Assembly: GCA_046757025.1 (NCBI GenBank)
Contig: JBHHXN010000003.1
Coordinates: 1-64,000, forward strand
From: a bacterium
GTDB taxonomy: Bacteria; Zhuqueibacterota; Zhuqueibacteria; Oceanimicrobiales; Oceanimicrobiaceae
DNA length: 64,000 nucleotides
Direction: 5' to 3'
Shown here: piece after piece, positions 1 through 64,000 of the stretch
Layout of the letters: each line of letters begins with the position of its first letter
Position numbering within the stretch: the first letter of the stretch is position 1
Notes under the pieces: generated by a model
What the model was told of the DNA's origin: nothing
The model's database searches: none
The model's input: the letters and a program-made list of their open reading frames with translations, nothing else
Made by a program: the position numbers and the translations under genes

Positions 1-232
1 AAATTCCGTAATCTAAATACCAAAACTGATTCTCAAAGGACAAAGGACCGAGGACTAAGGACACTCCCGGCACCGTTCACAGCCCCCCCCTTTAATTCCC
101 CCTCAAGGGGGAAATAAGCAAGTCCGCCCTCGCGGGAAAAGCAACTCAATTGCCGAATCGAATTCTAAATGACTAAATGCTCTATTCCAAAAAGAGTTGT
201 AGGGTTCCCAGGATGCAATAGCCGCTGCCGCT

Positions 233-313
233 CTTCACCCGGAGTCCCGAAAGGAATTCGGGAAAGGGTTAAATTCATTGTTTCCCGAATCTGATTTGGG
301 ACTCACCATGAAG
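233..313. repeat. REP-like doublet (inverted pair of small hairpins)
   Basis: Nested inverted repeats: cttca/tgaag, gagtccc(242-248)/gggactc(298-304), attcgggaaa/tttcccgaat. Each half is itself a hairpin. Confidence 0.55.
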
Positions 314-386
314 TCAGGTACGCGACAAATAATTTTAAAATGGACACGAAGTTTCCGCTCTGGACGATGATGGCGCGAAAGGGGTG

Positions 387-983
387 TTATCTGACTTTTT
401 GATCCGCTCTTTTCAAGTTTTCAGTGGGTTGGCTCAACGAGCCAAACATGGTAATGTATTTCACCATGGCATTGTATTTATTTGTCAGCTCTTCAGCCGC
501 GCTAACCCGTATTCCAAAATTATAAAAATACGATTTTTCTCGACTGTCAAGACAAACTTTCACTAGCGCGTTGCTCGCCTCAAAAAGTTTAAAACAAAGG
601 AGATCAAAGTTTAATAAAAAATCCAAGGCAAGATCGTAAGAGGATTGTTCGATTTTATTGATCAAATTCGGTTTGGGTAAACCAAAGAAGTTGATGTCAT
701 TTTTCGAAAATGTCAAAATGTTGACTTTCACACGGCTGTCAAGGATACTTTTCATTTCATGGCGGGTGATGACCGTGATTTTCCATTTCGATTTTTTATC
801 GATCAAATTTTCCAGTGCATGCAAAGCCGCTCCAAAGTGTTCTATTTTTTCGGGCATGAAAATCAGGACATTTTTCACGCGCTGCATGTGCTCGTTGATG
901 TTGATGCTTGGCAGCTGATTTGTAAATCGATATTTGATACGAAGTCCAGCGCCAATTAATTTGTTAGATATTTTTTTAATCAT
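387..983 (-). CDS. Hypothetical protein resembling the N-terminal lobe of GT9 heptosyltransferases (DUF6913-like)
   Basis: 198-aa ORF with VKNVLIFMP and YDLALDF segments typical of GT9-like N-terminal domains. It follows the HhH-barrel gene. Confidence 0.55.
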   Translation of the reverse strand: MIKKISNKLIGAGLRIKYRFTNQLPSININEHMQRVKNVLIFMPEKIEHFGAALHALENLIDKKSKWKITVITRHEMKSILDSRVKVNILTFSKNDINFFGLPKPNLINKIEQSSYDLALDFLLNFDLLCFKLFEASNALVKVCLDSREKSYFYNFGIRVSAAEELTNKYNAMVKYITMFGSLSQPTENLKRADQKVR

Positions 984-1062
984 AATTGAACAGAAATTAA
1001 TTCAAAATAACGGGTTGTCAAATATAATGAAATTATCATGACGTAGTCAATAAATAATTTGG

Positions 1063-3147
1063 CTAAAGTTTTAAATCCATTTGAAAACCGAAACGGCGAT
1101 CGAGGTTGCCCGTCAGCCGGTCCCAACCGCTGCCGATGACGTGCTGATCATCGCGACAGGTTTCTGAATATTTAAAATGAAACTGCATAAAATTGACAGC
1201 CTGGTATTTGATGATGAGATACCATTTATTTCCTCTGCCTGAAAAGCCGATGTTTGTCATGACTCCCGGCAGGTCCTGTTCGTACTGATAAATTCTCGAT
1301 TCAAACGAGTCGATATCAAAAAAGGTCAGCCTTGCAATTACCTGCAATTTTTTTGTAGGATTTATCTTCATTTCCTGGTACATCAAATAACCGTGATTTG
1401 AAGAATCCCGGACTTCAAAATGCCATCGGTATTTTTTGTAGTGCGCAAATTCAATACGCGAACGCAGACGCACCCGGTTAGAAATTCGATAGTCCATTTG
1501 CAGCCGCAGTTGGGTTTTACGGCTGTTGACGGTTCTAAATTTGTCGCGTTCAAATTCGTCAAAATATTTTTCGTTTTTTTGTTCTTGCTTATCGCGAATA
1601 CGAAAAAGGAGTTTTACTTTTCCACCAATTTTTTGTTCAATCTGACCGAGAAATTCGCGGCCATCTGTGGGCATGCGGTTAAAATAAGTGCTCCAGGGAT
1701 TTTTGAAGATATCGAAAAATGCATTGACCACGGTGGCACTGGTAAGCTGATAGCGGAGGCCGGTGTAGTAACCCCGTTCGTTTTGCGTAGCGCCGTTGGA
1801 TTCACCAAATCCAAATCCGTGCAAATTCTGAAATTCTTTTTTATAATCCCGGAAAAGCCATGCCAGTTGCAACTTGCCCAAATCCGTTTGTGCGCCGGCC
1901 AGAAAGGCTCGGCCTCCGCTTTGCGAAAGGGCGACCTCGCCAAAAAGATTCCATCGCCGACTTTGCCAGAGCCAATTTAAACCGATGACGCTGTTTTGGC
2001 GACCGCGAAATTTAAAGTGGTTGCGCAAGGTGTCCGGCGCGCTCAACAGCTTGTCGAATCGGGAACGGTAAAAGGATAGCCCAATAGAAACGCCTTTTGA
2101 GTATTTATACTGCACATGCCCCCCAAACACGGATTCCGCAAGAACATCTTTTTTTAGTTTTTCTGCTGGATTGCGGTGAAAACCGCTGGTAAATATGCCA
2201 GACACCGTGTCTTGAGAAATAGGGGTCGCATCCAATTTATTTGTGGAAGCAAATGCGGTGATCTGAAAAGCGCCGGCGGAGAATTTTAGTCCCCCGCCTC
2301 GGAAGCCAGCGTTTTCATCTACTGAGGTGTATTTAATAAGACCGCGGGCTCTTTTGCGAATTGGGAAAATGCTGTCCGAGCTTTTAGAGAAGCCATACGG
2401 TCCCCAGAGCACCAGCCCCTGCCCAAATTCCAGTTGAAAATGGCCTACCAGCAAAGCGAGATGTTCATGAACCCGCAAGGAAAGATAAAATAACCGCAAA
2501 TCATCCAGACGACTTTCCCCGCTGTCTTTTTCCAAAACCAGCCCCCCTTCTACTTTTTGATGTAGCTGACACTGCAGCTTGTGATAGATTTTTTGCGGTG
2601 TGCTTTGATATTTACCATTAGTAAATCCGATGGGTCGGTCGATTCGATCCGACAAGCGTGCCCGCCAGCGGATTCGACGTTTGGGTAAGACGGCCGCTTT
2701 TTCTTTATCAAGGTAAACCAAATCCCGGATGAATTCGAAAATTTCGAAATCGATATCGGGCACCAAAAGCAAATCCAATTTGGACTGAAACGGCCCGTTT
2801 TGCTGTCGGTAGTTTAGGATTTCCCGAATCATTCTGGAGGACAATCCAGGAATGTTTTCGAGATCGTGCGCGGTGGCGGTATTGAGCTCGATGGGGTTTT
2901 CCTTTAAATTGAGAATGATTTCAACCAGATCCGATTGCTCTGAATTTTCGCTCTGCTCCTCCAAAAGCTTCTCCATCATGGTTTCCTGTCCGAAGGCCAA
3001 TATAGCCGTACTGAAAAGAAAAATGGCAGCGGCGCAACAGGTCAGGCCTTTTTTGATTAATGACTCTGTTGTTAATGTCGAAGAAACAGTTAACCTGAGT
3101 CCCGAAGTGAATTTTTGAAAGGCCGTAAACTGTTGTTTTTTCTTCAT
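1063..3147 (-). CDS. Helix-hairpin-helix (ComEA-like) domain plus predicted outer-membrane beta-barrel protein
   Basis: Hydrophobic signal, then IELNTATAHDLENIPGLS..ILNYRQQNGPFQSKLDLLLVP (HhH/ComEA motif). A long run of alternating beta-strands ends in FGFQMDLKL. Confidence 0.8.
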   Translation of the reverse strand: MKKKQQFTAFQKFTSGLRLTVSSTLTTESLIKKGLTCCAAAIFLFSTAILAFGQETMMEKLLEEQSENSEQSDLVEIILNLKENPIELNTATAHDLENIPGLSSRMIREILNYRQQNGPFQSKLDLLLVPDIDFEIFEFIRDLVYLDKEKAAVLPKRRIRWRARLSDRIDRPIGFTNGKYQSTPQKIYHKLQCQLHQKVEGGLVLEKDSGESRLDDLRLFYLSLRVHEHLALLVGHFQLEFGQGLVLWGPYGFSKSSDSIFPIRKRARGLIKYTSVDENAGFRGGGLKFSAGAFQITAFASTNKLDATPISQDTVSGIFTSGFHRNPAEKLKKDVLAESVFGGHVQYKYSKGVSIGLSFYRSRFDKLLSAPDTLRNHFKFRGRQNSVIGLNWLWQSRRWNLFGEVALSQSGGRAFLAGAQTDLGKLQLAWLFRDYKKEFQNLHGFGFGESNGATQNERGYYTGLRYQLTSATVVNAFFDIFKNPWSTYFNRMPTDGREFLGQIEQKIGGKVKLLFRIRDKQEQKNEKYFDEFERDKFRTVNSRKTQLRLQMDYRISNRVRLRSRIEFAHYKKYRWHFEVRDSSNHGYLMYQEMKINPTKKLQVIARLTFFDIDSFESRIYQYEQDLPGVMTNIGFSGRGNKWYLIIKYQAVNFMQFHFKYSETCRDDQHVIGSGWDRLTGNLDRRFGFQMDLKL

Positions 3148-3232
3148 GTTTCGACTCCACTCAGCATGAAGATTGAGGGAAAATGGACTTAATCAACAGA
3201 GTCATTAATGACTTCATCTTTGTAACTCACAG

Positions 3233-4435
3233 TTATTGACCGGCCTTCTGCTCCACGAAAACATGGCCGCGAATTTTGATGAATATTTTTTTCCCGATGC
3301 CCGGTACCAGCAGCAGCTCTGCAATTTTTTGAAAGGCGCCTTTTTCCAGGCGGTAGTCTAAAATGGCCTGCGCTAATACCTCGCCGATCCCGGGTAGCCG
3401 CATGAGATCGCCTTTGTCAGCCACGTTGAGATTGATTTTCGCGGCGATGCTCAAAGAGTCGTTTTCAGATTTGGCGTGTTCTGGCAGCTCCGGAGTTTCG
3501 AGCACTTGTGGTTGAATAGCGACCACCGGCTCTTCAGGCCACTCTGGCGACTTTTTATTGAAACGAATGGATACGGACATTTGGTGGGTCAGACCGAGGT
3601 CGTTGTGTGTAAAAAAGGCATAATCAACGGTAAACTGGCGAAGCGTCAGGCCGAAGCCGGCCGCAAATCGGCTGGGATGACTAGCTGTGCCCAAGCGCAA
3701 CGCCAGACGGTCCCGCAGCTTGATCTCCGTTCCAAAACGAGCTTCCACGGGGAAACGTACGTCCTTACACAGCTCGAAAGTCAATAGGACATTTTTGTAA
3801 GGCGCCGTCGAAATGCCGGTCTTGAAAATTTGCGGTAGGTTTTCATTTGTTTGTCCTATTTGCGGACGGTTGAGGTTTTTAGTTTGAAAGCCCCAGGTAA
3901 TTCTTGAAGTAAACGGCACCAGCAGGCCCACATCCAGCCCCAGGGTCGCGTCGGTTCCATAATTACTGATTTGAATTCTTTGAAAATTGACACTTATCCC
4001 GTAGTAGAGCTTTTTTTGATAGTGATGACTATAAGCCAAGGTAAATGCTTGTTCTTTGTAAAGGCGGTTTCCCAGACTTATCATGCCCAAACTAATTTGG
4101 CGTTTTGCCAACGGAAAACTCACCGACACCGCACCATAATTCAGCTCCGCTAAGCCGAATGGCTTTTGGTAGAATAGCGAAAGTTCGGGTGCTTCCAGCA
4201 GGCTTAAACCGGCGGGGTTGAGGAAAACCGCGTCGGCTGTGTTGGCCACAGCCACATACGTCCCCGCCATGCCCAGCGAGCGCGCACCGACGGGCAGCGC
4301 CTCCAGGCCGGCTAACACATCCGTACTCCAAACGAATAACAACGCTGTTTGCATTTTCAGCAGGGAAATAAATCCTCTTGTAAAATTCGCAGGCAGTCTG
4401 GCTACAGTTAAATGCTTTTTAGGATTTGAATTCAT
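3233..4435 (-). CDS. PorV/PorQ-like beta-barrel fused to a C-terminal ComEA-type HhH domain
   Basis: N-terminal VGARSLGMAG..VFLNPAGL signature of PorV/FadL-type barrels, a Pro/Glu-rich linker, then KINLNVADKGDLMRLPGIGEVLAQAILDYR..VPGIGKK. Confidence 0.8.
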   Translation of the reverse strand: MNSNPKKHLTVARLPANFTRGFISLLKMQTALLFVWSTDVLAGLEALPVGARSLGMAGTYVAVANTADAVFLNPAGLSLLEAPELSLFYQKPFGLAELNYGAVSVSFPLAKRQISLGMISLGNRLYKEQAFTLAYSHHYQKKLYYGISVNFQRIQISNYGTDATLGLDVGLLVPFTSRITWGFQTKNLNRPQIGQTNENLPQIFKTGISTAPYKNVLLTFELCKDVRFPVEARFGTEIKLRDRLALRLGTASHPSRFAAGFGLTLRQFTVDYAFFTHNDLGLTHQMSVSIRFNKKSPEWPEEPVVAIQPQVLETPELPEHAKSENDSLSIAAKINLNVADKGDLMRLPGIGEVLAQAILDYRLEKGAFQKIAELLLVPGIGKKIFIKIRGHVFVEQKAGQ

Positions 4436-4593
4436 TTTGTCATGACGATTTGCTTTAATCTACAATGGACAATTGAATCTTTTCTAAAACCACTTACTTT
4501 GAAAACAACTGAATTGTATCACATCTGAGAAAGGTGTTTCATTTTAATGCACAATAATGAGTAAAAATTACCGTTACTGTGGCCGATTTTTTC

Positions 4594-4609
4594 TGGCATG
4601 ATTGTTGAT
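4594..4609 (+). promoter_or_regulatory. Candidate sigma-54 (-24/-12) promoter
   Basis: TGGCATGATTGTTGAT versus consensus TGGCACGNNNNTTGCW, with correct spacing and GA instead of GC at -12. It lies about 85 nt upstream of the next ATG. Confidence 0.4.
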
Positions 4610-4693
4610 ATAGACCATTGCGGTGGTCGTAACCGTTCTTAAACAACTTCAATTCTTTTCACAATTCATGGACAATCTTTGGAGGTGATGGCC

Positions 4694-5326
4694 ATGAAAA
4701 GTATCCCATTTATTTTTGTTTCACTTCTTGGGGTCGTAGCCAGTATCATTGAAATAAAAAACGATTTTATCAGCTCGCACATTGTGTCGTCCGATGTTTT
4801 GATGCTGATCATGGTGTTATTATTTGTCATGATACTTGGGCTGCTTTTTCATTTGACCCGCGATAAAAAGGACCCGGAAGAGAGAGCATCGAAAATGAGC
4901 ACCTTGGATATTTGCAAAAATCCCAAACTGGTCATTGAAAAATACAATACGCTCAAAGAAAATTATAACGAAGTGCTGCTATCGCGCAATCAATTGAAAG
5001 CCATAATTAACCTTTATAAAATGCGTTGTAACGAATCGCAAAAGATTCTCGATTCGGCTTGTGTGAATATCGACAATTCCAATCAGGTGATCGACATTTT
5101 TAAGACCCAGATTCATGAACAACGGAGTTTTGTGAAAGAGCTCATTCAACTGCTCATCACGTACGATAGAAATTATAGTGTCTTTCTGAAACGAGAAGAA
5201 AGCTTAACTGCAAAATACGAGCAACTGCTGGCAAGCTACGGAATTTTGTTGACCCGGCATTTGCATGAAAATAAATCCTGGCTCAATAATTATCAGGAAT
5301 TTCGCCACGACAAGATTTTGCGCTAA
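4694..5326 (+). CDS. Hypothetical membrane protein (two N-terminal hydrophobic helices plus predicted coiled coil)
   Basis: GGAGGTG RBS before ATG 4694. Two hydrophobic segments are followed by a helical, heptad-like region. Confidence 0.65.
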   Translation: MKSIPFIFVSLLGVVASIIEIKNDFISSHIVSSDVLMLIMVLLFVMILGLLFHLTRDKKDPEERASKMSTLDICKNPKLVIEKYNTLKENYNEVLLSRNQLKAIINLYKMRCNESQKILDSACVNIDNSNQVIDIFKTQIHEQRSFVKELIQLLITYDRNYSVFLKREESLTAKYEQLLASYGILLTRHLHENKSWLNNYQEFRHDKILR

Positions 5327-5545
5327 CCATGGCCTCGCACATCTTCTCACTTTCCTCTTGCTCAAGCCTGGATTTGTTTTAATGGATCTGAATCGAGCAG
5401 GCTAAAGCCCACCGCATCAGCAGCCCCTGCTGAATAAAGTCAAGACAAAATTCTCTTGATTATCTGAATCGATTTGTTATATTCTTGGATAGAAGTGATC
5501 CGAACCAAAAGATTTTTCTCCACACTTTTTGAGGAGGGGTTCATC

Positions 5546-6421
5546 GTGTTTTCTAAAAAACATCGTTCGCTCTTCGGTTTATTTTTTTTGATTATCCTGT
5601 TTCTGTTTTGCCACAGCGCCATGCTGCTGGCTGGCTCGGTTAAGGCCAATGTCACGGTCATCATCGATAAGTTACCCATCGATGAGCAGGAAAAGATGAA
5701 GAAATTCCACGTGGTTCTCAAAGAATACATCGAAAATGCCAACTGGTTTGAGGGTGAGGAAGCGGTGCCGGTGGAAGTGACTTTGCAGCTCTTTCTTACG
5801 GATATCCCCACGAGCATCGAAGACCGATTTCATTGTGAATTTCTCATTTCCAGCTCCGATGTGCAGTACTTTGACAAACGAGTGCGATTTCCGTATCAGA
5901 GCGGCGAAACCCTCGTTTACAGCGAGCAAATTGTCGAACCGTTGACCGGGGTGATCGATTTTTATGTGAACATGGTTTTGGCCAATGAATTGGACAAATA
6001 CCAGAGTTTCGGCGGCGACATTTATTACAAACGTGCATTGGGTATCGCCGCGCTTGGCAAATTTGTACGCACGGAATTCATTCTCGGCTGGACCGAGCGC
6101 GAAGAGCTGATCAAACGCGTATTCAAAGAACCGTTCATCACATTTCGCAAAATGAAGGATTTCTATTTTTACGGCCTCTATGTTATCAAAGAAAACCTCA
6201 CTGAAGCGCGCGAAAATATTCTAAAAGCATTCGATCTTTTGGAAATCGTCCTTGAGAAAAAAGTCGATATGGATGAACCGGGACAATTTATCAATGCCCA
6301 TTATTTAGAATTTATTGAAATTTTTAAAGAGTATGAAAACAAAAACGAAGTGTTTAAAAAATTGATAAAACTCGACCCCAATCACAAGAAGTTGTACGTG
6401 GTGCATGCCGGTGATTCGTAA
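5546..6421 (+). CDS. DUF4835-like exported protein (family annotated PorD in Bacteroidota T9SS)
   Basis: GAGGAGG RBS before GTG 5546, signal peptide, VKANVTV..LKEYIENANW and YFDK..FPY..LTGVIDFYVNMVLANELDKY..GGDIYY pattern. Confidence 0.65.
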   Translation: MFSKKHRSLFGLFFLIILFLFCHSAMLLAGSVKANVTVIIDKLPIDEQEKMKKFHVVLKEYIENANWFEGEEAVPVEVTLQLFLTDIPTSIEDRFHCEFLISSSDVQYFDKRVRFPYQSGETLVYSEQIVEPLTGVIDFYVNMVLANELDKYQSFGGDIYYKRALGIAALGKFVRTEFILGWTEREELIKRVFKEPFITFRKMKDFYFYGLYVIKENLTEARENILKAFDLLEIVLEKKVDMDEPGQFINAHYLEFIEIFKEYENKNEVFKKLIKLDPNHKKLYVVHAGDS

Positions 6422-6671
6422 ATCACTGGATCAATATAAATTTATTTTTAACTAAATCAAGAATTTTATCCACTTGCAAGAAATCTTTGTCAGCTTATCA
6501 TTGCCGTGTCGTCAATTTTGCAGCCCGCCTTTTTGAGTGAAAATTCGTCTGTTCAATAAAATGCCTTTTTGTTTCATCTTTCAACGAATTGCTCTGGATT
6601 TTCGTATCACCAGATGAATCCGCTTTAATTCAAATTAACTGTTATTCAATCAGATTCAGGCTTTAAAATTT

Positions 6672-7274
6672 GTGCTGCCGCGCCACGACGCTAAAAACTT
6701 CACCGACCAGAAATTGATGAAAGCCGCTCAAAATGGGGAAATGGAAGCGTTTCGCTTGTTGGTCGGGCGCTACCAGAACCGGGTGTTTTCCGTAGCCAAC
6801 CGCATTCTCAACAATCCCGAAGACGCTAAAGACGTGACCCAGGAGGTGTTTGTACGATTGTTTCACAAGCGCGAGCAGTTCAACACCCGCAATAAATTCT
6901 ATACCTGGCTTTACCGAATCGTGGTGAATCTTTGTTATGATTATTTGAGAAAATATCGAAGATTTGTGCACTGTTCCATCGAAGAAATGCCGCAAAACAC
7001 CGCTGAATTGTTCATCCCTGCTAACGACTGCGCTGACGAGATTCACGACAAAGTTGATGAACTGCTGCTGCTCTTGAGCACCCCTCAGAAAACGGCTTTT
7101 ATTTTGCGGGAAATAGAAGGATTTTCTTGTAAAGAAATCGCCAGAATTATGGGTCGTCCTGCTGGCACCGTTCGCAGTTATTTATTTCATGCGAGAAAAA
7201 AATTAAAAGATCTCATAGAAAAAAAATATCCCGAATTTTTAGAAGGTCATTCACATGAAGTGCAAACAGGTTGA
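6672..7274 (+). CDS. ECF RNA polymerase sigma-70 factor
   Basis: Region 2 DAKDVTQEVF..FYTWLYRIVVNLCYD and region 4 GFSCKEIARIMGRPAGTVRSYLFHAR. Confidence 0.93.
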   Translation: MLPRHDAKNFTDQKLMKAAQNGEMEAFRLLVGRYQNRVFSVANRILNNPEDAKDVTQEVFVRLFHKREQFNTRNKFYTWLYRIVVNLCYDYLRKYRRFVHCSIEEMPQNTAELFIPANDCADEIHDKVDELLLLLSTPQKTAFILREIEGFSCKEIARIMGRPAGTVRSYLFHARKKLKDLIEKKYPEFLEGHSHEVQTG

Positions 7275-7791
7275 GCAAAAATTACCATTGTATGTGGGGC
7301 GAGATTTATCGAAATGGCAAAACTTTCTTTTGTCCTGGCATGTGCGTTCATGCAGTGACTGCCAGGAAAAATTGGCCAGATTTAAAGCCGTGAGAAAATT
7401 TTTTATTCAGAAATTGCAGGAAGAAACCAAACGAGAAAGCGCGGTGGACGTCTGGCCGGCGTTGAGCACAAGCCTCTCTTTCCCGAGCAAGACAAAGCCT
7501 GTTCAATCGGGCTGGAAAATAATTTGGCGGTTCCGCTACCGCCGGCGGGTAATTTTCGTGGCCGGCCTGTTTGTGCTCATTTTTACTCTTTTTGTACAAT
7601 TGCGGCAAAACGTGTTCAATAAAACGCCGTCTGTAAGTGAGAACCCTGCACCGGAAGAGCTCATCTTGGCAACGAATTATCCGGTGGTCGAAAGCACGCC
7701 GGCAGCGGGAACCACGGTCATGACTTTTCAAACCAAGAACCCCAAAATCAAAATCGTGTGGTTTTTTAAAGATGAAACAAAAGCAAAGTAA
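7255..7791 (+). CDS. Zinc-binding (zf-HC2) membrane anti-sigma factor
   Basis: MKC..HVRSCSDC (HxxxCxxC) and one TM helix. It overlaps the 3' end of the sigma gene. Confidence 0.85.
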   Translation: MKCKQVEQKLPLYVGRDLSKWQNFLLSWHVRSCSDCQEKLARFKAVRKFFIQKLQEETKRESAVDVWPALSTSLSFPSKTKPVQSGWKIIWRFRYRRRVIFVAGLFVLIFTLFVQLRQNVFNKTPSVSENPAPEELILATNYPVVESTPAAGTTVMTFQTKNPKIKIVWFFKDETKAK

Positions 7792-7809
7792 CTCAAGGAG
7801 AAATCGATC

Positions 7810-8757
7810 ATGAAACGCAAATTCATTTTATTTGCCATCGCGGCTGTGCTGAACGGCTATCCTTTATCCGCACAAAATGAGCCACCCGCTGCACCGGCAA
7901 TCTATTCGATCATCAAAGGGAAAATTACCGATTCCATCAAAAAAAAGCCCATCAGTGGGGCTAAGATTATTTTCGATCAGATTAGACAGGGCACGGTTTC
8001 CAATGCCAAAGGGGAATATGAAATGAAGTTGCAAGTGGGACCGTTTGTGACGTCGGTTCGAGTTGTAGCCGACGGCTACAATGAAAAACGGTACCGGGAT
8101 GTGGTATTGAATCCAGAACAAGCAACGGTATTGAATGTGGAGCTGGAAAAAACGCAAAAACTGGAAAAGCGGATCTTTCACGTCCATTACCGCAACCCCC
8201 ATGAAATCGCCCGTGCCATGGAAAATCTCCTTAGTCAGCGCGCGAAAGTATCTACTGAGCTGAAAACCATCAGCGAGGTAAATACGCCGGCGGTGCTCAA
8301 AAAAATTGCAAATCGTTTGCAGGAGCTCGATGTGCCGTTTAAAAAAATCTGGTTAGAAGTGACGATCGTTCGGGCTTTTCGGGGCGAGAACAAAAGTGCC
8401 TCCCTACCAGCAGAACTGAATGCGGTGGCAAAGCAGCTCACGTCTTTGTTTAAATTCAACCATTATGAAGTTATCGGTAAAGCACACGCTTTTGGCACTG
8501 AAGGTTCGGTTTTGCGGTTTAGCTCACCGAGCAGCGATCCGGACCTGGGTACATTTAATGTCCAGACCAGATTAGAATGGACCAAAGACATTATCAGTTT
8601 GAAAGATATAAAAATCCAATTTCAGAAGTCGAATGCGAATTACATCGAAACCACGGTGAACATAAAAAACGATGAGACCCTCATTTTGGGCGTATCTCAG
8701 GGACCGATGGAAAAGGGCGCTCTTTTAACCGTGGTGAAAGCCCGGGTACTGGACTAA
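7810..8757 (+). CDS. Exported protein: carboxypeptidase-regulatory-like domain, secretin-N (NolW-like) domain and short secretin-like C-terminus
   Basis: IKGKITDS..PISGAKI..GTVSNAKGEY, then RIFHVHYRNPHEIA..LQELDVPFKKIWLEVTIV, ending IETTVNIKNDETLILG. Confidence 0.65.
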   Translation: MKRKFILFAIAAVLNGYPLSAQNEPPAAPAIYSIIKGKITDSIKKKPISGAKIIFDQIRQGTVSNAKGEYEMKLQVGPFVTSVRVVADGYNEKRYRDVVLNPEQATVLNVELEKTQKLEKRIFHVHYRNPHEIARAMENLLSQRAKVSTELKTISEVNTPAVLKKIANRLQELDVPFKKIWLEVTIVRAFRGENKSASLPAELNAVAKQLTSLFKFNHYEVIGKAHAFGTEGSVLRFSSPSSDPDLGTFNVQTRLEWTKDIISLKDIKIQFQKSNANYIETTVNIKNDETLILGVSQGPMEKGALLTVVKARVLD

Positions 8758-8843
8758 ATCCCACAGAATTGAAAGTGAACGAAAACCGCCGCATCGATAT
8801 GAGCAAGTCGTTTGTACGCACCGCCGCAAAAATGCGTTTATCC

Positions 8844-11753
8844 TCATCTCAGCAACAGCATTTTGTGGTGCAAATTGACAACCTCGGTTTTCATTTGTAT
8901 GAGATAAATGCCCGTGGCGACCTCCAGGCCGTTGTGGTTTTTACCCTCCCATTGAACCTGGTAGCGGCCGGCGGGTTTGGTTTCGTCCACCAGTGTGGCG
9001 ATTTCCTGACCGAGCAGGTTGTAGATTTTAATGGTGACGTGCGTGCGCAGGGGCAGCCGGTAGGGAATGGTGGTGGCAGGATTAAAGGGATTGGGGAAGT
9101 TTTGCTGCAGTGCAAAGTCGTTCGGCAAATTGCCTGGCAAATTTGTGCCGATAATTTCTTCCCATTTCATTTGTGCGGCCATGGCATGGGCTTTCAGGTT
9201 TTCGAGGCCCGTGCCAGCTAAAATAGCAAATCCCGCGACCACCACCGAGTCCCGCGGTATTTGGAACGGTCCGGTCGCGATGAGGTGGGAATAATCGCCC
9301 GGCGTGGCAATGGTTGTTTTTTGAAATCCTTCGCTTAAGAATTGAAATTTTTCCTGATCCGTAAACCCGTCTTCGTCGTTCAGATCTACCTCATTGTCAA
9401 TGGCGCGATAGGAGACTGCCCCGCGTTCGTTGAGCACTTTCAAACCGCAGTAGGTTGGGAAAAAGGATGAGTACATGTAGCCCAGACTCAGTTTTGGATC
9501 GTAGTCCACGCGGTTGGTGGCGGCGCCAACCTGATCGATATTCCAGTCGAAAAATAAGCCCACATATAAATTGCTGACAAAGACCTGCCTGGTGTTTTTA
9601 ATGCGGTATTTCACCAGCACAAAATCATCGAACGGCGGCTGGCTGAAACTGAAGCATTCCTGAGTGACTTCGATTCCGTTGGTGAAGATGGTCTTGGTAT
9701 CCGCAAACCGGGCGATGGACTGCTGGTCGGCTAAAGTTCCCGGTGTGGTGAAGACAATGGTGCCATTGGTGACGACATCAAAATCGTGGCTTTTGGTGCC
9801 GATGGGGTGCTCTCTTGCCACATCGGACACTTTGGTGGGGCCGGTAGCCGCCAGAAAAGCGCCTTCGTTCAGCAAATTGATACCGTCCGCATTGAAGACG
9901 AAGCCGCTGCCTTCGACATTGTCCGGATAATCGGTGAATCCAAAATTGCCAGTGGAAGACACGGTGAGTACCACGTTTCCGACATCGTGTTCACCGTACT
10001 GCGGCGCGACGGTCAACACAAAGTGATCGCGATCGCGGTAGCGTCCGTTATCGCTGCTGATGTTGACGATAAAATTGAATCGCGAGCCTCGTCCGGCGCC
10101 TTCGTCGATGCGTATCTTAAAACCATCCCGATACTGAGCCACCACCTCACCGTGTGACATACCGGTGAGCTGAATGACCTCGTCCAGAAGATTCATCATC
10201 CCTGATATCGATTCCAACGTGATGAGGACGTTTTGGGCATCACTGAGATAATTTTTCAGCGTAAGTTTTACTTCAATGGTTTCGCCCGGCTCTAAAATAC
10301 CATCGCCGTCGCCTTCAGTGTCACGGGTTTGGATTTCTTCAATGCGAATGGATGGCAGCTTTTCCGTTAAGGCCGACCAGGCGTTGACCATGCCGCGGCC
10401 AAGTTTGCCTAAGTAAGATGGCGCCATGAGGTCCAGGCTGCTGGCAGTGGCCCGTACTTGCTCGCCCACTTGCAGAGCTCCCCAACTGGGATTTCTTGAT
10501 TTAACCAGCGCCGCCGCACCGCTTACAATGGGTGAAGAAAAAGAGGTGCCGTTGACCGCCAAAAAATCATCACTGCGGTTGGTGGTAAGAATGTTCACAC
10601 CCGGCGCGGCTAAATCAACCCAATAACCAAAGGTGGAAAATTTCGCTTTTGTCTGCTGCCGATCCGTGGCCGCCACGGAAAGCACTTTTGCATAAGCCGC
10701 GGGATAATTTCTCGATTCGGAGTTGCGGTTGCCAGCCGAAGCCACGATCAGGCTGCCTTTTGCCAAAGCGTATTGAATGACCTCATCCTCAAAACGGGAG
10801 TGGCCGGGTCCGCCCCAGCTGGCATTAATAATATCCGCCCCGTTGTCCGCGGCGTATTTTATGCCCGCAAATCCAAAACGCAGTTGCCGCTGGTCTTCGG
10901 CCGCGTCGGAAATCACTTTCACCGGCATGATCTTGCAGTTAAAACCGACTCCGGCGATGCCGGTCTCGTTGTTGGTGACGGCGCCGGCCACCCCGGCCAC
11001 CAGAGTACCGTGGGACGCTTCAAAGGCCGAATGCATGTTAGTCGGGTCGGAGTCGTTGTCACCAAAATCCCAGCCGCGTACGTCGTCGATGTAGCCATTA
11101 TGGTCGTCGTCGAGGCCGTTGTCGGGTATTTCACCGGAGTTGCGCCAGATGTTGGCAGCCAGATCCGGATGACGCCATTCCACACCTGTATCTACGATGG
11201 CCATCACCACACTCGAATCCCCTTGTTCCAGGTCCCAGGCTGAATCGGCCTTGATTAATTCGAGATAGTATTGGTTAGCCAGCAAAGAGTCGTTTGGGGT
11301 AAAATCAATATATCGAATAAAACAAGGTTCGGCATATTGGACATTTTGATCGTTTGAAAAGGCTTCGAGCAATTCGAAAATATTTTGATTTTCGTGAATT
11401 TTCATTTCAAAAACCGTGGACAAATCCGGGACGGCTGGATCGAGCGGCCCCGTTTCTTCGGGAAAAACTTTTTTGATTTCGACTATTTCGAATGTTTCAA
11501 CCTTTTGTTTTAAGGACGGGATGACATAAAATGCGTCCTTTTGGCTGGCAAGGGAATGGGCTTTATCAGAAGCTCGTTTGAGCTTGACGCGAATGCGGTC
11601 CCTCTCGTATTCTGCTGCAGAAGAAAAACGAGACTTCTGATAACTATTAGCCGGTTCAGATTGAAATGAATTTAACTGCGGAATTGCCCACAGAAAAAAA
11701 ATACCACATGCAGTAAAAAATAAATGATACTTTTTTTGCAATTCTTCCTCCAT
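8844..11753 (-). CDS. S8 subtilisin-like serine peptidase with T9SS type A / FlgD Ig-like C-terminal domain
   Basis: Catalytic triad IVDTG / SHGT / GTSFSSP. C-terminus FALQQNFPNPFNPATTI..IYNLLGQ..W.G..ATGIY..KMLLLR. Confidence 0.93.
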   Translation of the reverse strand: MEEELQKKYHLFFTACGIFFLWAIPQLNSFQSEPANSYQKSRFSSAAEYERDRIRVKLKRASDKAHSLASQKDAFYVIPSLKQKVETFEIVEIKKVFPEETGPLDPAVPDLSTVFEMKIHENQNIFELLEAFSNDQNVQYAEPCFIRYIDFTPNDSLLANQYYLELIKADSAWDLEQGDSSVVMAIVDTGVEWRHPDLAANIWRNSGEIPDNGLDDDHNGYIDDVRGWDFGDNDSDPTNMHSAFEASHGTLVAGVAGAVTNNETGIAGVGFNCKIMPVKVISDAAEDQRQLRFGFAGIKYAADNGADIINASWGGPGHSRFEDEVIQYALAKGSLIVASAGNRNSESRNYPAAYAKVLSVAATDRQQTKAKFSTFGYWVDLAAPGVNILTTNRSDDFLAVNGTSFSSPIVSGAAALVKSRNPSWGALQVGEQVRATASSLDLMAPSYLGKLGRGMVNAWSALTEKLPSIRIEEIQTRDTEGDGDGILEPGETIEVKLTLKNYLSDAQNVLITLESISGMMNLLDEVIQLTGMSHGEVVAQYRDGFKIRIDEGAGRGSRFNFIVNISSDNGRYRDRDHFVLTVAPQYGEHDVGNVVLTVSSTGNFGFTDYPDNVEGSGFVFNADGINLLNEGAFLAATGPTKVSDVAREHPIGTKSHDFDVVTNGTIVFTTPGTLADQQSIARFADTKTIFTNGIEVTQECFSFSQPPFDDFVLVKYRIKNTRQVFVSNLYVGLFFDWNIDQVGAATNRVDYDPKLSLGYMYSSFFPTYCGLKVLNERGAVSYRAIDNEVDLNDEDGFTDQEKFQFLSEGFQKTTIATPGDYSHLIATGPFQIPRDSVVVAGFAILAGTGLENLKAHAMAAQMKWEEIIGTNLPGNLPNDFALQQNFPNPFNPATTIPYRLPLRTHVTIKIYNLLGQEIATLVDETKPAGRYQVQWEGKNHNGLEVATGIYLIQMKTEVVNLHHKMLLLR

Positions 11754-12170
11754 GAAAAGAGGGCTAAATAATTCAGGCGATTTTCATAAAAAAGATACAA
11801 AAAATTATCCTGGTGCACAAGCGTATTCTATTTTTTACAAATTGAGGGAGGGCTTGCATTGGCTCTCCTCGAGGGGTGACTTGAATTGTCCGCGGAAGAG
11901 AGCCTGGTTTTTCCCATCGAGTGGTACCCCGCTTAGCGAGAGGGCGTCGGCGCATTTTACAGCGGGTGTCCTTTGTCCTTTAAGATTCAGATTGAGCAAT
12001 CGAGTTGTTTTGATCATTCAAATCCGTTTCGGTTTAGAAATTACGTTTTTTGTTGTCAGTTCGTCTGTGCATGACACCCTCCTATCCGGCTTAACGGGCC
12101 CCCTCAAGGCAGGACTTCCTTTACCGACAACAGGAAACTTGTTTCACCAGAGGCATTTCCAGCCACACAA

Positions 12171-12854
12171 TTATTTTTTTAGAGCCTGCTTAAAAATCGT
12201 GGATAAAATTTTATAACCTGCCATTAGCGTGCCGGCAACCGTGCCGGTAATTTTAGAAACCCCGATTCGCGAGCGGTAACTTACAGGTACCTCGGTAATT
12301 TTGAAGCCCATTTTTGCTGCTTTGACTTGCATTTCAACGGTCCAGCCAAAATTGGTATCTTGCATATTCAACCGCAAAAGTTGCGGCCATTTAATTGCCC
12401 GAAAAGGACCGAGGTCGGTGTACTTAAATCCGAACAGTAAATTGATCAAAAAAACCGACAGCCAATTTCCGAAGCGCGCCTGAGGCAGTAATGCGCCGGG
12501 TTCGGCCTGACCCAGAATTCGGGAACCGATGACTAGATCGTGGCTTTCCTCGATCTTTTGTAGAAGGCCTGGCATTTCTTCAGGATGATCGCTGTAGTCG
12601 GCGTCTAAAAATACCACCGTTTCCGGATTGCGGCTTTTCGCGTATTTTATACCCGCCAGGCAAGCCTGCCCGTAGCCACGCCGGTTTTCCTGCACCACAG
12701 TGGCGCCGTGCTTTCGGGCAATCTGAGCGGTTTTGTCCGTAGAATTATTGTCCACAACGATGATTTCTTCAACCAACTTTTTGGGGATAGCATTTAACAC
12801 ACGTGCGATGGATTTTTCTTCGTTAAACGCCGGAATGATGACAATGACACGCAT
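12171..12854 (-). CDS. Glycosyltransferase family 2 (DPM/DPG-synthase-like)
   Basis: IIPAFNEE, VVDNNSTD, GYGQA and DAD motifs. Confidence 0.92.
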   Translation of the reverse strand: MRVIVIIPAFNEEKSIARVLNAIPKKLVEEIIVVDNNSTDKTAQIARKHGATVVQENRRGYGQACLAGIKYAKSRNPETVVFLDADYSDHPEEMPGLLQKIEESHDLVIGSRILGQAEPGALLPQARFGNWLSVFLINLLFGFKYTDLGPFRAIKWPQLLRLNMQDTNFGWTVEMQVKAAKMGFKITEVPVSYRSRIGVSKITGTVAGTLMAGYKILSTIFKQALKK

Positions 12855-12860
12855 GTTATT

Positions 12861-13544
12861 TTAGGGTCCCATTAAAATTTCACGACTCATTTCGCCTTCA
12901 TTGAACAGCAAATCCACCACACTTAAACCATCGGTAAAATCATCAAATTGCTGGTGATACACTGGCGTTGGACTCTTAAAATATTGAATCTTGACACGCT
13001 TCTCCAACCACTTATTTTGAGAAAGATAATTTGCATATTTCTGTTCCACTAAAAACGTATCACACTGCGACTTCTCGATCAGAGCAAACACTCGCGGCAC
13101 CCCTCGCCCATGAATTTGCCATTCTGAGCTGAGAACAACGGAAGAAGTCATTCGCAAACAAGCCATTAAAAAATAAATGATTTCGAGATTTAATTCCAGC
13201 AAGCGGCGCCAGGACTTTTTGTAGAGGGACTCTAAAAAATCAGCGTACAATTCAAAATAAGGTGCGTATTGGTAATTCACCAACAGCGATTTCCAGTGTT
13301 TGTGCCGCCAGTTTTGCTGATGGTCGATCTGTACTTGATGGATCAATTGCCGTTGGCGACCTTTGGTGCGCACCGGCACGGTAAGCCAGCTCCGTCCAGA
13401 AGCCGTCTTAATTTGTGCCCGATTGATCCTATCGTGCGAAGCGTACTGAAAATCATCTGTCAACACGAACACATCTGCGTTACGAGCTTTGTAGAAAAAA
13501 CTCAGATCCGGCAAATAACAAGGCTGATGCGCTGCGACTATCAT
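12861..13544 (-). CDS. WbqC family protein
   Basis: AHQPCYLP..ADVFVLTDDFQY..NRAQIK..WLTVPV and Y.Q..LSVVDLLFN.G. Confidence 0.88.
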   Translation of the reverse strand: MIVAAHQPCYLPDLSFFYKARNADVFVLTDDFQYASHDRINRAQIKTASGRSWLTVPVRTKGRQRQLIHQVQIDHQQNWRHKHWKSLLVNYQYAPYFELYADFLESLYKKSWRRLLELNLEIIYFLMACLRMTSSVVLSSEWQIHGRGVPRVFALIEKSQCDTFLVEQKYANYLSQNKWLEKRVKIQYFKSPTPVYHQQFDDFTDGLSVVDLLFNEGEMSREILMGP

Positions 13545-14200
13545 GGGTTCTTACAGGTGTTGTCCAGATATGTGTTCAAGTAGGTTTGAATGTCGCCGCG
13601 TTCGTCGTCGGCCGCAGCGCGTTTTAAGGTGTCGATATCATCTACGTCGTACCAGTTTGGCAGCAAATGACAACTGAGCCGATTTTCCGCAGCTAACTGC
13701 AGGGTGGTTTGCAACACCGCGGGTGAGCTCCACTCGATATTCTGAAACAAAACCTCGTGCGGTTTTTTCACGCCCACTAAATAGTACCCACCGTCCTCTG
13801 CGGGCCCGAGCACGAGGTCGTTCAAATCCAACCGGTCAAATGCCCGGTCGATGAAGCTGGCCGGCAGAGTGGGACTGTCGCTGCCGAGCACCACGATCTT
13901 TTTCGCGCCGCTCAATTGTACGGCTTGCATAGCTTTCAACATGCGCACACCCAAATCGCCATCGATCTGAGGAAAGGCCTTAAACTCGGGGGGAATCAGG
14001 GCGTGAAATTTGTCGGCTAAGTATTCTGGGGTGAACGCCACGGACGCCGCATAGGCACTTGTCTGTTTGACCAGCTCGAAGGTTTTATCGATAAATATCC
14101 TGTACAACGCCGCGGCGTGTTCGTGACCGATTTGCGCTCCTAATCGCGTTTTCACTTTCCCGGCCTGGGGATATTTTACAAAAATAACGATATGCTTCAT
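13541..14200 (-). CDS. TIGR04282 / DUF2064 family glycosyltransferase-like protein
   Basis: IFVKYPQAGKVKTRL, Q..GDLGVRM, GSDSPTL, LGPAEDGGYYLVG and WYDVDD. The start ATG at 14200 overlaps the upstream TGA. Confidence 0.88.
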   Translation of the reverse strand: MKHIVIFVKYPQAGKVKTRLGAQIGHEHAAALYRIFIDKTFELVKQTSAYAASVAFTPEYLADKFHALIPPEFKAFPQIDGDLGVRMLKAMQAVQLSGAKKIVVLGSDSPTLPASFIDRAFDRLDLNDLVLGPAEDGGYYLVGVKKPHEVLFQNIEWSSPAVLQTTLQLAAENRLSCHLLPNWYDVDDIDTLKRAAADDERGDIQTYLNTYLDNTCKNP

Positions 14201-15099
14201 CAGATCAGGCAAGAGACATTTATGGGCGTGACTATTTTCAGACTTTTCGGTAAGATAGAAATTCGAACCACGGCCTCTTCCCAAACCGGCTCCCCGTCGA
14301 TGTTCACGTAGTCTGGAGCCTCCCGTTCCACAAACAACTCCGCCGCCCGGTAAAATTCAGCACTGGCATATTTCGGCATGTTCCCGGAAAACAGCTTGGG
14401 TACCGCCGATAAAATTTGAAACAGCGACAGTTTGTGAATAACACAGATGTCAAACAATCCGTCGTTGAGCTTGGCGTCCGGCGCGATTTTCGCGTTGTTG
14501 CCATATTGCTGCCCATTGGCCACGGCGATGGTAAACGGACTCAATAGCATGGAACGGCCATCAAAATCTATTTTCAAAAGGCTTGGTTTATAATTAAAAA
14601 ATTCTTTTGCGCTGAGATAAAAATAAGGCAGCGCTCCCCTATTTGGTGATTCATCAAATTTTTTTCCGACCAGCGCATCGAAACCAAAACCGGCGATGAG
14701 AAAAAAATAACGCTCATTGGCTTTACCCACATCCATGGCTGCGACCTTGCCGTTTGAAATCACCTCACAGGCTCGGATAACTTTTTGTGGAATTTGCAAG
14801 CTGCGCGCCAATCCGTTCCCCGAACCCAGCGGAATGATGCCCAGCACGGCCTGCGTGTTTACCAGACCGATGGCGACCTCATTGACAGTGCCGTCTCCGC
14901 CCGCTGCGACCACCAGATCAACATGCTCATTTACTGCCCGGCGAGCAAATTCGGTGGCGTCTCCCCTTTTGGCAGTATATTGAATAGTGAGATCAAATCC
15001 AACATCGGCAAAATATTGCGTCACTTGCTGCACCAAGGTTGCTTTGTTTTTATGGGAACCAGCGATGGGATTGACAATTAAAACGATCTTTTTGCGCAT
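14200..15099 (-). CDS. Diacylglycerol/lipid kinase family protein (YegS/BmrU-like)
   Basis: IVNPIAG, AAGGDGTVNEV, PLGSGNGLAR, GFDA and IDGE motifs. Confidence 0.92.
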   Translation of the reverse strand: MRKKIVLIVNPIAGSHKNKATLVQQVTQYFADVGFDLTIQYTAKRGDATEFARRAVNEHVDLVVAAGGDGTVNEVAIGLVNTQAVLGIIPLGSGNGLARSLQIPQKVIRACEVISNGKVAAMDVGKANERYFFLIAGFGFDALVGKKFDESPNRGALPYFYLSAKEFFNYKPSLLKIDFDGRSMLLSPFTIAVANGQQYGNNAKIAPDAKLNDGLFDICVIHKLSLFQILSAVPKLFSGNMPKYASAEFYRAAELFVEREAPDYVNIDGEPVWEEAVVRISILPKSLKIVTPINVSCLI

Positions 15100-15206
15100 A
15101 ACTATTTATTGGTCAAAAGTCCGAAACCGCGTATCTCTTTGAACGCGATAAAGATATTGATTATTTTGACTTTTGTCAATTTTATTTTATCGAAGAAAAG
15201 AGTATT

Positions 15207-15234
15207 TGGAAGGGATTCAACAAAATTTTTGTTA
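15207..15234 (+). promoter_or_regulatory. Degenerate candidate ECF promoter (GGAA-N19-GTT)
   Basis: TGGAAGG-N15-TTGTTA, with the same geometry as the GGGAATA-N15-TTGTTC sites at 21591 and 23359. Confidence 0.4.
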
Positions 15235-15240
15235 AGATAA

Positions 15241-15254
15241 TTAGTTGCAACTAA
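15241..15254. promoter_or_regulatory. Perfect 14-bp palindrome, candidate operator
   Basis: TTAGTTGCAACTAA is its own reverse complement and lies in a divergent intergenic region. Confidence 0.4.
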
Positions 15255-15369
15255 AACACCGCCGGGCCCGGGCAAGTTTCCTCGCTGGCGCAAAACACCC
15301 ACAACATAAATGAAAAGAAAGCTGAATCGCTTGAATCATTTATTAAATTGAATAATTCTATCTTAAAAC

Positions 15370-16239
15370 ATGATACATTTTCATAAATTAATTTTGCTGG
15401 TTTGCTGTCTTCTGCTGCAAACCACCCAGATTTTTGCCGGCGCATGGACGCAGAAAAAGCATCACTATTACGTAAAAATCAGCCTGCTGCGGTTTGAATC
15501 TACTTCTCAATATTTACTAAACGGTCAGCGCCAGAAGCTGGTTGACCGCGGGCAAGTGCTCGACCTGGCGGTAAATTATTACATGGAGTACGGCATTTTT
15601 GACGATCTCACTTTCATCGCCAGTCTGCCGTTTAAAAGGATCAATTTCTCCTGTGCCATCGAAGACTGCAACAAAACTTCCTCAGGAGTGGGCGACATTT
15701 ATTTTGGCCTGCGCTATCGTTTGTCGGAAAAATTATGGACGCTTTCCCTGCAGAGCGGAATCAAAATCGCCCCAAACTACGAGACCGATGAGAAGGAGTT
15801 AAACTCCGCTCCACCGCTGGGCGACGGTCAAAATGATTTTGAGCTGCGCTTGCAGGTGGGACGTTCGATTTTCAAGTATCGCGGCTATTTGAACCTGGAT
15901 GTAGGTTACCGGGCGCGCTCCCAGGAGCCCGTAGATGAAATTCCATTTTCATTTGAGTTGGGAGTGGACCTCACTCAGGACTATCTCCTAAGCGCGCAAA
16001 TTTACGGTGTGAAAAGTATCTCGGAAACGAAAAATCAGTCTGATTTTAGAATAGTAGATGGCCGGGTCGTGAATTTTGTCGGCACCGGCGCGGTGGAAGA
16101 TTTCATCAAAGCGCAGGTACAATTTATTTACCGAATCAACCGCCACCTGGATCTGTCGTTTTTGTTCGAACAAGTGCTCGACGGCCGCAACACTTCTCAC
16201 GCCAGCATTTTAGGCGGCGGCGTCGCTTTACACCGCTAA
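15370..16239 (+). CDS. Putative outer-membrane beta-barrel 'transporter' (SphA/MetA-pathway-like)
   Basis: Signal peptide then AGAWTQKK, SGVGDIYFGLRYRL, PLGDGQNDFELRLQVG. Paralog of the gene at 17808. Confidence 0.75.
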   Translation: MIHFHKLILLVCCLLLQTTQIFAGAWTQKKHHYYVKISLLRFESTSQYLLNGQRQKLVDRGQVLDLAVNYYMEYGIFDDLTFIASLPFKRINFSCAIEDCNKTSSGVGDIYFGLRYRLSEKLWTLSLQSGIKIAPNYETDEKELNSAPPLGDGQNDFELRLQVGRSIFKYRGYLNLDVGYRARSQEPVDEIPFSFELGVDLTQDYLLSAQIYGVKSISETKNQSDFRIVDGRVVNFVGTGAVEDFIKAQVQFIYRINRHLDLSFLFEQVLDGRNTSHASILGGGVALHR

Positions 16240-16413
16240 ATGCCACCAGGCAAATCGACTCCAGAAGTCTCTTTCAATTCAACATTCTGAATTCAACAAG
16301 GTGCCGGCCCCCTTCCCTGCAGGCGGCATAGTAATTGGAACAGAAATAAAATAAGCTCCATGCTGGCGCATTTTGTTCGAAATTTTGCAGATGATTTTCT
16401 ACTCCATCCGCCC

Positions 16414-17526
16414 CTATCGTCCATGAATTTCCGCACCCTGGTGAAAGACCCCCCAGGCAAACCAGTAAGCCACGTAGGACACCATGTGCTCAAGCTTCTC
16501 ACCTGCGAGCGGCCCGGCCGTGGCTTCACCCAGCACATTCCAGGTTGACTGGGTCTGTTCATCTTTAAAGGTGTAAGGAAATTCGACTACATTTGCGTCC
16601 AAAGTGAAGCTCAAAAGTTGACCGTTGACACTTCGCGAATACGCCGCGGTGAAATTATTCACGCCGTCGTTGATCACCAGAACGGTTTTATCATCGATTT
16701 GATCATTGACCAGTTCGATTCCCATTGAAGGATTTATGACGTAGGCCCGTGTGATGTAGGTATCTGATTCGGGATTGGAAATGACACCAAGCACACGTTG
16801 CTTCGGAGGCAAGCGGTCATCCAAAAAACTCACGGCGGATCTGAAAAGCGGCGGCGAATTCAAACTGCGGTAACCGGGATAGGCCGAGCCCGACTGACTG
16901 TAAGGCCGATCATAAGAAGTATTCGTGGACAAAACCAGGGTGTTCGGACACAATTTTTTCCAGGTTCCCCAGTTGGTTTCGAACGAAGGATAGATTTTTT
17001 GTTTGACGTTTCTTAGTGAACCGTTGTCGCATTGCAAGCGCATTTGCGGCCAATGGCTGTTCGTCTGCCGGTCAAACATGATCAGATTGTTATTATATAG
17101 CAAGCCTGAAACACCAAACGTGAGTTTTTGGTTGGCGTTCTCTCCATCAAAAACGATGGCCGACCCAGTGAGTGGACAAAAGCTCACGGTCTTTTTCTTG
17201 CCCGCTGGATATTCTTCGTTGACAATTTCATGCCAATCTAAAATCGCATGCGGATAGGCATAAGCCTGACCGTCCACCACCACGCCCACCACGAGCTCGC
17301 TGTCTTGAAGGTAGGTCGCCTGGCTTTGGGATATTTTTTCCGGATCAAACAGCGATGGAATGCCATCTTTGGGCACTCCGCCGGAAATGATCTCATTAAC
17401 TGGAATATTCCAATTTGCCTGAGAGCTGTCTACTCCGGATGACAAACTGTCGTTCTGCAACGAACAGGAATACCACCCCCATGACATCGAAACACAAAAA
17501 GCAATGAGCAATCTATATTTATTCAT
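16414..17526 (-). CDS. DUF3179 domain lipoprotein
   Basis: Lipobox-like YSC, GGVPKDGIPSL, AYPHAILDWHEIVN, FCPLTGS, FGVSGLLYNNNLIMFDRQTNSHW and YWFAW. Confidence 0.9.
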   Translation of the reverse strand: MNKYRLLIAFCVSMSWGWYSCSLQNDSLSSGVDSSQANWNIPVNEIISGGVPKDGIPSLFDPEKISQSQATYLQDSELVVGVVVDGQAYAYPHAILDWHEIVNEEYPAGKKKTVSFCPLTGSAIVFDGENANQKLTFGVSGLLYNNNLIMFDRQTNSHWPQMRLQCDNGSLRNVKQKIYPSFETNWGTWKKLCPNTLVLSTNTSYDRPYSQSGSAYPGYRSLNSPPLFRSAVSFLDDRLPPKQRVLGVISNPESDTYITRAYVINPSMGIELVNDQIDDKTVLVINDGVNNFTAAYSRSVNGQLLSFTLDANVVEFPYTFKDEQTQSTWNVLGEATAGPLAGEKLEHMVSYVAYWFAWGVFHQGAEIHGR

Positions 17527-17570
17527 TTCAATGTATCCTGTTTAGGTTATAAATTTATTTTGAAAAAGTC

Positions 17571-17753
17571 GTAACTATTCAGCCTAAACCGTCATGCTGA
17601 GCGCAAAATTCCAAATGCTGAACATCTCACCGAAAGCATCTGCGCGAAGCACCTTCGAACCGGCGAAGAGATTCTTCGCATATCCGCACCAGTGGAGCTG
17701 AGCAAAGAATCCAGAGTTTGTGCTCAGAATGACAACCCTGTCTGAATAGTTAC
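17571..17753. mobile_element. MITE-like palindromic element with 12-bp terminal inverted repeats (family A)
   Basis: Perfect TIR GTAACTATTCAG...CTGAATAGTTAC with inner IR gtcatgctgagcgcaaa/tttgtgctcagaatgac. The first 60 bp recur at 63941-64000. Confidence 0.75.
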
Positions 17754-17807
17754 AAAATATCTTATGATGAATTAACTTCCGCGACATGTATTTTGTGTCA
17801 TGCATCT

Positions 17808-18728
17808 CTATTTAAAAAACGTATATGACACCCCCAGGCTAAACACTTCGCCAGCGGGGTAATTTTTTCCCGAAAGACTAAATTGCACACCCGCTTCCAG
17901 CGCCAGAGCCGGCGTGACCGACCAAAACACGGCGGGTTCCAGATACAAGACCTCGCGCTCAGAGTCCGGCAGGGTAAAATCTTCATCCTTAAATTTCGCG
18001 CTGTACAATCCTGAGACCGCCAGCTTGAGCAGCAAATTATTCATCACGTTGAAGCCGCCTTCGCCTCTGAAAATAATTTCGTTGCCGGGGATTCGCGTGC
18101 TGGTTTGCGGATCTGGCTCAAAGCGGATGCGATAACCCACATCAAAATTCAGGTAGCCGGTAACGGGATACAGCGACCTTCCGAATTGCCCCACCAGTTC
18201 CAGATCCCACTGGCCATCACCGATGGGAATGACTTCCGCCTCTTTGTTAAAAAAGCCGGTCGGAGCTTTGGCTTCAACCTTGAAGGTGGCAACGAAGGGC
18301 AGGGTTATAAATCGGTAACGCGCGCCAAATCGAATATCGCCGATGTCATTGGTGCCGTCGCGTTCGGGATTGCTTAAATCCGTAAACTGAATATCATAAA
18401 ATGGCACTTGAACTTTTAATTCCAAGCGATCGGTCAGGCCGTATCCGATATCTAAAAATACCGCTGTAAATTTGCTTTCCCCATCAAATGGAAACGGCAC
18501 TTTCTGACCGCTTTTATCACATTTATGGGAAAAGGGGCAACCGGTGTTGCGGGAATAAAATTGCTCGTGTGTCTTTTGAAAAAACACAGAAGACTTCACC
18601 CATAGCTGGTTACGTTTAAGAGTCCAGGCGCCCGCATAAACCTCGACTGTCATAAAAAAAGCAGCAACCAAAATAATCGATGTACTGCTTTTTCGAAATC
18701 TGGAGAAATGGAGTAAATATTTATTCAT
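17808..18728 (-). CDS. Putative outer-membrane beta-barrel 'transporter' (paralog of 15370)
   Basis: AGAWTLKR, IGDIRFGARYRF, PIGDGQWDLEL and terminal LGVSYTFFK. An alternative in-frame start exists at 18743. Confidence 0.75.
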   Translation of the reverse strand: MNKYLLHFSRFRKSSTSIILVAAFFMTVEVYAGAWTLKRNQLWVKSSVFFQKTHEQFYSRNTGCPFSHKCDKSGQKVPFPFDGESKFTAVFLDIGYGLTDRLELKVQVPFYDIQFTDLSNPERDGTNDIGDIRFGARYRFITLPFVATFKVEAKAPTGFFNKEAEVIPIGDGQWDLELVGQFGRSLYPVTGYLNFDVGYRIRFEPDPQTSTRIPGNEIIFRGEGGFNVMNNLLLKLAVSGLYSAKFKDEDFTLPDSEREVLYLEPAVFWSVTPALALEAGVQFSLSGKNYPAGEVFSLGVSYTFFK

Positions 18729-19500
18729 TGGGTAATATTTCAAATTTTACTTCAGCGGATTTGTCCGCTGAAACGGTCACGGTTTTCTCTAGGGTGCCCA
18801 GGGCTTCATGCCAGGCGCGCACGGTGTATGTCCCTGCTGGCACACCGGCAATGGTGAATTGACCATTTTCATCGGTCACCGCATGATACGGATGGTCCAC
18901 CACCGCCACATAGGCGCTCATGTGTTCATGCACATCGCATTTAAAATAGTAAATGCCCGGTTTTTCCAGGGTCTGTGTGATCTTTTTGAGAAACTTAGGC
19001 TGAGCTTTGTTGAATATCGTGTTCTTCGGATCTAAGCCATTTCGATAAGCGTGAACGTTGTGGAGCAAAGCGTCGTTATTTAAAATCTGCAGCTCGGTAT
19101 TCACGGGCACAATTTGCACGTGCGGAATGTACTGACACCCTTGTTGATTTAACGTGGCAACGGATTTTTCTTTGGCATTTTTGCGGCCTTTCACATTCTC
19201 CACCGTGATCACGACATTTTTCAATCCGTGATTTTCTTCGGAAACGATGAACACTTCAGAATATTGAAAGGCTCGGCAAACCTGCTGGTCTTTGGTAATG
19301 GTAATCTTTTCTCTTTCCGGATACGCCTCAGGAAATCGTACCACACCGGTGATGCCGCCGCCATTCACTACGGTCGGGCCGGTTTCATTCAAGGCGGAAC
19401 CGTTTTCCCGCGACGCGCTGATTTCGAACAGCGCAAAACAAGCCAGTACGATCAGCAAACTGCGGAGAATGGTTTTATTAGAAAATCTATCAGAAATCAC
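18721..19500 (-). CDS. Periplasmic cupredoxin (type-1 copper motif) with carboxypeptidase-regulatory-like domain
   Basis: LHNVH...YYFKCDVHEHM (H..C-x2-H-x2-M) and VTDENGQFTIAGVPAGTYTVRAWHE. AAGGAG RBS before GTG 19500. Confidence 0.82.
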   Translation of the reverse strand: MISDRFSNKTILRSLLIVLACFALFEISASRENGSALNETGPTVVNGGGITGVVRFPEAYPEREKITITKDQQVCRAFQYSEVFIVSEENHGLKNVVITVENVKGRKNAKEKSVATLNQQGCQYIPHVQIVPVNTELQILNNDALLHNVHAYRNGLDPKNTIFNKAQPKFLKKITQTLEKPGIYYFKCDVHEHMSAYVAVVDHPYHAVTDENGQFTIAGVPAGTYTVRAWHEALGTLEKTVTVSADKSAEVKFEILPNE

Positions 19501-19516
19501 TTGGTTCTCCTTTTGA

Positions 19517-20530
19517 TCAATTAAATTTCCACTTACTTTTCTTAGGGGCAAACGACTTCAAATAAGCATATAAATCGCTAAATTCCGAATCATCCATATA
19601 CTTGCCATAATCCGGGCAGTAAAATGGCGGCGCGGGTTTCGACGGGTCCAACGATTTGGCAATTACTTTTCGAGAGAGACGCTCTAACAACGCTTCCTGA
19701 GTAAATTTCGCCGCCGCCTTTTTCAACGCCGGCATCATTTCGTTGGGAGCCATGTTGGGGTTTTGGATGCCTCCGCTGCCGTACTCTCCATGGCACGACC
19801 AGCAAGCAAATCGTTTAAACACCAGCTCGCCGCGCTCTTTGTCGGTATTTCCTAAAAAGAAATTAGTACGAAATTCCCACTCCTGAGAATCTTCGTTGCG
19901 CTGCCCCTTTTGGGTTTGCAAAAACGCCGCCAGCGCCTCGATGCCTTTTTCAGGAATATGAAAATTGGGCATGAAAGTGCCGGGCTTGAAAGCGGATGGA
20001 TTAGTAAGCCAGGTTTGTTCCCAACTTTCCGTTTTGCGTGCTCCAATCCAGGTTAAATCCGGCCCCACAAACCGGCCGGTGGACCCCACCCGGTGACAGG
20101 CCAGGCAATCGTAATCTTCAAACAGCTTTTCACCCTTTTCAGCCAATGAACCGTTTTGGGCCAGGATGTTGTCGGTATTCAAAGTTTTTTTCATATTAAT
20201 CAGGTAATTGACCGTCATTTCCAACTGCCGTGGGTTGAAATCAAATTTCGGCATTTTGGTGCCGGGTTTGACCTCCTGCGGATCGGCAATCCAGCGCCGA
20301 ATCCAGTCTTCTGACCGGCGATTCGCCACTTGATTCAAAATCGGGCCCACGGTGCCGCCGCGTTCGGCGATGGTATGACAGCTTGTACACTGAAACGTCT
20401 GGACGATTTCACTCTGTAAAAAAGCTTCTTGCGGTGTGCCTTTCCAGGAAGTTCCATCCGAGCCGTTTTGGGCAAATATATTGCCCCAGATTATAAAAAA
20501 TAGTAACAAATACAGGTATTTTTTTTGCAT
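19517..20530 (-). CDS. Triheme c-type cytochrome
   Basis: Signal peptide and CTSCH, CLACH, CWSCH motifs. PGTKMP and PGTFMP supply axial Met for hemes 1 and 2. Confidence 0.92.
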   Translation of the reverse strand: MQKKYLYLLLFFIIWGNIFAQNGSDGTSWKGTPQEAFLQSEIVQTFQCTSCHTIAERGGTVGPILNQVANRRSEDWIRRWIADPQEVKPGTKMPKFDFNPRQLEMTVNYLINMKKTLNTDNILAQNGSLAEKGEKLFEDYDCLACHRVGSTGRFVGPDLTWIGARKTESWEQTWLTNPSAFKPGTFMPNFHIPEKGIEALAAFLQTQKGQRNEDSQEWEFRTNFFLGNTDKERGELVFKRFACWSCHGEYGSGGIQNPNMAPNEMMPALKKAAAKFTQEALLERLSRKVIAKSLDPSKPAPPFYCPDYGKYMDDSEFSDLYAYLKSFAPKKSKWKFN

Positions 20531-20579
20531 GTTCCGTTAATTAATTTGTAGTTTTATTCGGGTAGTATTCAGCTTCATT

Positions 20580-20620
20580 CAAAGCGCGATGATGAATTTT
20601 CGTCAGAGCACCGCGCTTTG
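20580..20620. other. Intergenic stem-loop between the cytochrome genes
   Basis: caaagcgcg...cgcgctttg 9-bp inverted repeat with no U-tract on the minus strand. Confidence 0.45.
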
Positions 20621-20645
20621 TTAATTTGATTATTTTAAAAAAGAA

Positions 20646-21266
20646 TTATTTTCCGCCCATCATTTTTTTCATCATTTCTGGCACGGCGCCGACCGAAACT
20701 TTGTCGTCGTTGCTCAAGGACGTGATATAAGCAGATAAGGCTTTGAATTCTTTGCTTTTGGGATCCAAAGGCTGCGCAGCCATGAACATCATGATGCAAT
20801 TGTTCGCCATGTCACCGACGGTGATGACTGCATCGTTGGGAACTTTAAATTTGGGAAATGTGGCGGCTGCACCAACCAATGTCGGAATGGGAAGTTTGTA
20901 AGGTTTTCCAGTCAATTCGCTGGCCATGGGGGTTTCAGCTTCGCCGCCCGTAGTACCGCCGCCTGGATGACAGCTCGCACAAGCCTGACCGTTCGTGCCC
21001 AATGCTTTCTTTGAATTGAATAGCTCTTCGCCATATTTGATGGATTCATCCTGGGTTTTCTTTAAATGTGACGGCAGCTTCATCATGGCGTCTTTGCTGG
21101 ACATGAATCGATCCATATTCTTCATGGCCATGTTTTTCATCATCATTTTATGCTCTTGCGTAAGCGGTTTTGGGGTATGTTTTTTTTCTCCAGCACCTAA
21201 ATTGGCTATCATTGCCATAAATGCCAAAACCAGTACGAAAGTGATAAATAGTCTAAAGGACTTCAT
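20646..21266 (-). CDS. Monoheme c-type cytochrome resembling a single SoxA/TsdA domain, Met-rich
   Basis: AAGGAGG RBS, signal peptide, GEELF..CASCH..AATFPKF..TVGDMANNC..PLDPKSKEFKALSAYITSLS. Confidence 0.85.
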   Translation of the reverse strand: MKSFRLFITFVLVLAFMAMIANLGAGEKKHTPKPLTQEHKMMMKNMAMKNMDRFMSSKDAMMKLPSHLKKTQDESIKYGEELFNSKKALGTNGQACASCHPGGGTTGGEAETPMASELTGKPYKLPIPTLVGAAATFPKFKVPNDAVITVGDMANNCIMMFMAAQPLDPKSKEFKALSAYITSLSNDDKVSVGAVPEMMKKMMGGK

Positions 21267-21590
21267 AAGTTCCTCCTTGTTAATAAAATGATAGAATTCC
21301 ACAAAACAGGATATTCAACCTTCGGGTTGCTGTAGGTTGAAGCCCGAACACCCTTTGGTAATTTCATTTCGCAGAAGCCTAATAAATGAGTGATTCATTA
21401 ATTTAATGGGTAATGCACAATATAGTTTGAAAAGGCTCATTCACCTCCTTTCACCTTTCATAAAAGCTGAACGAAATTGGATAAAATAATTTTTAATTGA
21501 AGGCAATATTTGATTTTCAATCGTCTCACAAAATCCACAGTTAAACTGCGCTGTGTTGAGTATCGAATTTTTTAACCTCATCAAAATGTA

Positions 21591-21618
21591 GAACAAGCTA
21601 GATCTTGTAAATATTCCC
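21591..21618 (-). promoter_or_regulatory. Candidate ECF (SigR/SigH-type) promoter of the cytochrome operon
   Basis: Minus strand GGGAATA-tttacaagatctagc-TTGTTC, equal to GGAAT-N18-GTT. Boxes and spacing are identical to the site upstream of the sigma gene. Confidence 0.7.
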
Positions 21619-21724
21619 CGGCAAATAATCTAAAATTAAAAGGCGTTTCACTTTTTGCTGCAAGGAACATGGCATCTCAATGCGGAACGTGAACAGTGCA
21701 CGAGAACAATGTTCACCATTTAAC

Positions 21725-21773
21725 AAAAAAAAACCACTTTGCTCTTTCCCCAATTTCTTGAGAACAAAGTGGT
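21725..21773 (-). terminator. Intrinsic terminator after the anti-sigma gene
   Basis: accactttg/caaagtggt stem followed by a U-run on the minus strand. Confidence 0.7.
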
Positions 21774-21798
21774 ATCGAGATTCAAATGGCAGTAAAGA

Positions 21799-22461
21799 TT
21801 AAAGCAGCTTATAATTTTTTACATAAATATATCTGGCATCTTGAAATAAGATCCCCGAAATAACCGCTTTGCGTTTCAGTAAAGACTGGTCGTGCAACAG
21901 CTCTTTATTGGAATCGCTATCCAGAAAAGTCCAAACACGCTTATCAATGGTTTTGAAACCCATGCGATGAGTTTCCGGATTGTGCTGCAACTTTTCCACG
22001 TTATGCGACAGCAGCTCACAATCCATGCAGATTATTTCCCCTTGCAATTCCTCTTCGGTTTGGCTGGCAACGGACTCAACAGATTTGGAAGAGATCTTTT
22101 CCAATGAAGTGCTGACGACCTGAACAGACGGCAGGAACATGACCAGAATGATCACGGCTAGCGCCAACGACGCAGACACTGGCTGATAGACAAACAATGA
22201 ATGCAAAAGTTGCCAGAAGCCCGGCCGCTCGCCATTGCGAATTAGCTGACGCCGGATGCGTCTTTTCAGGGCAAAAGGCGCCTTGACAATCGGCAATCTC
22301 TCCTGAACTAAATCCTTCACACGCAATTCTTCACGGTAGGCGGCATGACACCGACTGCACTCATCCAAATGAATCTGCACGGCTTCGGTTTCCGATGCCG
22401 GCAGCTCGCTATCGATGAAGCCCGTGATGCGTGATGAGAAATAATAACAATCTTTTTTCAT
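21799..22461 (-). CDS. zf-HC2 membrane anti-sigma factor with C-terminal CxxC/His-rich extracytoplasmic domain
   Basis: GGAGG RBS, FIDSEL..HLDECSRC, a TM helix, then GEIICMDC..H..H..H. Confidence 0.85.
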   Translation of the reverse strand: MKKDCYYFSSRITGFIDSELPASETEAVQIHLDECSRCHAAYREELRVKDLVQERLPIVKAPFALKRRIRRQLIRNGERPGFWQLLHSLFVYQPVSASLALAVIILVMFLPSVQVVSTSLEKISSKSVESVASQTEEELQGEIICMDCELLSHNVEKLQHNPETHRMGFKTIDKRVWTFLDSDSNKELLHDQSLLKRKAVISGILFQDARYIYVKNYKLL

Positions 22462-22658
22462 TTTAAAAACCTCCATAAAACTTTTTCAACGGTAACGGAC
22501 ACCCGATGAAAATTCAAACTTCTTCATATTTAAACAAATATTAATGTTTGGATATTTCTATTTAATCGATAAATTTCAAATGTGATTATTGTGTTTACTT
22601 TCCTTTTTTCATGCATTCATCTAACTAACCACCTGTGCTGTTTGCACCTCGCTTCAGA

Positions 22659-23276
22659 TCAATTTACATCGTCGTTGGAATTTTTAATAAAGCCCCCCCG
22701 AATGGCATAATCTTTCAAATAGCTTTGTAACTGCTTGCGGCCGCGTGACAACCTCGACATGACCGTACCGACGGGGCAGTCGATAATCTTCGCAATTTCT
22801 TTGTAGGAAAAGGCTTCGATGTCGGCTAAGAGCACCACCATTCTAAACTCTTCTGACAACATTTCCAGAGCGGATTTTATTTCATCGCCGAACAACAAAT
22901 AGTAATTTGAATCATCAAACTTATCCAGCATGCGGTCGATCGGCTCTGTGCGGCTTTCGTTATCGCTGACGGTGCCGTTGACCTTTTCAAACTCCACATA
23001 GTGTGGCTGGCTGGTTTTTTTTCGATACTGGTTGATAAAAGTGTTGGTCAAAATTTTAAAGATCCAGGCTTTAAAATTGGTGCCTTTTTTAAATTTATGA
23101 AAAAATCGAAACGCCCGCACATATACATCCTGCACCAAGTCTTCGGCATCCAATTCATTTTTTGTCATCCTCAAAGCCGTGTTGTAAAGAGAATTCATGT
23201 GCTCAAAAGCCAGCTCTTGAAATTCTTTTCTTTTCAGCAGTATCAGCTTTTGATTTTCTTTGGGATGTTCAAGCAT
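22659..23276 (-). CDS. ECF sigma factor (SigR/SigH-like)
   Basis: LYNTALRMTKNELDAEDLVQD..F..GTNFKAWIFKILTNTFINQYRK and LADIEAFSYKEIA..PVGTVMSRLSRGR. Start placed at ATG 23276. Confidence 0.93.
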   Translation of the reverse strand: MLEHPKENQKLILLKRKEFQELAFEHMNSLYNTALRMTKNELDAEDLVQDVYVRAFRFFHKFKKGTNFKAWIFKILTNTFINQYRKKTSQPHYVEFEKVNGTVSDNESRTEPIDRMLDKFDDSNYYLLFGDEIKSALEMLSEEFRMVVLLADIEAFSYKEIAKIIDCPVGTVMSRLSRGRKQLQSYLKDYAIRGGFIKNSNDDVN

Positions 23277-23358
23277 GTATTCTTTAAGAATTAGTCTAAA
23301 TAGATACGGTAATAAACAACCACCCTGATAAGTCAAAATAATCAATTTTCAAATAGGG

Positions 23359-23386
23359 GAACAAACGCTATTCGGATTTTATTCCC
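23359..23386 (-). promoter_or_regulatory. Candidate autoregulatory ECF promoter
   Basis: Minus strand GGGAATA-aaatccgaatagcgt-TTGTTC (GGAAT-N18-GTT), about 80 nt upstream of the sigma ATG. Confidence 0.7.
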
Positions 23387-23390
23387 ACAT

Positions 23391-23957
23391 TTACAGATCC
23401 GATTCATCTTTCCAGTGAACGATGCGCCACTTTCCGTCTTCTGCACTTTGCTCAAAAGTAAATATCGCGGTACCGGTAATGATGAAATTTAAATCGGCGC
23501 TAAAAAGGCTGAGATTGAATCGGATGAATCTTCGTTGCGGTCGGGTGGTATCGGCAAACACGGTATTCAGCCACACCAACTCGATGACATCGAAATTACG
23601 AAACAGACGACCGGTCGTCTTCAGGTCTTCATCTCTGGCAAAAGTGATGATTTCACCGGAAGGCCCGGAGTTTGAGTCAAAATATTCAAACACAAATGCT
23701 TCATCTAACAGATCACTGTAAAGCAGGGAATCTTTGAAAGTGTAGGCAATTTTAAAATTTTGCAAAACTTCTTCTGGGGAACGTTGCTCGGTAATGACAT
23801 TGGAGAGATCGGGATTTTTATCCAGGGCGGGAGCAAAAGGATTAAAACAGTGGATATTGAGGATGAGGTAGGAAAAAATGGTAATAAAAAAAGCGTGTTC
23901 TTTGAGTAAAATTTTCGTAGGTGTGGCAGGCTGGTCAGGCGGCGCTTCATATTTCAT
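23391..23957 (-). CDS. Hypothetical lipoprotein, NTF2/SnoaL-like
   Basis: Hydrophobic stretch then C-FNPFAP, SPEEVLQNF..Y..LL..F.F and terminal WRIVHWKD. The start is uncertain. Confidence 0.65.
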   Translation of the reverse strand: MKYEAPPDQPATPTKILLKEHAFFITIFSYLILNIHCFNPFAPALDKNPDLSNVITEQRSPEEVLQNFKIAYTFKDSLLYSDLLDEAFVFEYFDSNSGPSGEIITFARDEDLKTTGRLFRNFDVIELVWLNTVFADTTRPQRRFIRFNLSLFSADLNFIITGTAIFTFEQSAEDGKWRIVHWKDESDL

Positions 23958-23982
23958 TTCAACCGGCAAAATTATGCATTCT

Positions 23983-24020
23983 AAAATAAAAATAGCGGCA
24001 CTCAAGAAAGCACCGCTATC
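23983..24020 (-). terminator. Intrinsic terminator after tonB
   Basis: atagcgg/ccgctat stem with a U-rich tail on the minus strand. Confidence 0.55.
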
Positions 24021-24043
24021 AGATTTTATCAAAAACTTGTGGA

Positions 24044-24682
24044 TTATTTCAATTTAAAAATCACGGGAATGGCGACCCAGACTCTCACCGGTTTATCGCG
24101 CTGCAAAGCGGGTTTCCATTTCACTTTTTTAATGGCAGAAACCGCGGCTTCGTCGCAGCCGCTGTGGCCGAGCGATTTCATGATACGGGTTTTCACCACT
24201 TCGCCTTTTGCAGACACTAACACCTGAACAATCACTCGTCCTTCGATGCCGGCTTTGCGGGCAATTTCAGGATATTTCAGCGCGCGTTGAATTGCTCCAA
24301 AGCCACCAATTGGGCTGGGGGCTTCATCAAATGGCACGAAAATATTCATGTCGTCATCCTCTTCCGGCGGCGCGGGCGGCGGCGGGATGTCGGTCAAATC
24401 CAATTCCGTGGTCTCAATGGTCAAGTCCTCTGGCACATCTTCGCTTTCCGTGGGAATTGGAATGGACGGTTTTGGCGGCGGCGGCGGCCTTTTAATTTGT
24501 TCCGTGGGAGGAATGTCTGCCACCTCGATTTGAATGTCTGGCGTTTCGGTCTCAGTCGCTTCTAAACTAATCGCTCTGAGCATTTGAAAAACCACCAGCA
24601 TGACAAATAATGATATGACCATGCTGAGTTCAAACACCTTGCGGTATTTGAGTTTTAAATTGGCGTCTGGATTTTTCTTCAT
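24044..24682 (-). CDS. tonB: Energy transducer TonB
   Basis: N-terminal TM, Pro-rich linker, YPEIARKAGIEGRV..W.PA..PV.F.L. Confidence 0.93.
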   Translation of the reverse strand: MKKNPDANLKLKYRKVFELSMVISLFVMLVVFQMLRAISLEATETETPDIQIEVADIPPTEQIKRPPPPPKPSIPIPTESEDVPEDLTIETTELDLTDIPPPPAPPEEDDDMNIFVPFDEAPSPIGGFGAIQRALKYPEIARKAGIEGRVIVQVLVSAKGEVVKTRIMKSLGHSGCDEAAVSAIKKVKWKPALQRDKPVRVWVAIPVIFKLK

Positions 24683-24692
24683 AACTTACACC

Positions 24693-25106
24693 TCACATTA
24701 TTGGTTTCGCCGAATAATTTATATTTAAAGCATCCGCCTCGCGCAGTTCCTCATGGATATCCGTGACTCTCCCCATTTCCGTTCCCTGATCAATTTTAAG
24801 TGACACTAATTTCAGAGGATGCATGGGATCAATACGTTTCTGATACATGATTTTGGACACATCTTTGAGATTTACAAAGCGGTCATCTATGGAAATTTGG
24901 CCGTCTTTACTCACCCATAAATAGGCAATATCTCTTTTCCCCTGCAGCTTTTCAATTTTTCTGGCACTTGGAAGCTTAATCGGAAGACCAGAAAATTCTT
25001 TAAAAACCGAAGACACCATAAAAAAAATCAAAAGCAAAAACACAATATCCGGCAAGGAAGATAAGGGGATACCGCTTTGAGCTTTTTGTTTGCTTTCAAA
25101 CTTCAA
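24693..25106 (-). CDS. exbD: Biopolymer transporter ExbD
   Basis: IPLSSLPDIVFLLLIFFMV. Confidence 0.92.
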   Translation of the reverse strand: MKFESKQKAQSGIPLSSLPDIVFLLLIFFMVSSVFKEFSGLPIKLPSARKIEKLQGKRDIAYLWVSKDGQISIDDRFVNLKDVSKIMYQKRIDPMHPLKLVSLKIDQGTEMGRVTDIHEELREADALNINYSAKPIM

Positions 25107-25121
25107 TTTTATCCCTCCTAA

Positions 25122-25523
25122 TTATTTTTCGGGTTCTGCAATGGAAATACGTGTGGCTTTTGCGATTTTGAGTTCATCCAGAGCCTGAACAAATATATCG
25201 TATTTTGTTTCTCGATCGGTTTTCACCGACACGATGAGATTCGGGTTCTCGTCTATTTTTTGACGAATAACACGATTAATTTCATTGACCGGAATTAGTT
25301 CATTGTCAAGCAAGATTTCACCCTGGGCATTGATCAATAGGTTGGTGATATTTTTTGTTCTGACTTCGGTTTCTTCGCCTTTGGCAGGCAGCGTTAAGCC
25401 GATGCCGCGATCGACGTCGATGGTAGTGGTCACCAGGAAAAATATCAGCAACAAAAAGGCAATATCTGCCAGTGAAGCCATGGGAATTTCCACCAGGCGG
25501 GTTTTCTTTTTTTCAACTAACAT
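25122..25523 (-). CDS. exbD: Biopolymer transporter ExbD
   Basis: IPMASLADIAFLLLIFFLVTT. Confidence 0.92.
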   Translation of the reverse strand: MLVEKKKTRLVEIPMASLADIAFLLLIFFLVTTTIDVDRGIGLTLPAKGEETEVRTKNITNLLINAQGEILLDNELIPVNEINRVIRQKIDENPNLIVSVKTDRETKYDIFVQALDELKIAKATRISIAEPEK

Positions 25524-25635
25524 GTTTAATTCTCCGAGGGTTGGTAAAATTCAATACCGATAAGTTTAAAATCGACTTTGTCCTAAGTTGTACAGATGAG
25601 AATAGGACGGGCTAAAGAAATGAAATAACGGAAAA

Positions 25636-26265
25636 TTAAGCTGCTTTTTTACTGCGTTCCATTTCGATAAGTGTATCGACGAAATCGACCGAGCTTTCTT
25701 CCATATCTACGATGAGCTTATCGACTCGTGAGACAAAGAAATTATTCGCAGTTTGAATGATGATCGCCACCACCAAACCGAAAAGCGTGGTTAAAAGTGC
25801 AACTGAAATTCCACCGGCAACAATGGACGGAGAAATATCATTTGCCTGTTCGATGGCCTTAAAGGCTTCGATCATACCCCAAACTGTTCCCAAAAATCCT
25901 AACATCGGTGCGATACTGACGATGGTTGAGAGCCAGACCAATCCTTTTTCCAGAAAGGCCATCTCGATGGAACCGGCGTTCATAATCGCCTTTTCCACAT
26001 GTTCAATACCACGATCCACTCTCAAAAGACCTGCATGAAATATGGAAGCGACTGGTCCGCGCGTATTAGCACACACTTCCGTTGCCGCTTGAACGCCGCC
26101 TTCATTCAGCGCTTTTTTAATGGTACTGAGAAATTTACGGGTGTTCACTGAAGCACGAGACAAGGTCCACAAGCGCTCTAAACTAATTGCAATTCCTAAA
26201 ACCAGACAAAGCAAAATTGGCCACATGAAGCCTCCACCATCGTTGAACAATTCCAAAAAATTCAT
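25636..26265 (-). CDS. exbB: MotA/TolQ/ExbB proton channel
   Basis: APMLGFLGTVWGMI..GISVALLTT.FGLVVAI. Confidence 0.93.
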   Translation of the reverse strand: MNFLELFNDGGGFMWPILLCLVLGIAISLERLWTLSRASVNTRKFLSTIKKALNEGGVQAATEVCANTRGPVASIFHAGLLRVDRGIEHVEKAIMNAGSIEMAFLEKGLVWLSTIVSIAPMLGFLGTVWGMIEAFKAIEQANDISPSIVAGGISVALLTTLFGLVVAIIIQTANNFFVSRVDKLIVDMEESSVDFVDTLIEMERSKKAA

Positions 26266-26345
26266 TACTCTTTTTCCTCCCAATAAAATTATTAATTAAG
26301 CTAAAAACACCCAAAACATTGAATTAGATTCATTTTTGTTGCAAA

Positions 26346-26374
26346 AGTATAATTAATTTTTGATTAAAAGTCAA
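26346..26374 (-). promoter_or_regulatory. Sigma-70 promoter of exbB-exbD-exbD-tonB
   Basis: TTGACT-N17-TATACT. Confidence 0.65.
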
Positions 26375-26419
26375 CATTTTTTTTATTCAGAAAAATTAAT
26401 TGCATAGGCACAATTTCCA

Positions 26420-28000
26420 TCAATTTACATAGCCTGCCATGTTGCTTGCGCGAGAAAAATAACTCAGAGCAGTACGTACATGAGGATTTTCATAAAGCTC
26501 CACTTCATAGAATTCGCGACCACTCCAGAAATGCCGGGCGATTTGACTTTTTATCCGGCGTTTGATGAAATCCCGATCCTTTTCAATTTCCTCATTTTTT
26601 ATTTCTATGGCTTTGGACCGGGCTAACTGTAAAAACTTCTCGACGGTGCGCTCGTCGATCTCAAAATGATTGCGGAATTCCAGAAAGTCGTTTTTCTGGT
26701 TTTTATGTTTTGCTGCATATTTGGCGCCAAATTCAAAAAAAATCTGACCTTGAATCAGCTTTATGGAAGTGAACGTCAGTCGATTGGATTTGAGCCGAAT
26801 GTCCGGCGTGATACCGCCGCCGCCGTAAACTTTTCGCCCGCCCTGCGTGGTGAAGACCGGCTTATTCAGGGTGCTGTCCGCGATGGCGTTGGGGTCGAGC
26901 TCGTCCCACCCCTGGGCAATGTATTCATTCAGTCCATTATTGTATGGACGCTGAATTAAGCGGCCGCTGGGGGTGTAATAGCGTGCAATGGTAACCCGCA
27001 TGGCGGAACCGTCCTTTAACAGCAATTGTCGTTGCACCAGGCCTTTGCCGAAACTCGTGTTCCCCATTATCAAACCGCGATCCCAGTCCTGAATGGCACC
27101 CGCCACAATCTCCGATGCGCTTGCCGAGCCGTGATCGATCAACACAATGAGGGGAATTTTTAAATCAGCGGGGTCGGATTTGGCATCATAAAATTCATTG
27201 GCGCTGGGGATTTTCCCGATGGTATAGACGATTCTTTTACCGCTGCCTAAAAACTTGTCGACGATTTTCACAGCCTGTTCTAAATAACCGCCGGAATTAC
27301 CGCGTAAATCTAAAATGAGACGCCGCATACCTTGCGTATTTAACTGGCCTAAAGCCTGTTCAAACTCTTCACTGGTGGTGCGGGCAAATTTGCCCAGTTT
27401 GATGAGCCCGGTGCTGTCATCGACCATAAATGCGGCTATGATGCTGTACACCGGGATCACATCCCGCGTAATGGTGACTGAAAAAGGTTTGGCAATGCCG
27501 GCGCGCTGAATATCGATGGTGACTTTGGTACCTTTGCGGCCCAGCAATTTTTCACGTACCTGATCCTCGGTGAAGTTATAAGTGGATTTCCCCTCGATGC
27601 GCACGATTTTATCGCCGGGTCGCAAACCCAGGCGTTCTGAAGGCGAACCCATGATCGGCGATACCACAGTGGGATATTTATTATGAACGATGAACTCGAT
27701 GCCGATGCCTTCAAATTTGCCCTCAAACTGTTCAGTGATTTCCTGCAGCCGCTCTTTGGAAATGTACACAGAATGCGGATCCAGTTGTTCAAGCATGCCT
27801 TTGATAGCGCCATCCACCAGCTCAGAGGTCTCCACGTCCTCAACATAAAACTGCTTGACTTTTTGCAGCACTTCCATGAATCGCTGAATTTGATTGTAAA
27901 TATTCTCACTAGTGGCAAAAAGGTCATATTTAATTTCGATGACAGAAAAAACAATCGCGCAGGCGATCAAAGCGAAGATGGATTTTTTGTACTTGATCAT
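26420..28000 (-). CDS. S41 C-terminal processing peptidase (PDZ domain)
   Basis: LDPHS, GIGI PDZ loop, LDLRGNSGG, SASASEI and FGKGLVQ. Confidence 0.94.
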   Translation of the reverse strand: MIKYKKSIFALIACAIVFSVIEIKYDLFATSENIYNQIQRFMEVLQKVKQFYVEDVETSELVDGAIKGMLEQLDPHSVYISKERLQEITEQFEGKFEGIGIEFIVHNKYPTVVSPIMGSPSERLGLRPGDKIVRIEGKSTYNFTEDQVREKLLGRKGTKVTIDIQRAGIAKPFSVTITRDVIPVYSIIAAFMVDDSTGLIKLGKFARTTSEEFEQALGQLNTQGMRRLILDLRGNSGGYLEQAVKIVDKFLGSGKRIVYTIGKIPSANEFYDAKSDPADLKIPLIVLIDHGSASASEIVAGAIQDWDRGLIMGNTSFGKGLVQRQLLLKDGSAMRVTIARYYTPSGRLIQRPYNNGLNEYIAQGWDELDPNAIADSTLNKPVFTTQGGRKVYGGGGITPDIRLKSNRLTFTSIKLIQGQIFFEFGAKYAAKHKNQKNDFLEFRNHFEIDERTVEKFLQLARSKAIEIKNEEIEKDRDFIKRRIKSQIARHFWSGREFYEVELYENPHVRTALSYFSRASNMAGYVN

Positions 28001-28005
28001 GGCAT

Positions 28006-30180
28006 TTACCTTTTGAGCTCTTCAAGTGTCAATTCAATCTGGTTGGACCAGGCGCCGCCGGCTGGCAGCAGTATTTTCCAGTTTGGGAAAACCACCGAGC
28101 TTTGATAAACCCGCTCAAATCCGCTTTCCGATTGCGTGACGGTTTCGATGGGAAAGCGCCAGAGAACGTCGGCGGTTTTCAGCTTCAAACTCACACACAC
28201 ACCCAGCCATTCATCGGTTAGCAGGATTTTACCGGCATTGGTAACGGCGCCGGCGCTTCGCAAACGATTATTTTTAAGTGCGTGTCCGGGAATGGTAAAA
28301 TAGCGATCCGGAGCGTCGCCGGCCAGCAGGGCAAAATCCAATTCCGTACCAAACCAAAATGCTCTTGTTTGATTGTCTAAATTAATAATGTCGTACTGGA
28401 TAATTAGTTTCGCTTTTATTCGATCTATATGAATTTCCTTTTGTAAGCGTACTGGCGCGCTGCCGTCGGCAAATTGCACGCGTCCGTTTCTCCAAAAAGA
28501 CAGCACGGCGCTGTGCTCGTCATTTTGAAAGGAATACTCGTAGGGCGTTTCAACAAAATCGCCGAGCTCGGTGTACTCACATTTTGAGAATTGTTCCAGG
28601 GTTGTGTCTTCTGCCAGAAAATGATCCAGCAGCGAAGTTCGGCGATACCAATCATAGAACAGCCTATTTTGTAGTCCTTCTTCTTTCAGGATCACCAGGT
28701 CATGAATGCTGAGAATTTCCTCATTGTGCTCGGACATAGTCGAAGGGCGGTTTTTCAATTCAAGAAGTTTTTTATGATAACTTTCCGGCCGGCGCGTCAT
28801 GGTATCCAGAAGGTTGAGGGCAAGCGGTTTAAAATCGAGCTCAAACAGGCAGCCGCCTTTTTCAGGTGCAAAATACAGATTCATCGATTTGTTGGTGAGG
28901 ACCACTTCGTCCAAACCGTCGCTGTCATAATCGAACACCTCGCAATGGAGCCAGCCCTTCTCGAGTTCTTCGGGCGAGCGCTCCAGCGTGTCCAGAATCC
29001 TTTCCGCTTGAATAAATTCATGATAGGTAGCATAGCGCAGGTGATTCAAATACAGCCCGCCGAACACCCCATGCCAGTAGGGGCAATTGCACTGGCCCGC
29101 CCACAAATGGTTGCGTGCTTTTTGGTAATTCTCATCGCTTTTGAAGCGCGGCTCCAGCCGGGTTAAGCGTTTGCTCAGGTTGAGCATTTTTTTGTGCATG
29201 TTATTGGATTCGGGATATTTCGACATGAAATTGCGCCAGAAACCGCCGCGTACAAAGACTTTGTATTTATCGTGCAGGTCATATTTTTTCAGCTCGTCTT
29301 CAAATCGCTCGTAGGCATTGATGGCTTGCGTGGGCATGGCCCACTCCATCATTTCCCGATACGAAGCCGTGGGCAGATAAATCCGGCCCAGGGGTTTCAC
29401 CTGTTCCAGCGCTTCGGAGAAATGCACCATCTGAATCCAGTCCAGATTCTGTTCTAACGCACTGAAAAATTCATCCAGCCAGGCTTTGGTGTAGCAATGC
29501 TCGTAGGTGCCGGGCCAAACGCCAAATTTTTCCCCATCGTCAGCAAACACCACCAGGATTTGCTCCTGTTCAGCCGCAATGGATTTCAAAAACGAAATAG
29601 TCGCCTCCGGCTCCTGAAAAGGAATGGAGTAGCGCAAGGTTTCGCTGATGGGAAAGAGATAAACCGTCGCCCCTTCTTCTTCGGTGATATAATAGCCCAA
29701 TAGTTGTTCTTCCTGCAAACCCGCGCTTTTAAAATGGGAATCGTCCAGAACCACGTATTTGATGCCGGCTTTGCTGGCGGGCTTGGGAATGTGCGGCTCC
29801 CAGATTCTCTCAGCAAGCCACATACCTTCAGGATGATAGCCGGTGTTTTCCTCCACAAACTGCGTGAGCATTTGAATCTGCCCGATTTTGTCCTGCTCGG
29901 GAATCACGCCCATGATCGGTTCATAAAAACCGCCGGTCATCATTTCGATTTGCCCGGTTTGCACTAACTTTTTTAATTTTGGGAGAAATTCGGGTTTGTG
30001 CTGTTTTATCCAGTGGAATAAAATGCCGGTATAATGCTGCGCCATGCGTATTTTGGGATGTCTTTCCAGCAATTCCAAAAAAGGTAAATAGGCTTTATTG
30101 TAAGCGTCTTCAAAAACAAAATCAAAATTTCCTACCGGTTGATGGTTGTGAATTCCGAAAGCGAGGTAAACCTTTTTCAA
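28006..30180 (-). CDS. GH57 alpha-amylase / 4-alpha-glucanotransferase (DUF1925/DUF1926)
   Basis: HNHQP, GMWLAERIW, DDGEKFGVWP and YWHGVFGGLY. TTG start with GAGGAGG RBS. Confidence 0.92.
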   Translation of the reverse strand: MKKVYLAFGIHNHQPVGNFDFVFEDAYNKAYLPFLELLERHPKIRMAQHYTGILFHWIKQHKPEFLPKLKKLVQTGQIEMMTGGFYEPIMGVIPEQDKIGQIQMLTQFVEENTGYHPEGMWLAERIWEPHIPKPASKAGIKYVVLDDSHFKSAGLQEEQLLGYYITEEEGATVYLFPISETLRYSIPFQEPEATISFLKSIAAEQEQILVVFADDGEKFGVWPGTYEHCYTKAWLDEFFSALEQNLDWIQMVHFSEALEQVKPLGRIYLPTASYREMMEWAMPTQAINAYERFEDELKKYDLHDKYKVFVRGGFWRNFMSKYPESNNMHKKMLNLSKRLTRLEPRFKSDENYQKARNHLWAGQCNCPYWHGVFGGLYLNHLRYATYHEFIQAERILDTLERSPEELEKGWLHCEVFDYDSDGLDEVVLTNKSMNLYFAPEKGGCLFELDFKPLALNLLDTMTRRPESYHKKLLELKNRPSTMSEHNEEILSIHDLVILKEEGLQNRLFYDWYRRTSLLDHFLAEDTTLEQFSKCEYTELGDFVETPYEYSFQNDEHSAVLSFWRNGRVQFADGSAPVRLQKEIHIDRIKAKLIIQYDIINLDNQTRAFWFGTELDFALLAGDAPDRYFTIPGHALKNNRLRSAGAVTNAGKILLTDEWLGVCVSLKLKTADVLWRFPIETVTQSESGFERVYQSSVVFPNWKILLPAGGAWSNQIELTLEELKR

Positions 30181-30482
30181 TCCAACTCCTCCTCAAAACG
30201 TAACTGATGTACGACTATTTAATGATTCACCAAACTTGGCGAGTCTTGACTTCTCAACGCGGAATGAGAAACACCCTGCGGTTATCCACTTAGATCAGCA
30301 AACTTACAGAATGATCATTCTGTGCGATCCCGCACGGCGGGATTCTTCAGGATGACGTTTTCTGAGTAATTTGGATAACCTTAGAAACACCGTTCAATTA
30401 ATTCAGTAAAAATTGTGAAATGATATTTTGAGCTTAACTAAAATTTCCATTCTCTCAAAGGGAGATGCACGTATTGAGTATC

Positions 30483-30650
30483 TGAACGAAAACTCGAGAA
30501 ATCCACGATTTCAGAACCTTTTCGCGAAAGCGTCTCTTCGACAAGGCTCAGGACAGGCCTTTCGACAAAGTTCAGGACCGCCCTGCCGGGCCAAGCAGGA
30601 ATTCACCCTCGGTCAGGAGGCCTTCGGGAAGATTGGGTCGTTTTCGTTCA
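30483..30650 (+). mobile_element. MITE-like element, family B, copy 1
   Basis: TIR TGAACGAAAAC/GTTTTCGTTCA. The body aligns with the reverse complement of 39909-40052. Confidence 0.75.
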
Positions 30651-30667
30651 ATTACTATTTAAGTTCT

Positions 30668-31594
30668 TTATAAATCCAGGCCAAATGAAAGCCGGTGCGT
30701 ATTGCCAATATCGGCACCAAACGGTGTGAAACCGTAATTCAAGTGATAATTTTTGAAATGGAATCCCAGGCCGCCCGCTAGGCTTTTCTCATCAAAACCA
30801 GTCTGATAGCCAATTCGAAAAGCCATTATCTTTTTGAGCTGCAGTTCCAGGCCGAAATTGCCTCTCAAGCCGGAGTCGTTGCTGAATTGCTTGACGCCGT
30901 CGGCTGTCAGGAGAAGGCCACCAGCGACAGCGGTCAATTCAATAAAATACGCCGCCCCCACACGCAGAGTGGAAGGCAATTCGATGCTTTCATTGCGCAG
31001 CTTGCCCATGGAACCGATGTTTTGTGCGACCACGGCCAACTTCAACGGATTCTGAAAGGGTTGCACCAGCAGACCCAAATCCAGAGCAAAGCCGGAAGCG
31101 CTGTCCAGATAGATTTTTTCATACAAATATTTCACGGTGATGCCGCCCGTGAAAACAGAGCTGAGGCCGCGGCCGTAAGACAGCCCCAGGGCGAGGTCGT
31201 TGGCATCCACCGTCCCCGCCGGCTCATCCGAAGGAATGATTCTTCTTTGGATGCCGCTCACATGGTTGGAATTCAGACTTAATGCAACCGAACCCTTCAG
31301 CAAGGGAAATGCGAACGCGAAATATTCGCTGGTCACATCCTGAATCCACTCGGTGTGAGTGAATCCCAGTTGCGCGTTCTTGAGGTTGGCCAGTCCGGCG
31401 GGATTCCAGTAGGCAGCAAAAACTTCGTCGGCCACCGCGGTGTACGCTTCCCCCAGGCCGGCGGCCCGGCCACCGACGCCTAATTTGAGGAATGACAAAC
31501 CCGAGGTGTTACGGCTGCGGCTTTGTCCAAAACAAAAGCCCTGGAACAACACCAGGAATACCAAGCTTCGAATAATTAACTGACCCTTTCGCAA
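30668..31594 (-). CDS. PorV/PorQ family outer-membrane beta-barrel
   Basis: FLKLGVGGRAAGLGEAYTA..YWNPAGLA..FTHTEW and terminal THRLSFGLDL. Confidence 0.9.
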   Translation of the reverse strand: MRKGQLIIRSLVFLVLFQGFCFGQSRSRNTSGLSFLKLGVGGRAAGLGEAYTAVADEVFAAYWNPAGLANLKNAQLGFTHTEWIQDVTSEYFAFAFPLLKGSVALSLNSNHVSGIQRRIIPSDEPAGTVDANDLALGLSYGRGLSSVFTGGITVKYLYEKIYLDSASGFALDLGLLVQPFQNPLKLAVVAQNIGSMGKLRNESIELPSTLRVGAAYFIELTAVAGGLLLTADGVKQFSNDSGLRGNFGLELQLKKIMAFRIGYQTGFDEKSLAGGLGFHFKNYHLNYGFTPFGADIGNTHRLSFGLDL

Positions 31595-31856
31595 TTTATA
31601 AACTCCTTTTCGAAATCATGATTAAACTTCTGCAAAACGAAATTGCAAAACCTGAATATCTCCTAACGCAGCTTATGGTTAAAACCAAATTCTATTTTCC
31701 ACGCAAAGCCGCGAAGCTCGCAAAGGTTGTAAATATAATTGTTCTTTTCTATGCCAACTCGGCTGCATCGCATGAGATTGTTAAAAGCTTTGCCCAATAA
31801 AACAAAGTTTCAGAGCGGATTCCAGTTCCAAATATCGGTACTGTGTTAAAGCTATT

Positions 31857-32002
31857 AACGCGGAGGCGCGAAGGACGCAGAGGTTCGCAGAGTTTTTGAT
31901 TTCAATAAGCAAGAAGCATTTTGACCATTCCAAGCGATCAGACTTATTGTTATATTTAGATTATTTCTTCTTTCTCTGGGCTCCTCGGCGTGCTCTGCGT
32001 TT
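31857..32002. repeat. Inverted CGCAGAG-type ~9-mer repeats
   Basis: aacgcggag..gacgcagaggttcgcagag pairs with ctctgggctcctcggcgtgctctgcgtt. A related cgcaaag series occurs near 31700. Confidence 0.5.
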
Positions 32003-32068
32003 CATAAGCTTTGCAACGGGTTCAGGTTTCAGCCTGCTTCAACTTAAATGAAAAACTTAATTCAATAA

Positions 32069-33088
32069 TTAAAATTGAAACACCCAGGAAAAAATGTGCT
32101 CGCCTTCCGGCCGGTCGCCAGGCGAGGCATAGGCGTAGTTGATCTGCGACATTTTCCCCAGTATGCCAAAATGATATCCGGCGCCGGCGGTGAACGAGCC
32201 GTCGTCAAAACCCGCGCGAAGTACGTATTTTTGTTCTAAAATTTCTTCCGCCCCGATGTGAATGCGGCTGTCTAGTTGCTTGCTGTCTTCAAAATCCAGG
32301 GCCAGAGTCAAGCCGTTTACCTTCGGCACTTTCACGGCCACGCCCGCGCGTACCACGGTAGGAAATTTGTTGATGACCTGGGAGTTGTTTTCGCCAAACA
32401 AATCTTCACTGTTCCAGGTATATTTGGAATTCAGATCGCGGATGGTAATCCCAAAGGTCAACCACTCTTTCGGACGCAGCAGGGCCCCCAGATCAAAACC
32501 CACACCGGTAGCGGAGATGGTTTCATCATTTATCCCGAGACCGGGAAAACGGTTCCACAGAACTTTTACCGATAATCCAACCGCGACTAACTGAGTTGGA
32601 TTGAGAGCAAATGAAAAAATAAAGGCGTTTTCTGAGTTGGAGAGGTCGCCAAAATGTTGACCATCGCTATCCCTACCGTCGATGTTTCCAACGCCAGCAT
32701 GAATCCAGGAAAGCGCAAATCCGCCGTCCAGCTCGGCTTTGCTACGGTTTTCCCCTTTCGGCTTGCCGGGATGGATGGGCACACCCAAACCCACAAACGC
32801 AAACTGTCGATCCAAAGATAACGCCCGGTAGGATGCCATCACTTCTTTGTGCTGAAGAAATGGCAAGCCGGCCGGATTGTAATAGCTCATTTCAATGCCG
32901 GCAGAAAGCGCGGTGAAAGCGTTGCCCATGGCTTTTGCCCTGGCGCCCACTCCCATGCGTAAAAAGGCGCCGGCCCGTCCGCCCTGCGCCAGCAGTGTAT
33001 CATTCATAGTCAGAAAAAGACCACCGGCCAAAAAGGCAATAATCCAATTCAATTTCCACAGAGGCCATGTTTGCTTACCAATTGTCAA
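32069..33088 (-). CDS. PorV/PorQ family outer-membrane beta-barrel
   Basis: FLRMGVGARAKAMGNAFTA..YYNPAGL and terminal HIFSWVFQF. Confidence 0.88.
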   Translation of the reverse strand: MTIGKQTWPLWKLNWIIAFLAGGLFLTMNDTLLAQGGRAGAFLRMGVGARAKAMGNAFTALSAGIEMSYYNPAGLPFLQHKEVMASYRALSLDRQFAFVGLGVPIHPGKPKGENRSKAELDGGFALSWIHAGVGNIDGRDSDGQHFGDLSNSENAFIFSFALNPTQLVAVGLSVKVLWNRFPGLGINDETISATGVGFDLGALLRPKEWLTFGITIRDLNSKYTWNSEDLFGENNSQVINKFPTVVRAGVAVKVPKVNGLTLALDFEDSKQLDSRIHIGAEEILEQKYVLRAGFDDGSFTAGAGYHFGILGKMSQINYAYASPGDRPEGEHIFSWVFQF

Positions 33089-33100
33089 AAGTCGGTTCCT

Positions 33101-34585
33101 TTATTTTATCACGATTAATTTGCCCCAGAAAACACCATCGTCTTCTAATTCCAGACGGTAGAAGTAAACACCGTTATCCACGTGGCGGCCGTCAACGCTG
33201 CGACCGTTCCAGATTTCGTAAAAATCTCCGCTCCCGGACCGCGGCACATCTTCCACCACCGTTTTGACCAGCTGCATGGCAAAGTCGAAAATCTTCAAAG
33301 TCACGTGGGTTGAGTTTCGGGTGTTGTACTGAAATCGCACGTGCCCGTCACCGCCCAATTGATTGTGTACTGCCGGCGAAAACGGATTGGGATATGCGTA
33401 CGTCCTCGGTTCCCCTTCCACACCCGTGGGCGCGAACACCTGAAATATTTCCCAGGTCAGACCGTCGTTGAACGTTTTGGCTAAACCGTTGCGCGTTCCC
33501 ACCCATAAAAGGTGGCCCGCGCTGACCGCCACTGAGAACGTTTCTTCAGCCAGAATACGCCGGGTAGCGGTCGGATTGACGATGGCTGGAAACCGCGCCC
33601 AGGTGTGTCCGCCGTCCAGGGATTTGAATAAGCCCTCGTCGGAAGCGGCGTACACCACAGAATCGTCGAAAGCCAGATTGTGTATGGTTTTGCCAGCCAG
33701 TCCGGTTTGCCAGCTAAAACCCTGGTCTTCGCTCCAGGACACCCCGCGGAATTCGGTAGAATCTTCTGATTCGGAGGTGGTTTCCCTTGATGCCACCCAG
33801 ATGATATCTTTATCGGCATAGCGCTGGTTGGCAATGGCCACCACAAAATTTCCCGACAAGGGCTTGGATTGATTTTGATGATTGAAGTTGGTCCAGGTCA
33901 CGCCGCCATCGGTGGAGCGATTCACCCCCAGCGCCGTGCCCACCCAGAGGACGCCATCTACCGACAGCGCGGCAAAGGCGCGATGATTGAGTCGGTCCAG
34001 CGGATCGAAATTGAAAGAGTCGGGGGTGACGATTTCCCACGATTGCCCGAGGTTGTCAGACTTTCGCAGCCCCCCGCCAAAACTGGTAATCCAGATTTCA
34101 TCGCCTCTCAGGGCGATATCAAACGTGATGTTTTGCACATTGGTGGCGCCCGGTTGCGGTACGAAATTCCAGTTGGCGCCGTCATTCAGCGAATAGGCTA
34201 GTCCTCCGCCCGCCTGAAAACGACCGAATTCGGTGGTGGTATCGAAACCCGTGGCCACCCAGATGACGTTGTCAGAAACCGCCAAGGCCGAAATCCCGCC
34301 TTTGCCCAGCCCTTGGTCCCGGCCAAAGGATTCAAAGGAAAGGCCTTGGTCCCGGGTGCGGCTCAGTCCGTCGCCAGTGCCAAACCAGACCGTATTGTCA
34401 AACACCAGAATATCCGTAATTGAATTACTGGCCAGACCGCTCTCTGCCTGCGATTGCATGCGAAAAGCATCTTTTCGTAGAATTTGTGCCAGGGATTGCT
34501 CCCCGATTGAAAATAAAAACAGGGCTATGAAAAATCGGACCTTAAATTTTGTTCGCATGGGCTGTTTTGTGGGATTCCTTTTCAC
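33101..34585 (-). CDS. BNR/Asp-box beta-propeller protein with T9SS/FlgD Ig-like C-terminal domain
   Basis: Repeated S.D.G.TW boxes and VWFGT/LWVGT blades. C-terminus YAYPNPFSP..IFD..WNG..NGVYFY..KLIVIK. Confidence 0.88.
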   Translation of the reverse strand: MKRNPTKQPMRTKFKVRFFIALFLFSIGEQSLAQILRKDAFRMQSQAESGLASNSITDILVFDNTVWFGTGDGLSRTRDQGLSFESFGRDQGLGKGGISALAVSDNVIWVATGFDTTTEFGRFQAGGGLAYSLNDGANWNFVPQPGATNVQNITFDIALRGDEIWITSFGGGLRKSDNLGQSWEIVTPDSFNFDPLDRLNHRAFAALSVDGVLWVGTALGVNRSTDGGVTWTNFNHQNQSKPLSGNFVVAIANQRYADKDIIWVASRETTSESEDSTEFRGVSWSEDQGFSWQTGLAGKTIHNLAFDDSVVYAASDEGLFKSLDGGHTWARFPAIVNPTATRRILAEETFSVAVSAGHLLWVGTRNGLAKTFNDGLTWEIFQVFAPTGVEGEPRTYAYPNPFSPAVHNQLGGDGHVRFQYNTRNSTHVTLKIFDFAMQLVKTVVEDVPRSGSGDFYEIWNGRSVDGRHVDNGVYFYRLELEDDGVFWGKLIVIK

Positions 34586-34713
34586 TCGTACAATTAGGAG
34601 CCATGAAAGTTAGTTGCTGGAAAAAGTTTGATATGCAAGTATGATCAGTGTCCATTTTCTGATTTTTTCTGGCTGTTATATTCATTTCTAAATGCCGCAT
34701 CCCGATTCTCGAT

Positions 34714-35916
34714 TCAATCGATCACGGTCATGATGTGCTCAATTTCATCGCTCAGTAATCCGGACTTGTCCCGAGCTTGAAAGATAAATCGAAAGTTGCC
34801 ACGCTGCACCGGCGGCGTGGCCGAAGCCGAGGGCAGAAAAATCGTCAGGCTGTATGTACCGTCGCCGCGCTCCGCATCGCCCCCCGTACCGTTGTCGGAC
34901 AAATTAAACGGACTCTGACTGGACTCTTTGCCGTCTGGCAGAAAACTGCGGAAGCGCACGAAGTCGATATCCGAAAGCCCCTGAGGGTCTGAAACGTCCA
35001 CCGTAATGAGAATTTCCGTGGTGTTGGTGGCATGAATTTTCACGGTATCCGGCGCCACAACATTGAAAATCACTGGATTTTGTGGATGTAAAAACCGGCC
35101 ATTTACTCGAGCGACCTTGCCGGTACTGCGATTGGCTGATTTATCCGTCGCGAAGAAACGGAAAAAGTAATCTGCGGCAACTTGAATAATATCTGAGCTC
35201 AAAATGGCGGTAAATGTGCCATCTCCTGCCTTCCTATCTCCATCCAGACCGTTATCGCGCAGGGTGTCCTCTCTGGTGGGCACCGGATACGACGGCGGGA
35301 AAAATTGATAAAGAACGTGTTGAATATCGTTTAGTCCCTCTGTGTCGAAAACGGTGACGGATATTTGAAACTGGTAAGAGGAGTCCACATACACAATGGT
35401 GGGTAACTGTACCTGAACGATTTCGGGTGGCGTATTTTCCGTTCCCTGCATCACGTTGATCATCTTCTGCAGCGTGTCGCTGTGGTTGCCGCTTTTGTCC
35501 ACCGCGGTGGCTTGAACATTGAAAAAACCGGTATCATTTTGGGCAAAACTGCCGTCTATCTGTGCAACAAACACGCCGTCTCCCGGGATGATGTCGCCGT
35601 TTTTGCCGTCGTCCAGCAGACGGCCTTCGGCGGAAGGAGCCGCGCCCTCCGCTTTACTGATGACGTAACTGACGATTTCGATGTCCGCGACCCCCTGCGG
35701 ATCTTCCACTTTCACGGAAAGAAGATGTTTTCGAAGCGAGGCGTTGTACACGACTTCTGGCACCACAAAATCGACAATTTTGGGTTCGAACTCCGTTGGC
35801 GTCTGCAGCGGGTTATCCTCGCTGCAGTTCCAGAAAAAGAACAAGACGATCAGACTAAAAACGTAATATTTCTTGCGGATACTTTTTATGCCGGCAATAA
35901 AAAAACTCAAGCTCAT
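34714..35916 (-). CDS. Lipoprotein with three choice-of-anchor X-like Ig repeats
   Basis: Lipobox FFWNC and three L.D.G..GD...GDG.[FY] motifs, each preceded by V.D..G..DI. Confidence 0.8.
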   Translation of the reverse strand: MSLSFFIAGIKSIRKKYYVFSLIVLFFFWNCSEDNPLQTPTEFEPKIVDFVVPEVVYNASLRKHLLSVKVEDPQGVADIEIVSYVISKAEGAAPSAEGRLLDDGKNGDIIPGDGVFVAQIDGSFAQNDTGFFNVQATAVDKSGNHSDTLQKMINVMQGTENTPPEIVQVQLPTIVYVDSSYQFQISVTVFDTEGLNDIQHVLYQFFPPSYPVPTREDTLRDNGLDGDRKAGDGTFTAILSSDIIQVAADYFFRFFATDKSANRSTGKVARVNGRFLHPQNPVIFNVVAPDTVKIHATNTTEILITVDVSDPQGLSDIDFVRFRSFLPDGKESSQSPFNLSDNGTGGDAERGDGTYSLTIFLPSASATPPVQRGNFRFIFQARDKSGLLSDEIEHIMTVID

Positions 35917-36082
35917 GCGATATTTTAATTTAATATTTTGAATTCGTTAATAAACAACCACTTTAAACGAAGAAATCTCGACAGAAGATTTGGAGGTAAA
36001 GATTTTTCGCCGTGGAGTGTATCCGGAGCCACGTTGCAGAATTCCTCCCATCGACAACAATTGTGCGTAGCCTTCAAACACC

Positions 36083-36739
36083 TTATCTTACGGTTGAAAA
36101 AATTTCTTGCCACTTGTCTTTTAATTCAGCAACATTGTTAAAAAAATAATCTGCGCCCTTCAGGTGGTGTCGGCTCAAAGTCGTGGTCAGGGCCACGACT
36201 TTCATGCCGGCGCTGCAAGCGGCCTGAATCCCCAGCGGTGCGTTTTCCACCACCAGACAATTCGCGGGCTTTACCCGCAATTTCTGCGCGGCTTTTAAAT
36301 AGGGTTCCGGGGCCGGTTTTCCGTTGCAAGTTTCATCCCCCGTAATGATCACATCGAATAACGAAACCACGTTCGGACATAAAATCGCCCGAACATTTGC
36401 AAGGGTCGAACCCGTAACCAGTCCGAGTTGCAGTCCGTGCTCTTGCAATCGTCGCAATAATTCTTCAGCGCCATTTTCAATTTTAGCGCGGGTAATTTCC
36501 CGATAACGATCTTGTTTTTCGGCAACGAAGCGATTTAATTCGGTTTCCGATATCGGCTTTTGCCGCTCATTGAATATTTTACCAGCCAAATCGATGGATT
36601 TGCTGCCTTCGGTTAAAAGGATGTCTTCCGGTTGGATTTCGATATCAAATTCGCGGTAAACGTCCTGCCAGGCTTGCACGTGAAAAGACATGCTGTCCAC
36701 CAGCACGCCGTCGAAATCAAACAAGACTGCTTTTATCAA
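36083..36739 (-). CDS. HAD family phosphatase (beta-PGM-like)
   Basis: FDFDGVLVDS, GKPAPEPY and VENAPLG. Confidence 0.9.
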   Translation of the reverse strand: MIKAVLFDFDGVLVDSMSFHVQAWQDVYREFDIEIQPEDILLTEGSKSIDLAGKIFNERQKPISETELNRFVAEKQDRYREITRAKIENGAEELLRRLQEHGLQLGLVTGSTLANVRAILCPNVVSLFDVIITGDETCNGKPAPEPYLKAAQKLRVKPANCLVVENAPLGIQAACSAGMKVVALTTTLSRHHLKGADYFFNNVAELKDKWQEIFSTVR

Positions 36740-37132
36740 AGATAACCCTCTAAATTAGCAAAGGCACAATATAGGATATTTCAAAAGCATTTTCAAGGTT
36801 TATTTTGCTCAAATTACGCCATAATTCGTCGAACTAACCCGGTAGTCTGATTGATTCTGATGCGAGGAATTGAGACACTTCGGGTTTCGAGTTTGAAGTT
36901 TCAGGTTTAAAGATGCGGCAGATGTCATCAGCAAGAGAACTGTAGGCCATTTATGATTCTCAATTTTCCATGTCAACTCCAGAATCGGTGTTCCCTCACT
37001 AATTCAGCTCAGCGGTATCCCCAAAATAGTTCTGTTCCGCCTAAAAACCTCTTGCCAGCGCCAGCCATTCGGCACTCTGACCGGGCCTGACCCACCGAAC
37101 TCAGTGACCATCAGACCGGGATTCGTGGCGAC

Positions 37133-38509
37133 TCATGCGACTTCTTCCAGCACCGCGGTAAAGTGCCGCAAAAACGGCGCTTCGTGTACGATGCGCAGCC
37201 CTTTGATCTGCTCGCGGTTCTTAAAAATGTCGATGATGGACTCGGCCACGTACTCCATGTGCATGGTGGTGTACACCCGCCGGGGAATGGCCAGCCGCAC
37301 CAGCTCGAGCTGGGGGTATTTGACTTCCCCGGTTTTCGGGTCTTTGGCAGCGAACATCAGGCTGCCGATTTCCACCGCACGAATGCCGGCTTCCCGATAC
37401 AATGCCACGGTCAAGGCCTGTGCCGGGAACTGCTCCTGCGGCATGTCGGGCAGGAATTCTTTGGCGTTGAGATAAACCGCATGCCCGCCCACCGGTTTGA
37501 CGATGGGCACACCGGCCTGAGCCAATTTCTCTCCGAGATGTCGCACCTGACTGATGCGGTAATGCAGGTAGTCCTCATCCAGAACCTCCTCCAACCCACG
37601 GGCAATGGCTTCCAGATCCCGACCGGCCAGACCGCCATAGGTCGGGAAGCCCTCGATGAGGATTTCGAGATTTTTGAGCTGCTCAGCCCAGTCGTCGTTG
37701 TTGGTGCCCAAAAAACCGCCGATGTTCACCAGTCCGTCTTTTTTGGCGCTCATGGTGCAACCGTCGCTGTAAGAAAACAGCTCCTGGGCGATTTCTAAAA
37801 TGGATTTATTCTCATAGCCCGGTTCCCTTTCTTTGATGAAGTAGCAGTTTTCAGCAAATCGGCAGGCGTCGAAAAACAGCGGGATTTTGTATTTATTCAG
37901 CAGCGCCCTGGTCTTGCGGATATTTTGCATGGACACCGGCTGACCGCCGCCAGAATTGTTGGTGATGGTGATGATCACCAGCGGTATGCGATCGGTGCCG
38001 TATTCCTGAATGGTTGCTTCCAATTTCTTCAAATCCATGTTGCCTTTGAATTCGAATTCGTTGCGCGGGTCCAGCCCTTCGTCGATAACCAGATCCAGGG
38101 CGGCGGCTTTATTGTACTCCACATTCGCCCGGGTGGTGTCAAAATGAATATTGTTGGGAACAAGATCGCCCTCTTTTAAAATAACCGAGAAAAGCAGATT
38201 CTCGGCCACCCGGCCCTGGTGAGTGGGGATGATATGTTTGAATCCAAAAATCTCGCGCACCTTTTTTTCAAAATGATAAAAATTGCGGCTGCCGGCATAA
38301 GACTCGTCGCCCATCATCATACCGGCCCATTGATAGTCGCTCATGGCCGCAGTACCGCTGTCCGTCAGCAAATCCACGTAAATGCTTTCTGCTGGTAGAT
38401 TAAAAACGTTTAAACCGCCCTGTTGCAGCAATTTGTCGCGCTCTTTGCGCGTGGTTCGCTTCACCTTTTCAACAACTTTAATCTTAAATGGCTCGGATGG
38501 GAATTGCAT
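37133..38509 (-). CDS. tnaA: Tryptophanase
   Basis: DLLTDSG, PTHQGR, PLP lysine MSAKKD, TYGGLAGRD and C-terminal LRHFTA (tryptophanase type rather than TPL LRFF). Confidence 0.92.
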   Translation of the reverse strand: MQFPSEPFKIKVVEKVKRTTRKERDKLLQQGGLNVFNLPAESIYVDLLTDSGTAAMSDYQWAGMMMGDESYAGSRNFYHFEKKVREIFGFKHIIPTHQGRVAENLLFSVILKEGDLVPNNIHFDTTRANVEYNKAAALDLVIDEGLDPRNEFEFKGNMDLKKLEATIQEYGTDRIPLVIITITNNSGGGQPVSMQNIRKTRALLNKYKIPLFFDACRFAENCYFIKEREPGYENKSILEIAQELFSYSDGCTMSAKKDGLVNIGGFLGTNNDDWAEQLKNLEILIEGFPTYGGLAGRDLEAIARGLEEVLDEDYLHYRISQVRHLGEKLAQAGVPIVKPVGGHAVYLNAKEFLPDMPQEQFPAQALTVALYREAGIRAVEIGSLMFAAKDPKTGEVKYPQLELVRLAIPRRVYTTMHMEYVAESIIDIFKNREQIKGLRIVHEAPFLRHFTAVLEEVA

Positions 38510-38576
38510 GTTGTTTCCTTTCTATTTAAATCGTATAAATTACAGCGTTATCCTGTTATTCAACAATCTTCTTATG

Positions 38577-38677
38577 TGGTCATTCTGAACGCGCCCACTC
38601 CGCGGCGGAGCGATGATTCTCATACCATAAAGCCTGAGTACGCCACCAGAATGATCCACTGTCAGAACGAATGACCA
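38577..38677. repeat. GTCATT...AATGAC REP-like palindrome
   Basis: tggtcattc/gaatgacca termini with an inner ctccgcggcggag hairpin. Confidence 0.6.
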
Positions 38678-38783
38678 ACTGAACGGCATCGAAGGCTATT
38701 TTTTCAAGGGGTCATTCATAATATAATTGGTTGGTTATCCGTACAAATCTTATTTTATTCGTTTTTCTAAATCCAGTCTCGTT

Positions 38784-39782
38784 TCAATTACGACATTTCA
38801 CCAATTCAAATTCCACCTGAATGCCGCCGGTTTCAATACCAGCCCAATTCTGGATGGTCGGTTTATGATAGGCCGAAAGCGCTTGCAGCTCTGTTGAAGA
38901 AATCAAGTCCATTTGCCGCAAACATTCCAGCATCACGGCATCCGAGGCGCGTTTACTGCCGTCGGCAATTTTCAGCGCTATTCCAAACGGCTTCTCTCCG
39001 CGCACGGCCAAACAGCGAATTCCCTCGGCACCGACTTTGCTGATCATTCGTCCATTCATAACCTGCATCAAAACGGTATCGAAGCGATCACTGCCCGCAA
39101 TCATTTCGGGAAAAGTGGACATGGCGTCGAACACTTTTTTTGTCAGCGGCGTTTCTGTGCGCGCCAATTGAGCGTACATGCGGGCCATATTTCGCAGGGG
39201 CATAAAAAACACCGGCGCACTGCAGCCATCCACACCGATTCCGATGTCCCCGACAGCTAAATTGGAAAAAAGGGAAATTTGTTGGAGAATGCGTTTTTGC
39301 ACCGGGTGTTCCGGATCTAAATACGAAGCCAATTCCCAGCCGTGAAATTTTGCCAGCGCCAGCATGCCGGCATGTTTACCGGAACAGTTGTTATAAATCG
39401 GCGAAGGCTTCTTATTCTGCCTAAAATGCTCCAGGGAACTGAGCTGGTGCATCGGGGTGTGAAAGCCACAGCGCAGGTCGTTTTCGGTCAAGCCGCACTT
39501 TTTGAGAATACTCCCAACCGTCTCGATATGAAAATCTTCGCCGTTGTGTGAGGCCATGATCACGGCCAGCTCTCTGTCTGTCAGTCTAAAATGTTCGTAC
39601 ACGCCGTCTTGCAGCATGGGCATAATTTGGATGGGTTTGGCTGCCGAACGAATGTATGATTCATGGTCGGCGTTACCCACGAATGCCGCCAAATTATCGC
39701 GGGCATCGATCACGGCCAGGTGGCCAGCGTGAACGCTTTCCTCTCTTTCGTTACGAATCACCCGCCCTACTATTTCAGTCAA
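38784..39782 (-). CDS. Asparaginase II family (Rhizobium AnsA type)
   Basis: RSAAKP, SHNGE, NNCSGKH, DGCSAP and SKVGAEG. Confidence 0.92.
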   Translation of the reverse strand: MTEIVGRVIRNEREESVHAGHLAVIDARDNLAAFVGNADHESYIRSAAKPIQIMPMLQDGVYEHFRLTDRELAVIMASHNGEDFHIETVGSILKKCGLTENDLRCGFHTPMHQLSSLEHFRQNKKPSPIYNNCSGKHAGMLALAKFHGWELASYLDPEHPVQKRILQQISLFSNLAVGDIGIGVDGCSAPVFFMPLRNMARMYAQLARTETPLTKKVFDAMSTFPEMIAGSDRFDTVLMQVMNGRMISKVGAEGIRCLAVRGEKPFGIALKIADGSKRASDAVMLECLRQMDLISSTELQALSAYHKPTIQNWAGIETGGIQVEFELVKCRN

Positions 39783-39908
39783 AAGGGTTCCCTCATTTTA
39801 CTTTTTACGCCGATTTTGCATTTTGAAATTTTGAACTCCTTGAAAATTTAAAAGATAATTCCATGAATGTTCCGATCTAATTGATACAGCATCAGTTTAA
39901 CTTGTGCC

Positions 39909-40052
39909 TGAACGAAAACGACCCTATCTTCCCGAAGGCCTCCTGGCCGAAAGTGAATTCCTGCCGAGCTCGACGGGGTCTGTAGAGAGCTTTGTCAGGG
40001 ACGCCTTCACGAAGAGGTTTTTTAAATCTCGCGTTTCTTGTGTTTTCGTTCA
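39909..40052 (-). mobile_element. MITE-like element, family B, copy 2
   Basis: Same TIR as 30483-30650. Shares gcaggaattcac..tcgg.caggaggccttcgggaagat.gggtcgttttcgttca. Confidence 0.75.
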
Positions 40053-40078
40053 ATAGTTATTAATCCAAAATTAAGGTT

Positions 40079-40795
40079 TTATCTTCGAATCAAATCCAAC
40101 ATTTCTTTCACTGCTCGTTCTATCCCCACCATCACGGCTTTGGCCACGATGGAATGACCGATGTTCAATTCTTCGATTTGCTCGATTTCCAGAATATCCT
40201 GCACATTCTGATAATTCAAACCGTGGCCGGCGCTCACCCCCAGACCGATTTTGGCCGCAGCAATGGCCATGGAACGGATCTTTTCCAGCTCATCGGTAAT
40301 GCTGCCCAGGTCTTCGACCGTGGCGTAGGTGCCCGTGTGCAGCTCCACATAATCGGCACCGCAACGGGCAGCCGCTTTCACCTGACCGATGTCGGGGTCG
40401 ATGAACAGCGAGGTGACGATGTTGTGACTGTGCAGTTGGTTGATCACCTCTTCGATCCAATCGAGGTTGCCCAGCACATCCAAACCGCCTTCGGTGGTGA
40501 TCTCTTCGCGTTTTTCCGGCACCAATGTCACCATGTCGGGTACGACTTCCGTGGCGATTTTCACCATTTCATCCACTGCCGCCATTTCCAAATTCAAGTG
40601 GGTTTTTACCAGTTCTTTCAGCAGAAACAAATCTTTATCTTTGATATGCCGCCTATCTTCCCGCAGGTGGCAGACAATGCCGTCCACCCCCGCCATCTCC
40701 GCGATCACGGCCGCTGCCACCGGATCCGGCATGTCGCCTTTGCGCGCCTCTCTTAAGGTGGCAACATGATCGACATTTAATCCTAATCTTACCAT
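40079..40795 (-). CDS. pdxJ: Pyridoxine 5'-phosphate synthase
   Basis: LGLNVDHVATLR, HLREDRRHI, TTEGGL, AGHGL and ELNIGHSI. Confidence 0.97.
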   Translation of the reverse strand: MVRLGLNVDHVATLREARKGDMPDPVAAAVIAEMAGVDGIVCHLREDRRHIKDKDLFLLKELVKTHLNLEMAAVDEMVKIATEVVPDMVTLVPEKREEITTEGGLDVLGNLDWIEEVINQLHSHNIVTSLFIDPDIGQVKAAARCGADYVELHTGTYATVEDLGSITDELEKIRSMAIAAAKIGLGVSAGHGLNYQNVQDILEIEQIEELNIGHSIVAKAVMVGIERAVKEMLDLIRR

Positions 40796-40806
40796 GCGTC
40801 TCCCTC

Positions 40807-41877
40807 CTATTTTACAGTCTTAGAAACAGTGACAAATTTATATCCTTTTTTCTTTAAAACAGCGAGCTCTTGTTTTAACACTTTTAACGTCAACGGCCTA
40901 GGATGCCCGATGCCGATGGCCTGGCCATTTTTTGTTGCGATTTCCGCCAAAGAATAAAGCTGCTGACGAATGTACGGTTCTTCGTCGATGTTATCCAGAA
41001 AGGTATCGTTGATGTTGCACGGGATTTTCATTTTCTGTGCCTGGTTAAACGCCCGGGTTTTGGAGTTGGTGCGGCTATCCAGAAAAAACAGTTCGGTTTT
41101 TTTAACTTCATCCATCAGTGCGGCAACGACCTTTTCATCCACCGTAGCCAGCGACCCCATGTGGTTGTTCATGCCGACGGCATGTGGAATCGCGGCAATG
41201 GCTTTTCGAACCCGGCTGCGAACTTCGGTGTCGTTCATACTGGTTAATAGAATGTATTCGTCGAACTTGACTTTATTGGCTTGCGGTTCCATGGGTAAAT
41301 GCAGCATGACCTCACGATGATTGCCAAAAGCGGATTCCGCGATCTTCCTGGAGTAGGATAAACCCGGCAAAATCGACAGGGTGACTTTGGGCTCTAAATT
41401 GATGAATTCTTTCACCGTTTTATTAAAGGAATAACCAAAATCGTCGATGACGATGGCGATTTTACCGCCTATACGTTTCAAAGCATTATCCTGCACCAGG
41501 GTCAGTTTAAACAAGGCTTCGCCGTCCACGGCGACTTCGATGACCATCTCGTCCCAGGTGGGATTGGTTTCGGCTTTCAGAAACTGGGCGCCGGAGTCGC
41601 GCAATTTGGCCACCAGATCAACATACGGCTCGAGCATATTTAAATCAACCGGAATCCTGACGGTTTTGTGGTAGCTGTCGCCAGTAATCCATTCCACTCG
41701 AATGCCGTAATCGAATAAAATTTCATAAACACGAAATTTGAGACTTTCTTTTTGTGCATGATCATCGAAATTAAAATCACTTTCAGGCCACTGCAAAACT
41801 TTGATCGCGAAAAAAATGAGAGAGGTGATGAAAAGAGTCCAAAAAAATCTAACTTTCCAGCGCGGCATCTTCGTCAT
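40807..41877 (-). CDS. Divergent polysaccharide deacetylase family protein
   Basis: IAIVIDDFG, HLPMEP, NNHMGS, FLDSRT and IGHP, plus an N-terminal TM. Confidence 0.92.
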   Translation of the reverse strand: MTKMPRWKVRFFWTLFITSLIFFAIKVLQWPESDFNFDDHAQKESLKFRVYEILFDYGIRVEWITGDSYHKTVRIPVDLNMLEPYVDLVAKLRDSGAQFLKAETNPTWDEMVIEVAVDGEALFKLTLVQDNALKRIGGKIAIVIDDFGYSFNKTVKEFINLEPKVTLSILPGLSYSRKIAESAFGNHREVMLHLPMEPQANKVKFDEYILLTSMNDTEVRSRVRKAIAAIPHAVGMNNHMGSLATVDEKVVAALMDEVKKTELFFLDSRTNSKTRAFNQAQKMKIPCNINDTFLDNIDEEPYIRQQLYSLAEIATKNGQAIGIGHPRPLTLKVLKQELAVLKKKGYKFVTVSKTVK

Positions 41878-42485
41878 TAAAAAATTAGTGCTTTTAATTT
41901 ACTCCAGGTCGCATCTACTCCATTAGTAAAGTCCTCCCACCGATAAATCGCCCAGTCGCCTGTGTGATTCTTTTCCAGCCAAAATTTTGCCTGCCCTTTC
42001 ACCAGCACCGGGATGCCTTCACCCTGGCGGGTGTGCAGCATAATCAATTGATAATTCTGCGTGAATGTTGCGGTGGTGGCGCCCTCTTCCACGCGGGGTT
42101 CGTCAAATCGCAATTCATGCAAGGAATCAGCAGGCGTGGCTTGGAAAAGTAGCGTGATATATAGTCGCTCTTCGCTCAAGCTCCAATTCTGAAAAACCCC
42201 CGGATTGGCTGCTGCCACTCCTTGGTCCGGCACAAATTCAAATTTCTTTTCCGAACGCGTTGTATCCACAAAACTTCTCATATAATTTTCAGCATTTCTT
42301 TCCAGGATGGCAAAACGCATATTGTCAAAGACCATTTCCGGCGTGATGGGCGGAATGTAATTGGACACGGTTTTCTGCGGCGGCTGGGGCTCGCGCGTAG
42401 TAAACGGATTGGCACATGCGAAAAACACCACCACCAGCCACCAAATCCCGTAAACGGCACATTTGTTTTTTAATTTTACTTGCAA
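41877..42485 (-). CDS. Hypothetical lipoprotein, NTF2-like (paralog of 23391)
   Basis: FFAC-ANPFTTR, TPEMVFDN and terminal WAIYRWED. Confidence 0.7.
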   Translation of the reverse strand: MQVKLKNKCAVYGIWWLVVVFFACANPFTTREPQPPQKTVSNYIPPITPEMVFDNMRFAILERNAENYMRSFVDTTRSEKKFEFVPDQGVAAANPGVFQNWSLSEERLYITLLFQATPADSLHELRFDEPRVEEGATTATFTQNYQLIMLHTRQGEGIPVLVKGQAKFWLEKNHTGDWAIYRWEDFTNGVDATWSKLKALIF

Positions 42486-42535
42486 TAGACTGTTAAAAAA
42501 CTTAAATTAAAAACGGTCAAATATTTAGCCCTATT

Positions 42536-42946
42536 ATGCTGATTCGTTTACTTTTACTTTTTACCGTGGTACCGCTCCTGGAGCTGGCTTTGCTCATCGA
42601 GCTGGGCAAGGCCGTCGGGCTGTTCAACACCATTGCCATCGTTATCACCACTGGCGTGGCAGGCGCTTACCTGGCGCGCTCCCAGGGCTTTGGACTGCTC
42701 AGTCGTATTCAAAAGGAGCTGGCACTGGGCCACATGCCCGCCGAAAGTTTGATCGATGGCGCCATGATTCTCGCGGGTGCCATATTATTGCTGACCCCCG
42801 GCCTGATCACCGATACTCTGGGACTGGCCCTGCTGCTGCCGTTTACGCGGGCGATCATAAAGATTTATCTAAAGAACTATTTCCAAAAAAAAATCCATCA
42901 GGGCGAAATTCAAGTCCACTATCGCGTCGATGATGATTCAGATTAA
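42536..42946 (+). CDS. fxsA: FxsA family membrane protein
   Basis: VPLLELALLI..G..LARSQG..LLLTPGLITD.LGL.LLLP.TR. Confidence 0.93.
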   Translation: MLIRLLLLFTVVPLLELALLIELGKAVGLFNTIAIVITTGVAGAYLARSQGFGLLSRIQKELALGHMPAESLIDGAMILAGAILLLTPGLITDTLGLALLLPFTRAIIKIYLKNYFQKKIHQGEIQVHYRVDDDSD

Positions 42947-43037
42947 GCTTAAATTGGCCCTTGAAAATATTGAAAATTTCTTTTTTATTCAAGGGTTATT
43001 TTCCACACAAAATTCCACTTCGGGCTCCTGGCTGAAT

Positions 43038-43751
43038 TCAATCATCACAAATTTGAATCCGCAGTCGTTTGTTGATGCGCCCCTTACTCTCATGCCCCAC
43101 GATTTCTATTCGACCCACCTCCTGCGTGTTGTTTAAGTGCGTTCCGCCATCCGCCTGCAAATCCAGACCAACGATTTCCACGGTGCGCACCATTTGGATA
43201 CCTTCGGGTAACAGGTTGATTTTGGTACGAATCAAATCCGGAATTTTGAACGCCTCCGCCCGCGGCAATATTTTGACCTGCACTGGCCGAGCCGCCTGAA
43301 CCTCTTGGTTGATCGCGGTTCCGACTTTTTCCGCAAAATCCGCGGACATGGATTCCAACTCAAAATCCATGCGTGCCCTGAGCGGTTCCATGTTGCCACC
43401 GGTGACCTGCGCTCCAAAATCCCGCCAGATCACCCCGCACAAAATATGCAAGGCCGTATGTGTACGCATAAGCTGATACCGCCGCTGCCAATCGATGCGG
43501 CCGGTGACGTTTTCAGACACGCCCGGCATCGCGCCTTCCAAATAATGCAGCACCTTGTCCCCCATTTTTTTCACTTTTGTGACTAGAGCTTCTCTACCGT
43601 TCCAGAACAATTTACCTTCGTCCGCGGGCTGACCGCCACCACCGGGATAAAAAACGGTTTTATCCAGAACCACCGCCCCCTCCTCCACCGCCAGTACGCG
43701 AGCCGACAGCTCTTTCAAATAGCTGTCGGTTTGATAAAGCAATTCTGTCAT
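43038..43751 (-). CDS. Alanyl-tRNA editing protein AlaX (medium form)
   Basis: TVFYPGGGGQPAD, RTHTALH, RMDF and ADGGTH. Confidence 0.92.
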   Translation of the reverse strand: MTELLYQTDSYLKELSARVLAVEEGAVVLDKTVFYPGGGGQPADEGKLFWNGREALVTKVKKMGDKVLHYLEGAMPGVSENVTGRIDWQRRYQLMRTHTALHILCGVIWRDFGAQVTGGNMEPLRARMDFELESMSADFAEKVGTAINQEVQAARPVQVKILPRAEAFKIPDLIRTKINLLPEGIQMVRTVEIVGLDLQADGGTHLNNTQEVGRIEIVGHESKGRINKRLRIQICDD

Positions 43752-43984
43752 GATTTGCCCTCCTTTTCAGTTAAATGATCAGACTGCAGGGGCTATAATT
43801 TGACCAACATCTGTAATCGCGATTGCGGATTTTGGATTTCCGTGAATTCAATTTTCAAGAGCCCTGATCGCAATGGTTTGCATTTTACGGCAGGGTTAAA
43901 TTAAGAAGAATGAAGCGCAAAAGCAAGCGTCCTGCGCCGGTGGGTTCATTTTATCAGCATGCCAATCCCGAAGAAAAGGGGGGG

Positions 43985-44587
43985 TTAGTAAGGCGAGTAC
44001 TTTTCACCCGCCCGGATCGCCACGTCCAGACGGTTTTCTTGCGGCGGTAAAGGACAGCTATATTCCGGTTTGCCATAAGCGCAGGAGGGATTGTACGCTA
44101 AATTAAAATTGATCTCGTACAAACCGGAAGCATTTTCTCTGAAATCGAGATAGCGGCCGCCGGGGTAAGTTTCATGGCCGCTGGTGGCGTCCAGAAAAGG
44201 CAAAAATAAGGAATTGCTAAACTTACCGTTCATGTCCACCACCTTGTAAACCTGCAGAATGCATTCTTCTCCATCCATCTCAAATTTAAAATACCCGTAT
44301 TTTAACGCCTTCCGCTCAACGCCGGTGCTGGTCATCATTTTAAATGGGGTTTTGTTTTCGTACTGATTAAGCCTGGCATAAAAGCGATAATTCAAGTCGA
44401 TGGGAAAATAACTGAGTCCCTGAAAATCGTCTTTGTGGGTTTCGGGAATCGGCGAATTTACGGAAGTCTTAAAGGTGCGGTCTTTTTCAGCACGGTAGCG
44501 CTGAATATTCTCGATGATGCTGTTTTCGAAGACGTCCGAGTTGTTACAACCGACTATTAAAAACAACGATAAGATAATCAATATCAT
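43985..44587 (-). CDS. DUF1684 lipoprotein
   Basis: LIVGC lipobox, LFLPFLDATSG.ETYPGGRYL, FNLAYNPSCAY..CPLPP.EN.L...I.AGEK. Confidence 0.92.
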   Translation of the reverse strand: MILIILSLFLIVGCNNSDVFENSIIENIQRYRAEKDRTFKTSVNSPIPETHKDDFQGLSYFPIDLNYRFYARLNQYENKTPFKMMTSTGVERKALKYGYFKFEMDGEECILQVYKVVDMNGKFSNSLFLPFLDATSGHETYPGGRYLDFRENASGLYEINFNLAYNPSCAYGKPEYSCPLPPQENRLDVAIRAGEKYSPY

Positions 44588-44979
44588 GGTGCTATGTTCA
44601 TATAATATTTTTGTGGATGAAGTATATTACCCTGTGAAACAATGAAATTCAAAATTCTATTTCCCACAAGAGTCATTTTTTAGGCGCTTAGCGCCGTACT
44701 TCGACAATTTGTTATCGATACATTGAATCGTTAAAAATCGCATAGTGAACAAAATTGAGTATCCCAGAATGCGGAAAGCGGTAAGGTGTGTTTGCAGACG
44801 ATAGACCTGCAAATTCCGAAATCCGCATTCCCAATTCTTCAATGGAACTGTTTCAGAAGTCCTTTTCCTTATACGGCGTCAGCCCTTTTATCGCAACCGC
44901 ATCAGCGAAAATCCGTCGTAACTTTCTCGGCACTTTCAATCCTCTCTCCTCACTCCGCTATCCACCATCTTTTCATCTT

Positions 44980-45669
44980 CTACAAATAATTCGGCCGCTC
45001 CACATAATCGATGGGATCTTCCACACCGGCCCGCTGAAATCCCCGCAAGCGAAAACCGCAGCTATCACAGAGCCCGCATGCCGCATCTTCCCGCTGATAA
45101 CAGGACCAGGTAAGCTCAAACGGCGCCGCCAGCTCCATGCCCTTTTGCACGATTTCATGTTTTTGTAAATGGATGATGGGCGTGACCAGCTCGATGCGGG
45201 TGTCCGGTTTGGTTCCGACTTCCATCACACGCTCAAAGGCATCGTAAAATTCCCGACGGCAATCGGGGTAGCCGGAGCTGTCTTCTTCAACAGCCCCTAC
45301 AAAAATGCGGGTGGCGCCAATGACTTCGGCCCAACTGGTAGCGATGGCCAGAAAATTGGCGTTGCGAAACGGCACGTACGAGCTGGGAATTTCCGGGCTT
45401 TCCAGATCGGCTGAGGCCACTTCAAGCTGCTCGTCGGTCAAACTCGAGCCGCCGATCTGCGCCAGATGCTGCACATCCGCCACCATCGTGTGCTGCGCCT
45501 GATAAAAACGAACCAGGTCATGGAAAGCTTTCAGCTCTCTGGCCTGCGTTTTTTGACCGTAATTCAAATGCAAAAGCGCCAAGCGATTTTTTTGTGCGGC
45601 GATGGCCAGGGTCACGGCACTGTCCATGCCGCCACTGACAAGCACCACAGCCAATTCTCCCGGCATCAC
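44980..45669 (-). CDS. queC: 7-cyano-7-deazaguanine synthase
   Basis: SGGMDS, YVPFRN, YPDC and TWSCY..CG.CDSC. Confidence 0.97.
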
Positions 45670-46010
45670 AACGCCTTCGGATAGTCAGCCTGCACCACCG
45701 ACCGCATGCCGCCGCGCACGGAAAATTCACCCACGACCTCCATCTTTCTGGGCTGGCAGGCCGCCACTAAATCGTCCAGAATCTTGTTCACCACCGCTTC
45801 ATAGAAGATACCTTCATTGCGATATTTCAGAAAATAGTATTTCAACGCCTTCAGCTCCAAACATTTGACATCGGGAACGTATTTTATGGTTATGACGCCA
45901 AAATCCGGCAAACCGGTCATGGGACAGACCGAAGTGAATTCGTTATTTACAATGGTAATGGTGTAATCGCGGTCGGGATATTTATTGTCAAACGTTTCTA
46001 ATTTAGCCAT
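45666..46010 (-). CDS. queF: PreQ0 reductase (short type)
   Basis: [22 protein letters not shown] and F.VRGG. Confidence 0.95.
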
Positions 46011-46155
46011 TTTCACCCTGCAATTTTTTTAAAAAATATTAATTGTTCCACCTGTCATCCCGCAATGGTAGGATGACAAAACAGGCTGAACTGATAAAAA
46101 AAATAAACATGATAAGCTTAAAAATCAAGCCTTTTCATCAATTGGCTATCTGACA

Positions 46156-48003
46156 CTACGGAACCGGGGCAGCGTATTCTGGAGTATTCAATTTCGGCAA
46201 TTGACCACGCTCACTCAACAATCCCGCCACAAAATCTTTTACGCCATCGACCACAGCTTTGGCCAGTTGTTGAACAAAATTGTCATTCAACAAAAGCATT
46301 TCGTCGTCAGGGTGCGTAACAAAAGCGCCTTCCACTAAAAAGGAAATCAGGCTGGTTTGGCGCGTGACAAAATAAGTGGATACATTGCGGCCGAACGGTT
46401 TTAAGCCCAAATTCAGCAATCGATCATAGACGCTTTGCGCCACGTCCAGCGCATGTGTCATTGTGTAGTAGGTGCTCGTTCCCCTCGGCCGCAGGGGGTC
46501 GGTGGCCGGTCCGATGGAATTGTTGTGCAGTGAAATAAACAAATGTGCTTGCGATTGCACAGCCAGATTCATCCGATTCTGCAGGCTGAGTGTGGTATCG
46601 CTGGTGCGCGTTTTGATCACCCTGGCCCCTTCCTGTTTCAGCATCTCGGCCACATATTCAGCAAATTGCAAATTGAGGTCTTTTTCTAACAAGCCGGTGG
46701 GACTTACCGCGCCCTCAAAATGTCCGCCGTGTCCAGCATCCACCGCAATGGTCAAGCCCTGGAGAAGCGCCGCATGATTGTTCGACAACTCGGGCGCCTG
46801 TCGAATACGCAACCAGAACTGTCGGCCGACATAACGCCCCTGGTATCCCCATTGCTGTTTTTGCTGAAATTCGATCCGCAGGACAGTTTGTTCGGAGCTT
46901 TTCCGACGCCAGAAAAGACGGCTGAAAGTAGGCGTCTCTGGGAGAGTGAAATCCCACTGTGGCGCCGGGTGCGCGCGGTAAAAGGTGATCTCCAAAGCGG
47001 ATGGCTCGATGAATTGCGCTATTTTGAAGGGAACGCGTTCTGAAATGTTGATGCGAAGTTGTGTCCAATCGCCCTCATGCACGACGCCAACACTGCCGAG
47101 GGAAGCCATCGGTCGCAGGGTGCCTGGCGGTAGAATTTGCAAGCTGGCCGAAGCCATAAATCCGATCACATTTTCTGCGACCTTAACCTTGCTAACACCG
47201 TCCCGCAGGCCGACAATCTGCAGCTTGATGGCTGCAGGTAGTTCCATCAGAATTTCACCGTCGGGTTGGCTTCTGACGACATTTAGGAAATCCTTGGTAA
47301 TCCCCACAAATGGCACGTTCGCTGGAATGATATGAATTTTACCTCTGGATTTGAATTTTAATAGCCGTCCACCTTTACCTCGTAGTTTATATTCAATGCG
47401 CTTTGGTTTGAAATGATCCACAGAAGGCATGATCACCGAGCCCCGGTAAACGCCTTTCAAGCCACGGGCATCGGTGTTTTGCAATTCAACCATTTCCCGC
47501 TCTCTAACCATTTTAGAAATTGAAAAGCTTGCCCGACCACCCGGGCTGCCGAAAAATCCCACTTCCAACGCATCGCCAGCGGAAAGATAGACGTCGCTGG
47601 TGGGGAAGATTTGTTCATCATCGACGTTGGTTGGCACTTCTGGAAGTGAAACCCGTGGCAGCGTTCGAAAAACCCGCAGCGTATCTTTAACTTCGCCAAA
47701 GCGATCCCGGGCGGTGAACACCAGCAAATTGATGCCGGGCTGCAGGTCCACCATGCCAACAAATGCCCCCGTGCTGTACACGCGGGGATTTTGATTCTGT
47801 ACTTCCACGGAAGCGCCGGGCAAAACCGAACCGGCAAATCTCACACGCTCAAAGTTCAGAGTATCGCCTTCAATGGGAAAGACCAGTCTTAAGCGCAAAC
47901 GGTCCGGCACCGTTGCCCGATCCCCGTTTTGCGCCGGCAGCGGCCGATTGAACCAGCCTGCCGCACAACAAATAATCAAAAGTGGGGTTATATTAAAGCG
48001 CAT
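46156..48003 (-). CDS. N-acetylmuramoyl-L-alanine amidase (Amidase_3) with N-terminal accessory domains
   Basis: VDAGHGG..EKDLNL, SLHNNS and LVEGAF. Start uncertain (48003 or 48039). Confidence 0.9.
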   Translation of the reverse strand: MRFNITPLLIICCAAGWFNRPLPAQNGDRATVPDRLRLRLVFPIEGDTLNFERVRFAGSVLPGASVEVQNQNPRVYSTGAFVGMVDLQPGINLLVFTARDRFGEVKDTLRVFRTLPRVSLPEVPTNVDDEQIFPTSDVYLSAGDALEVGFFGSPGGRASFSISKMVREREMVELQNTDARGLKGVYRGSVIMPSVDHFKPKRIEYKLRGKGGRLLKFKSRGKIHIIPANVPFVGITKDFLNVVRSQPDGEILMELPAAIKLQIVGLRDGVSKVKVAENVIGFMASASLQILPPGTLRPMASLGSVGVVHEGDWTQLRINISERVPFKIAQFIEPSALEITFYRAHPAPQWDFTLPETPTFSRLFWRRKSSEQTVLRIEFQQKQQWGYQGRYVGRQFWLRIRQAPELSNNHAALLQGLTIAVDAGHGGHFEGAVSPTGLLEKDLNLQFAEYVAEMLKQEGARVIKTRTSDTTLSLQNRMNLAVQSQAHLFISLHNNSIGPATDPLRPRGTSTYYTMTHALDVAQSVYDRLLNLGLKPFGRNVSTYFVTRQTSLISFLVEGAFVTHPDDEMLLLNDNFVQQLAKAVVDGVKDFVAGLLSERGQLPKLNTPEYAAPVP

Positions 48004-48100
48004 GGATTCGGCTCTTTTTAATTCAAGCGTTGTCTTCAATTAAACTCAAACACATCCAGACGCGTATTTCACCGCAAAGATGGTGCGTTAATAGATTCTT

Positions 48101-48144
48101 TGTTCTGGATTTCTCAGAGATTGTCTCTGACTATTTATTCATAA
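48101..48144 (+). repeat. Dispersed ~45-bp repeat, copy 1
   Basis: tgttctggatttctcagagat..ctctgact.tttatt.ataa recurs at 59584. Confidence 0.65.
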
Positions 48145-48180
48145 CAGCTGCGGATTTGATTTTAAGTAACAGCCCTATTT

Positions 48181-48300
48181 TACCCCTACGGGGTTCGCTC
48201 ACCAAGCGAAGCGATGTTTTGCACGAAATCACCCCATAGGGGTGGCATGTTTATAGTTCTGGGCCATCCCGAAAATCCAAAAACTCCCGACGGGTCGGGA
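48181..48300. repeat. CCCC..GGGG REP-like hairpin cluster
   Basis: acccctacggggt, accccataggggt-ggcatgtttatag and tcccgacgggtcggga. Confidence 0.55.
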
Positions 48301-48421
48301 TTAAATATCATGAGAACGCATTTATGGAAAAAAAGGGCATTTATCATTTTCAAATATTTTTGTCTAGAATTCCCTTTTTGATTAATCGGTTAAATATTTC
48401 AGCAGTTAACTCCTCAAAATC

Positions 48422-48457
48422 AAAAAAAATCCCCAGACACTTATGTCCAGGGATTTT
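48422..48457 (-). terminator. Terminator-like hairpin with no adjacent ORF
   Basis: aaaatccc..gac/gtc..gggatttt with a U-run on the minus strand. Confidence 0.55.
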
Positions 48458-48697
48458 CGAGGAGGAAGGTAGAAAAACAAGTATTTATTTTGTCTAATTT
48501 AATTTCTTTTCTATTCATATAACAATGGCTCGTCGCTTTTTCTTCCCTGTTTTTTATTTATGCTAAATAAAATATTCCTCTATTCTATTAAAGATTTTCC
48601 GTTTCGTTCCGATTAATATATCCAAAACCACCATAATAAATTGAAAGGAAATCTCTATTCCCGGTCAAGGATGACAAATTAAATTACACGGATGTTG

Positions 48698-48738
48698 AAA
48701 AAAAAGAAGCGACCTGAATTCAAGGTCGCTTTTTTTTT
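48698..48738. terminator. Bidirectional intrinsic terminator
   Basis: aagcgacct/aggtcgctt stem flanked by an A-run and a T-run. Confidence 0.8.
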
Positions 48739-48893
48739 GCCAATGTTTGACTTGTGTCTCTACCCGTAAGATCGGTTAGTTTATTGAATCCGTGCAAATA
48801 CCGCTGACAGCTCTGCTCGATGACTCCTGGTGAATGCCAAGGAGTTAATAGATTCATCGAAAGCTCATTCAACTATTCCCATCCCGAGCAATC

Positions 48894-49577
48894 TCAAGCA
48901 TCGATTATCTGCAGAAATTTCCCGCTATCCGACAAATCATGAAATAGATAATCCGGTTGCGAGGCCTGCAGGTGCTCGTAATTAAAAAGACCAGTGGCCA
49001 CCGCAATGCTTCTGGCACCAAACGGTCGGGCGCAGGCCACGTCCAGGGGCGTGTCTCCGATGATGAAAACATCTTTAAAGTCGATTTCCTCACCGATTTG
49101 TGCGGTTAATCTTTGCACGGCAAACCGCGGCAGCTCCGAACGCAGCTCGGCGTCGTCTGCGTATGCACCGAGTGTAAAAAAGTGCTGGAGATTAAAATGC
49201 TCCAATTTGATCCGCGCCCCTTCGCGCCAATTGCCGGTGAGCAAGCCCAGCTTGATATCGGCACGCGCACTCAACAGATTGAGCAGCTCCGGGACCCCGA
49301 GCTCAATGCGCTTGTTCTTGTGGGGTTTTTTGATTTCGATTTGTAAATTTGTGAAATAATGCTGCTTGAATTCCTGCTCAATTGTTTCCTGCCAGGACAA
49401 CTGATGAAAACGCAACGCATCTTTAAAAATAGCCCGATCCGTGCGACCGGCAAAATCGACTTTTTCAAGACCGTTGCTGCTGCCAAACAATTTCTCAAAA
49501 GCCAGTGTCATGGAGCGCCGGCCGGCGCCCGCGGTGTTGATGAGCGTTAAATCCACGTCAAAGAGAAGCAATTTCAT
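48894..49577 (-). CDS. HAD family hydrolase
   Basis: LFDVDLTL, AGRTD, LLTGN and IGDTPLD. Confidence 0.9.
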   Translation of the reverse strand: MKLLLFDVDLTLINTAGAGRRSMTLAFEKLFGSSNGLEKVDFAGRTDRAIFKDALRFHQLSWQETIEQEFKQHYFTNLQIEIKKPHKNKRIELGVPELLNLLSARADIKLGLLTGNWREGARIKLEHFNLQHFFTLGAYADDAELRSELPRFAVQRLTAQIGEEIDFKDVFIIGDTPLDVACARPFGARSIAVATGLFNYEHLQASQPDYLFHDLSDSGKFLQIIDA

Positions 49578-49716
49578 GGAAGCATTTCCTTCAGGTAAAT
49601 CAATTCGTTTAATAGAAGTTAAGCAATTTATTTAACAAAATCAAATTGCATTGCACAATCACAATATCTTGAAGTCTGGAATGAGTTTACAATCGCGTCG
49701 ATTTATGCCTGAATCA

Positions 49717-50919
49717 TCAACAATGGCCGTTGGCCATTTTCACAGCCTGCGGTAGTTTTCTCAGGCGTGCCATGGCCAGACTACCCATGAACGGGCCCAA
49801 ACTCAGCATGCCAAATGCCAGCGGCCACCCGCCCGCATTTTGAAAGAGCGGGACCAGCCGAATGGACAGCATGGTCAGCAAAAAACCGATGCTGGTTTGC
49901 AGTGTCAGCACCGTGCCCATGAACTGCGGTTCGCACAGCTCCGAGGCCGCTGCGGAAAATTGCGCCGAATCTGCCACCACCGTCACCCCCCACACCAAAC
50001 AAACCGCCAGAATCAGCAGCGGATGGCCTGCGGGTAAAAATCCCACCAGCAAACAGCACAAACCACTCGTCGTCATGGCGGAGATGGTAGAGCGGCTGCG
50101 GCCGATTTTATCGGCCCAGAGGCCGTACATCACACAGCCGAGGGCGCCGGAAGCAATGACCATAAACGCCCAGAAGCCAGGCGACCACCGCGCCAGGAAC
50201 GAATTCGAGACCTGCAATTCCAGCAAAAAAAGAGGAATCCAGGTCCACATGGCGTAAAGCTCCCACATGTGCCCGAAATAGCCAAAGTACGCCAGCCGAA
50301 GGGGGCGGTCTTTAAACACAGTGAGAAAATATTGGAAATTGAACTTTTGAGCGGGCAGGTTGTACGGGCCATCTGCCACAAAGAGCAGCACGATAAAAGC
50401 CGCCGCTGCCGACAAGATCGAGCTCACCAGAATAGTGGACTGCCACCGATGCTGCAAAAACGATCCCACCAGATGCGGCAGGGCCGAACCGATGGTGAGC
50501 GCCGCGATGAGCGAGCCGATGGCCACGCCCCGACCCTGCTTAAACCAGCCGGCGATGATCTTCATGCCCGGCGGATACACCCCGGCCAGGAAAACACCGG
50601 TGAGAAAACGCAGCAACAGCGCCATCCAGAAAACGCCCGGCAGCCAGGCAAAAACCGCGTTCATCGCTGCCGATGCCAGTGCCGAGATAAAAAATAATCG
50701 CCGGGTATTGAAAACATCGGCTAAATTGGCCACCGCTATTACCAGCGTGCCGAAAACAAATCCCAATTGCACCGCCATCATCAGCCAGGCGATCTGACCA
50801 TCGGTCAAACTCCATGCCAGTTTTAACACCGGACTCACTGCCGCTGCACTAAACCACACTGTCATGGCCAGCAATTCAGCGCCGCTCAAAAGGAGTAACA
50901 TTTTCCAGGCTCGAGACAC
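49717..50919 (-). CDS. MFS transporter
   Basis: About 12 hydrophobic segments, AGVYPPGMK, GYFGHMWELYAMW and G.WADKIGR. Confidence 0.92.
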   Translation of the reverse strand: MSRAWKMLLLLSGAELLAMTVWFSAAAVSPVLKLAWSLTDGQIAWLMMAVQLGFVFGTLVIAVANLADVFNTRRLFFISALASAAMNAVFAWLPGVFWMALLLRFLTGVFLAGVYPPGMKIIAGWFKQGRGVAIGSLIAALTIGSALPHLVGSFLQHRWQSTILVSSILSAAAAFIVLLFVADGPYNLPAQKFNFQYFLTVFKDRPLRLAYFGYFGHMWELYAMWTWIPLFLLELQVSNSFLARWSPGFWAFMVIASGALGCVMYGLWADKIGRSRSTISAMTTSGLCCLLVGFLPAGHPLLILAVCLVWGVTVVADSAQFSAAASELCEPQFMGTVLTLQTSIGFLLTMLSIRLVPLFQNAGGWPLAFGMLSLGPFMGSLAMARLRKLPQAVKMANGHC

Positions 50920-50967
50920 ACCAACTCCTTCTTAGTTAGTGGCTGAACGGATACTCATCAAACGCCC

Positions 50968-51067
50968 TGTCATTACGAGTCCCGCGTTTTGTGCGAGACG
51001 AAGCAATCTCCTGCCGTGCCTAATAAGATGGAGATTGCATTCCCGAAAATCGGGACTCATAATGACA
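50968..51067. repeat. GTCATT..GCAATCTC / GAGATTGC..AATGAC palindromic element
   Basis: tgtcattacgagtccc/gggactcataatgaca and gcaatctcc/ggagattgc. Confidence 0.7.
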
Positions 51068-51334
51068 TCATCCTCTTTGATTTCTTTCGTTTTCGCTCAA
51101 ACATTACTTATTTGTTTAAAAACAAGACAACTGATTTTATCGCGCGAACATTCCGACCTCCCACTTCCCCTTTTCTACAACGCTTGTGCGTAAAAATTGA
51201 GATCATCCCAGCTCGCGATCGGCAAACAAAAAAAGCGCTCACTCGCATCTCACCCGAGCGACCGCTTAAAACTCATTTTTAAATGCGAAAAATTAATCTT
51301 GCATCAGATCAAAAAAACCCTCACCCCAAACAGG

Positions 51335-51679
51335 TCAGAAGCCTTTCAATGCATCGGATTCGCTGTGGAAATGCTTCATGTATTTGGTCAATCCAACCAT
51401 ATCGAAAATTTTCTGGAAATGCTCGGTGAGACCCCAGGTGCGAATAGTCTGTCCTTTTTTTCGGCTTTGAGTCAGAATGCCGATAATGATGGCCATGCCT
51501 GCGCTGTTTATGTAGGAGACCTTTTCAAAATTTAATCCGATTTTAATCATTCCGTCGGCGGTGAATTTTTCATAGGCGTCCTGGAGAACTTTTTCAGAAA
51601 AACTGGTTACTTCACCGCTGATATCGATTATGCCAATTTTTTTTATCACCCGTGTTTCCACTTGCGTGGACTGCTGCAT
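51335..51679 (-). CDS. STAS-domain anti-sigma-factor antagonist
   Basis: IIDISGEV..LNFEKVSYINSAGM (phosphorylatable Ser motif). Confidence 0.9.
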   Translation of the reverse strand: MQQSTQVETRVIKKIGIIDISGEVTSFSEKVLQDAYEKFTADGMIKIGLNFEKVSYINSAGMAIIIGILTQSRKKGQTIRTWGLTEHFQKIFDMVGLTKYMKHFHSESDALKGF

Positions 51680-51755
51680 AAAATCCTCCAGATATTTTTA
51701 CTCGTTTGTTTTAATGCCTTTAAATAACAAAATTATATTCAATTAATCAACTCAA

Positions 51756-52673
51756 TTATGCTTTGTTGGAAATAAATAATCCATTCAGCCAAACTGCCGC
51801 CATGCGAAAGATGGCGGTTAAAAAAAATAACCCACCAAAAAGTGCCTTCCAAACGCCCGCCATCTTCCCTTTTTTGTGTTTTTTAAAATAGTCGTAAAAG
51901 GAGCGGTGGGACGACCAGATCATTTTCAAACGATGCTGCTGAACACTCACTCCCTGATGATGAATGACTTTCGCGGCGGGCTCGAAAAGGATATCGATGC
52001 CTTGGGACTTTACCCGCAGACACCAGTCCACGTCGCTAAAAAATATGGGAAATTGTTCATCCCACAAACCCGTACTCTCTAAAACCTCCCGCCGAAACAT
52101 CAAACAAGCCCCCTGCGGCTGGTCCACGCTTTTGGTTTGCCGGTGATCAAAGTCTGCCATCTTCCAGCGATTGAAGACGTCGTTTTGCTGAAACAGATAA
52201 CTCAAGCCGGCGATCTCGAACAACACATCACGGTAGCCGGGAAAGCGGCGGCAAGAGGGCTGCACCGTGCCGTCCGGGTTCACCAATTGGGGCGCCACCA
52301 CGCCCACGTTCGGCTCTCTCTCTAAAGCGGATTTTAACGTGTGCAAACAACTCGGTTGCACTTCTGTGTCAGGATTTAAAACGAGAATGAACCGGCCCGA
52401 ACACTTTTTCAGTCCCTGATTCAGCGCACGAGTGAATCCTAGATTTTTTTCATTCAACTGGATGCTGCCCGAAAAATTCGGATTTTGTATTTGAAGCCAA
52501 ATTTCCTGAATAATTTTTCGGGTGTGATCCTGAGAGTGGTTATCCACCAGAAAAATTTCATGTTGGTATTCCGCAATTTCGCCAGCCAGAGCCAGCAAGC
52601 ACGCGGTGATTTGTTTTTCATTGCAGTACGTAACGATAACCACCGACAGCTCGACAGTACTTTCACTCGACAC
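51756..52673 (-). CDS. Glycosyltransferase family 2 (rhamnosyltransferase-like)
   Basis: VDNHSQD, NLGF..A.NQG, LNPD, GACLM and SDVDWC. Confidence 0.9.
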   Translation of the reverse strand: MSSESTVELSVVIVTYCNEKQITACLLALAGEIAEYQHEIFLVDNHSQDHTRKIIQEIWLQIQNPNFSGSIQLNEKNLGFTRALNQGLKKCSGRFILVLNPDTEVQPSCLHTLKSALEREPNVGVVAPQLVNPDGTVQPSCRRFPGYRDVLFEIAGLSYLFQQNDVFNRWKMADFDHRQTKSVDQPQGACLMFRREVLESTGLWDEQFPIFFSDVDWCLRVKSQGIDILFEPAAKVIHHQGVSVQQHRLKMIWSSHRSFYDYFKKHKKGKMAGVWKALFGGLFFLTAIFRMAAVWLNGLFISNKA

Positions 52674-53733
52674 AAACCAGCTCCCGTGAAATGGGGGTTA
52701 AATTTTCCACGCCATGGGCGGTGACCACAAAATCGTCCTCCACACGTACGCCACCAAGGTTGGGCAAATAGATGCCGGGCTCCAGAGCCAGAACCTGCCC
52801 AGCCTGCACGACATCCGTGCTGCGCTCGCCGATACGCGGTAACGCATGCAGTTCCAGGCCCAGCCCATGTCCCAGAGAGTGTTGAAAGCCGTCTCCGAAA
52901 CCCGCTTGTTCGATAAATTCTCGAGCCACGAAATCCAAATCTTTCCCAATCATTCCCGCATGCACGGCGTTTTGTGCTTCGAATAATGCTTCTGTCACAA
53001 TCCGCGCCATTTCCGCCTGCGTGCTGGTGGGTTTCCCCAACACGCAGGTACGCGTGAAATCCGCTACGTAACCGTTCACCTGGGCGCCAAAATCCACGAT
53101 GACCAATTCGCCTGCCTGCATTTTTTTGTCAGATGCCTGGGCATGTGGCATGGCCGATCGCGGGCCGCTGGCCACGATGGGTGCGAAGGGCTCCCTTTCG
53201 CAGCTACGTATTTTGGTTTTGTAGGAAATCTCAACCGCCAGCTCCACCTCCCGCAATCCCGGCCGCAGCAATTCCACAACTTCGTGCCAGACGTCGCAAA
53301 CAATTGAGGCCGCTTTTCGCAGGCTTTGTATTTCGCCAGCATCTTTCACGCTGGCGATTCGTTCGACGATTCGTTCGGATGCGATGAATTTAATTTGGGG
53401 AAATAATTTGGTGAGATTGGTGTAATGTTTCACCGGCAAATGCTCAGCTTCAAATCCGAGCCGGAAGCCGGTCTTTGGTTGCAACGTGGCCGGCAATTCA
53501 GAAAACAAATCGCGCGCCGCAACGAGGATCTCGGCGTCCTGCACCTCTGTTTGCACTTGTCGGCGATAGCGGCGGTCGGTCACCAAAAAACAAAGGTCGG
53601 ATGCAATCAAAGCGATAGCATTCGACCCCGTAAATCCAAACAAATATCTGATATTGACCAAAGAAGTGATGAGAAAGGCATGAAGGTTGAAATGCTGCAT
53701 GCGCTTTCTGACTTGCTCAATCCTTTGGCGCAT
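52663..53733 (-). CDS. Xaa-Pro aminopeptidase (M24)
   Basis: NIRYLFGFTGS, DFGA..GY.ADFTRT, HSLGHGLGLELH, EPGIY and GVRVED. Confidence 0.94.
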   Translation of the reverse strand: MRQRIEQVRKRMQHFNLHAFLITSLVNIRYLFGFTGSNAIALIASDLCFLVTDRRYRRQVQTEVQDAEILVAARDLFSELPATLQPKTGFRLGFEAEHLPVKHYTNLTKLFPQIKFIASERIVERIASVKDAGEIQSLRKAASIVCDVWHEVVELLRPGLREVELAVEISYKTKIRSCEREPFAPIVASGPRSAMPHAQASDKKMQAGELVIVDFGAQVNGYVADFTRTCVLGKPTSTQAEMARIVTEALFEAQNAVHAGMIGKDLDFVAREFIEQAGFGDGFQHSLGHGLGLELHALPRIGERSTDVVQAGQVLALEPGIYLPNLGGVRVEDDFVVTAHGVENLTPISRELVCVE

Positions 53734-54937
53734 CCCGGGATTCTTCTAACTTTTTTTTCAGGATCTCGATTTTTTGACTGTACACCTGATTGTCTGGATG
53801 TTTTTTCACCAACAATTCAAAGACTCCGATGGCTTTCGCATATTGTCCTTGAGCGGCGTAAATTTCACCCAGCGTGGGGGTGACGATCTTTTCCCGCACC
53901 GGTTTTTGCGGAGGTTCGGGTTCGATCAAATCTTCGTCGGCTTTTTCTTCAACAGACGGCGGCCGAAACGTGAAGGCGTCTGCCCCCGAAGGCTCAGCCA
54001 CAAAAGGCTTTTGAACTTCCGGCTCCTCAGGTTTAACTTCTCTCTGTGGTTCCTCAGAAAAAATATTGACAGCGGCGTCCTCCCGGGCAACCGGGGTTTC
54101 TGCTTCCGCAGCATTCTCCTGAAAGGGCTCCATTTCATCGAGATAGCTTTCGCGGTTTTGCTCCAGATCAGAAATAAACTCATCTAGCGACGACGCAGTT
54201 TCCTCGCCTTCCGGCGCGATTTCAAGCTCTTCTTTCACCACCTCGTCCCTGAAAATGTCATCCAGAATATCGGAAAATTCGTCGGCTTTGTCTTCGTCTA
54301 TGTCCGGAGTTGGAGGCGCTGGCAAATCGATTTCAAAAGGTTCGGGCTCCATCTCCGCTTTGCTTTCTACTTCTTTTACATGAAGGTCCCTTCCCTCTTG
54401 CTCTTCTTGCGGTTCCACTTCCACTTCGGGTATGGCCGCCATGGGTTCGATAGCGTCGAAATCGATCTCGGCGGTGTCGGTGGAGGGCGCTACTCCGTGC
54501 GTTTCCTCTTCTTCGGTCGGGCTGCGCAGAAAGTGGTCACCCACGCGACTGCGCGCCACTTCATCCAGCGGATCGATTTCGAGAATTTTTTTGTAGCTCA
54601 TTTCACAGGTGTTTTCCCAACCGATTTCTTCCATCAAATCGCCGTACAATTTGTGCGCGGAGAGATATTTGGGATCGAAACGCAGAACGCGCTTGAATTC
54701 CTGCTCCGCCTGGTCGAACAGTTTGTTGGCCAGATAGCATTTCCCCAGCACCAAGTGCCCGGTCACGTAGTAAGGGTGCTTTTTGATGCCCTCTTCACAA
54801 ATTTGAATGGCCTGCTCAACCTTTTGTTTTTTTAAGTAGATATCGGCCAGGCGTGCAAATAATATAGAATCGGGATGCTTTTGCAAATGCTCCTCAAAAA
54901 ATTGCATATCGTTGTCAATATCCTTTGACATGTTCAC
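53717..54937 (-). CDS. Tetratricopeptide repeat protein with long acidic linker
   Basis: N-terminal TPRs (FARLADIY..), a Glu/Asp/Pro-rich middle and C-terminal TPTLGEIYAAQGQYAKAI. Confidence 0.85.
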   Translation of the reverse strand: MNMSKDIDNDMQFFEEHLQKHPDSILFARLADIYLKKQKVEQAIQICEEGIKKHPYYVTGHLVLGKCYLANKLFDQAEQEFKRVLRFDPKYLSAHKLYGDLMEEIGWENTCEMSYKKILEIDPLDEVARSRVGDHFLRSPTEEEETHGVAPSTDTAEIDFDAIEPMAAIPEVEVEPQEEQEGRDLHVKEVESKAEMEPEPFEIDLPAPPTPDIDEDKADEFSDILDDIFRDEVVKEELEIAPEGEETASSLDEFISDLEQNRESYLDEMEPFQENAAEAETPVAREDAAVNIFSEEPQREVKPEEPEVQKPFVAEPSGADAFTFRPPSVEEKADEDLIEPEPPQKPVREKIVTPTLGEIYAAQGQYAKAIGVFELLVKKHPDNQVYSQKIEILKKKLEESRDAPKD

Positions 54938-54961
54938 TCAATCCAACTATGATTACAAAAT

Positions 54962-55144
54962 GATAGGCAGCACAGGACATTCGGTCCTTCACACAGCCTT
55001 CGTCTCTCTGCCCCATTTGAATTGCAAATCCCTTTTCCTTTCACTCTGAGGAATGGCCGCATGCTGAACTAAGGCCGAAAATGGATTCCATCGAAGGTTG
55101 CGTTACCGGAACCTGAATACTGTCTGAACCGCTCCTTTTTACGT
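54962..55144 (-). ncRNA. Unassigned structured RNA or long structured 5' leader
   Basis: Long irregular rod (for example 54991-55002 pairs with 55092-55103, and 55013-55018 with 55079-55084). G-U pairs favour the minus strand, and a promoter lies immediately upstream. Confidence 0.5.
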
Positions 55145-55150
55145 AGCGTA

Positions 55151-55179
55151 AATTTAAGAAAATTATACTCCAGACGCAA
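55151..55179 (-). promoter_or_regulatory. Sigma-70-like promoter
   Basis: TTGCGT-N17-TAAATT. Confidence 0.55.
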
Positions 55180-55188
55180 GAATTTTCT

Positions 55189-55722
55189 TTACCAGCCAGA
55201 AACGGTTTTATTTAAGATTTCGTTGGTGATTTTGGTCACGGCTTCGTTGATGCCGTTTTCCCGGCTCTGTGCTCCTTCGTCGGGGTTAAACGTACCCCAC
55301 TGCGTAATCTCCTCCTCCCACAGAACTTTGCGTTTCACGAGGTCTTCATACCGCACCCGTACGGTGATGAACACCTGGATGTCCTGAACTTTTTCATCGC
55401 TGGTAAACGCGCCGGCTCGGTCTACCACCTGCACCACCGTCCCTTCGATGAGGGAATCCGCGTTACGTCGGTCGGTGATGCGCAGCGTATTATCTCGCGT
55501 AAATTCGTTAATCACTTCCTGGGTGAGTTTTTCTTTGATGCCGAATTCCGCGGTCTGGTCTTGAAAAACGGGGATGGCCACGGTTTTAATGTGCGTGGCG
55601 CCCGAGCTAGAAAAAGAATACGGCCCGCAGGCCGGGCTCACCCACAAAAATAAACACAACGCTAAACAAATACCGGCTTGCAGTTGAAATAATTCAGATC
55701 GAATTTTAGTAAGGTAAATCAT
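55189..55722 (-). CDS. LptE family lipoprotein
   Basis: SPAC-GPYSFS lipobox, IKTVAIPVFQDQT, ADSLIEG and terminal W. Start moved to ATG 55722. Confidence 0.8.
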   Translation of the reverse strand: MIYLTKIRSELFQLQAGICLALCLFLWVSPACGPYSFSSSGATHIKTVAIPVFQDQTAEFGIKEKLTQEVINEFTRDNTLRITDRRNADSLIEGTVVQVVDRAGAFTSDEKVQDIQVFITVRVRYEDLVKRKVLWEEEITQWGTFNPDEGAQSRENGINEAVTKITNEILNKTVSGW

Positions 55723-56857
55723 ACTCTTTGATTTTTCGATAAAGGGTTCTTTCACTAATTCCAAGCGACTTTGCCGCCTTGCGCTTACTGCCGTTAAATT
55801 TTTCGAGCGCACGGTTGACCATAAATCGTTCCAGCTCTTCCAGGGTTTTGTTTTCAAAGGAAAAGTCGTCAGGGTTTGCGGGCTCCCCGATAATTTCTCC
55901 TGCACGCGGCGACACTTCTGAATACACGGGCAGCGATTTCGGTCGATTTTCCCGAAACACCAGCTGATAGAGATCATCCCGTAATTTTGAAATTTCCGCT
56001 TTCAAATCGAGCAAGGCGTGGTAGATAAATTCACGTTCGACCTGCTCAGAGGTTCGGTGCGTCGGTACCGGCAAATTGCGGTCGGGCTGGAGAGCGGGTT
56101 TCAAATATTTTGAAAGTGCGTACTCATCAACCTGGTTGCCTTTTTCCAGGACGATGATGCTTTCAACAAAATTCTTCAACTCTCGGACGTTGCCCGGCCA
56201 GTTGTGATGTTCCATTATTCGTAAAGCTGACTCGCCGAAGCCTTGAAATTCGATATGATTTTGTTTGCAGAAATCGTTTGCGAAAGTCTCGATGAACAAG
56301 CGAATATCCTCGCGCCGTTCGCGCAAAGGCGCCACCACGATGCCCACCGCATTCAGACGATAAAACAAGTCTTCACGAAATTCGCCGTTGCGCACGGCCT
56401 TCTCGAGATTTTTGTTGGTAGCCGCAATGACACGCACATCCACTTTCTGGACGGTGCTGGCGCCCACCCGCATGAACTCCTGTCCCTCCAGCACGCGCAG
56501 CAATTTGACCTGGGTGCTCAACGGCATTTCCCCGATTTCGTCTAAAAAAATCGTGCCGGTGTCAGCCAGCTCAAAATAACCCTTGCGTGCGCCAACAGCC
56601 CCGGTGAACGCGCCTTTTTCATGACCGAACAGCTCCGATTCCAGAATGCCCTCCGGAATGGCGCCGCAATTTACGATCACCAGCGGTCGGTCTTTTCGCC
56701 GGCTCTGAGCATGGATGGCTTTGGCCACCAGCTCTTTGCCGGTGCCGCTTTCGCCCATGATCAGTACCGAAATATCCGTGGGCGCCACCTGTTTGATGTT
56801 TTCCAGTACCTGGCGCGTTGCAGATGAATAGCCGATTATGCCATAATTTTCATTCAT
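55706..56857 (-). CDS. Sigma-54-dependent Fis-family transcriptional regulator with no N-terminal sensory domain
   Basis: GESGTGKE, ESELFGHEKGAFTGA, FLDEIG, WPGNVREL and a C-terminal HTH. Confidence 0.95.
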   Translation of the reverse strand: MNENYGIIGYSSATRQVLENIKQVAPTDISVLIMGESGTGKELVAKAIHAQSRRKDRPLVIVNCGAIPEGILESELFGHEKGAFTGAVGARKGYFELADTGTIFLDEIGEMPLSTQVKLLRVLEGQEFMRVGASTVQKVDVRVIAATNKNLEKAVRNGEFREDLFYRLNAVGIVVAPLRERREDIRLFIETFANDFCKQNHIEFQGFGESALRIMEHHNWPGNVRELKNFVESIIVLEKGNQVDEYALSKYLKPALQPDRNLPVPTHRTSEQVEREFIYHALLDLKAEISKLRDDLYQLVFRENRPKSLPVYSEVSPRAGEIIGEPANPDDFSFENKTLEELERFMVNRALEKFNGSKRKAAKSLGISERTLYRKIKEYDLPY

Positions 56858-57008
56858 TGTAAATTAACACCAGCATAAATGACTCTGTTGATTAAGTCCA
56901 TTTTTCAATCAATCTTCATGCTGAGCGGAGTCGAAGTATGAATAAAAAACAACAGGTTACAGCCATTCCAACAGGTCATTCGTATTATAAATCAGGTTTC
57001 CGTTTAAC

Positions 57009-57929
57009 TTAATTTTCATTTCTAAAAAATTCCACCGTCTTTTGCAAACCGGCGTTGAGATCGACTTCCGCTTTCCAGCCCAGCAGGTCTTCTGCTTTTT
57101 TACACAAAATGCAGCTTCGCAGCTGCTCGCCGGCTTTTTCGGGACCGTGAAACTCTTCTTTGCCAGCGTCGGTGAATCGATTCAACAGATGAAACAGCTC
57201 GTTCACATCCGTTTCCACGCTGGTTCCAACGTTGAACACGTCGCTGCGATCATGAGCCAACGCCATCACGTTGATCCTAACCAGATCGCCCACGTACACA
57301 TAATCCCGGGTTTGTTTGCCGCTGCCGTTGATGGTGGGCTGTTCGCCGTTGAGCAAAAGCTTGCTGAAAATCGCCACCACGCCGGCCTCGCCATGGGGAC
57401 TTTGCCGCGGGCCGTACACATTGGAATAACGAAATATCACGTGCGGTAAATTAAAAACTTCCTTGTAATAAAACAAATATTTTTCACAGGTCAGTTTGGT
57501 GATGCCGTAAGGCGAAATCGGCCAGGTGGGATGTGTTTCATCCGCGGGGAAATATTCCTGTTCGCCGTAAACCGCACCGCCGGTGGATGAAAAGATAAAT
57601 TTGCTGATTTTGTGTTTCACACTGCTCTGCAGTAAATTGATGGTGCCGAGGACGTTCACCTGGGCGTCAAATGCCGGATCCGCCACGGAACGCCGCACAT
57701 CCATTTGAGCGGCGTGGTGATTCACCACATCGAATTGATTTTGCGCAAACAAATCATCTACCTTCTCATCCCGAATATCCATCTTGTAAAATTTGGCCTT
57801 CGGGTTGATATTCTCCTCTTTTCCGCTCGACAGGTTGTCGATCACCACCACTTCGTGACCCTGATCAACATACGCATCGACGATGTGTGAAGCGATAAAA
57901 CCCGCTCCGCCGGTCACTAAAATTTTCAT
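57009..57929 (-). CDS. NAD-dependent epimerase (UDP-glucose 4-epimerase-like)
   Basis: TGGAGFIASH, SSTGGAVYG, YGITK and NVYGPRQ. Confidence 0.92.
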   Translation of the reverse strand: MKILVTGGAGFIASHIVDAYVDQGHEVVVIDNLSSGKEENINPKAKFYKMDIRDEKVDDLFAQNQFDVVNHHAAQMDVRRSVADPAFDAQVNVLGTINLLQSSVKHKISKFIFSSTGGAVYGEQEYFPADETHPTWPISPYGITKLTCEKYLFYYKEVFNLPHVIFRYSNVYGPRQSPHGEAGVVAIFSKLLLNGEQPTINGSGKQTRDYVYVGDLVRINVMALAHDRSDVFNVGTSVETDVNELFHLLNRFTDAGKEEFHGPEKAGEQLRSCILCKKAEDLLGWKAEVDLNAGLQKTVEFFRNEN

Positions 57930-58012
57930 CTGGACATCCCTTTCATTTTCAGGTGAATAATTTCTGCGTTCATGCAGATTCTCTTTAATTTAACCAGTTA
58001 CCTTTTTTCATT

Positions 58013-58147
58013 GTTATTATTCAGGCGTGTCACTCCTGCGAATGCAGGAGTCTCCTGATTCAACCTTCAAGTGAGGAGCTTCTTCAAGCAGATTCCGGCA
58101 TTCCGCTATCGCTTCAGCCGGAATGACAGCGAAGGCTGAACAGTTAC
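58013..58147. mobile_element. Palindromic element with family-A-like termini and a different REP core
   Basis: gttattattcag...ctgaacagttac termini. Core gtcactcctgcgaatgcaggagtc..gattccggc..gccggaatgac. Confidence 0.6.
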
Positions 58148-58217
58148 TTTTATTTTGGGTTCGTAACTTATGCCCTTGAACCGACCTTTCATCCGCAATT
58201 TGATTTATTCCAACTTT

Positions 58218-59498
58218 TTATCGACGCAAATGCAAAAAAGCTTTCGCGCCGATATCTTTGCGGTAGTAGGCGCGATCAAAAGTGATTTTTCCCACCGCCC
58301 AGTAAGCTTTTTCTCGCACTGCCCGCAGGTCTTTGTCCACGGCGGTCACCCCAAGTACTCGTCCGCCGTTGGTCAAAATCCGCCCATTTTCTTCGCGCGT
58401 GCCGGCGTGGAAGATGGCAATTTCTTTGCCAAAATTTTTCTCCAGACCGAAAATTTGTTTGCCTTTCTGGTAACCGCCCGGATAGCCGCCGGAGGCGATG
58501 ACCACACACATGGCCCATTTGTTTTTGTACAGTTTAATGGTTCGGGGAATTTTTTCGCCGTGGGCCACCTGCCACATGAACTCCACCAGATCCCCTTTTA
58601 CCAGCGGCAGCACCGCCTGGGTTTCCGGATCGCCAAAACGGCAATTGAACTCCACGACTTTCGGGCCTTCCGCAGTGATCATCAAACCCGCATACAAGAC
58701 CCCGCGGTAAGGCCGGTTCTCCAACGCCATGGCCTGAATGGTCGGTGCCATGATTTCTGTGTGCACCCGCTCAAACATCTCAGCATTGATGACGGGAGCC
58801 GGCGCATACGCCCCCATGCCGCCGGTGTTGGGTCCTTCGTCGTTGTCGAAAATGGCTTTGTGATCCTGCGCAGTGGGCAAATAGGCCAGGTTTTCTCCGT
58901 CGCTGATGGCCAGAATAGAAGCTTCTTCCCCCATCATAAATTCTTCCACGATCACTTTGTTTCCAGCCTCCCCAAACACCTTATGGATCATGATTTTTTG
59001 CAGAGCGGCCTGTGCCTGATCTTCTTCCTGGCAAATAAAGGTGCCTTTGCCAGCCGCCAGGCCATCGGCTTTGACCACCGTGGGATAGTCCACCTCCTTT
59101 AAATAACTCTGGGCTTCTTCATAATCATCAAAAACGATACAATCTGCGGTGGGGATTTTATACTTGTCGAGCAGGTATTTGGTGAACACTTTGCTGCCTT
59201 CAATCTCAGCGGCCTTTTTAGTGGGACCGAAAATGGGCAAACCCTGGGATTCAAACGTGTCCACGATGCCGTTCACCAGCGGATCTTCGGGACCCACCAC
59301 GGTCAAATCGACGGCTTTTTTGCGAACGAAATTTAATAATTTTGCAATCTCGGCCGGCGAAATGGCCACGCACTCAGCCAGCGATTTCATGCCCACGTTG
59401 CCAGGCGCACAATAAATTCTTTCAACCCGTGGACTTTGAGCGATTTTCCACACCAGCGCATGCTCACGTCCGCCGCTGCCAACCACCAGAATTTTCAT
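58218..59498 (-). CDS. purD: Phosphoribosylamine-glycine ligase
   Basis: GSGGREHA, KADGLAAGKG, QDHK..GPNTGGMG, EFNCRFGDPE and TNGGRV. Confidence 0.98.
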   Translation of the reverse strand: MKILVVGSGGREHALVWKIAQSPRVERIYCAPGNVGMKSLAECVAISPAEIAKLLNFVRKKAVDLTVVGPEDPLVNGIVDTFESQGLPIFGPTKKAAEIEGSKVFTKYLLDKYKIPTADCIVFDDYEEAQSYLKEVDYPTVVKADGLAAGKGTFICQEEDQAQAALQKIMIHKVFGEAGNKVIVEEFMMGEEASILAISDGENLAYLPTAQDHKAIFDNDEGPNTGGMGAYAPAPVINAEMFERVHTEIMAPTIQAMALENRPYRGVLYAGLMITAEGPKVVEFNCRFGDPETQAVLPLVKGDLVEFMWQVAHGEKIPRTIKLYKNKWAMCVVIASGGYPGGYQKGKQIFGLEKNFGKEIAIFHAGTREENGRILTNGGRVLGVTAVDKDLRAVREKAYWAVGKITFDRAYYRKDIGAKAFLHLRR

Positions 59499-59583
59499 AA
59501 ACTTTTTACCCCTGGGATAATCTCTAAAATGTTACAGATCTTTTTATTCCTTTTGCAATTCAACTGTTAGCCATTAGATTCAA

Positions 59584-59627
59584 TGTTCTGGATTTCTCAG
59601 AGATCGCCTCTGACTTTTTATTGATAA
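59584..59627 (+). repeat. Dispersed ~45-bp repeat, copy 2
   Basis: First 21 nt identical to 48101-48121, with continued similarity beyond. Confidence 0.65.
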
Positions 59628-59897
59628 TTGAACATATTGAGGCGTGTTTATAACTGATTTTAAAATGAGTCCCAGTTAAGATATTCATATATTTCAAATA
59701 TTTTTGGTTAGCTTTTGGCTTGGGGTTCGTTATTAATCATCTTTTGCTCTTTGGTCGACTCAACTAAACTCACGTACGGTGTGCAACCAATTAAAATACG
59801 AACCAACAGCCAACAGCGAAAAGCCAAGAGCCGAATATTTTTTCGAATCAAAATTTTCGACGGTCCTTTTTTTATACCCACACTAAACTTCTCTGCC

Positions 59898-61919
59898 TCA
59901 TCCCATACTCCAGGCGAATTTCTTTTTACCCAGCAAGCTGTCGATCTCGTCTCGCAGCTCTGCGGCGCGCTCGAACTCCAATTTGCGAGCGGCATCCAGC
60001 ATCTCTTTTTCCAGACTGTCCAGCAGCTCCTCTTTTTCCAGCGGAGACATTTTTTTCCAGCGCTGTATGTCGGTGGCGGGCTTGGCTTCCTTGCCCCATT
60101 TACTGGCTTTCACGTCCGCCACCCGGGTGGAGCTCATCACCTGCTCATACGATTTGTAAATGGACTTCGGGGTGATGCCCTGCTCCTGATTGTAATTGGC
60201 TTGAATTTCCCGACGGCGGTTGGTTTCGGCGATGGTGCGTTTCATAGAATCGGTGATGGAATCCGCATAAAAAATGACTTTGCCTGAAATATTGCGCGCG
60301 GCCCGTCCGGCAATCTGCATCAACGAGCGTTCGGAACGCAGGAATCCCTCTTTGTCTGCGTCCAGCACCGCCACCAGTGAGACCTCCGGCAAATCCAGCC
60401 CTTCCCGCAGTAGATTCACCCCCACCAGCACATCAAATTCCGCCAGCCGCAAAGCCCGTAAGATTTCCACCCGGTTCAAAGCGTCGATTTCAGAGTGCAG
60501 ATAACGCACCCGAATGTCCATGCCCACCAGATAGTCTGTGAGATCTTCGGCCATGCGTTTGGTCAAAGTGGTCACCAGCACCCGCTCCTCCCGCACCACG
60601 CGCGCCCGGATCTCGGCGATCAAATCATCGATTTGATGTTTCACCGGTTTGACTTCGATTTCGGGGTCCATTAAACCGGTGGGACGAATGATCTGCTCTA
60701 CCACCACGCCCTGGCATCTTTTCAACTCGAACTCTGCTGGTGTGGCAGAAACGTAGATCATTTGGTTCATCATGGATTCGAACTCGTCAAATGTCAGCGG
60801 CCGGTTATCCAGAGCCGACGGCAGGCGAAAACCGTTTTCTACCAGGGTTTCTTTGCGCGAGCGGTCGCCGTGATACATGCCGTTGATCTGCGGAATGGTG
60901 GCGTGCGATTCATCGATGATGGTCAGGAAACCCGACGGGAAATAATCTATGAGTGTATAAGGCCGCTGACCCGGCGCCCGACCCGAGAGATGACGCGAGT
61001 AATTTTCAATGCCGGAGCAGTAACCCAACTCCGCCAGCATCTCCAGATCGTATTTCGTGCGCATTTCCAACCGCTGCGCTTCGAGCAGCTTGTTTTGCGA
61101 CCGAAACCACTGCAGCCGTTCTTCTAACTCCGCTCGAATGGTTTTCATAGCTTCCTGCACTTTGTGATACGGGGTGACGAAATGCTTGGCAGGGTAAATG
61201 GCCACCATATTTTGATTGGATATTATCTCGCCGGTCAAGGTATTGATCACGCTGATCTGTTCGATTTCATCGCCAAAGAGCTCGATGCGCACGGCTTCTT
61301 CCTCATACGCCGGAAAAATTTCCACCACGTCGCCGCGCACTCGAAAGGTGCCGCGTACAAACTCATAATCGTTGCGCGTGTAATGGCTGTCCACCAGCTG
61401 CATTAGAATGCGGTCTCGTTCAATCCGTTGACCGCGCTCCAGAATGAGCAATTCGTGTTTGTAATCTTCGGGATCGCCCAATCCGTAAATGCAGGAGACA
61501 GACGCCACGATGATCACATCCGAGCGCGACAGCAGCGAGCTGGTGGCTTTCAGCCGCAAACGATCGATTTCATCGTTGATAGAGGTGTCTTTTTCGATAT
61601 AGGTGTCGGTGGCCGGCACATAAGCTTCCGGCTGGTAATAATCATAATAACTGATGAAATACTCCACGGCATTTTTGGGGAAATAACTTTTAAATTCCCC
61701 GTACAACTGCGCTGCCAGCGTTTTGTTGTGCGAAATGATCAACGTGGGTTTGCCTACGTTGGCGATGACATTGGCGACGGTGAACGTTTTGCCGCTGCCG
61801 GTCACCCCCAGCAACGTTTGATGCCGGTCGCCACGCAGCAGGCCGTTAGTGATCTCTGCGATGGCGCGGGGTTGGTCGCCCGTGGGTTTGTAGTCAGAGA
61901 TTAATTGAAATGACGCCAT
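59898..61919 (-). CDS. uvrB: Excinuclease ABC subunit B
   Basis: [27 protein letters not shown] and a C-terminal UVR domain. Confidence 0.98.
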
Positions 61920-61990
61920 GTCTTTTTATTTAAATCAGGATGTAGCGGTTTTTTAAATCATTTTAAATTAGGCTATTATCGAACGGTTAA

Positions 61991-62019
61991 AATATACACA
62001 GGTCGCGCCAAAATGTCAA
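61991..62019 (-). promoter_or_regulatory. Sigma-70 promoter of uvrB
   Basis: TTGACA-N17-TATATT. Confidence 0.75.
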
Positions 62020-62039
62020 GGCGAATTACTAAAAAGACC

Positions 62040-62068
62040 TTGCATATTAAGCAAATTCGCGTTATATT
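62040..62068 (+). promoter_or_regulatory. Sigma-70 promoter of the PPIase gene (divergent from uvrB)
   Basis: TTGCAT-N17-TATATT. Confidence 0.65.
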
Positions 62069-62111
62069 TTGTGCGTTTTGTTTCATAATTATTTGAAGGA
62101 GATTTTACAAC

Positions 62112-63920
62112 ATGGCTTTGATGAATAATATGCGTGAATACACCAAAACGGTTTTGATTATCCTGGTGCTGGCGTTTGTCGGGACGATTATCTTCGACTG
62201 GGGTATGGACATCTCAGGATTAAAAACCAAACAAGGCGTCATCGGTAAAGTAAACGGCGTGGAAATTTCAGCACGTCAATACGATGAGGCCTTCGCACGG
62301 GAGCTGGAAAATTACCGCAATCGCACCGGCTCGGATCCGCCGGAAGAATTGCTCGACAACCTGAGAGAACAGGTGTGGGAATCGCTGGTGCGAGACATTT
62401 TGATTCAGGAAGCCATCGCCAAAAACGATATCGGCGCCAGCGACCAGGAAATTCTCTTCAAAATTTACAACGACCCGCCCGATTTCTTAAAGAATCAGGA
62501 AAGTTTTCAGAACGAGCAAAAACAGTTTGACATGGCCCTCTATCAGTCGGCCCTCAACAACCCCAGTTACGCCACTCAATGGAAACCCATTGAAGATTAT
62601 CTGCGGCTGACTTTGCCATACGAAAAGTTTCAACACCGATTGCGCGCCAGTGTCCGAGTTACGGAAAACGAAGTAAAATATGATTACATCAAACAAAATC
62701 TGAAAGCCAAAGTGAAATACGTGCTGGTGGATATGAAGCGATTTGAATCTCAGGAAATCGAAATCACCGATGACATGATCAAAGATTATTACAACAACCA
62801 CAAGGATGATTATCAAGAAAATGAAAAGAGGAAAATCCAGTACGTTACCTTTTCCACTAAAGCCACAGCCAAAGACAGCTCCGATCTGTGGAACCGGGCA
62901 AACGATTTGATTCAGCGCCTCCGCATGGGTTCCGATTTTGCCGACCTGGCAGAAATCTATTCGGAAGATCCCGGCAGTAAGGACAAAGGCGGCGATTTGG
63001 GCTTTTTTGGTAAGGGCATGATGGTGAAACCGTTTGAAGAAGCGGCTTTCGCGGCCAATATCGGAGAAATCGTGGGGCCGGTTCAGTCCAACTTTGGTTT
63101 GCACGTGATCAAAGTCGAAGACAAACGAATCGAAAAAGGCCAGGAAGAGGTGAAAGCCCGGCACATTTTATTGAAATTCGAAGCATCCCAGGAAACCCTG
63201 AACCGCGCCCGGGAAGACGCCAATTATTTTGCCGAGGAGATCAAAAAACGGCCGTTTGAAGAAGTGGCAGCCGAGCTCGAAAAAGACGTGCAAACCAGTG
63301 AGTTCTTCGAACAAGGCAACGGGTACATTCCAGGACTAGGTTCCAACAAACGAGCCAGCTATTTTATTTTTACAAAAGGAGTGGGAACCACGGGTAACGT
63401 AGATGAATATTACGACGGTTACTTCGTTTTTCGCATCGCCGATATTCAGAAAGAACGCATTCAACCTCTTGACGAAGTGCGTGATTCTATAAAAGACATC
63501 CTAGTCGCCGAAAATCAAAAATCTCTGGCACTGGAACTGGCGCAAAATATTTATGAAAAAACCCAAAACGGACAGTCCCTTGAAGAGGCTGCAGTACAGG
63601 ATAGTCTGGAAGTCAAAGAAACGCCGCCCTTTAACAAAAGCGGTTTTGTGCAGAGCATTGGACGTGAACCCAAATTTATCGGTGCCGCGTTTGCGCTGAA
63701 AGAAGTGGGCGAGATCTCCCAACCAGTGGAAGCCACCATCGGCTATTACATTCTTCAACTCGTGGAAAAAGATCCATTTGACCCAAAACAGTTTGAAGCC
63801 AAGAAAGAGCTCTTAACACAGCAGCTGTTGCAACGGAAGCAGAATCAAGCTTTCGCCGACTGGTACAAAAATGCCAAAGCGAAAGCGGATATTCAAGACG
63901 ACAGATTTAAATATTATTAG
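62112..63920 (+). CDS. PpiD/SurA-like membrane-anchored parvulin PPIase
   Basis: N-terminal TM, SurA_N-like region and FADLAEIYSEDPGSKDKGGDLGFF..FEEAAF..FGLHVI. Confidence 0.92.
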   Translation: MALMNNMREYTKTVLIILVLAFVGTIIFDWGMDISGLKTKQGVIGKVNGVEISARQYDEAFARELENYRNRTGSDPPEELLDNLREQVWESLVRDILIQEAIAKNDIGASDQEILFKIYNDPPDFLKNQESFQNEQKQFDMALYQSALNNPSYATQWKPIEDYLRLTLPYEKFQHRLRASVRVTENEVKYDYIKQNLKAKVKYVLVDMKRFESQEIEITDDMIKDYYNNHKDDYQENEKRKIQYVTFSTKATAKDSSDLWNRANDLIQRLRMGSDFADLAEIYSEDPGSKDKGGDLGFFGKGMMVKPFEEAAFAANIGEIVGPVQSNFGLHVIKVEDKRIEKGQEEVKARHILLKFEASQETLNRAREDANYFAEEIKKRPFEEVAAELEKDVQTSEFFEQGNGYIPGLGSNKRASYFIFTKGVGTTGNVDEYYDGYFVFRIADIQKERIQPLDEVRDSIKDILVAENQKSLALELAQNIYEKTQNGQSLEEAAVQDSLEVKETPPFNKSGFVQSIGREPKFIGAAFALKEVGEISQPVEATIGYYILQLVEKDPFDPKQFEAKKELLTQQLLQRKQNQAFADWYKNAKAKADIQDDRFKYY

Positions 63921-63940
63921 GCGCCTACCTTGACAATATT

Positions 63941-64000
63941 GTAACTCTTCAGCCTAAACCGTCATGCTGAGCGCAAGCTTCCAAATGCTGAACATCGCAC
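63941..64000 (+). mobile_element. MITE-like element family A, copy truncated by the window edge
   Basis: 56 of 60 nt identical to 17571-17630. Confidence 0.75.

Follow-up and report, generated by a model that had tools for sequence, protein, structure and literature searches.

The conserved heart of the analyzed locus is a three-gene cytochrome/copper operon, and we propose that a pair of stress-type ECF sigma factor and membrane anti-sigma factor drives this operon and further neighboring exported redox genes via a common promoter, a conclusion supported by promoter conservation in relatives. We see about an even chance that the module forms an arm of a SigH/SigR-type regulon that supplies a thiol/sulfur redox system to the cell envelope. 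Most likely, it would oxidize a reduced sulfur or thiol compound in the periplasm and deliver the electrons to a copper protein. Literature searches gave no published description of the three-gene operon, in line with the preliminary description, which had not recognized a described pathway; the locus offers a starting point, open to testing, for tracing an as yet undescribed redox pathway for sulfur or metal.

The window, the whole 64,000 nt stretch analyzed, belongs to an uncultured KSB1/Calditrichota-type bacterium. In the region 15207..23386, the exported redox genes, the sigma/anti-sigma pair, the two barrel genes (eight genes in total), the terminator and the repeated promoter motif were all found where the preliminary description had placed them:

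23360..23385, minus strand: ECF-type promoter GGAATA-N16-TGTT, 5′ of the sigma gene (motif scan)
22659..23273, minus strand: ECF sigma factor, SigH/SigR as nearest type (Sigma70_r2 and r4_2)
21799..22476, minus strand: single-pass membrane anti-sigma factor (zf-HC2, 29.4 bits)
21724..21773, minus strand: intrinsic terminator, hairpin plus U9, 3′ of the anti-sigma gene (folding)
21592..21617, minus strand: ECF-type promoter GGAATA-N16-TGTT, ~320 nt 5′ of the ATG that starts the cytochrome operon (motif scan)
20646..21266, minus strand: SoxA/TsdA-like monoheme cytochrome c (PF21342, 56.4 bits)
19517..20530, minus strand: triheme cytochrome c (three CxxCH motifs)
18721..19551, minus strand: type-1 copper protein, cupredoxin plus CarboxypepD_reg (Pfam-type match, alignment, fold)
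17808..18743, minus strand: outer-membrane barrel 1 (PF13557, 42.1 bits, cut-off 22)
17587..17612, minus strand: exact match to GGAAT-N18-GTT, 61 nt 5′ of DUF3179 (motif scan)
16414..17526, minus strand: DUF3179 lipoprotein (DUF3179, 260.9 bits)
15370..16239, plus strand: outer-membrane barrel 2, convergent with DUF3179 (paralog of barrel 1)
15208..15233, plus strand: variant promoter GGAAG-N18-GTT before barrel 2 (motif and orthologous loci)

Signal peptides and the lipobox were judged by eye only. The terminator folds with −17.5 kcal/mol (z −2.5), a stability matched by 3 of 200 shuffles; a simple terminator scan missed this hairpin. Because the reading frames of barrel 1 and the cupredoxin gene overlap (18743 vs 18721), these two genes are probably co-transcribed.

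Of 41 related loci, 32 carry the genes for the SoxA-like protein, the triheme cytochrome and the cupredoxin in this order; these loci come from KSB1, Calditrichaceae, Acidobacteriota, Gemmatimonadota, Krumholzibacteriia, Marinimicrobia and others. The sigma factor, the barrels and DUF3179 join the trio only in this bacterium's own family. The term self-contained, used in the preliminary description for the whole module, does not hold, as the trio stands alone across phyla without these partners and the slot flanked by the anti-sigma gene and the lipid kinase gene carries different cargo in different relatives, being empty in three loci (L077, L078, L079). Core neighbors in other phyla are inconsistent and include an AioA-like enzyme with two peroxidases, Cu-ATPase, MerT/CopZ, NIR_SIR and AhpC/Trx.

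The SoxA-like protein carries the motif C96xxCH100 and a downstream C157, both invariant in 21 of 21 sequences. C157 aligns with the "NAC" cysteine of SoxA 1H31 and, over another but weak stretch (7.2 bits), also with that of "RGC"; both SoxA cysteines are heme ligands. Among solved structures, SoxA and TsdA match best (TsdA 4WQ7, E 1.2e-4). Met-rich N- and C-terminal arms with 6–9 Met per 25–27 residues occur in all 21 sequences. In the triheme protein, M93 and M187 of hemes 1 and 2 are kept in 32/32 sequences, whereas at heme 3 no Met is conserved (M260 in only 16/32) and C305 is present in 31/32. Given the conservation of C157 and C305 and the missing heme 3 Met, the Cys-ligated hemes postulated earlier for both proteins are plausible. 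The triheme protein scores 84.1 bits over two stretches against the SoxX model (cut-off 61), a sum over two generic class-I domains, and a phmmer search of solved structures found no SoxX.

Compared to SoxAX systems with monoheme SoxA forms, we find the same heme domain (PF21342), a CxxCH followed by a conserved Cys at the position of the "NAC" cysteine, and an adjoining second cytochrome gene above the SoxX model cut-off. In contrast, the SoxA-like protein here stays under the SoxA equivalog cut-off (55.2 vs 110 bits) and has Met-rich arms, the partner cytochrome has three hemes instead of one, and the operon includes a cupredoxin gene. SoxB, SoxY and SoxZ, already reported as missing from the window, were not found in the genome (94.8% complete) either. 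The TsdA/TsdB thiosulfate dehydrogenase is similar in its His/Cys-type heme domain, matched via 4WQ7, and in that the system here would work without a carrier protein, using a multiheme partner as electron acceptor; several members of the SoxA-like family are labeled "thiosulfate dehydrogenase" by the JGI pipeline. TsdA is, however, diheme (PMC6879331), while the protein here is monoheme.

The preliminary assignment of a blue-copper protein was corroborated by a cupredoxin fold with the ligands H164, C205, H208 and M211, invariant in 30 sequences. The predicted structure (pLDDT 88.5) matches amicyanin, plastocyanin and NirK. With amicyanin, plastocyanin and pseudoazurin the protein shares this fold (Foldseek E 1e-6 to 1e-5, ~0.7 for TM by target) and an amicyanin-like C-x2-H-x2-M ligand loop, but it differs in its N-terminal anchor, an extra small domain with two invariant cysteines (C92, C139) and a C-terminal CarboxypepD_reg β-sandwich with an invariant W-H-E, and it reaches just 17.5 bits against the pseudoazurin model (cut-off 109.85). 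In one locus (L016), the triheme and cupredoxin genes form one open frame (fusion), and on contigs C38 and C103 of this bacterium's own genome, paralogs of the copper protein adjoin genes for cytochrome b and multiheme cytochromes.

Barrel 1 matches PF13557, which we take to be equivalent to COG4313, and barrel 2 is 30% identical to barrel 1 (E 5e-26). Barrel 1 thereby resembles the COG4313 outer-membrane channels (Pput2725; PMC4493636); in contrast to these, barrel 2 has no Pfam match (below detection), and no solved chain matches the barrels by sequence. The DUF3179 lipoprotein contains two Rieske-like beta domains and has an invariant Cys117 within a CPLTG motif, at which paralogs carry selenocysteine. 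A second pair of DUF3179 (Sec form) and convergent barrel lies on another contig (C335), and tRNA-Sec and SelB are present in the genome. DUF3179 is listed as a selenoprotein in PMC9312934.

From these features, the following mechanism can be proposed. The sigma factor would be held by the membrane anti-sigma factor until a redox or thiol-reactive change, either at a cytoplasmic Zn/thiol site or at a periplasmic CxxC/His domain, releases it. The freed sigma factor would then read GGAAT(A)-N18-(T)GTT at its own gene as well as at the cytochrome operon and DUF3179, and the GGAAG variant before barrel 2. The core proteins may form a SoxAX/TsdA-like complex in which the His/Cys heme of the SoxA-like subunit oxidizes a sulfur or thiol substrate, with thiosulfate as the model, and electrons would pass via the three hemes of the triheme cytochrome to the membrane-anchored type-1 copper protein and into the respiratory chain. 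As family-specific accessories, the two COG4313-like barrels may permit substrate passage through the outer membrane and the DUF3179 lipoprotein may supply a redox-active Cys. The sulfur assignment is made because one heme domain is homologous, at half the SoxA model cut-off. The inconsistent core neighbors in other phyla, the missing SoxB, SoxY and SoxZ and the composite nature of the SoxX match speak against this scheme, as do the loss of the cytoplasmic Zn/thiol site in 5 of 12 anti-sigma orthologs and the non-significant motif count in the window.

As a member of a disulfide-stress regulon, the system could also pass electrons in the reverse direction, which we consider unlikely. Respiratory electrons would then arrive via the cupredoxin and the hemes, the His/Cys heme would reduce an oxidized periplasmic species such as tetrathionate, polysulfide, a disulfide or peroxide, and the DUF3179 Cys/Sec would act as a peroxidase-like or reductase-like partner. 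Such a reductive or defensive role is suggested by a promoter type common to thioredoxin, AhpC-linked and disulfide-oxidoreductase genes and by the replacement of the DUF3179 Cys by Sec in paralogs, which is typical of reductive and peroxidatic catalysts. However, type-1 copper proteins are usually high-potential acceptors and other phyla show no consistent antioxidant partner near the core. No sequence feature fixes the direction, and the bidirectionality of TsdA enzymes, mentioned in PMC6879331, would favor the reductive direction.

The sigma factor (Sigma70_r2 63.7 bits, r4_2 58.9 bits; TIGR02937 100 bits, cut-off 42.9) has its best NCBIfam match in SigH_actino (TIGR02947; 195 bits, cut-off of 251.55 not reached); its ATG lies at 23273, and the open frame extends up to 23345. 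The anti-sigma factor has a cytoplasmic RsrA-like site (C10, H36, C40, C43), a single hydrophobic stretch around residues 98–118 (by eye) and a periplasmic domain with C150-x-x-C153 and His158/165/170, and its C-terminal part resembles DUF5818-type models. In all five genomes with a non-adjacent core, the anti-sigma gene is located elsewhere. The pair resembles the disulfide-stress switches SigR-RsrA of Streptomyces and SigH-RshA of mycobacteria in the nearest sigma model and in the match of the anti-sigma N-terminus to the RsrA model, but both proteins stay under the equivalog cut-offs (48.8 vs 62.5 bits for RsrA). Further differences are the membrane-bound anti-sigma factor with its additional periplasmic CxxC domain, targets that include exported cytochromes and outer-membrane proteins, and the better conservation of the CxxC (12/12 orthologs) than of the HxxxCxxC Zn/thiol site (kept in 7/12, lacking in 5/12).

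The Met-rich arms, like the CxxC/His domain in the periplasm, are as compatible with a metal as with sulfur. Handling of Cu(I) or another soft metal appears rather improbable to us; here, Cu(I) captured by the arms would be oxidized via the hemes and then the cupredoxin, in a heme-based equivalent of a cuprous oxidase, with the CxxC/His domain as the metal sensor. Retention of the arms in 21/21 family members and of the CxxC and His residues in 12/12 anti-sigma orthologs is consistent with this, as are a Cu-ATPase near the core in L038, MerT-HMA/CopZ in L032, and the label hydrothermal vent metagenome on the sequencing runs containing the stretch (one study, which may be where the DNA came from). 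Yet, of the 20 loci surveyed, just 2 have metal genes near the core, the Cys-ligated heme domain belongs to the sulfur-enzyme type, and CopC, CusF and multicopper oxidase families were not seen in the loci scanned.

Within the window, GGAAT-N18-GTT is present 7 times vs 3.65 expected, a number reached in 6 of 100 shuffles and by itself not significant. Three of these sites are intergenic on the minus strand before the sigma gene, the cytochrome operon and DUF3179; the last one (17587–17612) was absent from the preliminary list. Among relatives, with a background of 0.06 per kb per strand, the motif lies 5′ of the SoxA-like gene in 10 of 13 KSB1/Calditrichaceae loci, five of them without an adjacent sigma gene, and 5′ of the sigma gene in 6/7 loci where it adjoins the core and in 5/5 further loci (11/12 overall). 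Positions outside the search pattern are conserved too (A after GGAAT in 21/25 sites, T before GTT in 22/25). The site before DUF3179 recurs in L012 and before DUF3179 paralogs on contigs C166 and C28 of this bacterium's own genome, GGAAG-N17/18-TGTT is found at the same place before barrel 2 in 4/4 orthologous loci (L010, L011, L012, L014), and barrel 1 has its own motif in L074, where it directly follows the anti-sigma gene. Because of this conservation, the sites are not attributable to chance, which bears out both the motif copies described initially (one degenerate, before barrel 2) and the promoter link between the ECF pair and its redox neighbors; the sigma gene itself would be autoregulated via 23360–23385. 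Mere adjacency, with a sigma factor regulating only itself or unrelated targets and the other motif copies due to chance, would agree with the non-significant count in the window and the variable, sometimes empty slot, but is already disfavored and very improbable in view of the motif at orthologous positions, the conserved unselected positions and the motif's retention where operon and sigma gene have become separated.

Across the genome, 8 of 17 strict sites fall in upstream intergenic positions, where 0.95 would be expected (P 1.4e-6), with 0–2 for permuted controls. The genome encodes three paralogous sigma factors, any of which may read a given promoter; this counts against the proposed scheme and likewise against a self-contained module. 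Behind the sites lie, among others, a thioredoxin operon, the gene for a pyridine nucleotide-disulfide oxidoreductase, and PDH E1 with AhpC after it. Since the motif thus also precedes thioredoxin-type genes, the module belongs to a wider regulon as one of its arms. GGAAT-N18-GTT and the thioredoxin-type genes in the predicted regulon are further likenesses to SigR-RsrA and SigH-RshA, the SigR promoter being given as GGAAT / GTTG in PMC5005934.

The region holds eight genes, whose identities are supported by Pfam and NCBIfam searches. They are arranged as follows:

22659-23273, minus strand: ECF sigma factor, nearest model SigH_actino
21799-22476, minus strand: anti-sigma factor of 225 residues, N-terminus nearest RsrA
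20646-21266, minus strand: monoheme cytochrome c (SoxA-like), SoxA/TsdA cytochrome domain
19517-20530, minus strand: triheme cytochrome c, three CxxCH motifs
18721-19551, minus strand: copper protein of 276 residues, cupredoxin and CarboxypepD_reg domains
17808-18743, minus strand: barrel 1, PF13557
16414-17526, minus strand: DUF3179 protein, PF11376
15370-16239, plus strand: barrel 2, convergent, paralogue of barrel 1

A terminator, consisting of a hairpin followed by nine U (-17.5 kcal/mol, z -2.5), lies downstream of the anti-sigma gene. The cytochrome operon has a long leader of ~320 nt with an inverted repeat, TTCAACCT ... AGGTTGAA (21310-21360, minus strand), immediately 5′ of the SoxA-like start codon. 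Rfam searches over positions 15000-24100 with E up to 1 gave no match, including at this repeat, and no known riboswitch in the leader. Between the TonB gene and the sigma promoter lies a 213-residue open reading frame (23391-24032, minus strand) that has no Pfam or NCBIfam match and is kept at the same place in all related loci having the sigma gene.

The SoxA-like cytochrome, the triheme cytochrome and the type-1 copper protein form a conserved trio. Using one genome per species, our scan returned 41 loci, 32 of which hold the three genes in this order, in KSB1, Calditrichaceae, Acidobacteriota, Gemmatimonadota, Krumholzibacteriia, Marinimicrobia, Polyangiaceae and others. Two further loci are truncated by contig ends, four Proteobacterial loci have a SoxA-like gene with a shorter cytochrome and without the cupredoxin, two lack a cupredoxin match, and one consists of a SoxA-like match alone. 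Six loci contain two tandem SoxA-like genes, and in locus L016 (10597-12297, plus strand) the triheme and cupredoxin genes are a single open frame of 567 residues, a natural fusion of two core genes. A survey of 122 neighboring ORFs from 20 loci found no consistent partner beyond the trio; in two loci metal genes lie near the core. In three loci from two phyla (L009 3639-6884, L008 1509-4786 and L034 13325-16514) a TLC-transporter/HEAT-repeat protein of ~920 residues adjoins the core operon, accompanied by a small cNMP-binding protein, and in L008 and L009 the ECF promoter motif lies upstream of the TLC/HEAT gene. In L022 (4107-9761, minus strand), from an uncultured bacterium, an arsenite-oxidase-like molybdoenzyme (Rieske_3 and Molybdopterin domains) and two di-heme peroxidase genes are found beside the core operon.

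The sigma/anti-sigma pair adjoins the trio in seven of the 41 loci, DUF3179 lies inside the locus in six and barrels in five, all of them in KSB1/Calditrichaceae relatives. The region had been described as a self-contained module; this view had to be abandoned, because the additional genes are near the trio only in these relatives and because the same type of promoter also precedes genes elsewhere in the genome. Within a phylum sample of 151 genomes, the SoxA-like gene was present in 14 including the window's own, namely in 11 of the 17 other genomes of the family and two more of the order, and it was not found in the remaining genomes of the sample. The anti-sigma orthologue is present in 19 of 21 family genomes, four of them without a SoxA-like match. 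The regulator therefore predates the cytochrome operon, which is cargo. What lies between the anti-sigma and lipid kinase genes differs from locus to locus: nothing in L077 and L078, only a short remnant of barrel 1 in L079, barrel 1 together with DUF3179 in L074, both barrels in L075 and the full set in the window. In L077 (genome G005) the anti-sigma gene follows a promoter motif with no sigma match between them, and in L078 (genome G004) sigma and anti-sigma factor are one open frame of 439-450 residues.

The monoheme protein matches the SoxA/TsdA cytochrome c domain PF21342 with 56.4 bits (cut-off 27). With the SoxA equivalog model TIGR04484 it scored 55.2 bits, below the curated cut-off of 110, and is not SoxA by that test. 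C96, C99, H100 and C157 are invariant in all 21 family sequences, with C157 as a predicted heme ligand. The best solved relatives of the family profile are SoxA (1H31, 2C1D, 3OA8) and TsdA (4WQ7), the latter a weak match (E 1.2e-4). In these alignments C157 falls on the cysteine of ‘NAC’ in SoxA and, in another stretch that scores weakly (7.2 bits), on that of ‘RGC’; we take both of these SoxA cysteines to be heme ligands. An assignment to TsdA was rejected because the protein has a single CxxCH, compared to the diheme TsdA with its His/Cys active-site heme. All members have arms rich in Met: the 25-27 residues N-terminal of the heme domain contain 6-9 Met, and the tail contains 1-8. Among 1.84 billion cluster representatives, only 19 belong to the family at E 1e-30 and 101 at E 1e-10; this is a rare and unstudied enzyme family, yet spread across many uncultured phyla. 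Its members are named ‘thiosulfate dehydrogenase’ by at least one annotation pipeline, so that sulfur-cycle surveys, if they count members in this way, would be doing so with no assay behind it.

The triheme protein scored 84.1 bits with the SoxX model TIGR04485 (cut-off 61), summed over two stretches, SoxX itself being a monoheme protein; no SoxX was among its solved-structure matches. All three CxxCH motifs as well as M93 and M187 are invariant in 32 sequences. For heme 3 there is no conserved Met (M260 in 16 of 32) and C305 is kept in 31 of 32, which makes a second Cys-ligated heme plausible. A predicted complex of the SoxA-like and triheme proteins with four hemes scored 0.07, the mark being 0.32, a value that speaks neither for binding nor against it. 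The copper protein was modeled with a pLDDT of 88.5, and its Foldseek matches are amicyanin, plastocyanin, pseudoazurin and the copper domain of NirK. H164, C205, H208 and M211 are invariant in 30 homologs, and likewise C92 and C139 as well as, in the C-terminal CarboxypepD_reg domain, W247-H248-E249. By its modeled fold and its His, Cys, His and Met ligands this is a type-1 (blue) cupredoxin with a predicted copper site.

The sigma factor matches the ECF superfamily model TIGR02937 in regions 2 and 4 (100 bits, cut-off 42.9). Its best hit is TIGR02947 SigH_actino with 195 bits, below the cut-off of 251.55, and the GGAAT/GTT promoter feature is present. The anti-sigma factor reached 48.8 bits with the RsrA model TIGR03988 (cut-off 62.5). 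It has C10, H36, C40 and C43, positions that we take to match those of RsrA, followed by a hydrophobic span. RsrA-type ZAS anti-sigma factors have such a C-H-C-C zinc/thiol site and are soluble, but the window protein combines it with a membrane span and a periplasmic domain, as read from its sequence. With these features and a score below the cut-off, we did not assign it to the RsrA-type ZAS group. Its C-terminal domain of ~100 residues contains C150-x-x-C153 and three His. Among 12 orthologs the C-terminal CxxC is present in all, and the cytoplasmic HxxxCxxC in seven and absent in five. The domain resembles predicted models, DUF5818 among them, and an ESM Atlas feature search with the anti-sigma C-terminus gave no usable hit. 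Because the SoxA-like family is here tied to a SigR-type switch that has a sensor domain in the periplasm, there is a lead to when the cell expresses it.

The preliminary description had noticed the same promoter motif before the sigma gene and the cytochrome operon, and comparison bears this out. The motif, GGAAT-N18-GTT, occurs seven times in the window against 3.65 expected, which is unremarkable; three of these copies precede the sigma gene (23360-23385), the cytochrome operon (21592-21617) and DUF3179 (17587-17612). For SigR, a passage of PMC5005934 gives the promoter consensus GGAAT/GTTG. Scanning 13 KSB1/Calditrichaceae loci, 434 kb of strand-sequence, we found 26 copies. Ten lie at most ~320 bp upstream of a SoxA-like gene (10 of 13 loci), six upstream of a sigma gene (6 of 7), and three more precede DUF3179 or the TLC/HEAT transporter gene heading the operon. 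Conservation extends to positions left free in the search: an A follows GGAAT in 21 of 25 sites, and a T precedes GTT in 22 of 25. Five of the ten SoxA-like sites belong to loci without a nearby sigma gene, and all five of those genomes have an anti-sigma ortholog elsewhere, in the order TonB, orf213, promoter, sigma, anti-sigma. A promoter copy before barrel 2 had also been seen and called degenerate. The site exists (15208-15233), but all four orthologous loci whose sequence was available read GGAAG there, as the window does, and hence it is a conserved variant. Outside KSB1/Calditrichaceae, a loosened pattern preceded the core operon in 5 of 22 loci, about chance level by our own estimate from background.

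Genome-wide, the strict form GGAATA-N16-TGTT has 17 copies, about the number expected from base composition by our own estimate. Eight of these are upstream-intergenic, with 0.95 expected (P 1.4e-6), and seven permuted control patterns gave 0-2 such sites. Two of the eight are window sites. The others lie in front of a pyridine nucleotide-disulfide oxidoreductase gene accompanied by one for a radical SAM protein, PDH E1 with AhpC next to it downstream, a DUF1579 gene, a TetR gene together with a paralogous sigma factor, a thioredoxin-containing operon, and a TPP enzyme with an aldehyde dehydrogenase. Barely outside the criteria are sites at a DUF3179 paralogue (contig C166) and a CysM/JAB/ThiF-rhodanese-ThiS cluster (contig C36). 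The motif-bearing gene set resembles the SigR/SigH disulfide-stress regulon. We infer that the sigma factor drives the conserved promoters of the module; since the genome encodes three paralogous sigma factors of SigH/SigR type, promoters are not assignable to one of them. The loose motif gave 37 upstream-intergenic sites against 14 expected. Ten annotated loose sites with T before GTT are mixed (GTP cyclohydrolase, PTS EIIA, aquaporin, PHO4, ABC transporter, a sulfite-oxidase-type molybdoenzyme and another ECF pair). Most loose hits are indistinguishable from chance and were not accepted as regulon members. The sulfite-oxidase-type gene, on contig C19 (L065 84-1430, minus strand), has GGAAT-N18-TGTT 210 bp upstream, and the contig also holds another DUF3179 paralogue ~29 kb away.

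The DUF3179 protein matches PF11376 with 260.9 bits (cut-off 27). Its Cys117, within CPLTG, is invariant across the family as CPL, and aligns with an in-frame TGA in the own-genome paralogues on contigs C28 and C335 and in locus L005. The genome encodes SelB above the cut-off and a tRNA-Sec ~2.2 kb from the C28 DUF3179 gene, and a table of PMC9312934 lists DUF3179 as a selenoprotein family, its motif being UxxC/T. That tRNA-Sec is the only one in the genome. The C28 copy (L054 3235-4359, minus strand) is preceded by a GGAAT-N18-GTT site and points away from a further ECF sigma gene. On C335 the paralogue (L050 15-800, plus strand) belongs to a second DUF3179/convergent-barrel pair, with the motif before the barrel. 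On C166 (L051 1852-3004, minus strand), a gene for a ‘23S rRNA intervening sequence protein’ occurs twice in tandem, each copy after the same 27-base stretch, upstream of a DUF3179 paralogue with a type IX secretion tail.

The DUF3179 structure was modeled with a pLDDT of 91.5, and Foldseek found no match in the PDB at E 0.001 or better. VIA-align matched residues 252-360 to Rieske proteins, which fill most of the top 30 rows, with a middling Z of 8.2 (88 residues aligned at an rmsd of 2.9); the N-terminal half matches one weakly (Z 4.5). We rejected a Rieske [2Fe-2S] protein, because the CxH...CxxH ligands are absent and, by eye, residues 252-360 contain no Cys. The invariant CPL is in the N-terminal domain, without a second Cys/His pair. 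For this large DUF family, the putative catalytic Cys/Sec, the Rieske-like fold and the regulatory context are leads. Barrel 1 matches PF13557 Phenol_MetA_deg with 42.1 bits (cut-off 22), and phmmer against solved chains gave nothing meaningful for it. Barrel 2 has no Pfam match and is 30% identical to barrel 1 (E 5e-26).

A canonical Sox multienzyme system, with the SoxYZ carrier and the SoxB hydrolase encoded in the genome, does not apply here. The missing soxB/Y/Z genes, previously stated for the window, extend to the whole genome (94.8% complete), where no SoxB was above the cut-off and no match to SoxY or SoxZ was found. We favor a reading in which the trio would oxidize a reduced sulfur or thiol compound at the His/Cys heme and hand the electrons to the copper protein, and the barrels and DUF3179 may serve the same chemistry. 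A reductive role of the system appears rather unlikely. A role in copper(I) chemistry, with which the Met-rich arms of the SoxA-like protein, the CxxC/His sensor domain of the anti-sigma factor and the two loci with metal genes near the core would be consistent, seems to us improbable. Beyond the sulfur or thiol oxidation favored here, the module might be an undescribed carrier-based periplasmic chalcogen pathway with SoxAX-like coupling to DUF3179, a blue-copper electron exit and two-sided anti-sigma control, which we consider very doubtful. COG4313-like channels would admit the substrate, and the SoxAX-like cytochrome would oxidatively couple sulfur (or selenium) substrate to the DUF3179 Cys/Sec, the Rieske-fold lipoprotein replacing SoxYZ. 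Electrons would leave via the dedicated blue-copper protein, and the anti-sigma factor would set expression by the redox state that it senses in both the cytoplasm and the periplasm.

Our literature searches found no description of the operon, and the main text of a KSB1 survey (PMC9012183) has no occurrence of tsdA, soxA or cupredoxin. Among public sequencing runs, the stretch is contained in four DNA runs, all of one study, which may be the source of the sequence, and no RNA run is listed as containing it. The module is not a categorically new system, as its kin, SoxAX/TsdA-type cytochromes and SigR-type switches, are already known. Its testable parts are three redox proteins, a single sigma/anti-sigma pair and the four promoters.

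Paralogues of the copper protein are found elsewhere in the genome. On contig C38 (L045 1258-6725, minus strand) a cupredoxin/CarboxypepD_reg paralogue adjoins a split cytochrome b and a multiheme cytochrome c of 877 residues, a cluster that could be an unusual bc-type complex. On contig C103 (L052) a cytochrome b C-terminal gene and a multiheme cytochrome c of 689 residues are found at a distance of ~8 kb from another paralogue. Both positions fit a link to the respiratory chain.
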